Positions 1 to 64,000 of a stretch of 64,000 nt of DNA are shown piece after piece (the stretch's first letter is position 1; each line of letters starts with the position of its first letter). A program made the translations under genes and the position numbers. The DNA is from Myxococcales bacterium. Lineage in GTDB: Bacteria; Myxococcota_A; Polyangia; Palsa-1104; SHYY01. Below the pieces are notes generated by a model. The model was not told the origin of the DNA. It searched no databases and saw only the letters and a program-made list of their open reading frames with translations. The DNA lies in NCBI GenBank assembly GCA_009692555.1, contig SHYY01000007.1, positions 3,259 to 67,258 of the forward strand. Reading direction: 5' to 3'.

Positions 1-1190
1 AACGCGACAGGGATGTGCCGGGACGCGCCGACTACTGCGTCTACTGGTTCCGTCGCGCCCACGACCACCTGCCGAAGGGCGCCAGAGCGGGCCTGGTCGG
101 GACCAATGCGATCCGGCAGAACTACTCGCGCGAGGGCGGGCTCGACTACATCGTCGGCAACGGCGGTACGATCACCGAAGCGGTGTCAACCCAGGTCTGG
201 TCGGGCGAGGCGGCTGTTCACGTATCGATCGTCAACTGGGCGAAGGGCAAGGTGCCAGGCAAGAAGCTCCTCACGTGGCAAGAGGGCGATGCAGTCGACA
301 GCCCGTGGGGGAAGGCGAACGTCGATCTCATCAACCCCGCTCTATCGACGGGAATAGACGTCACTGCAGCGAAAACCCTCCGCTCCAACGTCGAGTCGGG
401 CGCCTGCTACCAGGGGCAAACCCATGGCCAGGAAGGATTCCTGCTCGAGCCCGACGAAGCGAAGGCAATGCTCAAGCAGTCAAGAAGAAACCGGGACGTG
501 ATCTTCCCGTTCCTCATCGCCGAGGATCTCATCGGGCGTCGCGATGGCAGCCCGAGTCGCTGGGTGATCGACTTCAACCAGATGGATGTTCACGCTGCTG
601 GTAGCTTCAAGGAGCCCTGCGCAAGGGTGAAAGTCCTGGTGCTTCCTGAGCGGAAGGAGGCGGCCAGGCGAGAGAAAGAGCGAAACGCCGAGGTGGTCTT
701 GGGGAATCCGCAGGCCAAGGTGAACAGGCATCACGCCGTGTTCCTCGACCGATGGTGGCAGCTCTCCTGGGGGCGCGGCGAGATGATCGCGAAGCTGTCG
801 AGCGTGCCCCGCTTCATCGCCTGCGCGCAGGTGACCAAGCGGCCGATCTTTGAATTCATCAGCACGGCCATCCGACCGAACGCCGCGCTGATCGTTTTCC
901 CGCTACCCGACGACACCTCCTTCGGCGTCCTCCAATCCTCTATCCACTGGACCTGGTTCGTCGAGCGCTGCTCAACGCTCACGCGCCGATTCCGCTACAC
1001 CTCCGACACCGTATTCGACTCGTTCCCCTGGCCGCAGGCGCCCACGCTGGCGCAGGCGCGCAAGGTGGCGGAGGCCGCCGTCGACTTGCGCTCGCTGCGC
1101 CAGAAGATGATGAATCAGCACGGTCTCTCCCGGCGCGACCTCTACCGCCAGCTCGAGGAGCCGGGGAAGAGCCCGATCAAGGACGCGTAA
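1..1190 (+). CDS. C-terminal part of an MmeI-like (type IIL/IIG) DNA methyltransferase-restriction protein, target-recognition region; 5' end lies outside the window
   Basis: Motifs ADYCVYWFRRAH, GLVGTNAIRQN, AAVHVSIVNW, FGVLQSSIHWTW and RYTSDTVFDSFPWP are typical of MmeI-family proteins. The frame stops at TAA 1188-1190 but family-like sequence continues in frame. Confidence 0.85.
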   Translation, partial: RDRDVPGRADYCVYWFRRAHDHLPKGARAGLVGTNAIRQNYSREGGLDYIVGNGGTITEAVSTQVWSGEAAVHVSIVNWAKGKVPGKKLLTWQEGDAVDSPWGKANVDLINPALSTGIDVTAAKTLRSNVESGACYQGQTHGQEGFLLEPDEAKAMLKQSRRNRDVIFPFLIAEDLIGRRDGSPSRWVIDFNQMDVHAAGSFKEPCARVKVLVLPERKEAARREKERNAEVVLGNPQAKVNRHHAVFLDRWWQLSWGRGEMIAKLSSVPRFIACAQVTKRPIFEFISTAIRPNAALIVFPLPDDTSFGVLQSSIHWTWFVERCSTLTRRFRYTSDTVFDSFPWPQAPTLAQARKVAEAAVDLRSLRQKMMNQHGLSRRDLYRQLEEPGKSPIKDA

Positions 1191-1607
1191 ACGGGGCTCG
1201 ACGCCGCCGTCCGCGACGCCTACGGCATGAAGACAAAGGACGATGTGCTCTCGTTTTTGCTCGACCTGAACCTGGAGCTCGCAGCGAAGGAAGAAGCGGG
1301 CAAGGACGTGACCGGGCCAGGGCTGCCCCCAAGCGTGACCGACCCCCTCCCCTTCCTCAGCTCCGACTGCGTTCAGCCGCCCACCTTCCCCTCGCGCCCG
1401 GCCCGTCGCGCACTTCGGGTGTCGGAGTGTCCGGCGTGTCCGGTAGCCGGACGCGGTGTCCGACCACCCGGACGGGCGCTGATGCGACCATGCGACCACG
1501 AGGCTGTCTCCACGGGGCCGATGGCAAGGTCGACGGGACCTGCAAGGAGCGGCGGCGGCGTGGCCGGCGGCTGCCTCCGCTCCCTCCCTGTCCGCCAACG
1601 GGCTTGA
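1191..1607 (+). pseudogene. In-frame continuation (C-terminal tail) of the MmeI-like protein beyond a premature TAA
   Basis: Same frame as 15..1190. It reads KDA*TGLDAAVRDAYGMKTKDDVLSFLLDLNLELAAKE..GPGLP, resembling the usual 'LDAAVxxAYG' C-terminus of this family. Confidence 0.7.
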
Positions 1608-1714
1608 GAAACCGGGCGGCCTCTGTAGTTCGACTGTGCGAGTTCAACGTCGGCGTGGACGTTGCGTGGACGAGAACGCGAGAATCTCGCACGGTCGAGG
1701 TAGGCTGCGGGACC

Positions 1715-3097
1715 ATGCGTCGCGTCGCCTTCTCGATGACCATCGATCCCGACGGTGCGATGCACGACTGGGTCGATCTCCCCGATGGCTGGTCGCTGGT
1801 GCGCGTGCCGACGCAGGAGGCGATCCACCTGATCGGAATCACCGCCTACCAGGCGCTGGTGATCGACCTGTGCGCGCGCGAGCGCATCGACGTGCTGGTC
1901 ACCCACCCGCCCTACGACTACCTCTCACCGTCGGTGGCAGAGCGAATTCGCGGGAGCGGGACGCGGATCGTCGGCTACGCCTTCGACGACGAGATCTTCG
2001 CCGCCGGCTACGACGCGTCAACAAGGAGCGCGATCGCGCAGATCTACGACCGCTATGCGACCACGCGCGAGGTTCGCTGGGCGACCGCGCCCCTTCCGGC
2101 TCTCCAGGAGGCGGAGACGGAGTACGACGTGGTGCTGGCGGGGCGAGCCTACGCGCGACGGGAGGCGATGGTGGCTGCGCTGAGAGCAGCCGGCCTGCGG
2201 GTGGCGGTGCGTGGCCACGGGTGGCCCGAGGGGTTCGCCTCGCGCGCCGAGATGTGCGCGCTCTACGCCCGCGCCGCGGTGGTCCTCACGACCGCCGACT
2301 GGGAGAGCCGCGCGGTGCCGATGGTCAAGCACCGGCTCCTCGATGCGGCGATGCTCGGGGCCTTCCAGGTGGCGCAGGAGGCGCCCGATCTGCGCGCCTA
2401 CTTCTCCGTCGATGAAGTCCCCTCGTTCGCCGATGCCGGGGAGCTGATCGCAAGGGTGCGCGAGGCGCTGGCAGATCCCGAGGGACGGCGAAAACGAGCG
2501 CTCGCCGCGCGCCAACGCGCCCTCGCGGAGCACACCTGGCAACACCGCTTTCTCGAGCTGATCGCGCCGCTCGCGCTGGGTCCCGAGCGGCCACCACCAG
2601 CGACGGAGGAGCGCTCGCTGCTCCTCGATCAGCTCCTGTGCGCGCTCGCCTCGCGCGCCGAGAGCACGGGACGTCCCGGGGCGGCGGCGGCGCTCTACCG
2701 CGAGCGGCTCGTGCGCGACGCCACCGACGCGGGCGTGGCTGCCGGCCTCGGGCGCTGCCTGCGCGATCTCGACCAGCCCGACGTTGCCCTGCCCTGGCTG
2801 CGCGCAGCCGCGGCGGCCGACTACCCGACCTGCGCCGCCGCGGTCCACGCCACCGTCCCGTCGTTTGGGGTCGGCACCGGCCTCGGGCGTCTCGGGCTCC
2901 TCCCGCCCGCCGTCGAGCCCACCGTCTTCCTGATCGCGACGCTGGTGGAGATCGGGCGCCCCGACGAGGCGGCGGCAGTCCTCGACGCGATCGCCGCCCC
3001 GCTCACCGCGCGCGCCGTGGCGGCGACGATCACCATCGGTGACGACGGGACCGAGCCGCTGCGGGCAGCACTCGCGCGCGCCCTGACACGTCAGTGA
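1715..3097 (+). CDS. CgeB/YkvP-like glycosyltransferase with a C-terminal TPR-like region
   Basis: YDVVLAGRAY..RRE, MVKHRLLDAAMLGAFQV and AEHTWQHRF match the Glyco_trans_1_2 pattern. ATG 1715 was chosen over the ORF-track start at 1427. Confidence 0.75.
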   Translation: MRRVAFSMTIDPDGAMHDWVDLPDGWSLVRVPTQEAIHLIGITAYQALVIDLCARERIDVLVTHPPYDYLSPSVAERIRGSGTRIVGYAFDDEIFAAGYDASTRSAIAQIYDRYATTREVRWATAPLPALQEAETEYDVVLAGRAYARREAMVAALRAAGLRVAVRGHGWPEGFASRAEMCALYARAAVVLTTADWESRAVPMVKHRLLDAAMLGAFQVAQEAPDLRAYFSVDEVPSFADAGELIARVREALADPEGRRKRALAARQRALAEHTWQHRFLELIAPLALGPERPPPATEERSLLLDQLLCALASRAESTGRPGAAAALYRERLVRDATDAGVAAGLGRCLRDLDQPDVALPWLRAAAAADYPTCAAAVHATVPSFGVGTGLGRLGLLPPAVEPTVFLIATLVEIGRPDEAAAVLDAIAAPLTARAVAATITIGDDGTEPLRAALARALTRQ

Positions 3098-3125
3098 GAA
3101 CGACCACTCGACGGGCCAGATTCGT

Positions 3126-3172
3126 TCCGTTGCCGTCCAGTGCCGTTGCCGTTGCCGTTGCCGTTGCCGTCG
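3126..3172. repeat. Intergenic hexamer microsatellite (TGCCGT)n
   Basis: Tandem tgccgt units are read directly in the sequence. Confidence 0.9.
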
Positions 3173-3329
3173 CGGCGTGAACCTCCTCCGACGGTCGGAA
3201 ATGCGACAAGGGTGTCCGGAAATCACCACCTACGGTGATCGCGTAGCAGCGAACTATATGATGTTGCTGCCATCGTGGGCGCTGGCCCTGCCATTGCTGT
3301 GCGCTGCGCCCAAAATCTGGAGGTTCCCC

Positions 3330-5084
3330 ATGCGACACCTGACCCTTCTCGCCGCCGGAGCGATCGCCGCTTCTCTCGGCGGCGCCTCGACAGCCCGCGC
3401 GTGCGGCTGCTTCACCCCGCCCGATCCGACGGTGAACGTGGTCCAGGCGGGCGAGCAGATCGTGTTCGCCGCGGACGGAAAGCAGGTGGTCGCGCACATC
3501 CGGATCCAGTACTCGGGCGACGCCAGGGACTTCGGGTGGCTGGTGCCGCTGCCGTCGGTGCCGAAGGTCGGGCTGTCGACCGAGGAGCTGTTCGAGAAGA
3601 GCCAGGACCGGACCCAGCCGCGCTACCGCCTGCGCACCGTGCGCGAGGCCTGCATGGGCCGCTCCGGGACAGTGAGCGAGTCGAGCGGCGGGGGGGGCTG
3701 CGGCGGCCTCTCCGGGGACTCCGCGGGCACCTGGGCCCCGGACACGGCCGGCGACTCGGGGATGAAGGAGATGATGCCGAACCCGGCGGTGGTCGCCGAG
3801 GACAGCATCGGCCCCTACGAGTACGCCGTGCTGAAGGCCGACAACCGCACCGAGATGCTCGCCTGGCTCACCAAGAACCACTACTACGTGCCGTCGACCA
3901 ACAGCGACGTGATCGCCCCCTACCTCCACCCGGGCGCCTATTTCCTCGCGCTCAAGCTCAAGTCCGGCAAGACGGCGGGCGACATCCAGCCCATCGCGCT
4001 GACCTACGACTCCGACCTGCCGATGATCCCGATCGTGCTCACCTCCGTCGGTGCGGAGGAGAACATGGGCATCCAGGTGTTCGTTCTCGGACGCGCTCGC
4101 GCCATCCCGCGCAACTACCACCACACCGTGCTCGACGACCTGGCGCTCGACTGGACCGGCAGCATCAACTACCAGGCGATGATCGTGCGCGCGGCGCGCG
4201 AGGCCCCGAAGCACCACACCTTCGTCACCGAGTACGCCGGGCCGAGCACGGTGGCGTGGGACGCGCTGGCCCCGGCGGGACGGTTCGGCGATCCGGCCGA
4301 CCTCAGGCGCCTCACCGACGCTGCCGACTACGTGGAGTACCTCCAGAAGCACGGCTATCCGTTCAAGACCACGCTCTACACCCTCCTCGAACGCTTTCTT
4401 CCGCCCCCGAAGGCGGTGGTGGAGGCGGGGATCAGCAAGGCGCTCTTCTACGCCAATATCCGCAAGTACCTCGGCTCGTGGGTTGCGCCCGGCAGCGACG
4501 GGGGCGTGCCCGATGGAGGGGTGCGGATCGCGTTCGATCCGGCGGCCCTCACCGGCGAGATCGAGGCGCGGATCATCGTGCCGACGCGCGCCGCCGAGAA
4601 GCTGTTCCACGACTACCCGACGCTGACCCGGCTCTACACCACGCTCTCGCCGGTGGACATGACCGAGGACCCGGTGTTCAGCTTCAACCCCGATCTCCCG
4701 GAGGTCTCCGCCATCCACGGCGCGACGCTCACCTTTCCCTGCGGCGGCACCGCCTGGCTGAGCGCGCAGGGGATCGAGATGACCTATCCCGGGGGCAGGG
4801 CGCCGAGCCCGCTCCCGTCGCTGCCGGCGAGCCTGCGGATCGAGATCCTGCGCGAGGAGGGGCAGCCGATGGTGCTGACCGACAACGCGAAGCTGATCGA
4901 CGCTGCGCTCCCGCCGGTCGATCACACGGTCCAGATGGCGGACCCGAACACCGGCACGAAAGACAGCTCCAGCCGCCCGGGCTGCACCTGCAGCGTGCGC
5001 TCGCGGCGCCAGCTCGGCTTCGACTTCGCGACCCTTCTGCTGGTCGCCGGCGCGCTCGCGCTCACCCGCCGCCGCCGTCGCTGA
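3330..5084 (+). CDS. DUF2330-domain secreted protein with a MYXO-CTERM-like C-terminal sorting signal
   Basis: Signal peptide, ACGCF..VVQAGEQIVF, FGWLVPLPSVP and PMIPIVLTSVGA are present. The tail is GCTC-x-hydrophobic helix-RRRRR. GGAGG RBS precedes ATG 3330. Confidence 0.85.
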   Translation: MRHLTLLAAGAIAASLGGASTARACGCFTPPDPTVNVVQAGEQIVFAADGKQVVAHIRIQYSGDARDFGWLVPLPSVPKVGLSTEELFEKSQDRTQPRYRLRTVREACMGRSGTVSESSGGGGCGGLSGDSAGTWAPDTAGDSGMKEMMPNPAVVAEDSIGPYEYAVLKADNRTEMLAWLTKNHYYVPSTNSDVIAPYLHPGAYFLALKLKSGKTAGDIQPIALTYDSDLPMIPIVLTSVGAEENMGIQVFVLGRARAIPRNYHHTVLDDLALDWTGSINYQAMIVRAAREAPKHHTFVTEYAGPSTVAWDALAPAGRFGDPADLRRLTDAADYVEYLQKHGYPFKTTLYTLLERFLPPPKAVVEAGISKALFYANIRKYLGSWVAPGSDGGVPDGGVRIAFDPAALTGEIEARIIVPTRAAEKLFHDYPTLTRLYTTLSPVDMTEDPVFSFNPDLPEVSAIHGATLTFPCGGTAWLSAQGIEMTYPGGRAPSPLPSLPASLRIEILREEGQPMVLTDNAKLIDAALPPVDHTVQMADPNTGTKDSSSRPGCTCSVRSRRQLGFDFATLLLVAGALALTRRRRR

Positions 5085-5096
5085 GGGCTCGATTGC

Positions 5097-5465
5097 CTAG
5101 CGAGGAAGTGCGTCGAGCGCGCCGGGACGGAGGACCCGCTGGACGCCCTCCCACACGTCGAGAATTCGTCTCGGGGTGAGTCGCCCAAGCTTCTCGATCA
5201 CGTCGCTCCGATCGATCGATGCGATCTGGGTCACGTTCACGACCGATGGGCGGGGAACGCCGCCCTCCCCCCTGGCCAGCCGCACATTGCCAGGCAGGGC
5301 GGCGTACTTGAGGTTCGACGTGATCGCGGCGACCACCACGGTGCCGAGGCGAGAACGGTTGAAGCGGTCGTGCTGGAGCACCACCGCCGGCCGCCTGCCG
5401 GCAGGCGCTGAGCCACGCGCGGGAGGGAGGTCTACCCAGACGATGTCCCCCTGCTCGATCACCAC
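5097..5465 (-). CDS. mazF: MazF/PemK family endoribonuclease toxin
   Basis: QGDIVWVDL...GRRPAVVLQHD..N, VVVAAITSN and SVVNVTQIASID are PemK-fold motifs. The gene overlaps the antitoxin stop codon. Confidence 0.92.
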   Translation of the reverse strand: MVIEQGDIVWVDLPPARGSAPAGRRPAVVLQHDRFNRSRLGTVVVAAITSNLKYAALPGNVRLARGEGGVPRPSVVNVTQIASIDRSDVIEKLGRLTPRRILDVWEGVQRVLRPGALDALPR

Positions 5466-5713
5466 TCCCAGCCCTCCCGTGGCACTTTCTTGCGGAAGGC
5501 GGCGGCCGTCGCGCGCTGCTCTCCGGCGACGTCGGGGTCGGCGAACAGCTGGTTCACCCGGCGGGTAATCTCCCGGTCCGATCGCGCGCGGGCGACCCGC
5601 CGAAGCACGTCGGCGACGAAGCCGCTCCGGGTGGTCCGGAGTCCCGCGGCCGCTCGGTCGACCTCCTTCATCACCTCTTCGGGCACCGAAATCGCAAACT
5701 TCCTGACCGCCAT
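5459..5713 (-). CDS. Ribbon-helix-helix (CopG-like) antitoxin
   Basis: KFAISVPEEVMKEVDRAA..TRSGFVADVLR fits an RHH pattern. It sits directly upstream of mazF, with a GAGGAG RBS. Confidence 0.85.
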   Translation of the reverse strand: MAVRKFAISVPEEVMKEVDRAAAGLRTTRSGFVADVLRRVARARSDREITRRVNQLFADPDVAGEQRATAAAFRKKVPREGWEW

Positions 5714-5723
5714 GTCGTCTCCT

Positions 5724-5766
5724 CGGTATTCTCGGACGAGAATACCGTGGCGAGCTGTCACGTCAA
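5724..5766 (-). promoter_or_regulatory. sigma70-like promoter (TTGACG-16-TATTCT) with an overlapping perfect 10-bp inverted-repeat operator
   Basis: CGGTATTCTC-GGAC-GAGAATACCG at 5724-5747; -35 at 5761-5766 and -10 at 5739-5744 on the minus strand. Confidence 0.7.
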
Positions 5767-5800
5767 GCCGCCCGCCGGCGCCCGCCCTGCCGGCGGCGAG

Positions 5801-5952
5801 TTGCCGTTGCCGTCGCCGTCGCCGTCGCCGTACCGTCGCCGTCGCCGTCGCCGTACCGTCGCCGTACCGTCGCCCTTGCCGTTCCCGTTTCCGTTGTCGC
5901 CGTTGCCGTTCCCGAACCGTTCCCGTTGCGGTTGCGTCTCGGTTTCCGTGCC
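5801..5952. repeat. Degenerate hexamer repeat tract (CCGTYG/CCGTTC/CCGTAC)
   Basis: About 150 bp of imperfect ccgtcg/ccgttg/ccgttc units lie between the TA promoter and the downstream gene stop. Confidence 0.85.
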
Positions 5953-5956
5953 GCAG

Positions 5957-7237
5957 CTACTTCTTCGCCGGGGGGACGGGCGCAACGGGCGGTGGGCTCG
6001 CCGCGCCCTTCGCGGGAGCCGCGGGACCCGGGGTCGGTGCCGCCTGCGCGCCCTGGACGGGAGCGGGCTTTTGCGGCGGCGGCGCGGGGCGCGGGATGAG
6101 GTCGAAGATCTCCATCTCCGGGCCGCCGCGGGCGAAGCCCTTGTGCTTGCGCAGGATCCCGATCCGGTTGCCCGCGAGGCGCCAGCTCGAGGGGCGCTTC
6201 AGCCCGGCGATGCGCGCCAGCGACACCAGGCGGCGCTCCTTCACGTCGAGCTTGTAGAGGTCGAGCCAGTCCTGGTCGGCCTTCTCTGCGCGCACCGCGT
6301 CGGGGTTGACCGGATCGACGGTCAGCGAGAGCGCGAGCAGGCCCGGGGCGAGGTGCTGGGAGGCGAGCGTGGTGGGGTCGTACTTGTGGAGCGGCTGCGG
6401 TGTCTTCAGCTCGCTGACCCGATCCTCGCGGTCGTAGAGCAGGAGCTTGCGGAGATCGTCGCTGAACTGCACGAAGTCGGCCTCGTTCTGGTGCTTCTGC
6501 CGGATCTGGGTGAGCGTCGCCCAGGCGATCACATCCGGGATCTCGCGCTCTTCGAGAATCTTGCCGCCGAAGACATCGACCCGCGACGCGGCGTCGGGTT
6601 TGCGGATGTCCTTCTGGGCGTCGAAGTCGCCCTCCTTCTGCGCGACCAGCGTGGCGTATCCGTCGGCGAAGAAGAGCACCTTGAAGCGCTTGCCGGCGAC
6701 GCTGATCCGTCCGTCGGCGTCCTCGGGGAAGGCCTTCCTGGCGAGCGGCTTGCCGTCGCTGCGTCGCAGCGCGGTGAAGGTGTGGATCTGAACCGGGCCC
6801 TTCGGCGAGCGCAGGTAGCTGACGATCGCGGGCGTGCCAGCGACGGTGGCGAGGGCGATCTCCTGGGCCGGGCCGAGCTTCTCCTTCGCCAGGCCCTGGC
6901 GGGTGAAGATCTGCCCGCGGGCGAGCCGCGTCTCCGGATTGCGCTCCACCACCAGCACGCGCTCCCCGTCGAGGAAGTCGATCCGCTCCGGGGTGATCGA
7001 CGGGTACTTCACCGCCACCTCGGGCACCTTGCCCCCGGGCACGACGAAGTGCAGCTTCGAGGCCGTCGCCCCGTCGGTGGTGATGAACGCGAGCAGGTTG
7101 CCGTCGTCGCTGAAGGCGAACGGGTCGTCGATGAACCCGCTCTCCGCCTTGACCGTGTCGATCTTCTCCGGCGGGGCCGCCCCCGCGAGGCCGGCCACAC
7201 CGACGAGAACGGCGATCGCGCGCACTGTCTGTCGCAT
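5957..7237 (-). CDS. Secreted hypothetical protein, probably beta-rich/propeller-like, with a Pro/Ala-rich tail
   Basis: Signal peptide MRQTVRAIAVLVGVAGLAGAA, GC3-biased codons, and a DPFAFSDDGNLLAF propeller-like blade. Confidence 0.7.
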   Translation of the reverse strand: MRQTVRAIAVLVGVAGLAGAAPPEKIDTVKAESGFIDDPFAFSDDGNLLAFITTDGATASKLHFVVPGGKVPEVAVKYPSITPERIDFLDGERVLVVERNPETRLARGQIFTRQGLAKEKLGPAQEIALATVAGTPAIVSYLRSPKGPVQIHTFTALRRSDGKPLARKAFPEDADGRISVAGKRFKVLFFADGYATLVAQKEGDFDAQKDIRKPDAASRVDVFGGKILEEREIPDVIAWATLTQIRQKHQNEADFVQFSDDLRKLLLYDREDRVSELKTPQPLHKYDPTTLASQHLAPGLLALSLTVDPVNPDAVRAEKADQDWLDLYKLDVKERRLVSLARIAGLKRPSSWRLAGNRIGILRKHKGFARGGPEMEIFDLIPRPAPPPQKPAPVQGAQAAPTPGPAAPAKGAASPPPVAPVPPAKK

Positions 7238-7301
7238 GGCGTATGCGGTACTCCAGCAGGTCATGCGGGTCAAGGCGCGGTGGCTCTGCTACCGTGGGCC
7301 C

Positions 7302-7916
7302 ATGCGTTCAAGCACCCTCCTCCCCGCGCTCCTTTTCGCCCTGGCGCCCGTTGCCCACGCCGGCCTGCCCCCCGAGGCGACCGCCCCCGCCGCGCCGCCG
7401 CTGACCGTCACCCTGGTCCAGAAGACCAAGCTTCGCCTGGTGCGCTTCGTCCCGAGCAAGGCGGTCGCGCTCGACGGGATCCTGGAGGCGACGATCGCGA
7501 ACCCGTCGGCGCAGCCGGTGAGGGTGCGCGATCTCGAGGTCCACGGCGTCCTGTTCAGCAATCGCAAGGGCGGCGCGACGCGGGTGATCACCCACTCCTG
7601 CAAGTGCGTCAAGGACGCGGCGGAGCCTGCGAAGGCGTCGGTGGAGATCGAAGCCGGCGCGTCGCGGAAGGTGCTGATCGACGAGTGGGGCTGCGGCGGA
7701 GGGATGTGGCCGGCCCCACCGCCGGGAAGCTGGTCGGTGGTCTACCGCGTCCTCGCCGCGCCGGCCGCCGTGGCCGCCCCGAACCACGATTCCCCGTCGA
7801 AGATCACCGACGCCTGCCGCCGCGACTTCGACTCCCCGGCCTTCTGGGAGGACGCGGTCTCCTCGGCGCCGCTCGAGATCACCCTCAAGAAGGCGGTGCC
7901 GGTGAAGCCGCGTTAG
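7302..7916 (+). CDS. Secreted hypothetical protein
   Basis: Signal peptide MRSSTLLPALLFALAPVAHA and coding-like codon usage. Confidence 0.7.
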   Translation: MRSSTLLPALLFALAPVAHAGLPPEATAPAAPPLTVTLVQKTKLRLVRFVPSKAVALDGILEATIANPSAQPVRVRDLEVHGVLFSNRKGGATRVITHSCKCVKDAAEPAKASVEIEAGASRKVLIDEWGCGGGMWPAPPPGSWSVVYRVLAAPAAVAAPNHDSPSKITDACRRDFDSPAFWEDAVSSAPLEITLKKAVPVKPR

Positions 7917-8287
7917 TCCGTTCGGCCGGGACGATCGTCCGCGACGAAGCCCTTGGCGAGGAGGGACTGCTTCGCGATTCGCGCGAGAAGCTCGCGAATC
8001 ATCATTCCACGAGGACGGAACGGAGGTGCTCGATCGTCGCCAGCGCGGACGGTGAAGTAAGTCCAGGGGGCGTTTCGGTGAGGTCGATCCACAGCGACCA
8101 CAGCGTATCGGAGACGGTCAGCGGCGAGTTTGGCAATTGGGGTCGAGGCATCGGAGCCACCCATCGTGATCGTAGGTCGGCGGCGCGAGCAAGTCTCTTG
8201 CGCGTCGATCGGCATCCGTGTGCTGGTCGGCCCCTTAGTTTAGTCCGTTCCCCCGGCTGCTCGCTCTTCGTCTACTCTGGTTCGCGC

Positions 8288-9115
8288 ATGCGCATGAAGC
8301 CTCGCTCCACCCGCCTCGTCGCCGCCGTCCTCCTCGCCGCCGCCGTCCCGGGGTGCACGCCCAGCGCGCCGGCGGAGCTGAACCAGGTGACCGGGTACCT
8401 GTTTCGCGAATGGGACAATCCGGACCGCGCGGTGATGCGCGCCGGCCTCGACTCGCTGGAGAAGCTGCTCGCCGCCAAGAAGCTCGGACCCGACGGCGCG
8501 GGCGATGATCGCCTGCTCCGCCTCGACCCGTTCCGGCGCGAGTACATCACCGTCACCCCGCTCCCGATGGATCGCGATCCGCAAAAGACGCTCGGCATCG
8601 CGGTGACGCGCGAGAGCAAATGGCCGGTGATCGACTTCGCGCGCGTGCAGGCCGACAAGGATCAGCTCGCCGTCGAGCCAAGCGCCACCGCCTACGCCCG
8701 CACCTTCGTCGAGCCGGCCGACCCGGCGTGCTTCCTGGTCGACGCCGCCTGCGCCACCCTCCGCACCTCCAACGAGCTGACCCGCTCGAACGCCACGCTG
8801 AAGCTCACCTACACGCTCCTGAAGGACTTCCGCTGGTTCGATTTCGCCGACGGGCGGCGGGCGCTGGTGGGGCGCTCGTGGGCCCCGCGCTCGGCGAGCG
8901 GGGAGACCGGCACGCTCTTCCAGTCGTTCACCGTCGACGCCTTCCTAGGGCGCCCCGGGGGATCGACCTGGCGCTACCAGGCCACCTTCAGCGAGACCGA
9001 GCTCGGCATCTCCACCACCGACGATATCCAGGTCTCGGTGATCGCCGGCGCCATCGACGAGGCGTTCAAGAAGGCCGACCGGGTGATCAGCGAGCGCTAC
9101 CACGGGGGGATGTAG
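8288..9115 (+). CDS. Putative lipoprotein
   Basis: MKPRSTRLVAAVLLAAAVPGC lipobox-like signal. This is the 3' part of the long ORF 5747..9115. Confidence 0.75.
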   Translation: MRMKPRSTRLVAAVLLAAAVPGCTPSAPAELNQVTGYLFREWDNPDRAVMRAGLDSLEKLLAAKKLGPDGAGDDRLLRLDPFRREYITVTPLPMDRDPQKTLGIAVTRESKWPVIDFARVQADKDQLAVEPSATAYARTFVEPADPACFLVDAACATLRTSNELTRSNATLKLTYTLLKDFRWFDFADGRRALVGRSWAPRSASGETGTLFQSFTVDAFLGRPGGSTWRYQATFSETELGISTTDDIQVSVIAGAIDEAFKKADRVISERYHGGM

Positions 9116-9131
9116 CGGGCCGTTCGGGGGA

Positions 9132-11210
9132 TCAGTTCCAGGTATCGGGGATCTGCGCGGGGTCGAGGTCGCGCAGGATCTCGGTCAGGAGCTTGAGCGC
9201 CTCCTTCGCCTGGCCGCCCGTCGCCGAGGGGGCGAAGGCCTTGATCTGCGCGAGGACCTGCGAGCGCGGCGCGCCGGCGAAGACCGGCAGGGTGACGCCG
9301 GCGTCGCGGTAGCCGGATTCGATCTTGGCCTTGTGGGTCGCGCTGAAGTGGGCGGTGATGTTCGGCCAGTGGCGGAGGTAGAGCGTGCGCGCGTTCATCA
9401 GCTTGAACTTCTCGAGCTCGCCGCCCAGGCGGTCGGCGTGCATCCCGGTGATGTTCTGGAGCAGCGTCTGGAGCTGGTCGAGCTGCGGCTTGTTGATCTC
9501 GCCCTGCTCGAACGCCTTGGTGTAGGTTGGGAGGAGCGCGTCCACCTCGGGGCGGATGTCCTCGTACGACATCTCGGCGTAGTGGCTCTTGGTCCCGTAG
9601 CCGGTCTTGTCGGTCCACACCGCGACGTTCTGGTCGCGCGGCCCCGAGCCCTTCCCCACGTCCTCGCGCGATTTGTCGACCCCGCCGCCGTCGTGGCCGC
9701 GCGAGCCCTTCTCCCAGTTGGCGATGTGGCGCGTCGAGCCGGTGCCGGCGCTCGGCGAGTAGCCGGCGTAGCCCCAGATCGTCTTAAGATTCGGGAACAT
9801 GCGGTGGTACTGCTCGAGCTTGCCGAGCTGGCCGGTGTTGCACGCCGAGAACATGAGATCTTCGACCTGCCCCGCGGCGATCGGGAAGATCGTGGTCAGC
9901 CGCTCCAGGTGCGGGAACGGGATACTGCCGTTCTCGTCGCCCCACACCGAGCTGCCCCAGCTGTGGCCGGAGATCACCATCCGCTTGAGCAGCCCCTTGC
10001 CGTGCTCGATCCCGTAGAGGTGGGCGATCATCTGCCACAGCTCGTCCTTCGCGCCGTCGCCCGACGCGGCCAGGAACTGGGCGATCTGCGCCGCCTTTTG
10101 CGGCGAGAGCCCGGGGAGCGAATCGAGGCAGGTCTGGATCCCCTGATCGCTGGTGAGGTCGGCCCACTTGCCGCCCACCTGCACCTGGTCCTGCTTGGTG
10201 GAGCCGGTGAGGCCGGTGACGTTGTTCGCCCCGGCGGCCTTCTTCAGCGTCGCCAGCTCGACGCCCTTCGAGTCGGGGTTCATGCCGAGGAAGGTGATCT
10301 GCTCGCGCTGGATGAAGTCGGTGAGCCCCTCGCCGCCGCCCTCCTGCGACAGCCACTGGATGGTGATATCGCCCGCGCAGCCGTCGGTGCCGAGCCCCTT
10401 TGCCTTCTGGAACGCGGCTATTTTCTGGACCAGCCCCTCGTTCATCTGGCCATTCGCAGCGCCGACGATCTTGGCGATCTGGGTCCACACCGGGACGGCG
10501 AGGTGCTTGGCGTTGTTGAAGCGCACCGCCGCGGCGGCCTGCGCGTGGGTGAGCGCCGTGCCGGCGTGCTCGTCGGGATCGAGCTGCACGCCGCGCCCCT
10601 GGGCGCCTGCGCCTGCGCTCGCCGCCGCACCGGGCCCCGCCTTCTCGCCCAGCAGCCCCTCGGCGGAGCGCCCGTCGACCACCGCCTGCGCGACCTGATC
10701 GGCGTGCTGCTCGTGCTCATCCCCGTCGGCGCCGACGCCCCCGCGGAGCTGCACCCCGCCGCGCTGCTGGACCACGTGGGCCGCCTCGTGCGCGGCCGTG
10801 AACAGGCTCGGCGACTCGCGAAACGCGACCTGACCGTCGGCAGCGTAGGCACTGGCGCCGAGCGCCTGGCTGGCGTTCTGGGCCGCCTCGCCCTGATGCG
10901 CGCGCACGTTGCTGACATCGAAGCGGCCGAACGAGCGGCCGATCGCCTCGCCGTGGGGAAGCGCGCCGCCGGTGCCCTGGAGGCCTTCCGCGGCGGTCTG
11001 GCGCGCTGCGCTCCCGTCGCTGGCCGAGGTGGACGCGGCCTGGCGGGCCTGGGCGTCGCTCCCCGGAGAGCCGGCCGCCATGCGCCGCTGGACCGCCGCG
11101 CTGGCCTGGCTGTTGGCGTCTCTCACCGACGGGGGCTGGTGCGCCGCCGCGTCCTGCGCCGCGCTGCTCGGGTCCGACTCGCTCTCGACGCTTCGCTGAC
11201 GCTCGCTCAT
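9132..11210 (-). CDS. DUF4157 (eCIS core) protein with a peptidoglycan-binding-like motif and a C-terminal caspase/CHAT-like (clan CD) domain
   Basis: [42 protein letters not shown] (DUF4157); [14 protein letters not shown] (PG-binding-like); MVISGHS...[10 protein letters not shown] (His/Cys dyad-like). Confidence 0.8.
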
Positions 11211-11257
11211 GGCAACTCTCCGTGCGCTGAAATCGTTAAAGGACTATCGCCGAAAGA

Positions 11258-12700
11258 TTATCGCCGATTCGGCGCCAACGTTGTGGATTTCGTCGGCCGC
11301 CTCGGGCCGGCGAAGACCACCCGCAGCCCGTCGGCGGGCGAGATGGTGATCCCCCGCATGATCGGGGTCGGCCGCGAACCGGTCGCGAGCGCGAGGTCGC
11401 AGGTCATCAGGAGCTCGGCCAGCACCACCTGCATCTCGAGGCTGGCGAAGGCCATCCCAATGCAGCGCCTTCGCCCGCCGCCGAAGGGAAAGAAGTGATT
11501 CGGCGAGACCTTGGCCTCGCCGAGGAAGCGCTCAGGACGGAACTCTTCGGGCGCGGGCCACAGGTCGGGCCGACGGTGCGTGAGGTAGATGCAGGGCCAG
11601 ACGATGGTCCCGGCCGGCGCCTCGCCGCGCTCGAGCGGGAGCGGCTTGATCAGCGAGCGGCCGACAGCGGGCGCGATCGGCGTGAGGCGCATCGACTCCT
11701 TGATGCAGGCGTCGAGGTAGGGGAGCTTGCGGGCCTTCGTGGCGTCGACTTTGCCGCCCGGGAAGGCTTCGTCGAGCTCGGCGCGCAGGCGGTCGAGGAC
11801 GTCGGGGCGCGCGAGGATGTGCCGGAGGGCCCAGCACAGCGCGTTGGCGGTGGTCTCGTGGCCACCGACGAGCAGCATGATCAGCTCGTCGATCAGCGCC
11901 CCGGTTTCGAGGGCGCGCCCGTCCTCGTAGCGGGCCGAGACGAGCAGCGCCATCACGTCGCGGCGATCGCCTGGGGGACGGACGCGGCACTCGGCGATCT
12001 CCTGCTCGAGGATCGCGATGATCTCCGCCTTGGCGTCGGCGAGGCGCTGCCACGGCAGCAGGCGCCAGGGGGCCGGCCCCTCGGGGTAGCGGGCTTGGCT
12101 GGCGGCGGCGGCGCGGTCGAGGAAGCGGCGGACGCGGGTGGCGGTGACCGCCATCGATACCAGGAAGACCAGCGGCGTGAGCGTGCCGTCGAGCCAGCGC
12201 GTGGTGAGGTGGCGCAGCCGCTCCAGGCGATGCCCCTCCGCGAGGCCGAACACGCAGGTCATGATCACCGAGAGGGTCACCCACTGCATCTCGGGATGCA
12301 TCGCGAAGGAGTCGCCCGGGCGAAAGGAGGCGATCCGCCGCGCGGTGACCTGCTGGATGAGGCGCGCGTAGCCCTCCAGGTGATCGCCGTGCAGCGGTGG
12401 GACCATCAGGCGGCGGTCGGCCAGGTGGCTCTCTCCGTCGAGAAACAGGAGTCCGCGCGCGCCGAGGTTGAGCGGGATGCTGACGTCGTGCGACACGTAG
12501 TGATCGGGCTCGAGGGCGAAGATCCGGCGCACGTCCTCGGGGTGGCTGCAGACGATGCGCGGCGGATCACCCGGCAGGCGCAGGGTGAACGAGTCGCCGT
12601 GGCGGCGCGCGCACTCGTCGAGGAAGCCGAACGGCGAGGCGCCGAAGCGCATGCCCTGGCGGAGGGGGTGGAGATCGGGACCGGGGGGAAGCTCGTTCAT
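11258..12700 (-). CDS. Cytochrome P450
   Basis: LLVGGHETT (I-helix), ESMR (ExxR) and FGGGRRRCIG (heme Cys). Confidence 0.95.
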   Translation of the reverse strand: MNELPPGPDLHPLRQGMRFGASPFGFLDECARRHGDSFTLRLPGDPPRIVCSHPEDVRRIFALEPDHYVSHDVSIPLNLGARGLLFLDGESHLADRRLMVPPLHGDHLEGYARLIQQVTARRIASFRPGDSFAMHPEMQWVTLSVIMTCVFGLAEGHRLERLRHLTTRWLDGTLTPLVFLVSMAVTATRVRRFLDRAAAASQARYPEGPAPWRLLPWQRLADAKAEIIAILEQEIAECRVRPPGDRRDVMALLVSARYEDGRALETGALIDELIMLLVGGHETTANALCWALRHILARPDVLDRLRAELDEAFPGGKVDATKARKLPYLDACIKESMRLTPIAPAVGRSLIKPLPLERGEAPAGTIVWPCIYLTHRRPDLWPAPEEFRPERFLGEAKVSPNHFFPFGGGRRRCIGMAFASLEMQVVLAELLMTCDLALATGSRPTPIMRGITISPADGLRVVFAGPRRPTKSTTLAPNRR

Positions 12701-12757
12701 GGGGGCTCTGGCAGTCCTTCGAGAGCCACGATGCACCGCCAGGCCACGCTCCCGAGT

Positions 12758-13255
12758 CTATCCGCCCGTGGCGCGGGGTGAAAGGGGCGCACCCAGCGCC
12801 TCGTCGATCGCCTGCCGCAGCTCGGGCGCGTTTGGCGAGACGCGGCTCGAGAAGGCGGCGCGCACGGCGCCGTCGCGCCCGACCAGGTACTTGTGGAAGT
12901 TCCACTTCGGCTCCCCGTGCGCGGCGGTGAGGAAGCGGTAGACCGGCGACTGGCCCTCGCCCCTAATGACCACCTTCTCGAACAGCGGGAAGGTGATCTT
13001 GTAGCGGGCGGTGCAGAACACGGCGATCTCCTGCGACGAACCGGGCTCCTGCCCGCCAAAGTCGTTGGAGGGGAACCCGAGCACCACCAGGCCGCGGTTG
13101 GCGAGTTCGGCGTGGAGCGCTTCGAGGCCGGTGTATTGCGGGGTGAAGCCGCACTCGGAGGCGGTGTTGACGACGAGGGTCACCTTGCCCTGGTAGATCG
13201 AGAGCGGCCGGGGCTTGCCGTCGAGGGTGGTGGCGGTGAGATCGTAGAGGGACAT
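12758..13255 (-). CDS. gpx: Glutathione peroxidase (Cys type)
   Basis: VVNTASECGFTPQY, LGFPSNDFGGQEPG and WNFHKYLV. Confidence 0.95.
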   Translation of the reverse strand: MSLYDLTATTLDGKPRPLSIYQGKVTLVVNTASECGFTPQYTGLEALHAELANRGLVVLGFPSNDFGGQEPGSSQEIAVFCTARYKITFPLFEKVVIRGEGQSPVYRFLTAAHGEPKWNFHKYLVGRDGAVRAAFSSRVSPNAPELRQAIDEALGAPLSPRATGG

Positions 13256-13393
13256 CGGGGCTCCGCAGGGTGGATGGGGGACGAGCGTAGGGCCGGCGCG
13301 ACTCCTTCGCCAGCGGGAAGATCCGGTGCAGCGCGGGCAGCCGGATCACGCGCAGGATGCGTTCGTTTTTGGAAGAGCCGCTGCGTGGTAGAA

Positions 13394-13545
13394 GGGCCCG
13401 TGTCCAGCGTTTTCATTTCACCATCCATCCCGGCTGGCTTCGTTGCTCCTTGGTCGAATACAGAGAGTATTCTTCCTCGTCGCGCCTCGCCATCCGGGCG
13501 CCTCGGCCGCGATCAGCGATCGACTTGTTCATTCGCGGGCCCTTA
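13394..13545. mobile_element. Partial/variant copy of the MITE-like repeat at 48636-48826
   Basis: It shares about 110 bp (catcccggctggcttcg...aatacagagagtattct...cgatcgacttgt.cattcgcgggccc-TTA) with 48676-48829. The left end starts GGGCCCG but then diverges. Confidence 0.7.
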
Positions 13546-14676
13546 GCTACGGTTCGCCAGCTCGAAGATCCGGTGCAGGGTGGGCAGCTTGATCACGCGC
13601 TGGAGCTGCAATCCCGAACGCGCGAAGAGCGCCTCCATCTCGCGGGTGGTGCGCTCGCGTCCACCGTCGCTGAGCAGGAGCATCAGGAGGTCGAAGACCT
13701 TCGGGTAGCTGAAGCCCGGATCGTCGGGGATCACGCCCTCGATCACCAGCACGCGGCCCGCGGGAGGGAGCGCGCGGCGGATGGCGGCGAGGAGGGCCGT
13801 GCAGGCGTCGTCGCCCCAGTCGTGGATGATCGCGAGGAGGGTGTAGAGGTCGTGCCCCTCGGGGACAGACGCGAAGAAATCGCCGCCCTGGAACGTGCAG
13901 CGATCGGCCACTCCGTGCGCCGCGAAGGTCTTTTGCGCCCCGTCGGCCAGCTCGGGCAGATCGAACACCGTCCCCGTCGCTGTCGGATTCGCCGCGACGA
14001 TGCCGGCGAGCACGGCGCCGTGGCCACCGCCGATATCGCAGATCCGGCGCGCCTTCGAGAAATCGTAATGATCCTGGAGGAACAGGGACTGCATCCGCGA
14101 CCCGGCCGCCATCGCGCCATTGAATGCCTCGCCCGCCGCCGGATTGACCCGATTGACGTAATGGAAGAATTTGTGGCCGAGCGCCTTCTCGGCCGGGCTC
14201 TCGCCGGTCAGGATGGCGTGCTTCGCCTGATTCCAGACCTGCCAGTTCCAGTCGGAGCCGAAGAAGAGCACCCAGTCGCGCCAGGAATAGGGGTGATCCT
14301 TCCGCAGCGCGTCGGTCGCAGGATTGTTGCGATAGCGCCCCTGTTCGTCGACGGCGAAGAGGCCGCGCGAGACGAGAAAGCGCATCATCCGGTGCAGCGC
14401 ATCGGCATTCCCACCGACGGTGGCGGCCAGCTCGGCGGCGATCTGCGGCCCGCCCGCGAGCCGATCGGGAAGCTCCAGCTCGACCGCCACGGCGAGCATC
14501 TTGTTATCGACGATCCCGAGCATCCGCTCGAACGGGAGGGCGAAAGGCGGGATCATCCCGTCGTGGGCGCGGCCGATCCAGTTGCGGAATCGCACCGCGG
14601 CCTCGGCCGCCCACGCCGGCGGAACCGGGCCTCCGAGCGCCTCGCGGAGCGCCTCCTTGACGGGTTTCTCTGGCAT
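13543..14676 (-). CDS. SAM-dependent O-methyltransferase (family 2, dimerisation plus MTase domains)
   Basis: ICDIGGGHG, FQGGDFF, IIHDWGDD and GRERT motifs. Confidence 0.9.
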   Translation of the reverse strand: MPEKPVKEALREALGGPVPPAWAAEAAVRFRNWIGRAHDGMIPPFALPFERMLGIVDNKMLAVAVELELPDRLAGGPQIAAELAATVGGNADALHRMMRFLVSRGLFAVDEQGRYRNNPATDALRKDHPYSWRDWVLFFGSDWNWQVWNQAKHAILTGESPAEKALGHKFFHYVNRVNPAAGEAFNGAMAAGSRMQSLFLQDHYDFSKARRICDIGGGHGAVLAGIVAANPTATGTVFDLPELADGAQKTFAAHGVADRCTFQGGDFFASVPEGHDLYTLLAIIHDWGDDACTALLAAIRRALPPAGRVLVIEGVIPDDPGFSYPKVFDLLMLLLSDGGRERTTREMEALFARSGLQLQRVIKLPTLHRIFELANRS

Positions 14677-14685
14677 CACGCTCTC

Positions 14686-15078
14686 CTACGGCTTCCTGCG
14701 CAGCGCCCGCAGCTCCATTCCTTCGGAGGCGCGCCACACCTTGTCATAGCGGCCGAGACCCGTCACCTGTGCCAGAAGATCGAGATCGCCTGCCGTCGTC
14801 CGCAGGAGGAAGTTCTCGCCGCGCTCGAGGGTCGCGGCGTCGAGTACGAACGGGGCGTCCGTCATCGGGTCGCGGAGCCCGGGCTGAAACGGCGCCAGCG
14901 CGTGGGCGAGCCGCTGATAGTTCGGCTTCACCCGGGCGTAGCAGATGTCGAGAGCGTCGGTGACGTACGCAGACCCGTGCGCGACGGCCGCGAGGCCCCC
15001 GAGCACGACGAAGGCTACCCCCTCATCGGCGAGGGCGGCGATCAGCTCGTTCGGTCTCACCACGACGCTTCCGCTCAC
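14686..15078 (-). pseudogene. C-terminally truncated nucleotidyltransferase (MNT-like)
   Basis: FVVLGGLAAVAHGS..VTDALDICY and TTAGDLDLL are present. It stops at 130 aa directly against the RBS of the next gene and lacks the usual C-terminal KRAxGRxKD segment. Confidence 0.7.
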
Positions 15079-15298
15079 CCGCGGCGCGCATTGCCTCGAC
15101 CAACTCGAGCGCGCGTGCGTGGCGCTCCAGCCGCTCCGTCGGTGTCAGCTCGAGCCGCTCGCGCAGCAGCGAGAGATCCACGCCGAACTCGTCGGCGCGC
15201 CGGAGAACCTCGGAATCTCGCGAGCCCACGAGACGAGAATAGCCCAGATCGCCCGCCTCCGGGCCACGGAACGCCTCGCCGCCATCCGCTCCGCTCAC
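15023..15298 (-). CDS. Small helical partner protein of the nucleotidyltransferase (putative antitoxin-like)
   Basis: GVDLSLLRERLELTPTERLER resembles the small ORFs found upstream of such NTases. Its GTG start overlaps the rluA TGA (GTGA). Confidence 0.6.
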   Translation of the reverse strand: MSGADGGEAFRGPEAGDLGYSRLVGSRDSEVLRRADEFGVDLSLLRERLELTPTERLERHARALELVEAMRAAGERKRRGETERADRRPRR

Positions 15299-16131
15299 GA
15301 CCAGGCGATCGCGGAGACCACCTCGATCGGCGCGGCGGTTTGCGGGTGCGGGAAGGCGAGGCGGGCGGCGTGGAGCATCAGGCGCGGCGCGGCGGGGCCG
15401 CCGTAGAGGCGGTCGCCGACGAGGGGGTGGCCGAGGGCGGCGAGGTGGACGCGGATCTGGTGGGTGCGGCCGGTGTCGAGGGTGACGCGGATCAGCGTGC
15501 CGCCCGCAGCCGCGGCGACGGGAACGATGTGGGTGCGCGCGGATTGTCCACCGGGCGCGCGCTCGGGGAGCGCGAGGCGGCGGCGGGAATCGGCGGGATC
15601 GCGGGCGATCTTCAGGCGGATCTGCTGCGGCTCGGTGATCTTCCCCGCGGCGACGGCGAGGTACTCGCGGGCGATCTCCCCGCGATCGAGCGAATGCTGC
15701 AGCGCAGCGTAGGCGTCGGGGCGCAGCGCGACGAGGAGGAGGCCCGAGGCGTCGCGGTCGAGGCGGTGCATCGGCCGAGCGTCAGGATGCTCGCGCCGCA
15801 CCAGCACCTCCACCGACGAGGAAGCTTCGCCCTGGGAGGGCTGCGAGAGCATCCCGGGTGGCTTGTCGACCACCAGCAGCACGTCGTCGCGCCACGCCAC
15901 CTTCAGCCGGGGCTCTCCGCCTCCCACCTTCGCCGGCTCGCGCGCCACCACCTGCGCCCCCGGGGCGAGCCTCGTCACCGCCTGCGCCCGCCGTCCGTCG
16001 ACCTGCACCGCGCCGAGGTCGACCCAGCGCTCCACCTCGCCGGCGGGCAGCCCGAGCCGCAGCGCCAGGAACGGCGCCAGCGCCCCGGGATCGCCCACCG
16101 CGACCCGGAGCACATGCTTGCGCAGGCTCAC
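15295..16131 (-). CDS. rluA: RluA/RluD family pseudouridine synthase with an S4-like N-terminus
   Basis: VVDKPPG, HRLDRDASGLL, GRTHQIRVH and LMLHAARL. Confidence 0.93.
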   Translation of the reverse strand: MSLRKHVLRVAVGDPGALAPFLALRLGLPAGEVERWVDLGAVQVDGRRAQAVTRLAPGAQVVAREPAKVGGGEPRLKVAWRDDVLLVVDKPPGMLSQPSQGEASSSVEVLVRREHPDARPMHRLDRDASGLLLVALRPDAYAALQHSLDRGEIAREYLAVAAGKITEPQQIRLKIARDPADSRRRLALPERAPGGQSARTHIVPVAAAAGGTLIRVTLDTGRTHQIRVHLAALGHPLVGDRLYGGPAAPRLMLHAARLAFPHPQTAAPIEVVSAIAWS

Positions 16132-16132
16132 G

Positions 16133-17038
16133 CTACACGCCGGCCAGCGCGACGGCGATGCGCGCCGCGATCCGGCAATTGTTGAGCACCAGGGCGCGAT
16201 TGGCGGCGAGGCTCTTTCCGCCGGTCGCCCGCGCCACCGACGCGAGGAGGTGCGGCGTGAGCGCCTTGCCGCCGATCCCGCCGCGCGCGGCGGAGGCGAG
16301 AGCGGCGCTGATGGCCTCCCGGATCTCTCCCGTATCGAGCGCGTCCTCCGCGGGGATTGGATTGACGATCAGCACGCCGCCGCGATCGCCAAGCGCACGC
16401 CGGGCGAGGATCACCGCCGCCGCTCCGGCGGGATCGTCGACGCGATGCTCGAGGGGAATTCCGCTCGATCGGGTGTAGAACGCAGGGAACTCGGAGGTGC
16501 CGTAGCCGAGGACGAGCACGCCGAGCGTCTCGAGCATTTCCACTGTGCGCGGGAGATCGAGGACCGCCTTTGCGCCGGCCGATACGACGGTGACAGGCTC
16601 GCGGGCCAGCGTGGCGAGGTCGGAAGAGACGTCGCCGGTGTCGCCGCGGTGGACGCCGCCGATGCCGCCGGTCGCAAACAGCGCGATCCCGGCGCGTGCC
16701 GCCGCGAAGGCGGTCGCCGACACCGTGGTCGCCGCGTCGCGCCCGGTCGCCACCGCCGGGGCGAGGTCGGCCTGCCCCGCCTTGACGAACTCGCCGCGCG
16801 CGATTCGCTCGAGCGCTGCGCCGTCGACGCCGATGGTGAGCGCTCCCCGAAGGACGGCCACGGTGGCCGGGACCGCGCCCTCCGCACGCACCGCCGCCTC
16901 CGCCGCGCGACCCACCTCGAGGTTCTCCGGCCACGGCAGCCCGTGCGCCAGCAGCGTCGATTCAAGCGCCACCACCGCGCGCCCACCCGCGATGGCGGCG
17001 CGCACCTCCTCCGAGACCGTGAAGAGGATCTCGACCAT
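16133..17038 (-). CDS. psuG: Pseudouridine-5'-phosphate glycosidase
   Basis: VVALESTLLAHGLPWPEN, ATTVSAT, FATGGIGGVHRG..DVSSDL, GAKAVLDL and GKALTPHLL. TGATG overlap with hslO. Confidence 0.93.
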   Translation of the reverse strand: MVEILFTVSEEVRAAIAGGRAVVALESTLLAHGLPWPENLEVGRAAEAAVRAEGAVPATVAVLRGALTIGVDGAALERIARGEFVKAGQADLAPAVATGRDAATTVSATAFAAARAGIALFATGGIGGVHRGDTGDVSSDLATLAREPVTVVSAGAKAVLDLPRTVEMLETLGVLVLGYGTSEFPAFYTRSSGIPLEHRVDDPAGAAAVILARRALGDRGGVLIVNPIPAEDALDTGEIREAISAALASAARGGIGGKALTPHLLASVARATGGKSLAANRALVLNNCRIAARIAVALAGV

Positions 17039-17946
17039 CAATTGCGGCCGCGCGGGCCCTTCGCGATCAGCTCGCGGATCTGCTCCAGCTTCGGGCGCGC
17101 GACGACGTAGCGCTCGCCGCAGAAGTTGCAGGTCACCTCGGCCTGCCCGTCCTCGGCGATCATCTCGTCGATGTCCACCGTCGAGAAGAGCAGCAGCGAG
17201 TCCTCCACGCGCTCCACGGTGCAGCGGCAGCGGAAGCGCACCGGGCGCAGGCCGAGCACCTCCACCGGTCGCCCGTAGACCGCCAGCGCGAGCAACTCGG
17301 GGGTGGCCCCGCCCCGCTTCAGGCAGTCCCAGATCGCGCCGGTGCGGAGCGCGTGCTGCGCCTCGCGGACCAGGGTGGCGGCCTCCTCGGCGGCGCCGAG
17401 CTCGGCGGGCAGCGCCTGCACCAGCACCCCGGCCGCGGCGATCAGGTCGCCGTTTTCGATCAGCACATCGCACCCCAGCGCCGACGGGATCTGCTCCGAG
17501 ACGCGCAGGTAGCCCTCGACGTCCTCGTCGACCTCGCCGGTGGTGAGGCAGGTCTGGCCCTGGTAGCGCTCCTTCAGGCCGAGATCGCGCAGCACGTTGA
17601 CCACGCCGTCGCGGCCGAGCACCTCGACCACCCGGCCCCGCCCGACGCAGGCCTTGCGCGCGCGATCGGCGTGGACCGGGTAGCCGCGCACGTCGCCCTC
17701 GTCGGTGGCGTCGGCGGTGATGCCACCGAGCGGGCCGTCGCCCTGGAGCTGGAGGGTGACGCGCTCGCCGCCCTTGGTGAGCGTCGCCAGGAGGAGGCTG
17801 GAGGTGAGCGCGCGGCCGAGAGCGCAGGCTCCCAGCCCCTCGGCGGCGTGGCGCCGTGCCGCCTCGCGGGAGAGGTCGCCGGTGATCACCACGACCACGC
17901 GCACCCCCGCGGCGCGATCGATGGCGCGGGCAATCTCATCGGACAT
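17038..17946 (-). CDS. hslO: Hsp33 redox-regulated chaperone
   Basis: ALGRALTSSLLL, QGDGPLG, SEQIPSAL and the C-terminal CRC...CNFC zinc motif. Confidence 0.93.
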   Translation of the reverse strand: MSDEIARAIDRAAGVRVVVVITGDLSREAARRHAAEGLGACALGRALTSSLLLATLTKGGERVTLQLQGDGPLGGITADATDEGDVRGYPVHADRARKACVGRGRVVEVLGRDGVVNVLRDLGLKERYQGQTCLTTGEVDEDVEGYLRVSEQIPSALGCDVLIENGDLIAAAGVLVQALPAELGAAEEAATLVREAQHALRTGAIWDCLKRGGATPELLALAVYGRPVEVLGLRPVRFRCRCTVERVEDSLLLFSTVDIDEMIAEDGQAEVTCNFCGERYVVARPKLEQIRELIAKGPRGRN

Positions 17947-18022
17947 GCGCGCCAGCGTACCGCGGATTTTTCACAGCGGCGAGAGGCGGCCCAAGCGGGT
18001 GGCGGCGGCCGCGGCGAATCAG

Positions 18023-18646
18023 GTGGGCGTCGCGCCCTCCGCGGTCTCCGATGCCGCGAGCCTCGATCGGGTGGATCCGGATCCGGCCCGCTGCCCACGT
18101 TGGCGTCGTGCGACCGTCGCGCGGATTGGCGCCACCAATGCGGCGTTCGATGGCATCGTCGGCCCCCGGCAGTTCGCCCAGACGGCCCATGCCATCGCTC
18201 GCTTCGCGGCCACCCCAGCCGACACCGCGGCCGACTGTCTCGTTACGAACCGGCCCCCGAGCTGCGCGGGCGCTGTCGCGAGTTCGGGTGTGCTGTGGCC
18301 GCCCAATCACAAGATGGCCCCCGTTGCAGTGACGGGGGTAACGGACGCAGAGGGAGACGCCGTGCGGGTTCGGATCGACCCCGTCACGCAGGACGAAGCG
18401 GTCGGCAAGAGCAAGGCGCCCTGCGCCGACGCCTCCGGCATCGGAACCTCCACGGCGCTCGTGCGCGCCGCGCGCGACGGGGCGGCTCACAACGGCCGCG
18501 TCTATCGCATCGCCTTTACCGCCGACGACGATCACGGCGGATCCTGCACGGGCGCCGTCTCGGTGTGTGTGCCTCACGACCAGAGCGCCGCCACCTGCGT
18601 CGACGATGGCCAGAGCTTCGATTCCGCCACCTGCCCCCCCAAGTAG
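18023..18646 (+). pseudogene. Orphan C-terminal 'LWPPNHK' domain of a secreted protein; no convincing N-terminus or signal peptide
   Basis: VLWPPNHKMAPVAVTGVTDAEGD..NGRVYRIAFTADD..SCTGAVSVCVPHD is a recurrent C-terminal extracellular domain. The start coordinate is approximate. Confidence 0.6.
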
Positions 18647-18649
18647 CAC

Positions 18650-19165
18650 AACGAGATCCACGGGAACTCCGTGTACAAGTCGATCGCGCTGCCCCGCTTG
18701 CTCGGGTTGTGGGTGCAGAGGTCGAGCAGGTCCCAGCCCCGGTCGCGGTTTGCCTGCATGAGCGAGCGCAGGCCATCCAGATTCTACGGAGTGGCGTGCT
18801 TGACGCGCGCGAGGATGTCTCGCTTTGCGTGTTCCTCGAACTGCAGCACGCACCCGGAGAGCAGACGTCCGAAGCTCCTTTCGAGGAACTCCCGCAGTTC
18901 ACGTGGCGTGTGACCGAGGAGCTCGCGGAGATGTCGGTCAAAGCGGAAGTTCGGATGTTGGCGGCCGGTCACATCGAGGACGGTGAGTATGTCCTTGAAG
19001 TCGGCGCGGTCGACCGTAGAGCCCCCCGCCTGCAAGCGCTCGACAGCCCTCTGGATCTCGACGAGGAGGGCCGCGACCTCGGGCGTGCGGAACGTCTCGC
19101 GGACGAGGCGCAGCGACCGCCGGCCGTGCTGCGCCACGTGAACGTGGAGCTGCTCGAGTTCGGGT
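18650..19165 (-). pseudogene. Degraded gene of unknown function; 5' end cut at an inverted repeat, with an internal in-frame TAG
   Basis: ORFs 18784..19137 and 18574..18759 are in the same frame, separated by TAG at 18784-18786. There is no start upstream of PELEQLHVH. Boundaries are approximate. Confidence 0.5.
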
Positions 19166-19168
19166 TAG

Positions 19169-19220
19169 TCTAAACAGGAACGCATGGATCGAGGATCAAA
19201 TGGAGGCGTTCCTGTTTAGA
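19169..19220. repeat. 52-bp element with perfect 15-bp terminal inverted repeats
   Basis: TCTAAACAGGAACGC (19169-19183) and GCGTTCCTGTTTAGA (19206-19220). Confidence 0.85.
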
Positions 19221-19221
19221 A

Positions 19222-19297
19222 GATCCCACGGGGCGTTCCGCCCCGCCCCGTCGGCAGAACCAGGCAGAACCGTCGGGGTCCCCACCCCTGATCACGC
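19222..19297 (+). repeat. GC-rich REP-like repeat R, left copy (inverted copy at 21687-21753)
   Basis: gatcccacggggcgt.ccgccccgccccgtcggca...gggtccccacccctg.tcacgcg matches the reverse complement of 21687-21753. It carries an internal duplication of ggcagaacc. Confidence 0.85.
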
Positions 19298-19361
19298 GGC
19301 GACTCCGCCGCGACGCGCCCTTTGGGCGCTCGAATTTGGATCGCGCTCTGCGCGACTCTGT

Positions 19362-21359
19362 CTAGCTCCGTCCGCCCGATGCACGCCGACGTCGACCGCG
19401 CCCGAAGCGCGCCGCAAAGGCGAGCAGGACTAGCCCGAGCAGCGAGGCTCCGCCGCCCCGCGCACCGAGGCGGCAACCGCAGGCGGGCGGCTCCCGCACC
19501 GAGAGATGGACCGGCACGGCGAGGCTGGTCGGTGCCGCCGAGGGATCGGTCAGGGTCAGCGTGGCGTCGTATTCGCCGATCGGCAGCGCCTTCGCGGTGA
19601 CCGTGACCGTGAGGGCCCCCGCCGCCCGCGCCGAGAACGGGGTCACCGTGAGCCAGTCCTCGCTCGACGCAGCGGCGAGGTGCAGCACCGCCCCCGGCGG
19701 GTCGGATGCCGTGACCGCGATGCTGGCATTGGTGTCGCGGAGGATGACGCAGGGGTCCTCGGTCCCTGACTGCGCGCTGGCAATCCAGGGGCCACCGTCG
19801 CCGGTGATCAATCCCTGCCACTCCACCGGCTTGCCGCTCCGCTCCATCGAGCCATTGTCCTGCGCGCCTCCGTAGATGTGCTCGGGATCGGCCGGATCGA
19901 CGCAGATCCCGTAGAACTGCACCGCGCCGAGGCCCTGATTGCGGTCCAGCCAGGTGCTTCCGCCGTCGCCGGAGCGCACCAGCCCGCCGTCGGTGGCGGC
20001 GTAGATCGTCTGCGGGCTGCCGGGCTGAAAGGCGAACGCGTGCGCATCGGGATGCACGAGGTGCAGGTACCAGTTGGCGGCGTTCGCCTTGCACAGGCCG
20101 TTGGGCATCGAGACCGCGCGGAAGGTCGGGACGGGCGCCAGCGCGTCGGTGCTCCTCCACAGGCTGCACCCGGCACCGCCAAGGAAGAGGGTGCCTGGAT
20201 CGGTCGGGTGGAAGGCGATCACGTTGGTGTAGCCGCAGTGCGCGCCGCAGTAGTCCGGCGGGTTCGCCACGGCGGTGAAGGTGGCGCCGCGGTCCTTCGA
20301 GAGGTAGAGGGCGGCGCGCTTGCCGTCGAGACCCATGCCCGCGTACAGCAGCTTCGGGTCCGACGGGGAGAGGGCGAGCTCGATATCGCGCACCCGCGGT
20401 GTGCTGTCGGCGGTCGGCAGGCCGGAGAGCAGCCGCGGCGAGCTGCCCTCGACGAGCAGAAATCCGCCCACGTTCGACACGGCGTAGTAGAGCCGACGTG
20501 GGTTGGCGGTGGTATCGACTTCGAAATCCGTCACGCCCCCGTCGGCGAGCCGGGAGAACGTGACCCCACCGTCGCTGGAGCTCCACAGCCCGAGGCTCGC
20601 CGGATCGACGTGGTAGCTGGTGCAGTAGTCGCCGACGCCTTGCGATCCGGCGCTGGCGGAGAGCCAGATCCGACCCCCGCTCTCGATCAGGATCTTGGTG
20701 ATCGCGGAGCCGGCGAATCGGGTGCCGGCGGGCCGGGTCCAGGTAGTGCCCCCGTCGACCGATTTGAGGAGGCCCTGGCCGTAGAAGCCGAAGTTGTTCT
20801 CGCCGGTGCCGGCGTAGATCGTGTCGGGCGCGTCGGGATCGAGGGCCAGCGCAGCCACCGCGAGGGCCGGCTGGTCGTCGCCGAGCGCCCTCCAGCGGGC
20901 GCCGCGATCGATGCTCTTCCACACCCCTCCCTGCGCCGCGCCAACGTAGAGAATGTCGGGGGTTTTCGGGTGCAGGGCAATCGCGCGAAGGCGCCCGCTG
21001 ACCGGTCCCGAGTTGGGGGTCTGGTCGGTCGGCGAGAGCGGCGCCGGGCCGAGCTCGCGCCACGCAGCGACGGTGTCGGCGAGGATCTTCGGGCCGCGCG
21101 AGGGCGCCTTGCGCGCACGCTCGACCAGCGTCTCCCACCGCGCCATCGCCGCCTGGTGCACCCCCCTTCGGTCCATGCCCGCGGGGAGCGCCCGCTGCCT
21201 TTGCCACCACTCCTCGCGCCTGCGGTGCGCCTCCGGGCCGTCGCGATCGCCCGGCGGCTCGGCGGCACGCGCGCCCGCTCCGGCGAGAAGGAAGAGGCAC
21301 GGCACGGGACGAGTCGAAGTCCGGGATGGCGATCGGTCACGCGGACCTCCTGCCGGCAT
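19362..21359 (-). CDS. BNR/sortilin (VPS10-like) beta-propeller surface protein with a BACON-like domain and MYXO-CTERM-like tail
   Basis: VSGRLRAIALHP, GGVWKSIDRG, SVDGGTTW, HPDAHAFAF, ATDGGLVRS and GGAQDNG; WLTVTP..LTVTV; tail CGC-x-hydrophobic-RRRR. The start is uncertain. Confidence 0.8.
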   Translation of the reverse strand: MPAGGPRDRSPSRTSTRPVPCLFLLAGAGARAAEPPGDRDGPEAHRRREEWWQRQRALPAGMDRRGVHQAAMARWETLVERARKAPSRGPKILADTVAAWRELGPAPLSPTDQTPNSGPVSGRLRAIALHPKTPDILYVGAAQGGVWKSIDRGARWRALGDDQPALAVAALALDPDAPDTIYAGTGENNFGFYGQGLLKSVDGGTTWTRPAGTRFAGSAITKILIESGGRIWLSASAGSQGVGDYCTSYHVDPASLGLWSSSDGGVTFSRLADGGVTDFEVDTTANPRRLYYAVSNVGGFLLVEGSSPRLLSGLPTADSTPRVRDIELALSPSDPKLLYAGMGLDGKRAALYLSKDRGATFTAVANPPDYCGAHCGYTNVIAFHPTDPGTLFLGGAGCSLWRSTDALAPVPTFRAVSMPNGLCKANAANWYLHLVHPDAHAFAFQPGSPQTIYAATDGGLVRSGDGGSTWLDRNQGLGAVQFYGICVDPADPEHIYGGAQDNGSMERSGKPVEWQGLITGDGGPWIASAQSGTEDPCVILRDTNASIAVTASDPPGAVLHLAAASSEDWLTVTPFSARAAGALTVTVTAKALPIGEYDATLTLTDPSAAPTSLAVPVHLSVREPPACGCRLGARGGGASLLGLVLLAFAARFGRGRRRRASGGRS

Positions 21360-21616
21360 CGTCCGCTCGATCCGGTCCTCCTGCGGCACCCGCGATCTGA
21401 ATCTGAATCGAATCAGCTCAGGCTTCTCACCGGCCTGCGGCCGACCCGCTGCGCATGGAACCTGGGGTGCGTCAGGGCGCCACGGGCGCCCCGGCCGGCA
21501 GTCCGGCCGTGAGCCGGGAGGGGGACCCCAGCGGCTCCGCCAGGCTCCGCCGATGGGGGAGGGCGGCACGCCCGCTGTCGATGGCTAGAACAGGGATGAG
21601 CGCACCGAGTTCCTTT

Positions 21617-21809
21617 CTAGTGTCCCGACACAGAAGTTCGCAGTAGAAAAAGGCCGCGCACGGCCGCGGCCCGGCGGCAAGTGCCGCGCGTGAGCAGGGG
21701 TGGGGACCCAGGCGGCTTTGCCGACGGGGCGGGGCGGCACGCCCCGTGGGATCGTGGCTAGTGTTCTGGCTGAGAAATTCTGCAAAGAATTTCTCGGACA
21801 GGACACTAG
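21617..21809. mobile_element. CTAG-bounded MITE-like element containing a 52-bp palindrome (21758-21809)
   Basis: Left end is CTAGTGTCCCGACACAGAAGTTC. The right end read on the reverse strand is CTAGTGTCCTGTCCGAGAAATTC. A third internal copy CTAGTGTTCTGGCTGAGAAATTC starts at 21758. Confidence 0.6.
21687..21753 (-). repeat. GC-rich REP-like repeat R, right (inverted) copy
   Basis: Its reverse complement matches 19222-19297. Confidence 0.85.
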
Positions 21810-23023
21810 AACGTCGGCGGCTCGCGCAGGATGCGCTTCGCGATCACGATCCGCTGGATCTGCGCCGTCCCCTCGAAGATGTCGTAGACCTTGATGTCGC
21901 GATACCACTTCTCGACGAACTGGTGCTGCTCCAGCCCGTGCGCGCCGAGGATCTGCACCGCGTCCGCGCACACCTTCATCGCCATCCGCGCCGCGTAGGC
22001 CTTGGCCATCGAGGCCTCCTTGGCGTTCCCGATCCCCTCGTCGGCCATCCACGCCGCGCGCCAGCACATCAGGCGCCCCGCGTCGATGTTGCGCTTCATG
22101 TCGGCCAGCGTGGTCGCGAGCTGCGCGTACCTTGGAATCGCCCGCGCCAGCAGGTAGTTCTCGCGCACGAAATCGCGCGCATATTCGTACGCCGCGCGCG
22201 CGATCCCCACCGCCAGGATGCCCACCATCGGGCGCGAGGAGTCGAAGGTCTTCATCGCCCCCATGAAGCCCTCCTTACCGAGGTAATGTACCTCGCCGCC
22301 GAGGAGGTTGTCCTCCGGAACGCGCACCTCGTCGAGCACCAGCTCGGCCGTCTCCGACGCGCGGAGGCCCATCTTCTCCTCGATCTTCCCGACGGTGAAT
22401 CCGGGCGTCCCTTTCTCGACCACGAACGCCCGGTGTCCGGCGCGCCCCTGCGCCCGGTCCACCGTCGCGAAGATCACCACCCAGTCGGCCTTGCCGCCAT
22501 TGGTGATGAAGCATTTGCGCCCGGAGAGAATCCACTCGCGCCCCTCCTTGCGGCAGCTGGTGGAGATCCCCGAGACATCGCTCCCCGCGCCCGGCTCGGT
22601 CAATCCGTAGGCCCCGAAATGGAGCTGCGAACGATCCTTGAAGACGCCGAAGAAGCGCTCCTTCTGCTCGGGGGTGCCCATGAACTGCACCGGCGGGCCA
22701 CCCAGCCCGGGACCGGGCAGGGAGAGGATGATGCTCGCGTCGCCCCACGACAGCTCCTCGGCGCCGATCATCGCGAAGCGGTTCTTCTGGGACTTGCCGC
22801 GCTTGTCCTTCGCCTCGCCCGCGCCGCCCCCGTCGCCGCCCACCTCCACCGGCACCTCGCCCGAGAACGCCAGCTGCATCTGCGCGAGGCGGAGCAGGAA
22901 ATCGTCGGGGATGTGGTGCTCGCGGTCGGCCTGGAGCGACATCGGCCGCACCACCGACTCGGCGAACTGGTGGATGAACTCCTTCACCTGGCCCTGCGAC
23001 TTCGTGAGCTGGAAATCGACCAT
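21806..23023 (-). CDS. Acyl-CoA dehydrogenase
   Basis: GAYGLTEPGAGSD, LSGRKCFITNG, KMGLRASETAELV, ILGAHG and YRDIKVYDIFEGTAQIQR. Confidence 0.95.
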   Translation of the reverse strand: MVDFQLTKSQGQVKEFIHQFAESVVRPMSLQADREHHIPDDFLLRLAQMQLAFSGEVPVEVGGDGGGAGEAKDKRGKSQKNRFAMIGAEELSWGDASIILSLPGPGLGGPPVQFMGTPEQKERFFGVFKDRSQLHFGAYGLTEPGAGSDVSGISTSCRKEGREWILSGRKCFITNGGKADWVVIFATVDRAQGRAGHRAFVVEKGTPGFTVGKIEEKMGLRASETAELVLDEVRVPEDNLLGGEVHYLGKEGFMGAMKTFDSSRPMVGILAVGIARAAYEYARDFVRENYLLARAIPRYAQLATTLADMKRNIDAGRLMCWRAAWMADEGIGNAKEASMAKAYAARMAMKVCADAVQILGAHGLEQHQFVEKWYRDIKVYDIFEGTAQIQRIVIAKRILREPPTF

Positions 23024-23051
23024 CTCAGGTTCTCCCGTCTGCGAGCGACAA

Positions 23052-24239
23052 TTACGTGAAGATCGGCTGGATCGCCGACGCGGGGAAGCCGGCCCCGTCC
23101 CCATCGACGGCGTGCCCGAGCTCGAGCGACGCTAGCGCGAGCTGCTGGAGCTCGCTGGTCGGTCCGCACAGCGCGAGCGACTTGGTATCGCGCAGCCACT
23201 TCTCGACCGGATAGTCCTGCACGTAGCCCGCGCCGCCGAGGAGCTGCACCGCGTTGTCGGCCACCCGCCACGCAGCTTCGTTGGCATGGACCGCCGCCTC
23301 GGCGACCAGACCCAGGTCCAGGTTCCCGTCGCTCGCCGCCGCGCGCCACAGCATCCAGCGCGCCGCCTCGACGTCCATGTGCATCTCGGCGAGGGTGAAG
23401 GCGATCGACTGGAAATGCGCCACCGGCTTTCCGAAGGCGTGCCGCTCCTGGGTATAGGCGAGGGCGTACTCGTAGGCCGCGCGCGCGAGCCCCACCTGGC
23501 GCGCCGCGCTGGTGAGCGCCGCCCGCGCGAAGAAGCGCCGCAGCGACGGGCCGAAGCCATCCGCGCCGCCAAGCAGGCGATTCTCCTCGGGCACCACCAC
23601 GCCATCGAGGACGATCTCCGCGGCGTGGACCGCGCCGAGGCCGAGCAGGTCGTGGCGGGCGCCCTGCGTGACGGCGCCCTCGACACAGAACGCGCCCACG
23701 CCATCCCAGCCGCGCCCCGGCTCCACCTGCGCGAACACGACGGTCAAGTCCGCCGCGCCGCCATGGATCACGAACGCCTTCTTGCCCCGCAGCGCAAAGC
23801 CCCCGGCGACCTTCTCGGCGACCGTGGCGAAGCCCGCCAGCGGCACGTTGCCCGACTCGCTGTACGCCACCGCGCCGAGCGCCTCCGCCCGCTCGCCGAA
23901 GCGCGCCAGCAAGCGCCGCCCCTGCGCCTCGTCGCCGAGCTCCATGATCGCGGCCGGCGCGAGGTGCGGCGCCCACAGCGCCACCGCCGCCGCCGGGTCG
24001 CCGAACGCCAGCTCCTCGTGCACCACCACCGAGGTCAGCGCCGACATCCCCGCGCCGCCGCGCGCCTCCGGCACATCGATCAGCCCGAGCCCGAGTTCGT
24101 GAAATGATCGCCGGGCCGCCGCGGGAACCCCGCGCTCCCTCTCCCAGGTCCGCAAGGCCGGCCGCAAGACCTCCGCGGCGAACTTGCGAACGGTCTGCTG
24201 GATGATCTGCTGATCGTCGTCCAGAGCAAATGAAATCAT
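23052..24239 (-). CDS. Acyl-CoA dehydrogenase family protein (probable partner subunit)
   Basis: ISFALDDDQQII, LRGKKAFV, ERHAFGKPVAHFQSIAF and QLLGGAGYVQDYPVEKWLRD. Confidence 0.93.
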   Translation of the reverse strand: MISFALDDDQQIIQQTVRKFAAEVLRPALRTWERERGVPAAARRSFHELGLGLIDVPEARGGAGMSALTSVVVHEELAFGDPAAAVALWAPHLAPAAIMELGDEAQGRRLLARFGERAEALGAVAYSESGNVPLAGFATVAEKVAGGFALRGKKAFVIHGGAADLTVVFAQVEPGRGWDGVGAFCVEGAVTQGARHDLLGLGAVHAAEIVLDGVVVPEENRLLGGADGFGPSLRRFFARAALTSAARQVGLARAAYEYALAYTQERHAFGKPVAHFQSIAFTLAEMHMDVEAARWMLWRAAASDGNLDLGLVAEAAVHANEAAWRVADNAVQLLGGAGYVQDYPVEKWLRDTKSLALCGPTSELQQLALASLELGHAVDGDGAGFPASAIQPIFT

Positions 24240-24257
24240 GAAGTTCTGGCTCCAGTA

Positions 24258-24304
24258 TGTAGTGCTACTACACGCTTATAGGGCGCCCCGGACCGGGCTG
24301 TCAA
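24258..24304 (-). promoter_or_regulatory. sigma70 promoter TTGACA-18-TATAAG with a downstream palindromic operator TGTAGT-N3-ACTACA
   Basis: -35 at 24299-24304, -10 at 24275-24280 and inverted repeat at 24258-24272, upstream of the acyl-CoA dehydrogenase pair. Confidence 0.7.
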
Positions 24305-24375
24305 GCGGCGCGAAGGACGAGGTGAGGACGACGGAAGGCGGACGCCAGGCGGGCGGGCGCAGGGCGGGCGCGGGT

Positions 24376-24496
24376 GCGGTTCCCAATTGTAGGGAGAATC
24401 GTTCCCGGTCGGGTTGTCTCCCTTTCCCGCTGGCGCCGCTGGCGGGAGAGGGAGACGATCCCGGGCCCACCGCCTGTCCCTACAACCGGGAACCGC
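24376..24496. repeat. REP/REPIN-like nested hairpin element
   Basis: Outer arms GCGGTTCCCAATTGTAGGGA / TCCCTACAACCGGGAACCGC; inner arms GTCTCCCTTTCCCGC / GCGGGAGAGGGAGAC. Confidence 0.75.
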
Positions 24497-24551
24497 GCCC
24501 GGCGGGCGCACGCTGGCTTGCGCTTGATGGCGAGCGGCGTAGACTCGCCCC

Positions 24552-25124
24552 ATGCAGGCGGCACGACGCGTCAAGTGGACGCAGGAGGAGTACCTGGCGC
24601 GGGAGCAGCGGAGCCTGACCAGGAACGAGTTCCTGGACGGCGAGATCTACGCCATGGCCGGGGCCACGCTTCGACACAACGTGATCACGACGAACACGCT
24701 GGCAGCCCTTCACGGTCTCCTGCGAGGCAAGCCGTGTCGAGCGTTCAACAGCGATCAGCGGATCGCCGTGAGCCGGACCGGCCTCTCCACGTACGCGGAC
24801 GCCGGCGTGGTCTGCGGCGAACCGCTCTTTCACGACAACGACAAGAATGCGCTCGTGAACCCGACCCTCCTCGTGGAGGTGCTCTCCCCCTCGACCGAGG
24901 CCTACGATCGCGGTGAGAAGCTCGATCACTACCGCGCCATCCCGTCGCTGCGCGAGGTCCTCCTGATCGCCCAGGATACGCCCAGCGTCGAGCACCACTA
25001 CCGTCTGGACACAGGCCAGTGGCTGCTCACCGTATGGGACGCCGGGGCTGTGGCGCTCGCGACCCTAGGCGGCGCCGTCCCGCTCGACGACCTCTACGAC
25101 AAGGCGCACGATCTCGAGGAGTAG
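24552..25124 (+). CDS. Uma2 family (DUF820) PD-(D/E)XK nuclease-fold protein
   Basis: EEYLARE..RNEFLDGEIYAMAGAT..HN, YADAGVVCG, NPTLLVEVLSPSTEAYDRGEK and YRAIPSLREVLLIAQD. Confidence 0.93.
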   Translation: MQAARRVKWTQEEYLAREQRSLTRNEFLDGEIYAMAGATLRHNVITTNTLAALHGLLRGKPCRAFNSDQRIAVSRTGLSTYADAGVVCGEPLFHDNDKNALVNPTLLVEVLSPSTEAYDRGEKLDHYRAIPSLREVLLIAQDTPSVEHHYRLDTGQWLLTVWDAGAVALATLGGAVPLDDLYDKAHDLEE

Positions 25125-25152
25125 GCCTCCCTCGTCGATCGGACCTCGGCTC

Positions 25153-25524
25153 CTATCCGGCGCGCGCTCCGAGCGGGCGAGTCTTCAACGCGTCGACGAG
25201 GAAGTCGCGAAACGCGGTGACCTTGCGCGGCAGGTTGCGCGGCGACGGGAACACGATATGGATGGACGCGCCGAGGCGCGCGCGGTGGCGCGGCAGGACG
25301 CGCGCGAGCCGCCCTTCGGCGACGTCGGGGTCGCCAAGAAACGACGGCAGGAGGCCGATGCCCGCGTCGGCGCGCAGGCACTCGCGGAGGAACAGGTAGT
25401 CGTCGCAGACGATGCGCCCCGGGAGAGCCAGCTCCGTGGTGCCGCCCGGGCCGACCAGCGAGAGCCTGGGGCTGGCGCGAAACACGACAGCGGCGTGCGC
25501 GGCGAGATCGCCCGGCGCCCTCAG
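25153..25524 (-). pseudogene. 3' remnant of a LysR-family regulator (substrate-binding domain only)
   Basis: LRAPGDLAAH..., AGIGLLPSFL..DVAEGRLARVLP and NLPRKVTAFRDFLVDAL. There is no HTH and no start. Confidence 0.8.
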
Positions 25525-25790
25525 GCAAGGGAAAGCTCAAGGTGACCGGCGATCTGACGATGCGTGGCGTGACCCACTCCGTGGTGCTCGCCGTCGACGG
25601 GCCGACCGAGGTGGTCAAGGGTCCGTGGGGCAATGCGTCGCGCGGCGTCTCGGCGACCGGAACGCTGAAGCGGACGGCGTGGGGCCTGGTCTGGAACAAG
25701 GCGCTCGAGGCGGGCGGCGTGCTGGTGGGTGAGGACGTGCAGCTGATCATCGATGCCGAGCTGGTGGCGAAGGCGCCCGCCGCGAAGTAG
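25524..25790 (+). pseudogene. 3' remnant of a YceI-family protein
   Basis: GKLKVTGDLTMRGVTHSV, PWGN..RG.SATGTLKR..WGLVWNKALEAGGVLVGEDVQLIID. The N-terminal half is absent. Confidence 0.8.
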
Positions 25791-25804
25791 GGAGCGCGGG
25801 CCGA

Positions 25805-26662
25805 TCAGAGATCCGCGCCTGCGAACCGGACGCTCCGGGTCCACAGCAGGCCCGCCAGCGCCGCATCCTCGACGACCGGGTTCGGCGTCCCCTCGCGGCA
25901 CCGATCGTAGTAGCGCCCGTCGTGATCGGCCACCGCCTGCGAGGTCGCGCAGTAGAGCGCCGTCGCTGCCCCCTCCTCGTTCGAGATCATGAAGCGCTTC
26001 ATCGTCGCGCGCACCGGCCAGGGCACGCGCCTCCAGATGTCGGACGCGACCACGCCGGGGTGAACGGCGTAGCTGTGCACGCCCGACGGGCCGAGCCGGC
26101 GCGCGAGCTCCCGGGTGAACAGCACATTGGCGAGCTTCGAGATGGCGTACTCGTGCAGGCCGGTGAAGGTGCGTGTCGGCGCGCGCACGGCGTCGTAGTC
26201 GATGCGCGCCACCTCGTAGTGCGAGGTGCTGGTGAGGTTGACGATGCGCGAGGGAGCGGCCGCGCGCAGGCGGTCCGCGAGCAGGACGGTGAGGAGGAAA
26301 TGGCCGAGGTGGTTGGTCCCGAAGGCGAGCTCGAAGCCGTCGGTGGTCAGCCCGCGCTGGCTGGCGATGCCGGCGTTGTTGATCAGCACGTCGATCGGGC
26401 GGCCGTGCGCGCGCAGCTGCTCCGCGCACCTTCGCACCGCGGCGAGGTCGGCGAGGTCGAGCAGGAAGAACCGCGCGTCGCCACCGACGGCACGGATGGC
26501 ATCGAGGACCGGCTGGGTGCGCGCCGCGGAGCGGCCGGCGAGGGCGAGGCTGGCCCCGCGCGCCGCGAGCGCGAGGGCGGTGGCGCGCCCGATTCCGGTG
26601 TTGGCGCCGGTGAGGACGATGAAGCGTCCGGCGAGGTCGCTCAGCGGCCCCGCAGGTTCCAC
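25805..26662 (-). CDS. Short-chain dehydrogenase/reductase (retinol dehydrogenase/WWOX-like)
   Basis: LTGANTGIG, LINNAG, GFELAFGTNHLGHF, YAISKLAN and VHPGVVAS. The GTG start is approximate. Confidence 0.9.
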   Translation of the reverse strand: MEPAGPLSDLAGRFIVLTGANTGIGRATALALAARGASLALAGRSAARTQPVLDAIRAVGGDARFFLLDLADLAAVRRCAEQLRAHGRPIDVLINNAGIASQRGLTTDGFELAFGTNHLGHFLLTVLLADRLRAAAPSRIVNLTSTSHYEVARIDYDAVRAPTRTFTGLHEYAISKLANVLFTRELARRLGPSGVHSYAVHPGVVASDIWRRVPWPVRATMKRFMISNEEGAATALYCATSQAVADHDGRYYDRCREGTPNPVVEDAALAGLLWTRSVRFAGADL

Positions 26663-27444
26663 TTGGCCCACAGATCGAAGATCGGCCGCGGCACCTGCGC
26701 GCCCAGCCGCGACAGGAGCGACATCTGCCACGGGTAGCGGATCAGCGCCTCCCCGGCCTCCACGCCGCGCACGAAGCGCACCGCGGCGTCGTCGGTGGAG
26801 GTGATGAAGGGGAGCCAGCGATCCATCCGGCTGGTGAGCTCGGACTTCACGTAGCCCGGCTCGATCAGGGTCATGCGCACGCCGAAGCGGCCGGCGTCGA
26901 CGCGCAGCGACTCGACCAGCGCGCGCAGGGCCGCCTTGCTCGCGGCGTAGGGCCCCGACTGCGGCATGGCGCGATCCGCCGCCATCGAGCCGGTGACGGC
27001 GATGTGACCGGCGCGCTGCTCCCGCATGCGCGGCAGGATCGCCTCGAGCCAGTGGAGCGCGCCGGAGTAGTTGGTGCGCATCGTGTCGTCCCACTCGCGC
27101 GCCGCGAAGGTGCCGATGCGGGCGCCCGGCGCGGCGCAGCAGGCGACCTCCTGGTCGCCACCGGTCCCGGCGTTGAGGTAGGCGCGATCGAGGCGCGGCC
27201 AGGCGCGGTCGAGGGTCTGGGCGGCGCGCACGACCTCCCCGGGGACGGAGACGTCGCCCGGCAGCACCAGGGTGGACGCGGCGCCGAGCGAACGCGCCCT
27301 TCCGGCGAGCTCCTCGAGGCGGTCCTGTCGCCGCGCGAAGAGGGCGATGTGCGCGCCGCGCCTCGCGTATTCTCTGGCGATGGCCTCGCCGATGCCGCTC
27401 GAGGCTCCGCAGACGATGACGTAGGGGGCAGGGGGTGGGCTCAT
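26641..27444 (-). CDS. Short-chain dehydrogenase/reductase
   Basis: VCGASSGIG, YLNAG, YAASK and IEPGYVKS. Confidence 0.9.
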   Translation of the reverse strand: MSPPPAPYVIVCGASSGIGEAIAREYARRGAHIALFARRQDRLEELAGRARSLGAASTLVLPGDVSVPGEVVRAAQTLDRAWPRLDRAYLNAGTGGDQEVACCAAPGARIGTFAAREWDDTMRTNYSGALHWLEAILPRMREQRAGHIAVTGSMAADRAMPQSGPYAASKAALRALVESLRVDAGRFGVRMTLIEPGYVKSELTSRMDRWLPFITSTDDAAVRFVRGVEAGEALIRYPWQMSLLSRLGAQVPRPIFDLWAKWNLRGR

Positions 27445-28178
27445 GGCTCCTCGGGACGGAGGCGCCGTCCGAGCGCGCGCAGGATAGCCCGGGGCGGCCC
27501 GAAGGGTCCATGGAAGAGCAGCGACTCCTGCAGCGCGGAGAGCGATCGCGAAAGCGGCGAGGCGGCGCGCGGGGCGGTGTAGCTGGCGCAGGCAACCACC
27601 CGCTCCTCGCCCGCACCGAGCGGCGAGACGCCGTGGCGGGTGCGCGCGGTGTTGAAGACGACCAGCGAGCCGGGCCCGGTGCAGAGGTGCAGATCCTCCC
27701 CCATCACGTGGCATCGCAGCCGCTGCGTCGATCGGTCGATCAATCCGAAAATGATGGTCTGCGCGGCGAGGTCGCAGCGGCTGCAGGCATCGTGATGATC
27801 TCTCATCCAGTCGCCCGGGCGATTGTAATAGTACAGGTGCGCCGTGGCCTCGCGGTCCGCATTCGGGCTCCGTCCCGCGGCCGCCCCGAGGCGGGCGAGG
27901 AATCCGAGCAAGGGGGGCGAGCGGTAGGCGGCGACCAGCAGCGGCGCCCGCTCGCGCACAATGGAATGGACCACCGTCCCCGCGCTGCGCACGAACGGCA
28001 GGTGATTGTGCGTCGCGAGGGCGCGCAGCGCAGCGGACTCTTCGGCGAGGGCGGAGGTCAGCTCCGCCGGGAGCACGCGCTCGAGGAACAGGAATTCGCC
28101 CTGCGCGACGTAGCGCCGGGCGGCGTCGTCGAGGTCGATCCCGGCCAGCGCCTCACCGACGAGCGCGGCGACGTTCAT
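27441..28178 (-). CDS. 2-oxoglutarate/Fe(II)-dependent oxygenase
   Basis: HHD...RHGVSPL..EERVV (HxD..H..R facial triad). ATGA overlaps on both sides. Confidence 0.8.
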   Translation of the reverse strand: MNVAALVGEALAGIDLDDAARRYVAQGEFLFLERVLPAELTSALAEESAALRALATHNHLPFVRSAGTVVHSIVRERAPLLVAAYRSPPLLGFLARLGAAAGRSPNADREATAHLYYYNRPGDWMRDHHDACSRCDLAAQTIIFGLIDRSTQRLRCHVMGEDLHLCTGPGSLVVFNTARTRHGVSPLGAGEERVVACASYTAPRAASPLSRSLSALQESLLFHGPFGPPRAILRALGRRLRPEEP

Positions 28179-28915
28179 CCGCGCTTCCCGGGGAGGAAAT
28201 CGCCCAGGCCGCTGAACAGGAGGCGGTCCTTCCATGTTTCGCGCCACCTCCGGACGGGGGTCATCGGGCGATCGGTACGATAGCTGAGCGAGAGCACCAC
28301 GCGCTCCTCGCCGCGGCCGAGGCGGGTGACGCCGTGCCAGACGGTGGATCCATTGAAGGCGACCAGCGAGCCCGGTGTGGTCTTGACCGGGATCCGCAGG
28401 GTCGGGCGCAGCGGGTTCTCTTTGAAAAGATGGCAATCGACGATCTGCGTCGAACGATCGCGGAGGCCAATCAGCGCGGTGTAGGAGGAGCCCCGCTCGC
28501 AGCCGCAGGTATCGTAATGATAGCCCAGGTGATCGCCCGGCTTGGTGTAATAGTAGAGGACGCAAGAGTGCGGATCCGATTCGGATTTCAGGTAAAGCGG
28601 CCGGCCGACGAGCCGGCTGAGAAGGGAGACCAATGCGGCGGACCGATAGGCCGCCACGATCGCCGGCGCGCGCTCCTGAAGGGTCTGATAGCCGACAAAA
28701 CCGCCCTTGCGGACGAACGGGACATGGTTCCGCACCACGCGCGGTCCGAGGCCGAGCGCCTCGCCTCGCAGCGATTCGATGATCCGCAGGGGGAATAGTT
28801 CCGGGAGATAGATGAACTCGTCCTGCGTCTGGTAGGTGCGCCGCACGCCGTCGAAATCGAGGCGCGCGATCGCCTGATTGACGTCTTCCTCCACGCTCGC
28901 GGCGACGGATTCCAT
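28175..28915 (-). CDS. 2-oxoglutarate/Fe(II)-dependent oxygenase (paralog of the adjacent gene)
   Basis: HYD...WHGVTRL..EERVVLSLSY. It shares NH(V/L)PFVR, ERAP, AYRS, YYY..PGD, DRSTQ and PGSLV.FN with 27441..28178. Confidence 0.82.
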   Translation of the reverse strand: MESVAASVEEDVNQAIARLDFDGVRRTYQTQDEFIYLPELFPLRIIESLRGEALGLGPRVVRNHVPFVRKGGFVGYQTLQERAPAIVAAYRSAALVSLLSRLVGRPLYLKSESDPHSCVLYYYTKPGDHLGYHYDTCGCERGSSYTALIGLRDRSTQIVDCHLFKENPLRPTLRIPVKTTPGSLVAFNGSTVWHGVTRLGRGEERVVLSLSYRTDRPMTPVRRWRETWKDRLLFSGLGDFLPGKRG

Positions 28916-28931
28916 GGGCCTCTCCCGGGAG

Positions 28932-29747
28932 CTATTTCAAGGGGGCCAGCACCTGCCGCCACCACAGCGTGCGCAGGGAGCGCGGGACCAGCGAGGTCAG
29001 GCGATTGAGGAGCGAGAGCTGCCAGGGAAAGCGAATCACCGGTACGCCAGCCTCGACGCCGCGCACGAAGGCGGCCGCGGCCTCGTCGGCGCTGCGCAGG
29101 AATGGCATCCGGAAGTGCACGCCGGTGGTCATCTCGGTCGCGACATAGCCCGGCTCGATCAGGCAGAGGCGGATGCCGCGCGGCTCCGCCTCGAAGCGCA
29201 GCCCGTCGACCAGGGCGCGCAGGGCGAGCTTGCTGGCGGTGTAGGGGCCCGAGCGGGGCAGGGCGCCGTCGGCCGCCATCGAGCCGGTGACGGCGATGGT
29301 CCCGCCGCCCTGCGCGGCCATGCGCGCGAGCAGGGGATCGAGCCAGTAGAGGTGGCCCGAATAGTTCAATCGCATCACCCCGTCGGCGATCGCGGCGGAG
29401 AACGAGCTGCCGGTCTGATTCCCGGCCGCGCAGCAGTCGACGAAATGATCCCCGTCGGTGCCGGCAGCGCCGCCGGCGTTGAGGTAGGCGCGATCGATGC
29501 GCGGCCACGAAGCGAGCGCCGTCACCGCCTGCGCGACGTCCTCCGGGCGGGTGTGATCGCCGACCAGCACCCGCGCCTCGGACGCCCCCGCAGCGAGGCA
29601 GCGCGCGGCGACCTCCCCGAGGCGCTCCCGCCGCCTGGCGAACAGGGCGAGGCGCCCTCCCCTCCTGGCGTAGACCTCGGCCAGCGCCGCGCCGATGCCG
29701 CTCGAGGCTCCCGTGATCAAGACGAACAGGTTCCTGTCGGGCGCCAA
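28932..29747 (-). CDS. Short-chain dehydrogenase/reductase (paralog of 26641..27444)
   Basis: ITGASSGIG, YLNAG, YTASK and IEPGYVAT. TTG start assumed. Confidence 0.9.
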   Translation of the reverse strand: MAPDRNLFVLITGASSGIGAALAEVYARRGGRLALFARRRERLGEVAARCLAAGASEARVLVGDHTRPEDVAQAVTALASWPRIDRAYLNAGGAAGTDGDHFVDCCAAGNQTGSSFSAAIADGVMRLNYSGHLYWLDPLLARMAAQGGGTIAVTGSMAADGALPRSGPYTASKLALRALVDGLRFEAEPRGIRLCLIEPGYVATEMTTGVHFRMPFLRSADEAAAAFVRGVEAGVPVIRFPWQLSLLNRLTSLVPRSLRTLWWRQVLAPLK

Positions 29748-29781
29748 TGCGTCACACCACGCAGCCGGGGATCTGCGCCCG

Positions 29782-30109
29782 CATGCCCGCACGCTACCAC
29801 GGTTTTTTCCCCCTCCGGCTCGCGAATTGACGGAGGCGCCGCGGAGCCAGAACCGCTCCTTGCCACCAGCAAGCCGACCGCGGGTCGGGCCATCGATGTC
29901 CTTGTCCAGACGGGCGTGCTGGTGGAGACCACCGGCAAGAGGCGCGACCGTTGGTACGCGTACCAGGGCTACCTCGACCGACTGCGCGTTGGGACCGAAC
30001 TCGAATCTCGCCGCAGCCAGGCCCGATAAGCACGCTGCCGGGGGGCATCAGCGGCCTCCCATGCCCGCACGCTGCCAAGGTTTTTCCCCCTCCGGCTCGT
30101 GAATTGACG
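29782..30109 (+). repeat. ~50-bp direct repeat pair (29782-29832 and 30060-30109)
   Basis: catgcccgcacgct(a/g)cca(c/a)ggttttt(t)ccccctccggctcg(c/t)gaattgacg occurs twice. Confidence 0.9.
29844..30029 (+). pseudogene. C-terminal HTH remnant of a Fic-family protein
   Basis: LLATSKPTAGRAIDVLVQTGVLVETTGKRRDRWYAYQGYLDRLRVGTEL resembles the C-terminus of Fic/DOC proteins. No Fic core is present. Confidence 0.7.
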
Positions 30110-30124
30110 TATGAGGAAGTGGGA

Positions 30125-31351
30125 GTGACCGTGCTTTTCAACCGCGCGATCGAGACGCTCCAGGCGCTGCGGAACCAGAACCGGCTGCTCCGACGTCGGG
30201 CTGCCGGCGTGGCGGGGAGGCCTCCGGTGGTCCTGGTCCCGAGCCTGTTCGGCTCGCGCCTCGTCGACGAGCGCGGCCTTGGCCTGTGGGGGACGACCCG
30301 CGAGCTGTTCCTGCACGGGGATCGCGGCCGCGAAGACGGCGTTCGCGCCACCGGCCTGGTCGAAGGGTTGACGGTGATCCCCGGGCTGTGGGCCCACGAT
30401 ATCTATGGCGGGATGGTCCGCTTTCTCGAGCGGATCGGAGGCTATCGGCGCGGCGTGGACCTGTTCGTGCTCGATTACGACTGGCGCGCCGGCGTGGTGG
30501 CGGGCGCACGGGCGCTGGCTGGCCTGGTGCGGCAGGTGGTCGGCAGCCGCGACGAGGCGGTGGACCTTTTGGCGGTGAGCTCGGGCGGTCTGGTGGCCCG
30601 CTACTATCTCGCCCACGGCGGGATCGACCTGACCACCGACGGGGGCAATGCGGGCGGTGAGGCGCGCGGTGAGGCGCGCGGCGAGGGCGTGCGCCGGGTG
30701 GTCTACGTCGGTACGCCACAGGACGGCAGCTTCCATGTCCTGTACGCGATTGCCCATGGCGTCTACCTCGCGCCGTACGTGCCGCGCCTCACGCCGCGCG
30801 AGTCGGCCCTGGCGCAGACCGCCTGGGACACGCTGCCGCACGCCCGGGCCCGCCTGTTCGTCGACGAGCAGGGCCGCACCCTGGACCTCGACCACTTCGA
30901 TGCGAAGCTGTGGGTGCGCTTTGGCATCGCCTCGCTGGCGGAGGACGAGATCGCGCGGCGGCTTCTGCGCGCGCGCCGGCTGCACGAGGCGCTCGCCAGC
31001 GCTCCGGCACACGCGGATAGCCTGGTCATCGGCGCACGCCACCTGCCGACGCGCGCGCGCGCCCTGGTGCTCGACGGGCGGCTGCGACTGCCGAACTGCG
31101 AGCCGCAGCGGGACGATCCCCACGTGGGCCACGTCTACCAGCCCGGGGATGGCTCGGTGGTGGCGGCGAGCCTCTCGGCGGCGCCCGGCCTGCGCCCCGA
31201 TCGGATCGCGTGGGTCACTCCCGCGTGGCACGACCAGCTGCCGTCGGACCCGGCGGTGCACGCGCTGATCGTCGAGTCGCTGATCGCGCCCGGATGCCAG
31301 GCCCAAAACCCGCAGGCCGACGATGATGCCCTCCGCAGCGCCAGTTGCTGA
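30125..31351 (+). CDS. Alpha/beta hydrolase, LCAT/PGAP1-like lipase or acyltransferase
   Basis: PVVLVPSLFGSRL, LDYDWR, LLAVSSGGLVARYY (nucleophile elbow), VGTPQDGS, GDGSV and WHDQL. The start is approximate. Confidence 0.8.
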   Translation: MTVLFNRAIETLQALRNQNRLLRRRAAGVAGRPPVVLVPSLFGSRLVDERGLGLWGTTRELFLHGDRGREDGVRATGLVEGLTVIPGLWAHDIYGGMVRFLERIGGYRRGVDLFVLDYDWRAGVVAGARALAGLVRQVVGSRDEAVDLLAVSSGGLVARYYLAHGGIDLTTDGGNAGGEARGEARGEGVRRVVYVGTPQDGSFHVLYAIAHGVYLAPYVPRLTPRESALAQTAWDTLPHARARLFVDEQGRTLDLDHFDAKLWVRFGIASLAEDEIARRLLRARRLHEALASAPAHADSLVIGARHLPTRARALVLDGRLRLPNCEPQRDDPHVGHVYQPGDGSVVAASLSAAPGLRPDRIAWVTPAWHDQLPSDPAVHALIVESLIAPGCQAQNPQADDDALRSASC

Positions 31352-32600
31352 GACTGAGCGGGGCCGGGGCGACGTCCCCTTCGCGGAGCCCGCGGCGAAG
31401 ATCCCGTGGGCCAGCCTGTCGCTCCTCGCGTTCCTGGCCCAAAAGAGCCTGTTCGAGAGCCGCCTGGGACTCCTGCTCCTCGTCGCTGCGGTGGCCACCG
31501 GAGTCGGCTTCCAGGTGGCGAACACGGCCAACCTGGAAGGCTACCAGGCGGCGCTCCTCGACGAGGGGATCGCGGCGGGCAGCGGCGATATCCGGGTGCG
31601 GCCGCGCCACGGCCAGACGCTCGAAAACGTGGCTCGCCTGACGGCCGACCTCGCCCGCTATCCCGGAGTGCGCGCGGTGCTCCCCGTGGTGATGGTCCCG
31701 GGTGCGATCGCGGCCAGGGGGCGTGGGAGTTTCACCGGCAGCCTGGTCGTGGGCGTCGACGGCGAGGGGGAGTTCCGGCCGTTCCGTCTCGCTTCGGGCC
31801 GGCCGCTCGCGCGCGGCGACGACGCCGGCATTCTCGTCGGTGAATCGCTCGCCGACCGGCTGGGGTTAAGGCCCGGGGACGCCGTCCCGATGCGGGCGCT
31901 CCTCGCTGCCGGGCCCGCCCTCCTCGACGAGGAGAGGTATGGACGCTACACGCTGACGGTGCGCGGGCTGGCCGGCGGGGCGTGGGGCGCCGACGAGTCG
32001 GTGTTCGTCGATCGGACCTTCCTCGCGCGCGAGATCGGGGCTCCCGACGAGGCCACGCTGATCGTGGTCTACCTGGGCGACCACTTCGCGGCCCGGCCGC
32101 TGGCGCGGCGCATGGAGAGCGACCTTCCGGCGGTGACGGCGCGCGCCTGGATCGACGACAGCCCGTTCCTCGCCAGCTCCTTCCACGCCTACCAGGCGGT
32201 GAGCACGCTGTCGCAGACGATGGTGGTGGTGGCGGTGACCATCCCGGTGCTGGCGCTGCTCTACATCAACGTGTTGCAGCGCCGGCGCGAGATCGGGCTC
32301 CTTTGCGCGCTCGGCATCCCGAGGCGCGAGGTGTTCGTCGTGTTCCTCCTGCAAGCCCTGGCCGTCGGCCTGATCGGCGCGGTGGTCGGCTGCGCGCTCG
32401 GCTACGTCGTGATCCGCTACTTCCAGGCGCACCCGATCTTCGCGTGGAAGGGGTTCGTGATCCGCCCCGTGCTCGCCTGGACCTGCTTCGTCAAGCCCTC
32501 GCTGGTGGTGGTGGGCGCGACGGTGCTGGCGGGGGTCTATCCGGCCTTTCGGGCGGCGACGGCCGACCCGGCTCCCGTGTTTCGGGGCCTCGGGGAATGA
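31323..32600 (+). CDS. FtsX/LolE-like ABC transporter permease
   Basis: N-terminal TM, large periplasmic domain, QRRREIGLLCALG and C-terminal TMs ending YPAFRAA..DP. Confidence 0.88.
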   Translation: MMPSAAPVAETERGRGDVPFAEPAAKIPWASLSLLAFLAQKSLFESRLGLLLLVAAVATGVGFQVANTANLEGYQAALLDEGIAAGSGDIRVRPRHGQTLENVARLTADLARYPGVRAVLPVVMVPGAIAARGRGSFTGSLVVGVDGEGEFRPFRLASGRPLARGDDAGILVGESLADRLGLRPGDAVPMRALLAAGPALLDEERYGRYTLTVRGLAGGAWGADESVFVDRTFLAREIGAPDEATLIVVYLGDHFAARPLARRMESDLPAVTARAWIDDSPFLASSFHAYQAVSTLSQTMVVVAVTIPVLALLYINVLQRRREIGLLCALGIPRREVFVVFLLQALAVGLIGAVVGCALGYVVIRYFQAHPIFAWKGFVIRPVLAWTCFVKPSLVVVGATVLAGVYPAFRAATADPAPVFRGLGE

Positions 32601-33304
32601 CACCCGTCGTGCGCGCCGAAGGGCTCTCTCGTCGCCACGGCGAGTCCTCCGTGGTGCGCGCCCTGTCGCTCGAAGTGGGTCCCGCCGAGTCGCTGGCGAT
32701 CCTCGGGCCGAGCGGCTGCGGAAAGACGACCCTCCTTCACATGCTGGGGCTGCTCGACCGCCCGAGCGCGGGCCGCGTGCTGCTCGACGGGGTGGACGTG
32801 TGGGCCGAGAGCTCGCCGGCGCAGGCCCGCCTGCGCCTCCTCCGCGTCGGCTTCGTGTTCCAGCAGAACAACCTGTTTGGCCACCTGAGCGCGCGCGAGA
32901 ACATCGCGCTCCCGGCGTGGCGGCGGAGCGGCTCGAAGCGGTTGGCGCTCGGCGAGGCCGATGCCTGGATCGAGCGGCTCGGGCTCGCGCAAAAGGCCTC
33001 CGCGCCGGGACGGTCGCTCTCGGGAGGCGAGGCGCAGCGGGTGGCGATCGCGCGCGCCCTGATCAACCGCCCGTCGCTGGTGCTCGCCGACGAGCCGACC
33101 GGCAGCGTCGACTCGCGGAGCGCCGGCCAGATCATCGCTGCGCTCCTCGAATGCTGCACCGCACACCAGGCCGCGCTGATCGTGGTCACCCACGATCGCG
33201 ACGTGGCGTCCCGGATGGCGAGGTCCTTGTCGATGCGCGACGGGGCGATCGCCCCGGAAGCCCCGGAAGCCCACGAAGCCCACCCAGGAGGTGCGCCCGG
33301 ATGA
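32597..33304 (+). CDS. ABC transporter ATP-binding protein (LolD/MacB type)
   Basis: GPSGCGKTT, GFVFQ, LSGGEAQRVAIARAL, ADEPTG and VTHD. Confidence 0.95.
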   Translation: MTPVVRAEGLSRRHGESSVVRALSLEVGPAESLAILGPSGCGKTTLLHMLGLLDRPSAGRVLLDGVDVWAESSPAQARLRLLRVGFVFQQNNLFGHLSARENIALPAWRRSGSKRLALGEADAWIERLGLAQKASAPGRSLSGGEAQRVAIARALINRPSLVLADEPTGSVDSRSAGQIIAALLECCTAHQAALIVVTHDRDVASRMARSLSMRDGAIAPEAPEAHEAHPGGAPG

Positions 33305-33693
33305 AGACCTTCATCGCGATCCTGCTCGCGTCGCTCTTTTGCGCCGTCGGTGAGGCGCTGATCAGCGTGGGAATGAAGCAATCGGGAGACGCCTCGGCGC
33401 TCGGGAGCCTTTCGATCTGGAAGCTGGCGGCGATGTTCGCCAACCCGCGCGTGCTGGTCGGTATCGGCTGCATGGCGCTCTTCCTCACGGTCTACAGCGT
33501 GACCCTCTCCTGGGCGGACCTGAGCTTCACCCAGCCCCTGACCGCCCTCACCTTCGTCTTCGGGACGCTGATCGCCCGCCTCTTCCTCCAGGAGGATGTG
33601 TCGCCGTGGCGGTGGGTGGGGACCGCGGTGATCGTGATCGGGATCGTGCTGGTCTCGATGGATGGCAATCAGTTGACCGCCCCGCGCCGATAG
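33301..33693 (+). CDS. EamA/SMR (ArnE/F-like) small membrane transporter
   Basis: Four hydrophobic helices; LSWADLSFTQPL and FLQEDVSPWRWVG. Confidence 0.85.
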   Translation: MKTFIAILLASLFCAVGEALISVGMKQSGDASALGSLSIWKLAAMFANPRVLVGIGCMALFLTVYSVTLSWADLSFTQPLTALTFVFGTLIARLFLQEDVSPWRWVGTAVIVIGIVLVSMDGNQLTAPRR

Positions 33694-33726
33694 CCGCAAG
33701 ACGCCGGCGTGCGGTACCCTGGCGCG

Positions 33727-34620
33727 ATGTCCCCGCGGTCGCTGGCGCGCGCCACTGCCGAACGGCTCGCCTATCCAGCGATCGTCGCCGCCAGCGCGGG
33801 GGTGGTGCTCGCGGCGCTCGCTGCCGGCCTGCCCGTGATCGTCGCGATGGGTGCCGCCAACGCCGTGGCGATCGCCGCCGTTTGCGTCCTGGAGCGGTGG
33901 CTGCCCTATCGCGACGCATGGCGACGGGACCATGGGGATGTCGGCACGGACCTCCGCCATCTGATCTTCAGCTCCCTCGGTGCGCAGGCGATCGCCCAGC
34001 CGCTGCTGCTGCTCGCTGCTCTTGGCGGGATCCGTCTCTCCCGCGCCCTCGGGACGGGACTTTGGCCCGTGGATCTCCCGCTCGGCCTTCAGCTCGCGCT
34101 CGCGCTGCTCCTCGCCGAGCTCGGGTATTACTGGCTGCACCGCCTGTATCACCAGACCGGCCTGTGGCGCCTGCACGGGGTCCATCACAGCGCCGCGCGG
34201 CTCTACTGGCTGAACTCCAGCCGCAACCATCCGGGCGACTACCTCCTGGCGATCCTGGTGGTGCTCGGGCCGCTCGCCCTCCTCGGCGCCGGGGAGCGGA
34301 TCACCGCGCTGGTCACGGTGGTCTCCTTCGCGATCATGCTGCTCCAGCATTCGAACATCGCCATGAAGCTCGGCGGGTGGAACGCCGTCTTCGTCGGTGG
34401 GGAGACCCATCGCTGGCACCACTCGCGCGAGAGCGCGGAGCAGCACCGCAACTACGGAAGCGTCCTCATGATCTGGGACGTCGTGTTCGGGACCTTCTAC
34501 CTGCCGAGGGATCGCGAGCCGCCGGTCGACGTGGGCCTCACCGAGGTGGCCGATTTTCCCCGCGGCTACCTGGGCCAAATCTGGGCGCCGTTCCAGTCGG
34601 TCTGGTGGCGGCGGCCGTGA
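33727..34620 (+). CDS. Sterol desaturase/fatty acid hydroxylase family membrane di-iron enzyme
   Basis: His boxes YWLHRLYH, LHGVHHS and HRWHHS; NYGSVLMIWDVVFGT. Confidence 0.92.
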   Translation: MSPRSLARATAERLAYPAIVAASAGVVLAALAAGLPVIVAMGAANAVAIAAVCVLERWLPYRDAWRRDHGDVGTDLRHLIFSSLGAQAIAQPLLLLAALGGIRLSRALGTGLWPVDLPLGLQLALALLLAELGYYWLHRLYHQTGLWRLHGVHHSAARLYWLNSSRNHPGDYLLAILVVLGPLALLGAGERITALVTVVSFAIMLLQHSNIAMKLGGWNAVFVGGETHRWHHSRESAEQHRNYGSVLMIWDVVFGTFYLPRDREPPVDVGLTEVADFPRGYLGQIWAPFQSVWWRRP

Positions 34621-35267
34621 GCGCCAAAGGCTCCCGGTATCGCACCATCGCGCCGCTCTACGAGGGCATGGCGCTGCTCTACAGCGGCGGCCAGATGCGC
34701 GCCTGCGGGGCATTTCAGGCCGCCGGACTTTCGGCCGGTGAACGGGTGCTCCACGCCGGGGGCGGCGCGGGCGAGGACGCCTGCCGGGCGGCGGATCAAG
34801 GCTGCGCGGTGACGCTGGTGGACAGCTCACCGGAGATGCTGGCACGGGCGCGCGCGGCCCTGACGCGCTCGGGGCATCCGGAGGTGGAGCTCCTTTGCGA
34901 GGACATCTTCGCGCACGACCGCCCCGGCGCCTACGACGTGGTGTGCGCGAACTTCTTCTTCGGCGTCTTCTCGAAGAGCGATCTACCGAGGCTGGTGGCG
35001 CACCTCGGGCGGCAGCTTCGCGCGGGCGGAAGGCTGCTGGTGGCCGACTTCGCGCTGGCCGGTGGGCCGCTCTTGCGCCTCGTGCAGCAGGTCTATCACG
35101 CGATTCCGGTGGCCTTCTATGCCGTCGCTGCCGGGAATCCGGTGCGCCCGCTTTATGACTACGGGCCCTACCTGGAACGCGCCCGGTTCCGGATCACCGA
35201 GCGCCGGCTCCACCGCGTCTTCCACGGGCCCGAGCTGTTCCAGACCCTGACCGCGACCCGGCCGTGA
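34617..35267 (+). CDS. Class I SAM-dependent methyltransferase
   Basis: RVLHAGGGAG, VTLVDSSPEML and YDVVCANFFF. GTGA overlap with the desaturase. Confidence 0.85.
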   Translation: MSAKGSRYRTIAPLYEGMALLYSGGQMRACGAFQAAGLSAGERVLHAGGGAGEDACRAADQGCAVTLVDSSPEMLARARAALTRSGHPEVELLCEDIFAHDRPGAYDVVCANFFFGVFSKSDLPRLVAHLGRQLRAGGRLLVADFALAGGPLLRLVQQVYHAIPVAFYAVAAGNPVRPLYDYGPYLERARFRITERRLHRVFHGPELFQTLTATRP

Positions 35268-35274
35268 TCTCCCG

Positions 35275-36225
35275 TCAAGCGTTGCCGCAGGTGGTAAGTG
35301 CGAGGGCGAGCCACCAGTGGGCCTGGGGGAGGCCCGCTCCGGGCGCCGCGGGGTTTTCGATCCGCCAGGCGACGAAGGAGAGCGCCGTGACGGCGTGGTA
35401 GAGGCGGATCCTGGGCAGCGAGAGAGACACGCCGGCTCGCGCCTCGTAGGCGGCCGCCACGTCGCGGAGCACCGCCTCGCCGTGCGCCAGCAGGTACTTG
35501 AAGTCGGAGTGGCGATCCTGGAGGGCGAACTCCTCGAAGTCGAACACGCCGGTCAGGCGGTGGGTGGCCGCGTCGAAGGCGAAGTTGTGGCTACCGAAAT
35601 CGCCGTGCGCGAGCACGCGGTCGTGATCGTTTTCTGCCAGCCGCTCGTAGCGATCGACTGCATGGCCCGCGGCGCGGCCCAGCGGGGGCGGCAGAAAGCG
35701 CAGGTGTTCGCGCAGGCGGGCGGCCGGCATCGGCCACGGCAGCGACGCGGGATCAGCGGCCAGCCGGCTCGCTTCGTTGCTCGAGAAGGCACCGTGGAGC
35801 TCGGCCAGGAAGCGGCCCATGTCGTCGGCGAAGGTCGCCGCCCACGCCGGATCGAACAGCGTCCTCCAGCGCCATTCCACCCCGGTCAACCCGGGCGCGC
35901 GGGCGCGCAGATCGAGCGGCGCCTCCACCTCGCCGATCGGCCGCTGCACGGCGAAGGTGACCCTGGGCGCGAGGGCAGCGAGCAGGCGTCGCTCGCGCAG
36001 CAATCTCGCCGCCGCCGTCGCCGTCGGTGCGAGGAGAACGATCCTCCCGTCCGGCAGCTCCGCCATCCACCGCCAGTCGTGTCGCGAAAGGAGCAGCGCG
36101 CGGGGAAAAAGCGACAGCCCGAGCTGCGAGGCGAGCGCGTCCGCCACCGCCTCGGCCGTGACCGCCTCGAAGATCAGCAATCCGGCCGCGCTACGGCTTC
36201 TTGGTATCCACCGAGGTGCCGACAC
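35275..36225 (-). CDS. Aminoglycoside phosphotransferase/choline kinase-like (APH) family kinase
   Basis: VLAHGDFGSHN (Brenner motif) and GVFDFE..LQDRHSDF. Confidence 0.85.
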   Translation of the reverse strand: MSAPRWIPRSRSAAGLLIFEAVTAEAVADALASQLGLSLFPRALLLSRHDWRWMAELPDGRIVLLAPTATAAARLLRERRLLAALAPRVTFAVQRPIGEVEAPLDLRARAPGLTGVEWRWRTLFDPAWAATFADDMGRFLAELHGAFSSNEASRLAADPASLPWPMPAARLREHLRFLPPPLGRAAGHAVDRYERLAENDHDRVLAHGDFGSHNFAFDAATHRLTGVFDFEEFALQDRHSDFKYLLAHGEAVLRDVAAAYEARAGVSLSLPRIRLYHAVTALSFVAWRIENPAAPGAGLPQAHWWLALALTTCGNA

Positions 36226-36703
36226 CGCGGACGCAGGTCACGCCCGGGGCCCAGTCTTCGAGGATGAACCCGGCGGCGTACGGCCCCGAGTCCACCGTGT
36301 AGATGAGGATCCCGTTGGCGTCGGTGCGATGGCTCGTCTCGTACTTGAAAAACATCCCGTACTTCGCCATGACGCAGTCTCCGCCACACACCCCGATGTC
36401 GCGGATCCCGACGCGGTCCAGGTCCTGCGGATCCACGTCCCCTGGCCACTCGCCGATCACGCTCAGCTTGACCAGCTGGTTGCCAATCCCGCGCCTGTAC
36501 GTGCCGCTACCCGACCCCGTGATGACCTTCGATGCGGAGAGGGCGTAGATGATGCGGTGCCCCGGTGGAAAGTAGCTGCCGCTCTCATCGCCGCAAAAGC
36601 CGTTGCGGTCGGTGATTGGCTCGTTGCCGCAGGCGGACAGCGTGACACCCGCCGCCAGGGCGACGATCGGCAGGACGCGCTTCAGCTCGCTTGAAATGGC
36701 CAT
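36191..36703 (-). CDS. Putative lipoprotein
   Basis: KRVLPIVALAAGVTLSAC lipobox. Confidence 0.65.
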   Translation of the reverse strand: MAISSELKRVLPIVALAAGVTLSACGNEPITDRNGFCGDESGSYFPPGHRIIYALSASKVITGSGSGTYRRGIGNQLVKLSVIGEWPGDVDPQDLDRVGIRDIGVCGGDCVMAKYGMFFKYETSHRTDANGILIYTVDSGPYAAGFILEDWAPGVTCVRGVGTSVDTKKP

Positions 36704-36758
36704 GGTGCGTCGAGGGTAGTGAGCCTGGCGAGAGTCGTCAAGATCGCTCGCAATCGCG

Positions 36759-37718
36759 CTACGGCTTCGGATGCGCCGCGAGGAAGCCGTAGATCGCCTC
36801 GGCGAACGCCAGTCCCTTCGTCTGGTCGGGGTGCAGCGAGCCGAACTTCGGGATGTGGCCGCCGCCCTGGATTGTCCACAGCTCCGCAGCGCCGCCCTTG
36901 CAGCCGGTCCAGCGCTCGACGATCGTCTCGGCGCCCGCCAGCGAGCCGTCGAGATCGAGCGCGGTGCCCTTCTCCGCGGTCGCCTTGCAGCCGTTGCGCG
37001 TGACCCATCCACCGACGCTGTCGCGCGCCGACGGGTAGGCCCGGTTGGTCGACCCGCCGCCATAGCCGATCTTGTCGTCGGCGTCGCCGTGGACCTGGAG
37101 GACCGCCACCGGCTCCTTGCCCGGGCAGAGCTTGGGATCCTTCCAGCCGGCGCCCGCGAGGCTGACGATCCCGGCGATGCGCGGCGAGAGATCGCACGCC
37201 AGCCGGTGCGCCATGAAGCCGCCGTTGGAGTGGCCAGCGACGAAGATGCGCTTCTTGTCGACGTTGTACTTCGCGCTCATGTCGTCGATCACCGCGCCGA
37301 GGTAGGCCACGTCGTCGACCCCGGTGGCGAAGAAGTCGCAGCAGGCGTCGGTGCCGTTCCAGAACCGCTGGGGCATGGCCTGCTGGTCGAGCGTGCCGTC
37401 GGGGTAGGCGTAGAGGAAGCCACGCTTGTCGACCAGCGCGCTCATCTCGAAGTAGCTGTTCTGGATCGCGCCGCTGGCCCCGAAGCCGTGGAGGAGGATC
37501 AGGAGCGGCGTCGGCTTGGCGGCGTCGTAGCCGCTCGGCACCTTGGCCATGTAGGGGCGATCCTTGAGCGGCCCGGCCATCGCCAGATCGGGCGATTCGG
37601 CGAGGTCGGGGGAGGCCGTCATGCTCAGATCGGGCGCCAGGGCGAGGTCCGGCGCCTCGGAGGGCGAGCCGGAGCAGCCAATCAGCGACGGGAGGAGGAG
37701 GCAGGCAAGCAGGCGCAT
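36759..37718 (-). CDS. Secreted esterase, PHB depolymerase/LpqC family (lipoprotein-like)
   Basis: PLLILLHGFG, YAYPDG, DDVAYL, RIFVAGHSNGG, VHGDAD and GGGH. Confidence 0.9.
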   Translation of the reverse strand: MRLLACLLLPSLIGCSGSPSEAPDLALAPDLSMTASPDLAESPDLAMAGPLKDRPYMAKVPSGYDAAKPTPLLILLHGFGASGAIQNSYFEMSALVDKRGFLYAYPDGTLDQQAMPQRFWNGTDACCDFFATGVDDVAYLGAVIDDMSAKYNVDKKRIFVAGHSNGGFMAHRLACDLSPRIAGIVSLAGAGWKDPKLCPGKEPVAVLQVHGDADDKIGYGGGSTNRAYPSARDSVGGWVTRNGCKATAEKGTALDLDGSLAGAETIVERWTGCKGGAAELWTIQGGGHIPKFGSLHPDQTKGLAFAEAIYGFLAAHPKP

Positions 37719-37750
37719 CGTCGGATGCTAACCGCAATCCGCCGCGCGTC

Positions 37751-38380
37751 CTACGGCGGCGGAAACATGCAGGTGCCCGGCTCGCCGTAGCACAGCCCAC
37801 CGATGCAGAAGCCGGCGCACTCGAGGTCCGATTTGCAGACCTTGCGCTCGCAGTGCGGGTTGTTCGGCGGCAGGCAGGCGAAGTTCGCCGGGCAGTCCTT
37901 GTCCTTCAGACAGACGTTGTTGATGCAGCGATTGGTGGGCGCGCAAAACTGCCACGCCTGGCAGTCGCCGTTCTTCGAGCAGCCCTCCTTGCAGAGCTTC
38001 TCGCCGTTGCAGGTGCACACGCCGGGCTCGCAGATCATCTTCGCTCCCATCGCCTTGCACTGGGCGTCGGACAGGCAGGGATCGGCCACCTTCATGCAAA
38101 TGCCGCAGCCGGGGTGGGCGCCCGGAGCGAGGCAGAGCTCGCCGTTCTTGCAGTCCTGCGGCGTACGGCATCGGTCCTTCGCGAGCGCGAGATCGGGCGG
38201 GCTCACCAGGTCCTTCGGAGGCGCGGCGTCGACGGTGGCGAGATCAGAGGTCGCCAGATCGGCGGTCGCGTCGCCATCGCGCCGGAGGGCGGCGAGGTCA
38301 GCGGGGGAGCCGTCGCCCGCGGAGGGGAGAGAGGTGCCGCAACTGGCGGCGAGGAGGGTGGTCAGGAGGAGCGCCGGCAT
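37751..38380 (-). CDS. Cys-rich myxobacterial-type lipoprotein
   Basis: LLTTLLAASC lipobox followed by repeated C-x-x-x-x-D-C motifs. Confidence 0.8.
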   Translation of the reverse strand: MPALLLTTLLAASCGTSLPSAGDGSPADLAALRRDGDATADLATSDLATVDAAPPKDLVSPPDLALAKDRCRTPQDCKNGELCLAPGAHPGCGICMKVADPCLSDAQCKAMGAKMICEPGVCTCNGEKLCKEGCSKNGDCQAWQFCAPTNRCINNVCLKDKDCPANFACLPPNNPHCERKVCKSDLECAGFCIGGLCYGEPGTCMFPPP

Positions 38381-38429
38381 GGCCCATCATCGCACAACCG
38401 GCGACGGGCGGAGGCGGGCGCCAGGCGGG

Positions 38430-39344
38430 CTACTTGCCGAGGCGGTAGGTCGAGAACTGCGCGTCCATCCGCTGGTCCTGCCCGGTCGAGAACCGGTCCA
38501 TGCAGGAGTCGTCGGTGTAATCCATGAAATTGTAGATCGGGTCGAGGCCCGGATCGCGGGTGCAGCTGTCGCGGCCGACCGGACAGCCGAAGGCGGCCGA
38601 CTTCTCCTGGGGCGTGTCGCTGACGTAGTCGTTGTTCTTCTGGCAGCCGCCCTGGAAGGCGTGGTAGAGGCCCATCCAGTGGCCGACCTCGTGGGTCGCG
38701 GTGTCGCCGAGGTTGTAGGGCACCGCCGAGCCGCCGGGCAGCGACGAGAAGAGGACCACCACGCCGTCCAGCTTCGGGGAGCCGGCGTAGCTGGACGGGA
38801 AGGTCGCCCAGCCGAGCAGGCCACCACCCATGTTGTTCGAGTAGGCGTTGAGATCATCCGCGGTCCCGATGCGGAGGGCGTTCTTCATCTGCGTCTCGCC
38901 CGTCGTGCCGGGGCCGGCGGTGTACCAGGTGTTGTTGGTGGTGCGATCGGTGCTCACGAGCATGAACTGCCAGCCGGTCGACGCGTAGGCGGCGTTCAGG
39001 ACGTTCATCTGGTCGGTGATCATCTGGCTCGTCACGTCGCCGTTGGCGATGCCGGTGCCCTTGTTGATGACGTGCCAGTAGACGTTGATCGTGCCGCCGG
39101 TGACCGCGGCCGCGGCGAGCACCCGGGTGTGGGCCTCGACGGCGTCGGTCTCGGCCTCGCTCATGTTGCGCGTTCCGCAGCGATTGAAGGCCGCGTTGCC
39201 GTTCGCGTTGTCCGCGCCGCCGCCGAGGGGCTGCGAGATCTCCTCGTCGCTGCCTTCGAGGCCGCAGGCCACGAGACCAAGCGCCGCGCCGAGGGCGAGC
39301 ACGTTGCGAAGGGAGGTGGAAGAGAAGCGGCGTCCGATCATCAT
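38430..39344 (-). CDS. Secreted zinc metalloprotease, M43 (pappalysin/ulilysin) family
   Basis: RCGT prodomain motif, INVYWHVI, HEVGHWMGLYH and NFMDYTDD. Confidence 0.95.
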   Translation of the reverse strand: MMIGRRFSSTSLRNVLALGAALGLVACGLEGSDEEISQPLGGGADNANGNAAFNRCGTRNMSEAETDAVEAHTRVLAAAAVTGGTINVYWHVINKGTGIANGDVTSQMITDQMNVLNAAYASTGWQFMLVSTDRTTNNTWYTAGPGTTGETQMKNALRIGTADDLNAYSNNMGGGLLGWATFPSSYAGSPKLDGVVVLFSSLPGGSAVPYNLGDTATHEVGHWMGLYHAFQGGCQKNNDYVSDTPQEKSAAFGCPVGRDSCTRDPGLDPIYNFMDYTDDSCMDRFSTGQDQRMDAQFSTYRLGK

Positions 39345-39449
39345 GGTTTTCGTCTCTAAAAACGTTAACCACTCTTAGATAAAACCGATCCCCGGCGTCA
39401 ACTGTAAACAAAGAATCCAGAAGTCGAGCAGAGCGGGCCGGCCCAGGGC

Positions 39450-39698
39450 TCAGAGCCGCTCCGCAGCGTCGGGAAACCGCTTTGCCAGCCAGCCCGCCAG
39501 CTCCTCCGGATCGAACTTGAACGGGCCCTGCCCTCCCTTGTAGCGGATCACCCCTTCCTCGACGACGTAGAGGCGTTCCGGCCAGCCGGCATAGAGCCGA
39601 TTGGCCTCATTCTCGATGGGATCGACCAGCAGCGGAATCCCGTAGTGAAAGCGTTTCACGAAATCACGGACGAGAAGGATCTTCCTGCGCATGTTCAC
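39450..39698 (-). pseudogene. C-terminal fragment of an iodothyronine deiodinase-like thioredoxin-fold protein
   Basis: IPLLVDPIENEANRLYAGWPERLYVVE.G.IRYKGGQGPFKFDPEEL..WL is present. The N-terminal active-site half is absent. The start overlaps the rluA stop. Confidence 0.7.
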
Positions 39699-40638
39699 CC
39701 CGGGCGCTTGAGCGCGTCCACCGCGCGCTCGAACTCCTCCGGAAGCGCGCTCTCGAAGCGCAGCGTCTCGCCGGTGAGCGGGTGGACGAAGCCGAGCGTG
39801 GCCGCGTGGAGGAGCAGCCGCGGCGACGAGAGCGGCTCCCCGCCCTTGAACACGAAGTCGCGGATGTAGACCTTCTCACCGACGATGGGATGGCCGTTCT
39901 CGGCGAGGTGGATGCGGATCTGATGGGTCTTGCCGGTCTCCAGACGCACCTCGCACCGCGTGGCCGAGGGACCGACCGGCTCGATCACCCGGACGTGCGT
40001 CACCGCGCGCTTGCCGAGGTGGAGATCGCGCGTCGAGCCGCGCAAGCCATCGCCGCGGTCGACGATGAAGCGGCTCTCGATCCGCCGATCGGTCAAGGTC
40101 CCGTGCACCACGCAGAGGTAGGTGCGCTCCACGTCGTGCGCGCGGAACAGCTCGGCGAGCCCCTTCTCGGCCGGCTTGGTCTTGGCGAAGACGATCAGCC
40201 CCGAGGTGTCCTTGTCGATCCGGTGCACGACGTGGAGCGGGATCTCGGTCGCCTTCTTCCCCACTCGCCGCCACAGGGCGCGGATCAGATCCATCGCCGT
40301 GTCGCCGTCGCCGGCCTGGGACGAAATCCCTTTCTGGTGGAACGGCACCGACGAGATCCCCGACGGCTTGTCGAGCACCACCAGCTGCGAGTCCTCGTGA
40401 ACGATCGCCCCGCGCGGCGGCGGCAGCGGAACCCGCGCGGTCAGGCGCAGCTCCACCTCCTGCCCCGCGCGCAGGCGCCGCGCCGGATCGGTGATGCACT
40501 CCCCGTCGACGAACAGCTTGCCGCGCTCGGCGAGCCGCTTCGCCTCGCTCCACGCCGCGGCGAGCCCGTGCGCGCGCACGATCGCCGCGAGCGTCTTGTC
40601 GGATTCCCCGACAGCGACGGTGAAGCGCGGCTCAGGGC

Positions 40639-40642
<4 letters not shown>
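39695..40642 (-). CDS. rluA: RluA/RluD family pseudouridine synthase with an S4-like N-terminus
   Basis: VLDKPSG, VHRIDKDTSGL, GKTHQIRIH and LLLHAATLGF. ATGA overlap with boxB. Confidence 0.93.
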
Positions 40643-42054
<1,412 letters not shown>

Positions 42055-42139
42055 TCAGTCCTTTCTTGAGGAAAAGTGTGACCCGCGGAGGGGCGCGCCG
42101 ATCGGCTCCCGGTTCGTGCATCACGCGTCTCAAACGTTC

Positions 42140-43819
<1,680 letters not shown>

Positions 43820-43848
43820 GGGCGTGATTCCAGCCGATCTGACGATGG

Positions 43849-43867
43849 CTGGCAAGCGATATGCCAG
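43849..43867. promoter_or_regulatory. Palindromic sigma54-like -24/-12 site upstream of boxC
   Basis: CTGGCAAGCGATATGCCAG. The minus strand reads TGGCATA-TCGC-TTGC with correct GG-N10-GC spacing, about 33 nt before the boxC ATG. Confidence 0.55.
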
Positions 43868-43979
43868 CTTTTCATTGAAAATCGCGGACTTGCGAACGAA
43901 GGAGCGCTGCACGCGGGCCGTCTCTGGTCTGTAAGTGCTCAGACAGTTTGCGGAAATTTACAAGAGCAACTTCTCCTCA

Positions 43980-43992
43980 GAATGGGCGATAA
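43980..43992 (+). promoter_or_regulatory. Motif GAATGGGCGATAA, shared with the upstream region of the other DUF4157 gene
   Basis: 12/13 identical to GAATCGGCGATAA (11270->11258, minus strand); 46 versus 47 nt before the respective ATG. Confidence 0.5.
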
Positions 43993-44038
43993 CTACGTAA
44001 GGAAATGTCTCCGCCCTCCCCGATACCGGACACCCACC

Positions 44039-47000
44039 ATGGCTGAAAAAGCGATCGGCGCGGCGCTGCGGGCTCCCCGCAAGCAGACGGAGGAGCTCTC
44101 CCAGGAGCTCGCGGCGAACGAGCAGCTCTTCCAGAGCGGCGTCGAGCACGAGCTGCAGGCGCTGATCGCCCAGTACGGCCCGGATCCAGAACGGATCGTC
44201 GCGCTCCTCGGCGAGAAGGCGCCCTGGCAGCGCCGCCGCGCAGCCGAGCGCCTCGCCGCGGACTACGGCCAGGAGACCGCCGACATCCTGCTCCGCTGCG
44301 CCGCCAACCGCGCCATCTTCGACAACCATCACCCGGTGATCGAGCGCCTGCGCGGCGCCTCGAAGCGCGGTCCGAAGGGCCACGGTTTGCTGCTCGCCGA
44401 GGCGCTCAAGAGGCGCGCCCGGGGCCAACGCGCCAAGCTCCCCGAAAACCTCCGCGCCCGCACCCGCGCCCTCCCCGAGTCCGTCCGCGTCGGACTGGAG
44501 CGCACCGTCGGTGAGAGCGCCTCCAACATCCGCGTGCTGGCCGATCACGAGGCGGGCGAGGCGGTGCGCGCGGTGGGCGCAGTCGCCGCCACCACCGAAG
44601 GGATCATCCTCCTCTCCGAGGGGCGCTTCCGACCCGACACCGCCGAGGGGCAGGAGCTGCTCGCCCACGAGGCGGTGCACGCCCTCCAGCAGCGCGGCGG
44701 CGACGGCAGCGGGCTCTCTTCGGGCGCCGCCGAGCACGAAGCAGACGCCATCGCCGCAGAGGTCGTCGCGCCGCAAGAAGGCGCCGCGCGGATGCCGATC
44801 GCGGCGCCGGTCGGACGGCAGGCGATCGCGCGCAAGACCGACGCGGGCGCCCCCGCCGCGGCCACCAAGAAGACCCTCACCTTCAAGCTCGGGCAGACCA
44901 CCGCCAAGGCCACCCTCGATGTCCCGGGCGGCGACGCGGCGTCGGGCAGCGGCACCACGGTCAAGAGCAGCGAGCTGAAGCTGAGCGATCTGAACGCCCT
45001 CCTCCCCGAGGGGATCAAGTTCACCGACGCCACGGTCAAGGTGAAGATCAACGGCGAGAAGCTCGGCGCCGCGGTCACGATCAAGGCGAAGTACGAGGGC
45101 AAGGCGCCCTACCTGAAGCCGGTCGACTTCACGTTCAAGTGCGACACCGAAGGCAACCTCTCGGCGAAGGTCAAGCTGGAGCTCGACATCCCCGGCTTCT
45201 GCAACGCCAAGAGCGACGACATCGTGATCTCGAAGGAGGGGATCGACGCGGAGATCAAGATCACCACCGCGACCTTCAAGATCCCGGGGGTCGGCGGCGA
45301 GGGCGGCCTCACCGTCGCTGGCGAGCTGACCGCCAAGGTCAAGAAGAACCAGCTCGAGTCGATCGACGGCGAGGCGAACCTCACCCTCCCCGACGGCTTC
45401 GGGACGGCGAAGATCAGCGCGCAGGTGGCGGGCGGCAAGCTCGGTGAGGTCACCGCCGACGTCAAGAGCAGCGCCATCCCCGGCCTTGGCACGGTGAGCT
45501 GCAAGCTGAAGTGGTCCGAGAAGGGCGGCTTCGAGCTCGACAAGCTGGACGTCCCGGTCACCGCCATCCCGGGGATCAAGGGCAAGGTCGTCCTCTCCTA
45601 CAAGAAGGGCAAGGGCTTCGCCGTCGACGGGAAGGACATCAAGTTCACCGCCAAGGCGCTCGAGAAGCTCGAGATCAAGAAGGTCACGATCGACAAGAAC
45701 GGCCTCGCGGCGACGGTGAAGATCGCCGGGGTCAGCCTCGAGGTGCCCGGCTGGCTGAAGATCACCGGCCTGAAGGGCACCGTCGAGCTCAAGGGCGCGT
45801 CGGTGGCGTGCAAGGACGTCGGGGGCAACGTCGCGGTCGCGGACGGCAAGGCCAAGGGCACCTTCACCGCGTCGCTGGTCGACGGGGAGTTCAAGGCCAA
45901 GGGCAAGATCACCACGCTCACCGTGGCGCCGAAGATCATCACCATCGGCGCGGGCGGGCTGGCCTTCGATATCGATGTCGGCGGCGAGAGCAATAGCGCC
46001 GAGGTGACCGGCACCATCGCGATCAAGCTCGGCACGCTCGCCACCGGGAAGATCGAGAAGGTCGGCTTCAAGGACGGCTACTTCACCGGCAAGGGGGAGC
46101 TGCCGTTCACCAAGGGCGTGCTGAAGGGCTTGAAGATCAGCGTCGAGCTGCTCGCCGCGTCGCCCTTTGTCAAGGCGGAGATCGACGCCAAGAACCTGGT
46201 GGGCAAGAAGCTCGACGTATCCGTCCCGGGCCCCTACAAGGTCGATGTCACCTGCACCAAGGCCAACCTCAAGCTGTCGGGCGATCTCTCGGATGTGGAG
46301 GGAACGATCGGCGGCTCGGTGAAGGTCGACGGCGGCAAGCTCGCCGAGGGCGACTTCGAGCTCAAGGCCGAGAAGGGGAACGTCGAGGGCGATCTCAAGG
46401 TCAAGGTGAAGGAGATCCCCGGCCTGAAGATGAAGGGCGGGGAATTCAAGCTTCACGTCAAAAACGACAAGATCACCACAGGCTCCGGAGACGCCACTTT
46501 CACCTTCGAGAAGTTCGTCAAGGGCGACGTCAAGGTCGCCTACTCCACCGCCAAGGGCTTCTCGATCGAGGGCAAGGGGCTGACCGTCGACATCCCCGGA
46601 TTCCCGTTCGATATCAAGCCGTTCGACGTCGCCTACGCCGACGGGAAGTTCAGCGCCAAGAACGTCACCGGCGTGCTCAAGCCGGGCAAGGTCCCCGGGG
46701 TCCAGACCGCCACCGTGGTGGTCAACTTCGTCGACAACAAGCTGAAGATCGAGCTCAAGGACGTCGCCTTCACCATCCCGCAGCTGAAGAAGACCTCGCT
46801 GTCGGCGAAGTGGGACGACGGCAAGTGGGAGGTCGCGGGCGAAGCCGATCTCGACCTGCCGAAGGGCCTGAAGTGCAAGGCCAAGTTCGGCGCCGACAAC
46901 GGCAAGGGCAACGACCTCAACTTCAACTGCTCGATCGAGCTGTCGACGACGGAGCTGAAGAAGATCATCCCGGGCGTGGAGGTCACGTCGGGGAAGATCA

Positions 47001-48631
47001 CCTTCAAGTACCAGGACGGCAAGCTCACCTGCGAGGGCGGGGAGCTCGGGTTGAAGCTCGCCAACGGCGTGCTGGCGGGGAGCCTGAAGTTCACGCTCAA
47101 CGAGGACAAGACCTTCAACGCGACCGGCAAGTTCAAGCTGACGCTGAAGTTCATCAAGGCGAAGGAGATCGAGGTCAAGGTCACCAACAACGTGCTCGAG
47201 CGCGTGGCGGTCACCGGCCTCGAGCTCGACCTCCCGGCGGGCAAGGGCAAGGGCGCGCTCACCGGCGACGCGAGCTACGACAACGGCAAGTTCAACTGCG
47301 CGCTGACCGCCCAGATGACCGACCTGCCGTGGGTGGCGCAGGCGTCGGCCACCGTCGTGATCAAGGACGGCAAGTGGGAGAAGTTCGAGGCCACCGGGCA
47401 GCTCAAGAAGACCCCGGGGATCGATCTTTCGGGGATCAAGTTCGGCGGCAAGCTGGCGGGCGGCGAGCCCTCGTTCTTCGCCGACGGCACCGTGCCGATC
47501 ACCGGGATCAAGGACCCGCTCAAGTTCCACCTGCTGATCAGCGCGAGCAAGTTCGAGGTCGGCCTCGAGGGCTCGTTCGAGATCAAGGGGCTCGGCAAGG
47601 CGACGGTGAAGGCCGATCTGTCGAACGACGGCTTCCGCGCCGAGCTGACCATCGCCCCGACGAACACCAAGCTGGTCAAGAAGGCGAGCGGCTTCATCGA
47701 GTACAAGGGTGGCACCCTCACCTTCGGCGGCGAGGTCACGATCGTCATCGCCAAGGAGTTCGAGGGCAGCGTCAAGTTCGCCAAGCTCGCCGACGGAGAC
47801 TTCGAGTTCAAGGGCACGATCAAGCCGACCAGCACCGGCGGCGGCGAGAGCAAGAAGAAGAAGCTTTTCTACAAGGCGATCGAGCCGCCGGGCGTCGCGA
47901 TTCCCTACGGCATCCCGGGGCTGCTCGACGTGCACATCGGCGCGGGCGTCAAGGGCAGCCTCGAGGCCGGCATCTACATGCCGGCGTTCAAGTTCCTCGG
48001 CGCGACGGTGTCGGGCAAGCTGTCGGAGCTCGAGAAGGGCGATCTGCCGAACGCCGAGGTGCGGGTGCAGGCCTCGGCGGGCGCGTACGCGGAGGCCAGC
48101 CTCGGGGCGCGCGTCTACGTCGGCGCGAGCGTGCTCGGGGCGAGCCTCGATCTCCAGGGCGAGGCGACCGCCAAGCTCGAGGCGAAGGCGATGATCAACG
48201 CCGCCGCGACGCTGGTGAAGGACGGCAGCAACTACAAGTTCACCGCCGAGCTGAACGCCGAGCTGGGCGCGGCGCTGAAGCTGGCGATCGGGCTCGCGCT
48301 GGTGCTGAAGTTCGTCGGCGCGGAGCTGTGGCGGCACGGGCTGGCCTCGAAGGAGCTGGCGCTGGGCGAGTTCAACCTCGGCAAGTTCCCGCTGAAGAAG
48401 CTCGAGTACACCTTCGGCGGACCGAAGAAGGAGCCGGCCAAGGAAGAGGTCACGCCGCCCGAGCCGAAGACCGACATCATCAAGAACGCCGGCCTCGAGA
48501 TGGGCAAGCAGAAGGCCGCCGAGGCGAAGGACGAGGCGATCCGCAAGGTGAAGGAGTCCAAGGCCTACAAGGCGGCGGCGGCGGTGGCCAACGCGGCCTC
48601 GAAGGCCTGGAACTTCGTCACCAGCTGGTAG
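44039..48631 (+). CDS. Giant (~1530 aa) DUF4157 (eCIS core) protein with a long Lys/Gly-rich beta-strand repeat region
   Basis: LPESVRVGLERTVG..IRV..GAVAATT..FRPDTAEGQELLAHEAVHALQQ, followed by about 1200 aa of alternating-hydrophobic beta strands. AAG-rich codon bias supports this strand. Confidence 0.85.
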   Translation: MAEKAIGAALRAPRKQTEELSQELAANEQLFQSGVEHELQALIAQYGPDPERIVALLGEKAPWQRRRAAERLAADYGQETADILLRCAANRAIFDNHHPVIERLRGASKRGPKGHGLLLAEALKRRARGQRAKLPENLRARTRALPESVRVGLERTVGESASNIRVLADHEAGEAVRAVGAVAATTEGIILLSEGRFRPDTAEGQELLAHEAVHALQQRGGDGSGLSSGAAEHEADAIAAEVVAPQEGAARMPIAAPVGRQAIARKTDAGAPAAATKKTLTFKLGQTTAKATLDVPGGDAASGSGTTVKSSELKLSDLNALLPEGIKFTDATVKVKINGEKLGAAVTIKAKYEGKAPYLKPVDFTFKCDTEGNLSAKVKLELDIPGFCNAKSDDIVISKEGIDAEIKITTATFKIPGVGGEGGLTVAGELTAKVKKNQLESIDGEANLTLPDGFGTAKISAQVAGGKLGEVTADVKSSAIPGLGTVSCKLKWSEKGGFELDKLDVPVTAIPGIKGKVVLSYKKGKGFAVDGKDIKFTAKALEKLEIKKVTIDKNGLAATVKIAGVSLEVPGWLKITGLKGTVELKGASVACKDVGGNVAVADGKAKGTFTASLVDGEFKAKGKITTLTVAPKIITIGAGGLAFDIDVGGESNSAEVTGTIAIKLGTLATGKIEKVGFKDGYFTGKGELPFTKGVLKGLKISVELLAASPFVKAEIDAKNLVGKKLDVSVPGPYKVDVTCTKANLKLSGDLSDVEGTIGGSVKVDGGKLAEGDFELKAEKGNVEGDLKVKVKEIPGLKMKGGEFKLHVKNDKITTGSGDATFTFEKFVKGDVKVAYSTAKGFSIEGKGLTVDIPGFPFDIKPFDVAYADGKFSAKNVTGVLKPGKVPGVQTATVVVNFVDNKLKIELKDVAFTIPQLKKTSLSAKWDDGKWEVAGEADLDLPKGLKCKAKFGADNGKGNDLNFNCSIELSTTELKKIIPGVEVTSGKITFKYQDGKLTCEGGELGLKLANGVLAGSLKFTLNEDKTFNATGKFKLTLKFIKAKEIEVKVTNNVLERVAVTGLELDLPAGKGKGALTGDASYDNGKFNCALTAQMTDLPWVAQASATVVIKDGKWEKFEATGQLKKTPGIDLSGIKFGGKLAGGEPSFFADGTVPITGIKDPLKFHLLISASKFEVGLEGSFEIKGLGKATVKADLSNDGFRAELTIAPTNTKLVKKASGFIEYKGGTLTFGGEVTIVIAKEFEGSVKFAKLADGDFEFKGTIKPTSTGGGESKKKKLFYKAIEPPGVAIPYGIPGLLDVHIGAGVKGSLEAGIYMPAFKFLGATVSGKLSELEKGDLPNAEVRVQASAGAYAEASLGARVYVGASVLGASLDLQGEATAKLEAKAMINAAATLVKDGSNYKFTAELNAELGAALKLAIGLALVLKFVGAELWRHGLASKELALGEFNLGKFPLKKLEYTFGGPKKEPAKEEVTPPEPKTDIIKNAGLEMGKQKAAEAKDEAIRKVKESKAYKAAAAVANAASKAWNFVTSW

Positions 48632-48635
48632 CTTA

Positions 48636-48826
48636 GGGCCCGCGAACGGACAACTCGATCGCCCTCGCGGCCGATGCATCCCGGCTGGCTTCGGGGGGCT
48701 TGCCCCCCTTCTGTGTTTTTGGGGGGAAGCTCCTCCGTCAAATACAGAGAGTATTCTCCGTCGTCGCGCCTCGCCATCCGGGCGCCTCGGCCGCGATCAT
48801 CGATCGACTTGTCCATTCGCGGGCCC
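48636..48826. mobile_element. 191-bp MITE-like element with 26-bp terminal inverted repeats, flanked by TTA direct repeats
   Basis: GGGCCCGCGAACGGACAACTCGATCG versus the reverse complement of the right end GGGCCCGCGAATGGACAAGTCGATCG (24/26). TTA at 48633-48635 and 48827-48829. Confidence 0.8.
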
Positions 48827-48868
48827 TTACCGTCGGTGGCGGGCGGCTACGGGCAGCCCGTGAACGGA

Positions 48869-49291
48869 TCAAAGATCGATCACGCGCAACCCGCGCAGGT
48901 GGCGTGCGATGCGCGCGAAGTCGCCTGGGTTGGTCGTCACGACGGGGAGCCCCAGGCCGCGCGCGGTGAGGGCGATGAGGACATCGCTCTGGATCCGACG
49001 GAGCCCCGCGGCATCGAAGCCCTCGTCGCTGCGCAGGCGCCCCAGGATCACGCCGCATGATGCCCACTGCGCGCGCGACGGCGCCACCGGCGGCCGACCG
49101 CGCACCAGGCTCGCGATGAAGCGCCTCTCCTCGCGTCCCTCAACGCCGCGCAGCAGCTCCGAATGGACCACCGCCGATATCCAGAAGATCCATCCGCGTC
49201 GATCGATCTCCTCCGCGACCGCGTTCGATCGGAAGAGGTCGATGAGGACGCAGGTGTCAGGAACGACGAGGGTCGATGCTCCGGAACGCAT
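48869..49291 (-). CDS. vapC: PIN-domain (VapC-like) toxin
   Basis: VVPDTCVLID, ISAVVHSELLRG, SDVLIALTA and VVTTNPGDF acidic PIN motifs. The start is uncertain. Confidence 0.88.
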   Translation of the reverse strand: MRSGASTLVVPDTCVLIDLFRSNAVAEEIDRRGWIFWISAVVHSELLRGVEGREERRFIASLVRGRPPVAPSRAQWASCGVILGRLRSDEGFDAAGLRRIQSDVLIALTARGLGLPVVTTNPGDFARIARHLRGLRVIDL

Positions 49292-49475
49292 CCGGCCCGC
49301 CCTTTCCTCCGAAGCGGCGGAGGAGGTTCTTCATCCGGCGCGTCTCGGCGGTCTCATCGCGCGTGCGCTCCAGCGCCATCTGGAGCGCCTCCGAATCGGA
49401 GCGCGCCTTCAACTGCCGGCGCACCACGCGCAGCAGGGCCTCGTCGATTCGGGCCGACACCTGACGCTTGGGCAT
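49257..49475 (-). CDS. VapB-like antitoxin (RHH/AbrB-type DNA binder)
   Basis: MPKRQVSARIDEALL..SDSEALQMAL; it overlaps the 5' end of the PIN gene. Confidence 0.75.
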   Translation of the reverse strand: MPKRQVSARIDEALLRVVRRQLKARSDSEALQMALERTRDETAETRRMKNLLRRFGGKGGPDAFRSIDPRRS

Positions 49476-49482
49476 GTCATAC

Positions 49483-49511
49483 AAGTTAGGACGAAATGTC
49501 GGACACGTCAA
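49483..49511 (-). promoter_or_regulatory. sigma70 promoter TTGACG-17-TAACTT, 7 nt before the antitoxin ATG (probably leaderless)
   Basis: -35 at 49506-49511, -10 at 49483-49488 and ATG at 49475. No Shine-Dalgarno sequence. Confidence 0.6.
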
Positions 49512-49527
49512 TCGCGCCAGGCTTCTT

Positions 49528-49560
49528 GCGCAACGGGAACGGGAACGGCAACGGCGGCAA
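49528..49560. repeat. Short hexamer repeat (AACGGG/AACGGC)n
   Basis: gcaacgggaacgggaacggcaacggcggcaa. Confidence 0.75.
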
Positions 49561-50406
49561 TCAGCCCATTCGCCGAGCCGTGACGAGGTACTCGCGCGGG
49601 ATGCCTTGTAGGGTGCGCGGGGGCATCTCCTCGTCGGTGCGGCCGTACTGGACCGCCGCGTCGCCGCTCTGGAGGGCGCTTGCGCTCCAGCCGTAGAGGG
49701 CGAAGAGATCTTCGGGGGCGTCGCTGCCGAAGCGCCAGGGCGTGCCGAGGTGGGCCATGCGCTCGATCACCGGCCGGAGCGGCGGCATGGCCAGCGTCTG
49801 CTCGCCGAGCACATCGGCGCCGAGGCGGCTGCCGGGTGCGGCGAGGCCGGCGATGAGGTGGAGGACGTGATGGACCCGCTCGCGGCCGAGGTGGATCAGC
49901 AGGCCTTCGAGCAGCCACAGCGACGGTGAAGCGGAGTCGAATCCGGCCTCGCGGAGCGTGGCCGCGAAGGCTCCCGAGAGGTCCGCACCGACGGGGATGC
50001 GGGTGCAGGTCGGGTGGGCATTGGCGCGGTCGAGGAGCGCCTGCTTGGTCGCCAGGAGCGCCGGATCCTCCACCTCGAAGAGCCGCGTACCTTCGGGCCA
50101 GGCGACGCGAAAGGCCCGCGTGTCCATCCCCGGAGCGAGCAGCACCACCTGGCGCAAAGGCGGGAAATCGGCGAGCGCCGCGGTGGCGAAGTCGTCGAAG
50201 AAGCGGGCGCGGATCGCCAGCGGGTTGACCAGGGCGATCGCTTCGAGGCCGGCCGGATGGAGGGCGTCCAGCTCGCCCAGGAGCGTCGCGCCACCGTCGC
50301 CCGCGAGCACGCTGGCCAGCGGATCATCGAGCAGTCGATCGGGCCTTCCGTTTTCGCGGGCGCGCGCCGCGGCCACGCAGCGGGAGAGATTTTCGAGGGA
50401 GTTCAC
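49561..50406 (-). CDS. SAM-dependent methyltransferase, LCM/TIGR00027 family
   Basis: AAARARE..R.DRLLDDPLA, IRARFFDDF, QVVLLAPGMDTRAFR, FEVED and WLLEGLL. Confidence 0.9.
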   Translation of the reverse strand: MNSLENLSRCVAAARARENGRPDRLLDDPLASVLAGDGGATLLGELDALHPAGLEAIALVNPLAIRARFFDDFATAALADFPPLRQVVLLAPGMDTRAFRVAWPEGTRLFEVEDPALLATKQALLDRANAHPTCTRIPVGADLSGAFAATLREAGFDSASPSLWLLEGLLIHLGRERVHHVLHLIAGLAAPGSRLGADVLGEQTLAMPPLRPVIERMAHLGTPWRFGSDAPEDLFALYGWSASALQSGDAAVQYGRTDEEMPPRTLQGIPREYLVTARRMG

Positions 50407-50425
50407 GAGGCACTCTTAGCACGCT

Positions 50426-51796
50426 TCAACCGACGTAGAAACGCGTGCGAAACGCCATCACCTCGGGCGTGTAGCGCGACGACCACAGCGCGTTGATCGC
50501 CTGGTTCCACGACTGGAAGGCCCCGAGCTCGTGCTCGCGCCCACGCCACGCCGCGCTCGGGAGCACCGCCGTCGCCAGCGCGTAGTGGTCGCCCTCGCGC
50601 CGCCACCAGTCGGGGTGGGCCACCTCCGTCCCGTAGAGCTGCGCGTTGGTTGCCATCCGCGTCCAGGCCGGCGTCCCCGGCAGCATGAAGAACGTCTGAC
50701 ACGAGAGCCACCCGGCCATCGGACCGGGCGCGGCAGCGAGGCTCTCCAGCCACGCCTGCGTCTCGCGCACCGTCTCGGGGGCCTCGCCGGGGAAGTTGAA
50801 GACGATGTAGATGCCATGGTGGAGGCCGATCGCGTTGGCCTGCTCGAATGTCTCGCGCGCTCGCTCCAGGTAGGTGCGCGGCTGGGCGGCCTTCTGCATG
50901 CGCGCCGCCATCGTCTCGCTCGCCGTGTCGAGGCCGAAGTCGACCATGAAGTGACACCGCTTGAAGCGCTCCAGGATCTCCCGGGACATGATGTCGGCGC
51001 GCGTCTCGCACCAGAACAGCAGCGGCAGCGCGCGGCGCTCCACGCCGTCGAGGAAACCCTCGAGCCAGCGACGGTTCGCGCCGAACAGCGGATCGGAGAA
51101 GGCGATCACGCGCGGCGCGTGGGTCGCCACCAGACGTTCGAGGATGTCGAGCTGCGCCTCCACCGAGTAGCGCGAGTAGCTGGCGCCGCGCTCCGGCTCG
51201 ACGCAGAAGTGGCACTGGAAGGCGCACCCGCGGCTGGTGCCGACCCACAGTGCGCCCGCCCGCTCACCCTTGCGGCCGTAGTTCGCCCAGTCGATGCCGT
51301 CGGGGTTCGACTGATCGAACACGCCCCCCTCGATGATCTGCATCGCCGCGGGCCGCGCCGGCCACTCACTGCACAGGCGGCGCAGGGGGGCCTCGCCGTC
51401 GTTGCGGACCAGCCAGTCGCAGGTGGCGTGATCGAAGTCGCCCGGCATCGCCGTGGCGTGATGCCCGCCGACGACGATCGGGACGTCGCCGAGAAGCTCG
51501 CGCACGCGCCGCGCCACCGCGATCGCGCCGAGGTAGTGCAGGCTGGTCCAGCACGAGATGCCGACCAGCCCGATCTCCTTGGCGCCGCCGAGCGCGGCGA
51601 CCGCTTCGTCGACCGCCGCGAGCAGTCCGCCGAGCGCCTCGCCAGCGACGAGATCGAGCTCCAGCGTGTGGACCCGGGCGAGGTCGCGGACGTGGCCGGC
51701 GAGGCTGGCGAGGTGCGGCTTGTTGGCGATCCGGTTGGCCCACCAGCGCTGCCCGAACAGCACCGGCGGCGAGATCAGCAGCAGCGTCTTTGGCAT
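50426..51796 (-). CDS. Cobalamin-binding radical SAM enzyme
   Basis: LVGISCWTS, IVVGGHHAT (B12 domain), TSRGCAFQCHFC (CxxxCxxC) and FSDPLFG. Confidence 0.92.
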   Translation of the reverse strand: MPKTLLLISPPVLFGQRWWANRIANKPHLASLAGHVRDLARVHTLELDLVAGEALGGLLAAVDEAVAALGGAKEIGLVGISCWTSLHYLGAIAVARRVRELLGDVPIVVGGHHATAMPGDFDHATCDWLVRNDGEAPLRRLCSEWPARPAAMQIIEGGVFDQSNPDGIDWANYGRKGERAGALWVGTSRGCAFQCHFCVEPERGASYSRYSVEAQLDILERLVATHAPRVIAFSDPLFGANRRWLEGFLDGVERRALPLLFWCETRADIMSREILERFKRCHFMVDFGLDTASETMAARMQKAAQPRTYLERARETFEQANAIGLHHGIYIVFNFPGEAPETVRETQAWLESLAAAPGPMAGWLSCQTFFMLPGTPAWTRMATNAQLYGTEVAHPDWWRREGDHYALATAVLPSAAWRGREHELGAFQSWNQAINALWSSRYTPEVMAFRTRFYVG

Positions 51797-51821
51797 CGTC
51801 GTCGATCGCAATCTGGCAGAG

Positions 51822-53893
51822 TCATCGCAGGGGCAGGTCAATCGCCGCCGGGCAGCGGTAGGCGACGTCGAAGGCCTTCAGCGTCGGGGTGACCTCGTCG
51901 GCCGACGCGTCGAGACGGACTCTGACCTGGAGATGCAGCGCCGGCTGATCGTTCGGGTGGAGCTGTGCCGCGCCCTGGAGGTCGAGCGGGCTGCCCACGG
52001 AATCGGGCGTCCAGGGTCCCCACTCCGGGTTTGGCGCGGGCGGGCGCCCACTGCGCGCACTGACGGCAAGCGAAGAATTCGCCGGCACATCGCCCTCCAG
52101 GCGCACCGCGTACCACCTGGTGACGCCGGGACAGCCGTCGAGGAGGTAGTCGTACGAAGCGCGTCGCAGGCAGGACTTGGGGAAAAGATCCCGGAAATCG
52201 GAGAAGCCGGCGCTGCCGGGCTCGCTCTTCGGCGAATCCTTGAGCAGGCAGCGGGAGCCGGCCGGACACCGGTCTGCGCCCTTCGGGGGCGAGATCAGAT
52301 CGGGCGGCGTCATGTTGCCCATCCCATCCACCTTGGTCTTGATGATCGCCGAGGGTGCCGCGCTGACGGTCAGGACGTCGGCGCCCAGGCTCCGGCCCAC
52401 GCCTACAGCGACGGGCGAGAAGCCGGGAAAATGGATCGCGGGGAGCGCCGTGCCGCCCTGGGTCTGGTCCATCATCGCGAGCGGGAGATCCGAGCCCGGG
52501 AGCCGGACGAGCCAGCCATCCGAGGTGACCAGCCAGGCGAACCAGGTCGCTGGGCCGCGCGAATCCAGCGCGATGCCCCGTGCGGAACCCGCTGCGCCCG
52601 CGTTCTTTCCGGCCTGCGTGATCTGCGTCCACCACCCGTTGCCGACCTCGATCCTTTCGACCGATCGGGGGTGTAGCGCCAGGCAGTCGGCCCATCGATC
52701 CCAGCCATCCCCGCGATCCACACGTTCTGATCGCGGTCGAGGGCGATCGAGCCCGGCTTCACCGAGCCGCCCTTGGGCGCGCGCGCCTGGCCACCGGCGC
52801 TCTTCCTGATATCGAAGAAGCACAGGGGCCCGCCACCGTCGGTGGCTGCCCAGAGGACGTCCGACCTGTCAACCACCACTTCGTGCGGGTGGCAACCGTC
52901 GGCGAGCTTCTCCTCGGATTTCAGCCTGCCGGTCGCGCCGTCGATGCGGAGCAACTTTCCGTTCCCGGGCTGGGCGAGCCAGGGATCGGAGGGGCCGAAG
53001 TCCACGGGGCCGGGGCCGAGGGCGAGGCCGCGCGGCTCGCCCTTCGGATCGCCGACGTTCACGGTCAGGATCACGCACTCGTCGTCGAGGCCGAAGAACT
53101 CCTGGGCCTTGCCGTTTTTGCACGGCTTGGCCTTCACCGACGCGATGTCATCGGGCTGGCCGTCGCCGTTGCAGTCGGTGGCGATGAGCCCATCCCCGTC
53201 GACGTCGGAGGAGGTGTCGAGCTTCTTGTCGGCGTTGCGATCCACGCAGGCGAAGGGGTGGCTCGCGAACTTCGTGACCGACGCCTGGCTGCCGGGGGCG
53301 CGATTGGCGACCCACGCCATTCCATTGAAATCGATGCTGGTGCGCGAGGGCGAGGTGCCGGCGAGCTGAACGGGCTGGCGCGGTGGCTCCGGCTGCTTCA
53401 GCCCGCGTGCGAGGAAGCGGGGCTGGTCGTCGATGGCACAGCAGCCGCTCTGGCCATCGCACGGCTGGGTGCTTCCCGACGGCAACGAGCCGCAGGTGAC
53501 CGTGAAGTAGCGCGCCAGCTCCCGCTGGGACCGGTAGTTGAACTTGCTGACGGTGCCACGCCCCCAGTCGTCGGCGTTGGCGATGAAGGCAATCTCGTAC
53601 GAGTAGCAGGCGTTGGGGGGAATCTGCAGGTCACCGGCCAGATTGCGCACCGCCCCCTCGTTGTATGCGCGCGGGCCCTGGTCCGCCTCCAGCGGGAACG
53701 GCTTGCCACGCGCCGGGCCCAGGCCGAAGACCTTGCAGCCGGGTTCACAATCGCCGCAGGGGTTCGGTTCGTCGCACGGCGGTGGCTGGGCCAGGTCGTC
53801 CGGCGCGGCGGCATCGACGGGGGCTCCGGCATCGAGGGGCGTCTCCCGGTGGCAGCCCAGGACGCAGGCCAGCGCGATGACGGCCGCTCGCAT
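51822..53893 (-). pseudogene. Frameshifted secreted lipoprotein with DxDxDG calcium-binding-like repeats and Vgb/NHL-like propeller blades
   Basis: Lipobox ALACVLGC, SPSRTSIDFNG.AWVANR and SSDVDGDG..DCNGDG. Coding switches frame near 52651 (YTPDRSKG | EVGNGWWTQ). Confidence 0.7.
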
Positions 53894-53951
53894 CCCCGGA
53901 CGGTAACACGGCGTTTGACAGCGAGCGCGCAGGCGGTGCCTGCTGTCGCTC

Positions 53952-54731
53952 ATGGACGACGACGACGACTTCGGAGCCTTCTTCGCCGCGCACGGCTGGG
54001 CCGTCGTGCAGGGCGTGGTTTCGGCCGAGGGGATCGCCGAGCTCACCGCCGCCTTCGACGAGGTGCTTCCCCCGTCGCTGTACGCAGTCCCGGCGCCGAA
54101 CTCGCCGGTGCTCGAGGTGATCGCCGCATCGCGCGCCCACGCGGCGATCGCGCGCCACGTCCACTACCCCGAGATCGCGCGCTTCGTCGCCCGCGCGCTC
54201 GGCTGCCGGCGCGTGCAGCTGCTGCAGGACACCGTGCTCCTCAAGCCGCCGCACAACGGCGGGCGCGTCGAGTGGCACCAGGATCATACCTACACCGGCT
54301 TTCTCGAACCCGCCGCGACCGTGTCGGTGCGCCTCGCGCTCACCGACGACACCGTCGACAGCGGCTGCATGAACGTGCTCGACGGCAGCCACCGCTGGGG
54401 CCACATCGGCGAGACGCGCATCCTCAACGCCGGGAGTGTCACCGACACGCTCGGCCTGCTCACCGCCCCGTGGGCGGAGCGGGCCCGCGCCGCCACCCGA
54501 TCGCTCGAGCTGCGCGCCGGCGACATCAGCCTGCATCACTGCCTCACCTTCCACGGCAGCCTCGAAAACCACAGCCAGCAGCCGCGCAAGACGCTGATCG
54601 CACGGCTCTTCGACGGCGCCTGCACGCTGATCCCGTCGCGCCTCCCGGCCGCCCTCGCCGGGCACTTCCCCACCAATGGCGACGGCCACCTCGCGCAGAG
54701 CGCGTTCCCGATCGTCTTCCAGCGCGACTGA
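53952..54731 (+). CDS. Phytanoyl-CoA dioxygenase (PhyH) family 2OG/Fe(II) oxygenase
   Basis: LLKPP, WHQD, LALTDDTVDSGCMNVLDGSHRWG and HHCLTFHGS..N....RK. Confidence 0.92.
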   Translation: MDDDDDFGAFFAAHGWAVVQGVVSAEGIAELTAAFDEVLPPSLYAVPAPNSPVLEVIAASRAHAAIARHVHYPEIARFVARALGCRRVQLLQDTVLLKPPHNGGRVEWHQDHTYTGFLEPAATVSVRLALTDDTVDSGCMNVLDGSHRWGHIGETRILNAGSVTDTLGLLTAPWAERARAATRSLELRAGDISLHHCLTFHGSLENHSQQPRKTLIARLFDGACTLIPSRLPAALAGHFPTNGDGHLAQSAFPIVFQRD

Positions 54732-54759
54732 GCCGGGCGCTCGTGGTAGGGTTCGCACC

Positions 54760-55134
54760 ATGAGCAAGAACTTTTGGTTCAGCGCGTTCATGGCCGTGAG
54801 CACCGTCGCTGAGGCGGGCGGGGCGCCGGTGGAGGCGAGCTTCGTCAAGGTCGACGCCGACCGCGAGGTGCTGGTCTACAAGGTGAAGATCAACACCGAC
54901 AAGCCGCTCAAGCAGGTCGACATGAAGTTCCACTACCTCGACGCGGACGGCAAGGAGCTCTCGGCGGCGCCCTTCTCCTGGCAGAACAACATCAAGGGGA
55001 AGATCGAGCCGATCCAGAAGGGCAGGAGCTACGAGAATGCCGACCCGACGCTGCCGGAGCACACCGCGAAGTGCACGATCGATATCACGATGATCCACTT
55101 CGTCGATGGCTCGAAGTGGACCCCCGGCAAGTGA
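54760..55134 (+). CDS. Small hypothetical protein (Ig-like beta-sandwich appearance)
   Basis: Strong coding-type codon bias and a C-terminal IHFVDGSKW motif. Confidence 0.65.
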   Translation: MSKNFWFSAFMAVSTVAEAGGAPVEASFVKVDADREVLVYKVKINTDKPLKQVDMKFHYLDADGKELSAAPFSWQNNIKGKIEPIQKGRSYENADPTLPEHTAKCTIDITMIHFVDGSKWTPGK

Positions 55135-56885
55135 TCTGACCGGGCCCCGCCGCGTGGCCGCTTCCGCCAAGGCAGTCCACGCGGCGCTCGCGGCGTGGCG
55201 CCGGGCGCTCGGCACCGAGAATGTGCTCACCGACGGTGACGTCCTCGGGCGCGCCGCCACCGCGACCTTTCCCACCACCCAGAAGGTCATCGCCATCCTC
55301 CGGCCGGCGCGCCGCGAGGAGGTGCAGCAGTGCCTCCGGATCGCGCAGCGCCACGGCACGCCGGTCTATCCGGTGAGCGGAGGGCGCAACTGGGGCTACG
55401 GCTCGCGCGTCCCGCCCGAAGGCGGCTGCGCGATCCTCGACCTGGCGCGCCTCGACGGGATCCGCGACTTCGATGAGCGGCTCGGCCATGTCACCGTCGA
55501 GCCGGGGGTCACCTTCGGGAAGCTGTTCGCGTTCCTGCAGGCGCGGACGGCGCGGCTGTTCCTGAGCGTGCCGGGGAGCGGCCCCGAGGCGAGCGTGATC
55601 GGCAACGCCGTCGAGCGCGGCGACGCCACCGGGCCGCAGGGCGATCGCTTCGCCCATGTGTGCGGCCTGGAGGTGGTGCTGCCGACGGGGGAGCTGGTGC
55701 ACACCGGGTTCGCGCGCTTCGACGGGGCGCGCGCGGCCCGGGTGGCGCGCTGGGGCGTCGGGCCGTCGCTGGACGGGTTGTTCTCGCAATCGAACCTCGG
55801 CGTGGTCACGGCGATGACGGTCTGGCTCACGCCGCGGCCGGGCCACTTCGAGCTGGCCTTTCTGGCGATCACCGACGGGGAGAAGCTGCCCGCGCTCGTG
55901 GATGCATTGCAGCAATTGCGGATGGAGGGAACGATCCGCGGCACGTTTGCGCTGTGGAACGACTACAAGGCGCTGTCGCTTTGCGGAGGCTACCCGTGGG
56001 AGGCGGCGGGGGGAGTGACGCCGCTCCCCGAGGCGCTGCTCGAACGGACGCGGGCGGAGACCGGGTTCGGACGCTGGAACGGGACGATCGGGCTGTACGC
56101 CGCCAGCCGTGCCCAGGGGCTCGCGGACCGGGCGCGCGTCGAGGAGGTGCTCCTTTCGCGCGTGGATGTTCTGGCCTGGGATGACCGGGCGCCGGGAGTG
56201 GCGTGGGAGGATCTCGACGCGAGGGGGCCGGGGCTCGGGGTGCCGCACGAGCGCAGCGTGGCGGGGATGTACTGGCGGAAGCGCCAGGGGGCGACGGCGA
56301 CGGAACCGGCGACGGCGACGCTAACTTCCTTTACCGCGTCAGCGGAGTTGTCTCGGCGGGAGCCGAGGGCGACGGAAACGGAAACGGAAACGGCGACGGC
56401 GCGTGGGACCCTCACCCCGACCCTCTCCCGCACGCGGGAGAGGGAGACGGAGGGGGCGATCGATCCCGAGCGGGATGGTTGTGGCTACTTGTGGTGTACG
56501 CCCGCCGTGCCGTTTGTTGGCGGCGAGGTCGATTCGGTGCTGGCGCTGTGCGAGGAGGCGATCGGTGGGGCGGGCTTCGAGCCGCAGATTGCGGTCGTGT
56601 TCGCCAGCGAGCGCCTGGCCCTGGTGTGCGCGGCGATCGTCTGGGACCGTGCGGCCGAAGGCGACGATGCGCGGGCGATGGCCTGCCACGACGCGCTGCT
56701 CGCGCGCCTGATCGGCGGCGGCTACCTCCCCTTCCGGCTGGGCGTGCAGTCGATGGCCGCGCTGCCCGCCGGCAGCGACGACACCGCGGAATTGCTGCGT
56801 CGCATCAAAGCCCTCCTCGACCCGCGGGGCATCCTGGCGCCGGGGCGGTACGCTCCGTCCCCTGTGATAGAGTCCCCGCGCGACC

Positions 56886-56896
<11 letters not shown>
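55106..56896 (+). CDS. FAD-linked oxidase, vanillyl-alcohol oxidase/p-cresol methylhydroxylase family, carrying a 55-aa in-frame insertion
   Basis: YPVSGGRNWGYGS, VEPGVTF, SVIGNAVERG, CGLEVVLPTGE, GLFSQSNLGVVT and LDPRGILAPGRY. Confidence 0.9.
56286..56459. mobile_element. 165-bp in-frame insertion (hexamer repeats plus REP-like hairpin) bounded by 9-bp direct repeats
   Basis: AGGGGGCGA at 56286-56294 and 56451-56459; stem CCCTCTCCCGC-AC-GCGGGAGAGGG at 56421-56444. Confidence 0.75.
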
Positions 56897-59036
<2,140 letters not shown>

Positions 59037-59075
59037 CGTCCCCGACGAACGTTCACTTCGGAGCCAGGCAGTCCC

Positions 59076-60302
59076 ATGTTCGCCCTGATCCGGATCGCGC
59101 TCCGCAACGTCACGCGCAACCGGCGGCGCTCGCTGATCACCCTCTCGGCGGTGTTCCTCGCGCTGACGGTGATGGTGGGCGTACGCGGGCTCCTGAACGG
59201 CCTCCAGGCGACGATCCGCGAGGGCGTGGTCTACGGGCAGACCGGCGCGGTCCAGGTCCATCGCAAGGGCTTCCTGAAGGCGATGCAGGGCGCGCCGCTC
59301 GACCTCGACCTGCCAGCCGACGAGGCGTTCCTCGGGAAGATCCGCGCGGTGCCCCATGTGACAGCGGTGGCGGCGCGCATCCCCTTCGGCGGGATGGTCA
59401 ACCACGGCGATCAGACGGTGTTCTCGCTCTTCACGGCGCTCGATCCGGTCGCCGAATCCAAGGTGTGCCCGCAGCGCTACGAGCGCGTGAAAGTGGGGCG
59501 CCCGCTCGATCCCGCCGATCCCACCGGTGGTGATTTCACGACGCCGCTCCTCTCGCGCCTCGGGGTGAAGGTCGGCGATGGCGTGGCGATCCTGACCAAC
59601 GATCGCGACGGCGTGCTGAACGCGGTCGACATGAAGGTGATCGGCTCCTTCCCCGAGCCGGGGCTGTTCGCCGCGGACAAGAAGGTCGGCTTCATCCCGC
59701 TGCCGCTCGCCCAGGAGCTGCTCCGGATGCCCGGACGCGCCACCGAGGTGGCGATCGCCGTCGACCCCCTCGACCGGATCGACGAAGTGGTGGCCGCGCT
59801 CCGGCCGGTGGTGGGCCCGGAGTACGAGGTCTCCTCGTGGCACGACGTCGCCGGATACGTCGACGAGATCGTGAAGAACCAGAATCTGGTGCTCAACCTG
59901 ATCTCCAACATTTTCCTCTTCATGGCGCTCCTCGGGATCCTGAACACGATGTTGATGAGCGTGCGCGAGCGCACGCGGGAGATCGGGACGATGATGGCGG
60001 TCGGCGTGCGTCGCCGGCAGATCCTGGCGCTCTTCCTGCTCGAGGCGTCGCTGCTCGGCCTCGTCGGTGGGGCGCTCGGGCTCGCCGCCGGCTACGGGAT
60101 CATCCACCACTATGCCGGGGAGGGGATCGTGATGCGCGCCGTCGGGTCGACCACCGACATCGTGATCCACCCGTTCATCACCGCGCCGTTCGTCGCGCGA
60201 ACGTTCGTCGTCTCGATCGTCGGAGCGGCCGTCGCCGCGCTCCTCCCCTCCTTCTTCGCCAGCCGGCTGCGCCCGGTCGAGGCGCTCGGCAGCGTCGCGT
60301 GA
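59076..60302 (+). CDS. FtsX/LolC-E-like ABC transporter permease
   Basis: IALRNVTRNRRRSLIT and NTMLMSVRERTREIGTMMAVG. Confidence 0.92.
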   Translation: MFALIRIALRNVTRNRRRSLITLSAVFLALTVMVGVRGLLNGLQATIREGVVYGQTGAVQVHRKGFLKAMQGAPLDLDLPADEAFLGKIRAVPHVTAVAARIPFGGMVNHGDQTVFSLFTALDPVAESKVCPQRYERVKVGRPLDPADPTGGDFTTPLLSRLGVKVGDGVAILTNDRDGVLNAVDMKVIGSFPEPGLFAADKKVGFIPLPLAQELLRMPGRATEVAIAVDPLDRIDEVVAALRPVVGPEYEVSSWHDVAGYVDEIVKNQNLVLNLISNIFLFMALLGILNTMLMSVRERTREIGTMMAVGVRRRQILALFLLEASLLGLVGGALGLAAGYGIIHHYAGEGIVMRAVGSTTDIVIHPFITAPFVARTFVVSIVGAAVAALLPSFFASRLRPVEALGSVA

Positions 60303-60312
60303 GGAGCGCCCG

Positions 60313-61527
60313 ATGACCCTTCTCAAAGTCGCGCTCCGCAACGTGGTCCGCAACAAGTGGCGGAGCGCCATCTCCGCGGTGGCGATCCTCGTCGGTGTCG
60401 GCGTGGTGGTGTTCGTCCAGGGGTTCACCAACGGCTTCCTGAAGAACGTGGTGGAGGACGCGGTGCTGGCCAAGGTCGGCGCGATCCAGGTGCACCGGAA
60501 GGGCTACCTCGACGCCGAGAAGGATCAGCTCAAGCTCGACATGCCGGACGACCCGGCGATCGTCGCCAAGCTCTCCGCCATCCCGGGCGTGACCGCCGTG
60601 ACCCGCCGAATCGCCTTCGAGGGGATGATCGGCAACGGCAGCGTCTCGAGCGTGTTCATGGCGACGGCGATCGATCCGAGGACCGAGTACGCGGTGTGCC
60701 CGAAGCGGCGCGAATCGGTGGCGGCCGGATCGTCGCCGCTCGACGAGAAATCGGAGAACGGCGCGCTCCTCGGGGCGCAGCTGGTGGAGGCGATGGAGGC
60801 GAAGCCGGGTGCCACGCTGACCATGCTCTCGGCGAGCCAGGGCGGCGCCTCGAACGCGCTCGACGTGACGGTTCGCGGCTTCCTCCCGTCCCGCTTCATC
60901 ATCGAGAGCAAGCGCATGGCCACCGTCGGTCTGCCGTTCGCGCAGGAGCTCCTCAGGATGAACGGGCGAGTGACGGAATATGTCATTCAGGTCGAGGATC
61001 TCGAGCGCGCCGACGAGGTGGCGGAGCGGGTGCGCGCGGCGATGGGCGAGGACTACGAGGTCCACGGGTGGCGCCAGCTCTCGCCGATGGTGCGCGACCT
61101 GCTGATCCGGCTGCGGATCGTGCTGGTGTCGGTGGCGGTGATCCTCTTCCTGCTGGTGGTCAGCGGGATCGTCAACACCATGCTGATGAACGTCTACGAG
61201 CGGGTGCGGGAGATCGGGACGATGCTGGCGATCGGGACGCGGCAGCGCCAGGTTGTGTCGCTGTTCCTTATCGAGGCGCTGACCCTCGGCCTGGTCGGCG
61301 CAACTCTCGGGGCGGCGATCGGCTGGGGCGTGGTGGCGTGGATGGGGAAGACCGGGCTGACGATGCGCCCGCCGGGGGGCGATCCGAATCACTACTTCCC
61401 ATCGGTGGAGCCGTCGTTCGTGGCCGGGGCGGTCGGGCTGGCGGTGCTCGGGACGCTGGTCGCTGCGCTCTACCCGGCGTGGAAGGCGTCGCGCATGCGC
61501 CCGGTCGATGCGCTGCGGGCGATCTGA
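60313..61527 (+). CDS. FtsX/LolC-E-like ABC transporter permease (second subunit)
   Basis: VALRNVVRNKWRS, NTMLMNVYERVREIGTMLAIG and YPAWKASRMRPVDALR. Confidence 0.92.
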   Translation: MTLLKVALRNVVRNKWRSAISAVAILVGVGVVVFVQGFTNGFLKNVVEDAVLAKVGAIQVHRKGYLDAEKDQLKLDMPDDPAIVAKLSAIPGVTAVTRRIAFEGMIGNGSVSSVFMATAIDPRTEYAVCPKRRESVAAGSSPLDEKSENGALLGAQLVEAMEAKPGATLTMLSASQGGASNALDVTVRGFLPSRFIIESKRMATVGLPFAQELLRMNGRVTEYVIQVEDLERADEVAERVRAAMGEDYEVHGWRQLSPMVRDLLIRLRIVLVSVAVILFLLVVSGIVNTMLMNVYERVREIGTMLAIGTRQRQVVSLFLIEALTLGLVGATLGAAIGWGVVAWMGKTGLTMRPPGGDPNHYFPSVEPSFVAGAVGLAVLGTLVAALYPAWKASRMRPVDALRAI

Positions 61528-61550
61528 TGAACAACCTGATGGAGAATGCG

Positions 61551-62279
61551 ATGCGAAGATCGATCATCCTGGGGGTCGCGGCGCTGCTCGGGCAGGCCGC
61601 CCCCGTCGCTGCGGCGGAGCCGACCGCGGCCGAGATCCTGAAGAAATACGACGACACGATGAGCCCGAAGACCTTCGATGCGCTCGTGGTGATGATCGCG
61701 CACCGGCAGGACGACACGACGCGCACCTACAAGTTCCGCGTCATGAAGGGCCACGACGACAAGATCCGCCTGTGGTTCTTCGAGCCCGCGTCGGCGAAGG
61801 GGCAGGAGATGCTGCGCGTCGGCGAGAACATGTGGGTCTACATGCCGAGCCTGAAGCGCGCGGTCCGGATCGCCTCGCGCGACAGCTTCCAGGGAGGCGA
61901 CTTCAACAACGCCGACGCGCTGCGCGTGAACTACGTGGCCGACTACACGCCGGTGCTGGGCGACAGCGGCGATCCGAAGAGCTACCTCCTCGATCTGTCG
62001 GCCAAGAGCAAGGACGCCGCCTACGACAAGGTGAAGCTCTGGTTCCGCAAGGGCGACCTGATGCCGGAGAAGGCGGAGTACTACGCCGCGTCGGGGAAGA
62101 TGATCCGCAGCATGAAATTCACCGACGTGAAGGACTTCCGCGGGCTCCGGCGCCCGGCTCACCTGGAGATGAAGAACGAGCTGGCGCAGAAGCGCTGGAG
62201 CGAGATGACCTGGCTCGACATGAAGCTCAACGTCGAGGTGCCGGCGCAGAGGTTCGTGGTCGACGATCTCGGGCGGTAG
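61551..62279 (+). CDS. LolA-like 'outer membrane lipoprotein-sorting' periplasmic protein
   Basis: Signal peptide; FFEPASAKGQEML...MWVYMPSLKRAVRIA..DSFQGGDFNNAD; KAEYYAASGKMIR. Alternative start at 61527. Confidence 0.85.
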   Translation: MRRSIILGVAALLGQAAPVAAAEPTAAEILKKYDDTMSPKTFDALVVMIAHRQDDTTRTYKFRVMKGHDDKIRLWFFEPASAKGQEMLRVGENMWVYMPSLKRAVRIASRDSFQGGDFNNADALRVNYVADYTPVLGDSGDPKSYLLDLSAKSKDAAYDKVKLWFRKGDLMPEKAEYYAASGKMIRSMKFTDVKDFRGLRRPAHLEMKNELAQKRWSEMTWLDMKLNVEVPAQRFVVDDLGR

Positions 62280-62289
62280 AGCTGCAGCG

Positions 62290-63798
62290 ATGCGCCCCCT
62301 ACCCATGCTCGCGATCCTGCTGGTGGCCGCCGAATGCGCCGGCCAAGAGTCGCTCGACGACCTCGACAAGGCGGGCCCGGCAGAGGCGGTGACCGAGGTC
62401 CCGAAATCGCCGACGGCGGAGGTGAACGGCTACCTCTCCAATCGGCTCACCGGCACCTGGGTGAGCACCTCGGGGCCGGTGCCAACCCGCGATGTCCCGT
62501 CGCTGCAGGACCTGCTCGAGGCCAACGTCCAGCTCAAGGTCCGGCTCGGCAAGAGCGCCTTCGCGTACGGCGATCTCTCGCTGCTCCTGCAGGGCGGCTG
62601 GCTCTACTATCGCGACGATGGCGCGGGTGGGCGCGAGCGGGTCGGCGAGCACGATGTCTCGTCGCTGCACCCGCTGGTGGCGCCAAGCGAGCTCTACCTG
62701 AGCTGGTCGCCGGCGTCGTGGCTGAACCTGGCGGCAGGCAAGAAGCGGATCGTCTGGGGCTCGGGGTTCGCCTTCAATCCGACCGATCTCGTCAATCCGC
62801 CGAAGGACCCGACCGATCCGAGTTTCCAGCGCGCGGGCGCCTTCCTGGCGCGGGTGGAGCTGCCGTTCGAGAAGCTCACCGTGAGCGCGCTGTTCGTGCC
62901 GCAGGTACTCTACGAGAAGAGCGGGCTGCCCTATGCGATGTTCAAGTATTCCGATTATCCCGTCGACGGGCAGAAGCCGCCGGATGATCAGTTCCACTAC
63001 CTCGTCGCGGCGCGCCTCTATGCGCTGGTCTACGACGCCGATATCAACCTGATCTACTACTTCTCCAATCGCTTCCGCGACGGCTTCGAGAACAAGTCGC
63101 GCTTCGGGGCGAGCTTCTCGCGCTACTTCTTCACGGACTACGAGCTGCACGTCGACGCGCTGTTCCAGACCGGCTCGGCGCGCAGCTATCCGAATCACGC
63201 GTGCGTGGCGGCGGGGCAGGGGCCGGGCAGCCCGGACTGCGCGATCCCGACGCGCGACGCGGCCTCGGCGAGCAAGCTCGACGACAGCGCGATCTACCCG
63301 CGCCTCCTCGTCGGTGGGCGGACGATGTTCAAGGACGAGAGCTCGCTGTCGATCGAGTACTACTACCAGGCCGACGGGTTCTCCGACGGCGAATTCGAGG
63401 ACGCGATCCGCGGGCTCCTGGCCGCCAAGGCGCTGCTCGATCAGGGCCTCATCGTGCCGGGTGCGGGTGGCGGGGCCTCGGGCGGGGCGGCGCCGGCCAA
63501 GTTCAGCTTCGATCCGCTCCGCCGACACTACCTCATCATCAGCTACACGAAGCCGAAGATCCGCGACGACTGGGCGGTCGGGATGGTGATGATCGCCGGC
63601 CTGCAGGACCTGTCCGGACTGCTCTCCCCGTCGGTGAGCTGGAATGTTCGCGAGTGGCTGACGCTCTCGCTGACCGGCTTCGTGCCGGTGCGCGGGATCC
63701 CGGTCGGCCAGGTCAAGGTGGGCGAGGAGTCCTACTCGGAGTACGCGCTCTTGCCGTTCGATGCGCGCGTGCTGTTCGAGGCGCGGGCGTTCTATTGA
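62290..63798 (+). CDS. Putative outer-membrane beta-barrel protein
   Basis: Signal peptide, GKKRIVWGSGFAFNPTD, amphipathic beta strands and C-terminal EARAFY. Confidence 0.75.
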   Translation: MRPLPMLAILLVAAECAGQESLDDLDKAGPAEAVTEVPKSPTAEVNGYLSNRLTGTWVSTSGPVPTRDVPSLQDLLEANVQLKVRLGKSAFAYGDLSLLLQGGWLYYRDDGAGGRERVGEHDVSSLHPLVAPSELYLSWSPASWLNLAAGKKRIVWGSGFAFNPTDLVNPPKDPTDPSFQRAGAFLARVELPFEKLTVSALFVPQVLYEKSGLPYAMFKYSDYPVDGQKPPDDQFHYLVAARLYALVYDADINLIYYFSNRFRDGFENKSRFGASFSRYFFTDYELHVDALFQTGSARSYPNHACVAAGQGPGSPDCAIPTRDAASASKLDDSAIYPRLLVGGRTMFKDESSLSIEYYYQADGFSDGEFEDAIRGLLAAKALLDQGLIVPGAGGGASGGAAPAKFSFDPLRRHYLIISYTKPKIRDDWAVGMVMIAGLQDLSGLLSPSVSWNVREWLTLSLTGFVPVRGIPVGQVKVGEESYSEYALLPFDARVLFEARAFY

Positions 63799-63799
63799 A

Positions 63800-63824
63800 G
63801 AAGGGACCCTGAGAGGGTCCCTTC
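63800..63824. other. Intercistronic perfect 11-bp hairpin
   Basis: GAAGGGACCCT-GAG-AGGGTCCCTTC with no U-tract, so it is not called a terminator. Confidence 0.6.
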
Positions 63825-63907
63825 GACCCCCCGCGAAGGGCACCGGAAGGCAGAGCCCGCCGGCGCCCACGCGACGAAGCCGATTCGCCGATTTCAAAGG
63901 AGCCGAG

Positions 63908-64000
63908 ATGAATCTCGTCGAGCTGCGAGGGATCACCAAGGACTACCGCCTCGGGCGGACCACCGTCACGGCGCTCCGCGGCGTCGATCTGGTGATCCAG
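63908..64000 (+). CDS. ABC transporter ATP-binding protein (LolD type), 5' end only
   Basis: MNLVELRGITKDYRLGRTTVTALRGVDLVIQ is a typical LolD/MacB ATPase N-terminus. It runs off the window. Confidence 0.85.
   Translation, partial: MNLVELRGITKDYRLGRTTVTALRGVDLVIQ

Follow-up and report, generated by a model that had tools for sequence, protein, structure and literature searches.

Two genes in a 64,000-nt stretch of DNA (hereafter the window; contig C15:3259-67258 of a 6.1-Mb draft genome, a Myxococcota MAG with 70% G+C and 80% completeness) encode DUF4157 proteins and carry a shared 13-mer at nearly the same distance upstream of their start codons. The locus raises the question whether putative cargo genes of a contractile injection system (eCIS) that lie scattered in the genome are joined in a regulon, which other genes belong to it, and what reads the shared sequence. 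Copy 1 of the 13-mer (GAATCGGCGATAA, 11270 to 11258, minus strand) is separated by 47 nt from the ATG at 11210 and copy 2 (GAATGGGCGATAA, 43980-43992, plus strand) by 46 nt from the ATG at 44039. Both are preceded by a block of the form GAAATnnACAA, namely GAAATCCACAA (11291-11281, minus strand) 10 nt before copy 1, and GAAATTTACAA (43953-43963, plus strand) 16 nt before copy 2. These positions and spacings had been given in the original prediction and are borne out by the window sequence, as is its caveat that the TAA of copy 1 is at the same time the stop codon of a P450 gene (11258-12736, minus strand). The two DUF4157 proteins pass the Pfam PF13699 gathering score (40.0 bits for the 692-aa and 65.3 bits for the 1530-aa protein, cut-off 22) and keep HExxH, with AHEAVHALQQ as one such segment; the C-terminal part of the 692-aa protein is variable. 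The elements of the two predicted promoters and the neighboring genes are as follows.

9132..11210, minus strand: DUF4157/eCIS_core gene, 692 aa, putative eCIS cargo of promoter 1 (PF13699, E 4.6e-10)
11258..11265, minus strand: predicted -10 element GGCGATAA of promoter 1, the final 8 bases of the 13-mer (PWM 26.6 bits)
11279-11266, minus strand: spacer of promoter 1, 14 nt, containing the non-conserved GAAT
11280..11284, minus strand: predicted -35 element ACAAC of promoter 1 (consensus GCAAC), from the genome-wide box comparison
11281..11291, minus strand: block GAAATCCACAA, of which only the last four bases (ACAA) fall in the -35 ACAAC (11284-11280)
11258..12736, minus strand: cytochrome P450 gene, with promoter 1 within its last codons (PF00067, E 5.3e-69)
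43953..43963, plus strand: block GAAATTTACAA, 2 nt upstream of the real -35 and outside the conserved box
43966..43970, plus strand: predicted -35 element of promoter 2, GCAAC, with the TT of the extended consensus GCAACTT directly after it
43985..43992, plus strand: predicted -10 element GGCGATAA of promoter 2, 14 nt past the -35 (PWM 30.0 bits)
44039..48631, plus strand: DUF4157/eCIS_core gene, 1530 aa, putative eCIS cargo of promoter 2 (PF13699, E 5.9e-18)

The sequence GAATSGGCGATAA, with at most one mismatch allowed, is matched twice in the window against 0.02 matches expected, none of 100 shuffles reaches two, and the whole 6.1-Mb genome contains only the two window copies. The core octamer alone is not significant at the scale of the window (2 observed, 0.79 expected); its significance appears only genome-wide, in combination with the -35 box. 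Similarity of the two proteins is confined to the HExxH core (BLASTP E = 0.084), and that of their upstream regions to the two blocks; a duplicated upstream region was therefore ruled out, and the 13-mer match is not left from a recent duplication.

Genome-wide comparison identifies the working unit as a two-part box, cGCAACTT-N11/12-yT(G/A/T)(C/G)CGATAA, of which the 13-mer is the downstream half. The consensus of 27 seed sites is cGCAACTTyc-N-yT-GCCGATAA-yc, with GCAAC(TT) present at the -35 in 25-27 of the 27 and a distance from GCAAC to the octamer of 14 nt in 16 sites and 15 nt in 11, equal to N11 or N12 after GCAACTTT. From its first to its last position, the octamer shows G (25/27), C (21/27, with G in 4/27), C (27), G (27), A (27), T (22/27), A (26/27), and A (27). 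Of the sequence originally proposed as the shared element, only the last 8 of 13 bases recur, and GAAT sits in the variable, non-conserved spacer; the 13-mer was therefore ruled out as the working unit. The GAAATnnACAA block noted upstream of both copies is likewise not the -35: it occurs five times in the genome, its offsets from the real GCAAC differ, and the other three copies lie away from box sites. The real -35 elements, GCAAC at 43966-43970 and ACAAC at 11284-11280, are placed 14 nt before the octamer, and the remainder of GAAATCCACAA beyond ACAA is not common to other promoters of the class.

A likeness of the 13-mer to sigma28/FliA-type -10 elements had also been pointed out, and here octamer and spacing do match the sigma-28 class. 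The E. coli sigma-28 consensus is TAAAGTTT-N11-GCCGATAA, and GCAACTTT-N11-GCCGATAA aligns with it such that -10 and spacing are the same and the -35 is different, with only AA and the subsequent TT(T) coinciding with TAAAGTTT.

Of the 51 copies of the octamer pattern G[CG]CGATAA in the genome, 17 follow a GCAAC with no more than one mismatch at a distance of 14-15 nt. A scan of the genome with a PWM, whose core-position scores are partly circular because it was derived from pattern-chosen sites (a restriction that does not apply to the exact-pattern counts and their reversed control), returned 35 sites at 20 bits or more compared with 1 in the reversed control, and 47 compared with 3 at 18 bits or more; matches of 14-20 bits are mostly intragenic noise and a dispersed repeat. 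Almost without exception, the strong sites point toward a start codon, which follows at 2-221 nt. The regulon amounts to about 30-35 strong copies or units, where a control scan gave 0-1.

Target genes, identified by Pfam or by sequence, fall largely into an injection machine, its putative cargo, and DNA-related functions. The genome contains ten PF13699 genes, and the box stands 33-81 nt before the start codon of seven of them (two on C15, one each on C40, C127, C175, C66, and C130; hypergeometric P about 1e-14 for 7/10 among 31 sites), and the octamer matches G[CG]CGATAA exactly in five, at 35-47 nt; no box was found before the other three in the PWM scan. An eCIS gene set, known from genes alone, is present, with the Pvc16_N/DUF4255 terminator (PF14065 x2), sheath (PF04984 x4), gp19-type tube (PF06841), GPD hub (PF05954), PAAR-like proteins, and DUF4157 (PF13699 x10). 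Its sheath operon on C182 has a box between the Pvc16_N gene and sheath 1, and boxes precede genes for two 310-aa proteins with gp19 tube domains (Phage_T4_gp19), a Phage_GPD baseplate-hub protein, and two PAAR-like proteins, as well as a third PAAR-like reading frame with an uncertain start codon; a second eCIS-like cluster (C274) is without a box in the PWM scan. Further putative cargo with a box comprises two calpain-family proteases (Peptidase_C2) and several orphans. Among the orphans lacking DUF4157 are proteins of 249 aa and 1362 aa. Box-linked machine and cargo genes are spread across at least 15 contigs. The DNA-related targets are radA, recN, recQ, a Bro-N/DinD-like gene, two integron-integrase-like (tyrosine-integrase) genes, and comEC with its domains Competence, DUF4131, and Lactamase_B; a secreted Lactamase_B (metallo-beta-lactamase-fold) protein is also preceded by a box. 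The idea that a sigma-28-like -10 marks a regulon of scattered eCIS genes thus gains support from seven of ten PF13699 genes together with the machine genes. The suggestion of a dedicated cargo regulator stands insofar as cargo genes share the box, and falls insofar as radA, recN, recQ, comEC, the dinD-like gene, and the integrases share it too.

Two familiar regulons were compared with this gene set. No box at 8 bits or more was found before the two recA copies scanned (a third, partial recA was left out) or before either uvrA copy, and lexA has only an 8.1-bit match, at noise level, and has its own GTTCAG-containing palindrome; membership in the SOS (LexA) response was therefore ruled out, and the box set is separate from it. 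Flagellar targets were ruled out as well, since none of the sites at 14 bits or more in the genome PWM scan stands before a flagellar gene, flagellin was not found in the genome by tblastn, and the flagellar genes on C71 are a remnant that looks partly decayed.

Among relatives with a name, Myxococcales/Polyangia MAGs stand closest. Genomes from two families of the order each contain 9-24 exact copies of GCAAC-N14/15-GCCGATAA, compared with 0-1 of the reversed pattern; a third family uses the octamer variant A/TCCGATAA, which accounts for its low exact-pattern counts. Sheath proteins with 82-94% identity occur in 37 of 41 genomes of the order, and in 23 of 26 loci, from all three families, the box is found 80-100 nt ahead of the ATG of the sheath gene. 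A box also precedes radA in at least 13 relatives, 6-11 nt from the start codon and with a spacer sequence that varies. In a genome of another family (G008), boxes stand before sheath, tube-domain, PAAR, spike-like, DUF4157, recQ, and comEC genes, the latter two (recQ and comEC) starting 7 nt past the octamer. A consensus fold of the sheath 5' UTR yielded zero pairs from a poor alignment.

The picture is more patchy for cargo. Strong boxes were found upstream of 14 of 30 DUF4157 loci in eight relatives. The 692-aa protein of the window has no full-length ortholog among the relatives, where only its N-terminal ~200 aa recur with variable C-termini, and a box stands before just three of about 20 homologs of this N-terminal module, leaving 17 without. 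Orthologs of the 692-aa protein thus offer no locus-specific footprint. The association of box and cargo is therefore frequent and not universal, and that of the box with the machine and with radA is stable. An enrichment of the motif upstream of DUF4157 and eCIS structural genes, which the original prediction had named as support, is thus seen in this genome (7/10) and in relatives (14/30 and, for the sheath, 23/26).

The box with its enrichment, orientation, and conservation, as well as the gene content of the regulon, are direct observations, from which we infer a promoter function and, further below, a cognate sigma factor. The boxes likely represent one promoter class that is read by an alternative sigma factor and co-transcribes a compact regulon. 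This sigma factor would co-transcribe the sheath operon, the extra tube-domain, GPD hub, and PAAR genes, seven of ten DUF4157 genes, and the two genes for calpain-like putative cargo, and the same factor would also transcribe comEC, the gene for the secreted metallo-beta-lactamase-fold protein, radA, recN, recQ, the dinD-like gene, and the two integrase genes. One specialized sigma factor thus probably switches on the machine, most of its cargo, and a few DNA genes together. At sigma-28 promoters, transcription starts about 7-8 nt past the -10. Starts predicted ~7 nt past the octamer would lie near 11250 and 44000; the two window genes would then have leaders of ~40 nt, and the mRNAs of radA, recN, and comEC would be leaderless. 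In several genomes, the octamer is separated from the start codons of radA, recN, comEC, and recQ by 6-11 nt, a distance at which a separate promoter would not fit and leaderless mRNAs are expected. A sigma-70-like site was not detected at either window site, and no Rfam RNA element was found at site 2.

Which sigma factor would read these promoters? The genome contains a single full-length FliA/WhiG-like gene (C241:25198-25971, 258 aa), located two genes upstream of a YscJ/FliF-family lipoprotein gene and outside any flagellar cluster; type III secretion genes were not seen among the box targets of this genome. With 148.6 bits on TIGR02479, the product of the sigma gene stays under the curated FliA/WhiG cut-off of 189.6; FliA (9wsf, 6pmi) and WhiG (6pfv) are its best solved relatives. 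In a sequence alignment, region 2 matches FliA closely, whereas the -35-reading helix of region 4.2 is SKSWASRLH compared with SESRVSQLH in FliA. A helix of this SKSW type (SKSWxSRLH) is present in all orthologs within the order and in five of five distant box-rich genomes of the phylum that were examined (G093, G154, G120, G089, and G130). Among these, G089 has 37 exact boxes, and G120 has a box ~41 nt before the start codon of the sigma gene itself. No box match was found in ten genomes of the phylum in which the best homolog carries the canonical TESRV(S/C)Q helix. Provided that the box is a promoter, this divergent FliA/WhiG-family protein is a rather likely candidate for the cognate sigma factor. 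The class is probably a sigma-28-type one with a changed -35, matched by a change in the candidate sigma factor.

The pairing of this protein with the box has weaker sides, and they bear on the alternative that the promoter class is real and read by another sigma factor, for instance of the ECF type, with the SKSW-type protein doing something else. The -35 boxes of ECF sigma factors contain AAC, and GCAAC resembles them. The FliA-like protein falls under the curated family cut-off, and its gene is without a box of its own in this lineage, where none was found within 1.5 kb of it in 12 genomes and autoregulation was ruled out accordingly. The gene is present in 39 of 41 genomes of the order, which makes its presence or absence uninformative as a predictor of boxes across the order, and several genomes with an SKSW-type sigma factor have 0-3 exact box matches; presence alone is therefore not predictive of enrichment. 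We nevertheless consider another reader unlikely. The combination of octamer GCCGATAA with N11 spacing belongs to sigma-28 and not to ECF promoters (PMC8325347, PMC3627812), the helix change falls exactly in the part that reads the -35 while the -10-reading part is conserved, SKSW helix and box co-occur in five distant lineages, and in G120 the box precedes the sigma gene.

It is quite improbable that the two-part motif is not a sigma site at all and is instead bound as an operator by an activator or repressor protein, for example one that responds to DNA damage or quorum. Some of the target genes (recN, recQ, radA, and the dinD-like gene) resemble a damage response, and LexA-independent damage regulation is known in Myxococcus, where DdiA of M. 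xanthus affects RecN and RecQ (PMC12288472); the DdiA response and the box regulon differ in regulator and in order. An operator is hard to reconcile with a motif that is asymmetric and oriented, keeps a fixed spacing of 14/15 nt, is always located upstream of a gene and facing it, approaches several start codons to 6-11 nt so that a separate promoter would not fit, has a downstream half identical to the -10 consensus of sigma-28, and is unaccompanied by a sigma-70-like promoter at the window sites. That the two window sites match by chance, as a remnant of a duplicated upstream region, or, at copy 1, as a P450 terminator is scarcely credible: a weak terminator-like hairpin of 6 pairs does overlap copy 1 (1 found, 0.2 expected), the octamer by itself lacks significance in the window, and the copies have in common an unusual G at octamer position 2 and the GAAT of the spacer, but no shuffle yields two 13-mers, proteins and upstream regions of the two sites are otherwise unrelated, unrelated flanks argue against a mobile repeat, and the same box recurs before ~30 genes of this genome that are unrelated to each other and, in dozens of genomes, before the sheath and radA orthologs, a class for which the hairpin cannot account.

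With the boxes read as promoters of an alternative sigma factor, the regulon's function could lie in predation, in killing followed by DNA uptake, or in a response to damage or stress. Rather doubtful, and put forward as a tentative idea, is a "kill, take up, recombine" program, in which a sigma-28 descendant that has given up its flagellar role fires the eCIS together with DNA import and recombination. On this reading, an injection system that is order-wide and vertically inherited, with scattered cargo, would act along with ComEC for DNA import, the secreted metallo-beta-lactamase-fold protein as a nuclease candidate, RadA, RecN, RecQ, the integrases, and a predicted secreted metallophosphatase/5'-nucleotidase-like protein.

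Regulation and cargo of eCIS are poorly known, and cargo is recognized mainly by operon position or by DUF4157. A box on both the machine and dispersed cargo allows candidate cargo to be listed from sequence across an uncultured order of Myxococcota, and would, if the reading is true, serve as a tag for cargo that is otherwise unrecognizable, such as the calpain-like, 249-aa, and 1362-aa proteins. The prediction of a single switch also means that expressing one sigma factor could activate the system in a heterologous host. That comEC, radA, recN, recQ, and integrases unexpectedly belong to the regulon suggests that injection may be tied to the acquisition of DNA or to the handling of damage, a connection open to testing. 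As far as sequence comparison goes, the system would also be a clear-cut example of a descendant of sigma-28 in which the -35-reading helix (SKSWxSRLH) and the promoters have changed together.

Among known systems, the nearest in promoter structure are the class 3 (late) flagellar promoters of the sigma-28/FliA, SigD, and WhiG class, TAAA-N15-GCCGATAA (PMC8325347). The -10 octamer is identical, the distance between the boxes is the same, and FliA and WhiG are the best matches of the candidate sigma factor; in contrast, the box described here has GCAAC and not TAAA at the -35 and no flagellar targets, and the candidate lies below the family cut-off with SKSWxSRLH replacing SESRVSQLH. A sigma-28-type promoter with a modified -35 that extends far beyond flagellar genes has a parallel in the attack-phase regulon of Bdellovibrio bacteriovorus FliA, in which TTAAG-N16-CCGATA marks 92 of 140 attack-phase promoters and drives surface proteins, proteases, and many unknown proteins (PMC3627812). 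Bdellovibrio is a predatory lineage formerly grouped with the "deltaproteobacteria". Its -35 box differs from the one found here, and the regulon here is small (~30-35), has no flagellar genes, and, unlike that of Bdellovibrio, is centered on a contractile injection system, its cargo, and DNA uptake and repair genes. In Actinomycetota, WhiG regulons serve sporulation in Streptomyces and type IV pili in Rubrobacter (PMC8325347), a precedent, found by consensus search of intergenic regions, for the re-use of a sigma-28-family factor in a non-flagellar program; WhiG, however, keeps the canonical TAAA -35.

Regulators described for eCIS loci are RfaH-like anti-terminators, GerE/LuxR-type, and BTAD proteins encoded beside the operon (PMC8213781), and a Streptomyces eCIS depends on bldA (PMC10020575). 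These also control eCIS operons and 3' toxin genes, but they act on the local operon only, whereas here a promoter class ties the machine to scattered cargo; in the literature searched, we found no description of a sigma-defined eCIS regulon or of this box. R-tailocins are SOS-controlled (PMC12066065). The regulon here differs from them in that recA, lexA, and uvrA stand outside it. In Vibrio cholerae, the T6SS is part of the TfoX/QstR competence regulon. As in that system, a phage-tail-like weapon appears to be co-regulated with comEC and recombination genes, a resemblance in possible role and not in membership, since the machine here is of the eCIS type with a Pvc16_N terminator and the type of regulator differs. 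If the "kill, take up, recombine" reading is true, the regulon would be the myxobacterial counterpart of the T6SS-competence coupling of V. cholerae.

[quoted passage not shown] AIKRM/VQRRM and then G or A. The box is the two-part GCAAC-N14/15-octamer motif interpreted as a sigma-28-like promoter. Carriers of the motif are encoded at the following positions of the draft genome:

C161:26745, box-linked protein
C269:17772, box-linked protein
C127:4180, box-linked protein
C15, window 9132-11210, minus strand, DUF4157 protein

Homologs of these proteins in G008, a relative from another family, display RMxLLAxRxRxxQRK. The injection machine may use this N-terminal motif as a shared loading signal.

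Boxes at C175:24026(-) and 24128(+) form a back-to-back pair, ~100 nt apart, that putatively drives two genes: one for a DUF4157 protein of 204 aa that is conserved (its ortholog in G008 likewise has a box), the other for a divergent orphan of 249 aa. Strong boxes were also located 30 and 65 nt upstream of two genes for integron-integrase-like tyrosine recombinases (C53:804 and C24:19888), both of which share the N-terminus YSPRTEEAYLHWIRQFLRFH. Separately, a LexA-box-like palindrome, TTCAGTAACTTACTATTTGTTCAGT, is positioned ~200 nt upstream of lexA (C169, 32837), with ~5 tandem copies of CACCGCAT between the two. Low-threshold counts obtained with the box matrix are inflated because an identical 28-mer, GCAACAAATTCCTCCTGCCAACCGACAA, part of a repeat element with more than 20 dispersed copies on more than 20 contigs (for example C10:930, C29:169 and C182:9147), accidentally scores 14.8 bits.

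A flagellar remnant at C71:19300-20700 (locus L023) comprises flbD, motA interrupted by a stop codon, flgF/G and flgK, and a small ORF between motA and flgF corresponds to FliA-like region 4 only (LSLYYVEEFGYAEIGAVLGVSESRVCQLHARAL). No flagellin was detected by tblastn.

Within the window, a weak terminator-like hairpin of 6 pairs followed by ATAATCTTTC (11262-11280, minus strand) overlaps both the end of the P450 gene and the box copy located there. The gene at 56886-59036 encodes an AAA+ ATPase that also carries a winged-helix domain (PF00004 and PF22977), a type known from eCIS loci, and sits in a run with genes for an FAD oxidase and FtsX/MacB permeases; no box was found upstream of it.

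Hairpins occur in the 5' UTR, ~80-95 nt from box to ATG, of the first eCIS sheath gene (loci L179-L204; own copy C182:29449-29541). In f2, one family of the order, stems display compensatory changes, CACCAG...CTGGTG versus GCGAG...CTCGC, around a conserved GTGGCGC loop. Automatic folding of the sheath 5' UTRs yielded no consensus structure, the alignment being poor. The sheath protein itself was found in 37 of the 41 genomes of the order at 82-94% identity (sheath loci L179-L208 from 30 genomes; own copy C182:29491-30777), a pattern suggestive of a core function passed on vertically. Such near-uniform presence differs from the patchy distribution usual in eCIS reports.

Follow-up and report, generated by a model that had tools for sequence, protein, structure and literature searches.

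A flavin-dependent oxidase gene of a Myxococcales bacterium carries, within an unbroken reading frame, a stretch of repetitive DNA at a site where related enzymes have a short loop. The locus raises the questions of what this stretch consists of, how it entered the gene, and whether the same DNA has entered other genes of the genome. The genome is a MAG of 283 contigs, 80% complete, and the window is the whole analysed stretch of 64,000 nucleotides. An earlier note on this DNA described one selfish repeat element bounded by 9-bp direct repeats and comparable to the Rickettsia palindromic elements (RPE).

The host gene and its protein

The gene and the affected part of its product are positioned as follows.

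55106-56896, + strand: host gene, VAO/PCMH-type FAD-linked oxidoreductase of 596 aa; the ORF is unbroken across the insert
56294-56452, + strand: protein residues 397-449, a loop disordered in the AlphaFold2 model, between helix 383-389 and strand 459-469

The GC3 of the ORF is of the coding type, 0.84-0.90 on either side of the insert. Pfam detects FAD_binding_4 (PF01565, 1.7e-25) and FAD-oxidase_C and nothing else; the sequence matches in the PDB are PCMH, VAO and eugenol oxidase (1e-59 to 1e-66), and the best Foldseek match of the model is 1DII_A (TM 0.88, E 4e-40). A cap domain with the PCMH fold and the FAD_binding_4 domain are both present, which places the protein in the VAO/PCMH family, as had been proposed from the letters alone. 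The search returned 2561 homologues, usually of 500-550 aa.

In the AlphaFold2 model, residues 397-449 have a pLDDT below 50 and no secondary structure, and the flanks are well folded and PCMH-like; the enzyme thus probably folds despite a floppy loop of about 52 residues. Downstream of the insert, the protein keeps each residue that is invariant in 15 aligned homologues (P454, D457, C459, G460, W463 and further on to R581). The residues of covalent flavinylation in this family we take to be Tyr384 in PchF and His422 in VAO. Position 387 of the PchF chain pairs with R456 of the host protein, in a part where the alignment is approximate; the equivalent of Tyr384 is placed, with the same approximation, in a conserved D-P-x-R segment, in a subfamily that has no Tyr there. 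As judged from this alignment, the inserted loop probably lies just ahead of the position at which p-cresol methylhydroxylase has its covalent FAD tyrosine. Sequence and model suggest an enzyme that would function with the insert; it may be impaired, since the insert sits in a conserved loop of constrained length next to the flavin and not in a free linker.

Architecture of the insert

The insert comprises 156-165 bp (52-55 codons), lies in frame in the host ORF, and is built as a mosaic of (GGNRAC)5, a core termed A, a second (GGNRAC)5 and a hairpin module termed C.

56286-56294, + strand: left 9-bp direct repeat AGGGGGCGA; its last 5 nt (GGCGA) are the first bases of hexanucleotide tract 1
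56290-56319, + strand: hexanucleotide tract 1, GGCGAC GGCGAC GGAACC GGCGAC GGCGAC, translated (A)TATEPATAT
56320-56367, + strand: core A, 48 bp, GCTAACTTCCTTTACCGCGTCAGCGGAGTTGTCTCGGCGGGAGCCGAG, translated LTSFTASAELSRREPR, with two small hairpins
56368-56397, + strand: hexanucleotide tract 2, GGCGAC, three times GGAAAC, GGCGAC, translated ATETETETAT
56407-56449, + strand: module C, TMECO-type putative triplex/hairpin, CCCTCACCC-CGA-CCCTCTCCC-GCACGC-GGGAGAGGG followed by AGACG, translated (G)TLTPTLSRTRERET
56421-56431 and 56434-56444: arms of the perfect 11-bp hairpin in module C, with a 2-nt loop
56451-56459, + strand: right 9-bp direct repeat AGGGGGCGA, followed by host ATC GAT CCC (I-D-P)

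Several elements of the earlier description are borne out by this map: both copies of AGGGGGCGA stand on the + strand 165 bp apart, the ACGGCG/ACGGAA hexamers (56290-56319 and 56368-56397) and the perfect hairpin (56421-56444) lie between them, and the frame and translation are as claimed. The intergenic parts listed there were found as well: hexamers form tracts near 3145, 5800-5913 and 49535, and a related hairpin lies near 24400-24450. The borders are sharp in the repeat coverage of the genome, which rises from 5 to 38 at 56290 and falls from 41 through 19 to 5 across 56449-56455. The lengths of all blocks (the hexamers, the 48-bp core A and the 54-bp C segment of this locus) are multiples of 3 bp. 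The stretches LTSFTASAELSR and GTLTPTLSR fall within expected tryptic peptides of the insert.

The description as one element did not hold. A BLAST search of the insert DNA against its own genome gives 57 matches, and the insert separates into independent modules (A, hexamers and C), that is, two independent repeat families and a hexanucleotide microsatellite. No second A-hexamer-C composite occurs in the genome; in the nearest, on contig C135, the parts lie 1 kb apart. Inverted-repeat and fold analysis found no terminal inverted repeats joining the ends of the insert or those of core A.

The insertion site in homologous proteins

An alignment of homologues shows a clean gap at the insert. The gap had been predicted at 55 aa and measures 52 columns. 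Among the 120 best homologues, 92 proteins match the motif YWRK...D.CG..W, and the loop within it is 10-13 aa long in 91 of them; a loop of 64 aa is found only in the host protein, so that none of these relatives carries a segment of similar length. The 80 genomic orthologues of the host gene all measure about 1.43-1.67 kb. The comparison with insert-less relatives is made here at the protein level, at 47-60% identity; no orthologue of the oxidase was found in the same-genus genome G001 or the same-family genomes G002 and G003. A 28-mer of the left junction had no match in a metagenome scan.

It had also been suggested that removal of one repeat together with the interior restores the compact motif of the family. 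Cutting out 55 codons at the repeat leaves a loop of 9 aa, shorter than in any of the homologues, and about three codons of the loop may have given way to the insert as well.

Core A, the hexamer tracts and module C

If up to 3 mismatches are allowed, core A has 54 copies, and 16 of these match the searched 47-mer without a difference; a second count gives 60 copies at 48 loci. The copies often stand in tandem. The core is located inside GGNRAC microsatellites in exact hexamer register, and copies devoid of hexamers occur as well. It folds into one hairpin of 4 bp and a separate one of 6 bp, and is not palindromic as a whole. Three of its six frames are stop-free, and all three are used in genes. 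Neither the same-genus genome nor any of 400 genomes of the class contains core A; a 34-mer scan did not find it in JGI metagenome contigs, and BLAST gave no match among plasmids and phages. As judged by the identical copies and their absence from the sister species, the family appears to be young, and insertion events could therefore be caught in populations. Tracts of three or more GGNRAC units number 288 in the genome, against 87 in a reversed-genome control. At the PurL site of G001, hexamers are present and core A is absent; a different small palindrome in the PurL loop of that genome occurs at 3 loci and forms no large family.

Module C occurs about 35 times in the genome. On the reverse strand it has the sequence CCCTCTCCC-GCGTGC-GGGAGAGGG-TCG-GGGTGAGGG-T, and the reverse strand of 56409-56444 fits exactly the pattern CCCTCNCCC-N3-6-GGGNGAGGG-N3-GGGNGAGGG, as given in PMC4666352, with loops of 6 and 3 nt. 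This is the pattern of TMECO, a G/C-rich intrastrand triplex motif (Holder et al. 2015, NAR 43:10126; PMC4666352). Over 42 nt, module C shares 88% identity with a motif found in 4871 of 5426 E. coli genomes, and its duplex hairpin folds at -12.2 kcal/mol (z = -3.4). By its sequence, the module belongs to the described TMECO family of Proteobacteria; the triplex itself is putative. As published for TMECO (PMC4666352), module C is patchy among relatives and has no mobility gene nearby. There are differences too. TMECO is reported as always intergenic in E. coli K-12 (PMC4666352), whereas at least 6 of the about 35 C copies lie inside ORFs here; and the published census names 262 proteobacterial genomes (PMC4666352), whereas the present host is a myxobacterium. 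A text search of PMC4666352 returned no mention of Myxococcus or Sorangium.

In-frame copies in other genes

The earlier note expected other intragenic copies, and these are numerous: at least 21 of the 48 A loci and at least 6 of the about 35 C copies are placed in frame within genuine genes, in ORFs that have Pfam domains on either side of the repeat, and at least 25 other genes hold in-frame repeat copies. Copies were called intragenic by an own GC3-based test, which is conservative; at least one genuine case, that of the topoisomerase, escaped it. The intragenic C copies are in the oxidase, MurG, MutL, PolA and, twice, E2. Hosts of A or C with Pfam domains on both sides of the repeat include two E2 acyltransferases, PurL, ABC-F, HrpB, an SNF2-like helicase and a Ser/Thr kinase, and further ROK, topoisomerase, DUF4139, FHA, MurG, MutL and PolA proteins. 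One of the hosts is hit in a kinase catalytic core.

Relatives without the elements at the matching sites were found for PurL in G002, for MutL in G001-G003, and for E2 in G001 and G003. In the E2 linker, the repeat block replaced sequence and was not simply added. Across the hosts, the repeats are read in three frames and in both orientations; for PurL and ABC-F, the peptide to be expected is (GN)n-ANFLYR. Since all blocks are multiples of 3 bp and core A is open in three of six frames, copies in tolerant linkers and loops would survive and be translated as disordered low-complexity peptide. Such copies would add this peptide at tolerated positions of genes, and the oxidase would be one case, its insert presumably being translated and retained.

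Origin of the insert

In the reading preferred here, with a probability of about 0.78, the stretch is a real and recent in-frame mosaic insertion into a short conserved loop of a flavoprotein, its repeats are translated, and their spread most likely proceeded without a target-duplicating transposase. The main competing account is of the MITE type; a trans-acting transposase would have inserted the whole 156-bp composite in one step, and the AGGGGGCGA pair would be a 9-bp target-site duplication. The perfect repeat does bound the repeat-derived DNA exactly, and duplications of 9 bp are made by many DDE transposases. A 9-mer or longer match common to two 24-nt windows 165 bp apart arises in 0.8% of random placements in this genome, so that the repeat is uncommon by chance and compatible with a 9-bp target duplication; in the window, AGGGGGCGA occurs 4 times against 1.4 expected. 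However, five of its nine bases are hexamer sequence, terminal inverted repeats are absent, the composite is unique in the genome, and excision at the repeat leaves a loop below the length seen in all 91 homologues. The flanking 9-bp repeat is also confined to this copy and is no hallmark of the family. Target duplications were not found at C copies, where the flanks of 32 copies are no more alike than mismatched flank pairs, bar one case in a hexamer tract, and inspection by eye revealed no consistent ones at hexamer-less A copies, just coincidences of 3-6 nt. The replacement in the E2 linker speaks against the MITE-type account as well, which is unlikely on balance. The Y1 (RAYT) transposase, PF01797, had no match in the 80% complete MAG, and control genomes were positive. 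On contig C87, no transposase was found between inverted A copies; the genes there are a short-chain-dehydrogenase-like gene (by sequence), one for an acyltransferase-like membrane protein and one for a topoisomerase that has a core A copy of its own. The 20% that the MAG lacks could include a mobilising enzyme.

It is less probable still that the insertion killed the enzyme and that the frame of a pseudogene is open only because the repeat blocks are 3n and stop-free in frame. The constrained length of the loop would favour such a loss, as would the position of the insert, 2-3 residues ahead of that aligned with the covalent-FAD Tyr384 region of PchF, and the absence of an orthologue from the same-genus and the two searched same-family genomes, by which the gene is dispensable in the lineage. 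Against it stand the intact 596-codon ORF with its coding-type GC3 on both sides, the full set of invariant residues 3' of the insert, the undisturbed AlphaFold2 fold around the loop and the tolerance of the same modules by the essential PolA, MurG, PurL and E2. A fragmented MAG with many near-identical repeats invites the suspicion that a short-read assembler or the binning threaded a repeat into the gene, but the gene runs on through both flanks without a change of frame, and this recurs at more than 25 other loci with varied hosts, frames and orientations; moreover, the blocks are shorter than typical reads, and a mis-join would not keep the frame so regularly, which makes an artefact very improbable. 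Hardly credible is an intervening sequence, intron-like, intein-like or bypassed, that is removed after transcription or translation to leave a compact loop. The neat restoration of YWRKRQGAIDPERD on removal of one repeat and the interior is its one attraction, and no sign of removal at the DNA, RNA or protein level was seen: Rfam on 56200-56550 gave no intron (sole match Pab91, sub-threshold at 21.9 bits against 71), Pfam gave no intein or Hint domain in the host protein, 52 aa are too few for an intein, and the RNA fold of the whole insert is ordinary (z = -1.3). The three frames and both orientations in which the repeats are read elsewhere rule out a common signal at the RNA or peptide level.

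For the mosaic insertion preferred here, cut-and-paste or copy-and-paste by an enzyme that duplicates its target is thus not the most likely route. Likelier routes would be recombination driven by the repeats, conversion of one hexamer tract by another, or template switching mediated by microhomology at hairpin or triplex DNA, and the 9-bp repeat would be junction microhomology or the duplication of one single event. TMECO has been tied to local genomic instability (Holder et al. 2015, PMC4666352). A bolder and rather doubtful proposal is that hexamers, A and C together form a transposase-independent, "microsatellite-armed" mobile mosaic, in which the hexamers would serve as homology arms and the hairpin- or triplex-forming cores would stall replication, with templated copying into new sites, among them linkers and loops in coding DNA.

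Relation to known repeats

The comparison with RPE holds in part. These elements, RPE-1 to RPE-10, were described by Ogata et al. 2000 (as cited in PMC10969869 and PMC3733652), and are presented in those two papers as short, dispersed, genome-specific repeats that lie in frame in unrelated, often essential genes. Further likenesses, within the same accounts, are the tolerated extra peptide, the coexistence of intergenic and intragenic copies, and that no transposase is known to be associated. The dispersed, multi-copy nature of the present repeats, their absence from orthologues and their in-frame position elsewhere agree with the analogy; a single palindromic element does not. An RPE, as portrayed there, is one palindrome of ~100-150 bp, and its host is an intracellular bacterium with a reduced genome, whereas the repeats studied here form a mosaic in a free-living myxobacterium of at least 6 Mb, with a 48-bp core A that is non-palindromic, microsatellite-embedded and used in three frames. 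Sequence homology of the GC-rich modules to RPE families is unlikely.

Intragenic REPs, GTAG- and CGTC-tagged, have been reported by Di Nocera et al. 2013 (PMC3733652); they resemble the present repeats as small palindromes within ORFs of known proteins, DNA repair genes included, in several phyla. A dedicated transposase is lacking in the CGTC class (PMC3733652), and the reverse strand of module C starts with CGTC followed by a palindrome. However, CGTC REPs have stems of 8-9 bp that open with A/T pairs, and CCA tails (PMC3733652), in contrast to the 11-bp G/C stem and third pyrimidine arm of module C. None of the myxobacterial names searched for occurs in PMC3733652.

No description of in-frame repeats in myxobacteria, or of elements with hexanucleotide arms, came up in literature searches. 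Mycobacterial interspersed repetitive units (MIRUs) and other dispersed minisatellites have units of 40-100 bp at many loci, often in short head-to-tail arrays that keep the frame. MIRUs are located between genes of operons; core A differs in being often inside genes and bound to a hexanucleotide microsatellite.

Significance

For small repeats that colonise genes in frame, the best documentation comes from Rickettsia; other bacteria add scattered cases of intragenic REPs. The freshwater myxobacterium analysed here, with a large free-living genome, carries in-frame repeats at a density similar to that in Rickettsia and with a different architecture, and extends TMECO, thought to be strictly intergenic, into coding DNA. 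In myxobacterial MAGs, such inserts would explain proteins of excess length that contain TLTPTLSR, GEGRGEG, (GN)n, (TE)n or (VP)n segments. PolA, MutL, MurG, PurL, E2, a kinase catalytic core and a PCMH-type oxidase hit beside its flavin site are on offer as natural "loop-insertion mutants". If copying by microsatellite arms is true, it would continually make new disordered segments in the proteins of a free-living bacterium, essential enzymes included.

The oxidase gene and its insert

The oxidase gene was assigned to the VAO/PCMH-type flavoproteins by the earlier note, and this assignment holds. FAD_binding_4 is found in the ORF at 1.7e-25, the PDB matches (1e-59 to 1e-66) are p-cresol methylhydroxylase, vanillyl-alcohol oxidases/dehydrogenases and eugenol oxidase, and the AlphaFold model superposes on 1DII_A with a TM of 0.88. 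The direct repeats, hairpin and hexamers noticed earlier in the sequence are all present and lie in frame within the uninterrupted ORF. Repeat coverage along the insert indicates repeat-derived DNA from 56290 to about 56450 and resolves it into three independent modules, namely core A, hexamer tracts and module C.

Features of the oxidase gene and insert
55106-56896, forward strand: oxidase ORF, 596 aa
56286-56294 and 56451-56459: 9-bp direct repeat, AGGGGGCGA
56290-56319 and 56368-56397: ACGGCG/ACGGAA-type units, GGNRAC hexamer tracts that flank core A in exact register with it
56320-56367: core A, 48 bp, GCTAACTTCCTTTACCGCGTCAGCGGAGTTGTCTCGGCGGGAGCCGAG
56407-56449: module C, consensus ACCCTCACCCCGACCCTCTCCCGC-NN-GCGGGAGAGGGAGACGATCC, about 35 copies in the genome
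56421-56431 / 56434-56444: arms of a perfect 11-bp hairpin

Homologues of the oxidase (2561) are usually 500-550 aa long. Alignment with 15 of them (47-60% identity) revealed a single clean gap of 52 columns, close to the 55 aa anticipated, between YWRKRx and xxDPxRDxCG. Of the best 120 of the 2561 homologues, 92 match the motif; in 91 of these, Y[WY]R[KR] and D.CG..W stand 10-13 residues apart, and only in the window oxidase are they separated by 64. The 80 orthologous loci in named genomes (Polyangiaceae, Archangium, Enhygromyxa, Bryobacterales, cyanobacteria and others) all measure about 1.43-1.67 kb, against 1.79 kb in the window. Removal of one repeat plus the interior had been expected to restore the compact motif; excising these 55 codons leaves a loop of 9 residues, one below the shortest in the homologues, which means that the event was not simply an insertion flanked by a target duplication.

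In the AF2 model (mean pLDDT 72.8) residues 397-449 score below 50 in pLDDT and lack secondary structure; they are flanked by a helix (383-389) and a strand (459-469), and the remaining model resembles PCMH. When the C-terminal part is aligned after removal of the insert, PchF chain position 387 stands opposite R456, which places the insert 2-3 residues ahead of the equivalent of the covalent-FAD Tyr384 region. In PCMH this region is close, approximately, to the edge of the flavin and to the face that binds the cytochrome. Wherever the 15 aligned homologues agree on a residue downstream of the insert, the protein has that residue too. We infer a tolerated surface loop; an impaired oxidase is less likely but possible. 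[quoted passage not shown]

Repeat modules and their distribution

The genome of the window, G000, is one fragmented MAG of 6.1 Mb in 283 contigs, 80% complete, in which the insert gave 57 BLAST matches. Core A occurs in 54 copies at up to 3 mismatches, and across the 47-mer used as query 16 of these are identical; a looser count gives 60 copies at 48 loci, eight of which are tandem arrays, spaced in every case by a multiple of 6. GGNRAC tracts of at least 3 units number 288 versus 87 in the reversed-genome control, the longest having 32 units. Core A and module C are seldom found together, and the insert is therefore a mosaic.

At a tolerance of 3 mismatches, core A is missing from 40 relatives, a same-genus genome (G001) among them; it is also absent from 400 genomes of the class representing 162 genera. 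No exact match was found in JGI metagenome contigs, and BLAST against plasmids and phages gave no match. By this distribution core A is a young, species-specific family. Module C is patchy among relatives (five copies in G020, one in G028, none in the same genus); over 42 nt it shares 88% identity with copies found in 4871 of the 5426 complete E. coli genomes.

Elsewhere in the window, GGNRAC-family hexamer tracts lacking core A lie at 3145-3168, 5800-5913 (broken by GGTAC units) and 49535-49552. At 24400-24470, GGGCCCACCGCCTGTCCCTACAAC comes after a hairpin akin to module C's right arm (TCTCCCTTTCCCGC...GCGGGAGAGGGAGACGATCC); this tail is also present after module C copies on contigs C123 and C166, which suggests a longer composite repeat family. 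A conserved segment of about 35 nt, CAGCGACGGARGTAGCGAGCCGCTCCATGCGCGCTC, immediately precedes several module C copies (C11:49480, C25:11250, C252:20180, C144:4130) and may be a fourth module.

Copies inside other genes

Core A and module C were also detected in frame inside many unrelated genes of the same genome, as the earlier note had predicted. In a home-made test, which takes a copy as intragenic when it lies in a stop-free frame with coding-type GC1/GC2/GC3 in both flanks, 20 of the 48 core A loci are intragenic; the topoisomerase was added by inspection. Pfam confirms real domains flanking or surrounding the core A copies in the hosts listed below.

Host proteins of core A and module C
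Core A: two E2 acyltransferases (lipoyl, E3-binding and catalytic domains); PurL; ABC-F ATPase; HrpB helicase; SNF2-like helicase; ROK kinase; FAD monooxygenase; epimerase-cupin protein; DUF4139 protein; FHA protein; KAP NTPase; topoisomerase
Core A, diverged: Ser/Thr kinase, C113:105372-105418, between the HRDLNP catalytic loop and DFG, the Pfam Pkinase match spanning the insertion
Module C: MurG (between two GT28 domains); MutL linker; PolA linker; E2 (twice); oxidase

The kinase copy translates as IGARRYNSAYAAKEVS, within the catalytic core. Three of the six frames of core A are stop-free, and all three are in use: (i) LTSFTASAELSRREPR in the oxidase, HrpB, the DUF4139 protein and others; (ii) ANFLYRVSGVVSAGAE, with (GN)n arms, in PurL, ABC-F and SNF2; (iii) the reverse-strand frame LGSRRDNSADAVKEVS, with (VP/VS)n arms, in E2, the kinase, ROK and others. 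Since three frames and both orientations are used, the spreading unit is DNA, not peptide or RNA. Module C is translated in 6 of about 35 copies, as RLPLPLAGEGRGEG or TLTPTLSRTRERE, and of 200 hexamer tracts with 4 or more units only 18 lie inside genes.

Very long in-frame hexamer tracts occur in ORFs with coding-looking flanks at C247:21809-22000, C268:22096-22185 and C128:13572-13661; their translations are (VPVA)n over 32 units, (PF)15 and (GN)15, respectively. At C135:8827-9040 (three copies in tandem) and C167:14505-14590, core A lies within the first 20-70 codons from an apparent ATG (MSGAPDDDLDGDGDGDGNGNFLHRVSG...); these copies are either N-terminal extensions or 5'-UTR elements.

In the family-level relative G002, PurL has no insert. 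The PurL loop of G001 (L044, G001:C512:5400-5750) contains at the same spot hexamers and a different perfect palindrome, AAATCGTGCCAGGTGGCACGATTT (only 3 loci in G001, none in G000), without core A, and it looks as if elements land at this site repeatedly. Module C is absent from MutL in three relatives; the G001 linker (L142, G001:C432:7334-8056) has instead a long (Ala-Ser)n / (Ser-Thr)n dipeptide repeat, which points to colonisation by another microsatellite. The E2 linkers of G001 and the family-level relative G003 are ordinary Pro/Ala; that of G000 is mostly replaced by a block of core A and hexamers, more than a mere addition. These comparisons indicate that the elements are lineage-specific arrivals, mostly in variable linkers, and that core A can come after hexamer tracts at a site.

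Spread of the repeats

A classical transposon generating a 9-bp duplication is a minority explanation of the insert. In its favour, the 9-bp repeat has a chance probability of 0.8%, but hexamer sequence accounts for five of the nine bases. Direct repeats are not a mark of the element family. In 32 module C copies the longest string shared by left and right flanks is distributed as in mismatched flank pairs, the sole exception lying within a hexamer tract, and core A copies without hexamers display, by eye, flank coincidences of just 3-6 nt. There are no terminal inverted repeats, and no Y1/RAYT transposase was found in the 80%-complete MAG or between the inverted core A copies on contig C87. 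The 9-bp repeat is thus a feature of the oxidase event alone.

Core A begins with GCTAAC and ends with GCCGAG, both similar to hexamer units, and it always stands in for a whole number of such units. Hexamer-flanked copies, mostly with 0-1 mismatch, look by eye younger than hexamer-less ones. The spreading mechanism we favour would have three steps: gene conversion or recombination would move repeats between hexamer tracts; unique sites would be entered occasionally, via microhomology-mediated template switching at hairpin- or triplex-forming DNA; and selection would retain only in-frame, stop-free copies at tolerant positions.

Relation to known repeats

The reverse strand of module C, CCCTCTCCC-GCGTGC-GGGAGAGGG-TCG-GGGTGAGGG-T, is an exact instance of the intrastrand-triplex pattern of TMECO, described in 3610 copies from 262 proteobacterial genomes (Holder et al. 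2015, PMC4666352). TMECO is tied to local genome instability, with mobility genes never alongside, and is always intergenic in E. coli K-12 (PMC4666352), whereas module C carries the motif into coding DNA. The same strand starts with CGTC followed by a palindrome, as in the CGTC-tagged REPs, two families of which have been equated with RPE-4 and RPE-6; REPs within ORFs are already recorded in several phyla (Di Nocera et al. 2013, PMC3733652).

The proposed analogy with Rickettsia palindromic elements is largely right as to in-frame dispersed repeats; a single element, a palindromic core (core A is non-palindromic) and family-wide duplication fall away, and excision found no support. The insert itself is real. 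It combines a member of the known TMECO family with a 48-bp core that is species-specific, non-palindromic and set in a hexanucleotide microsatellite. In-frame repeats within genes are already known as a phenomenon; what stands out in this organism is their density and youth, the large free-living genome, and the extension of TMECO into coding DNA.
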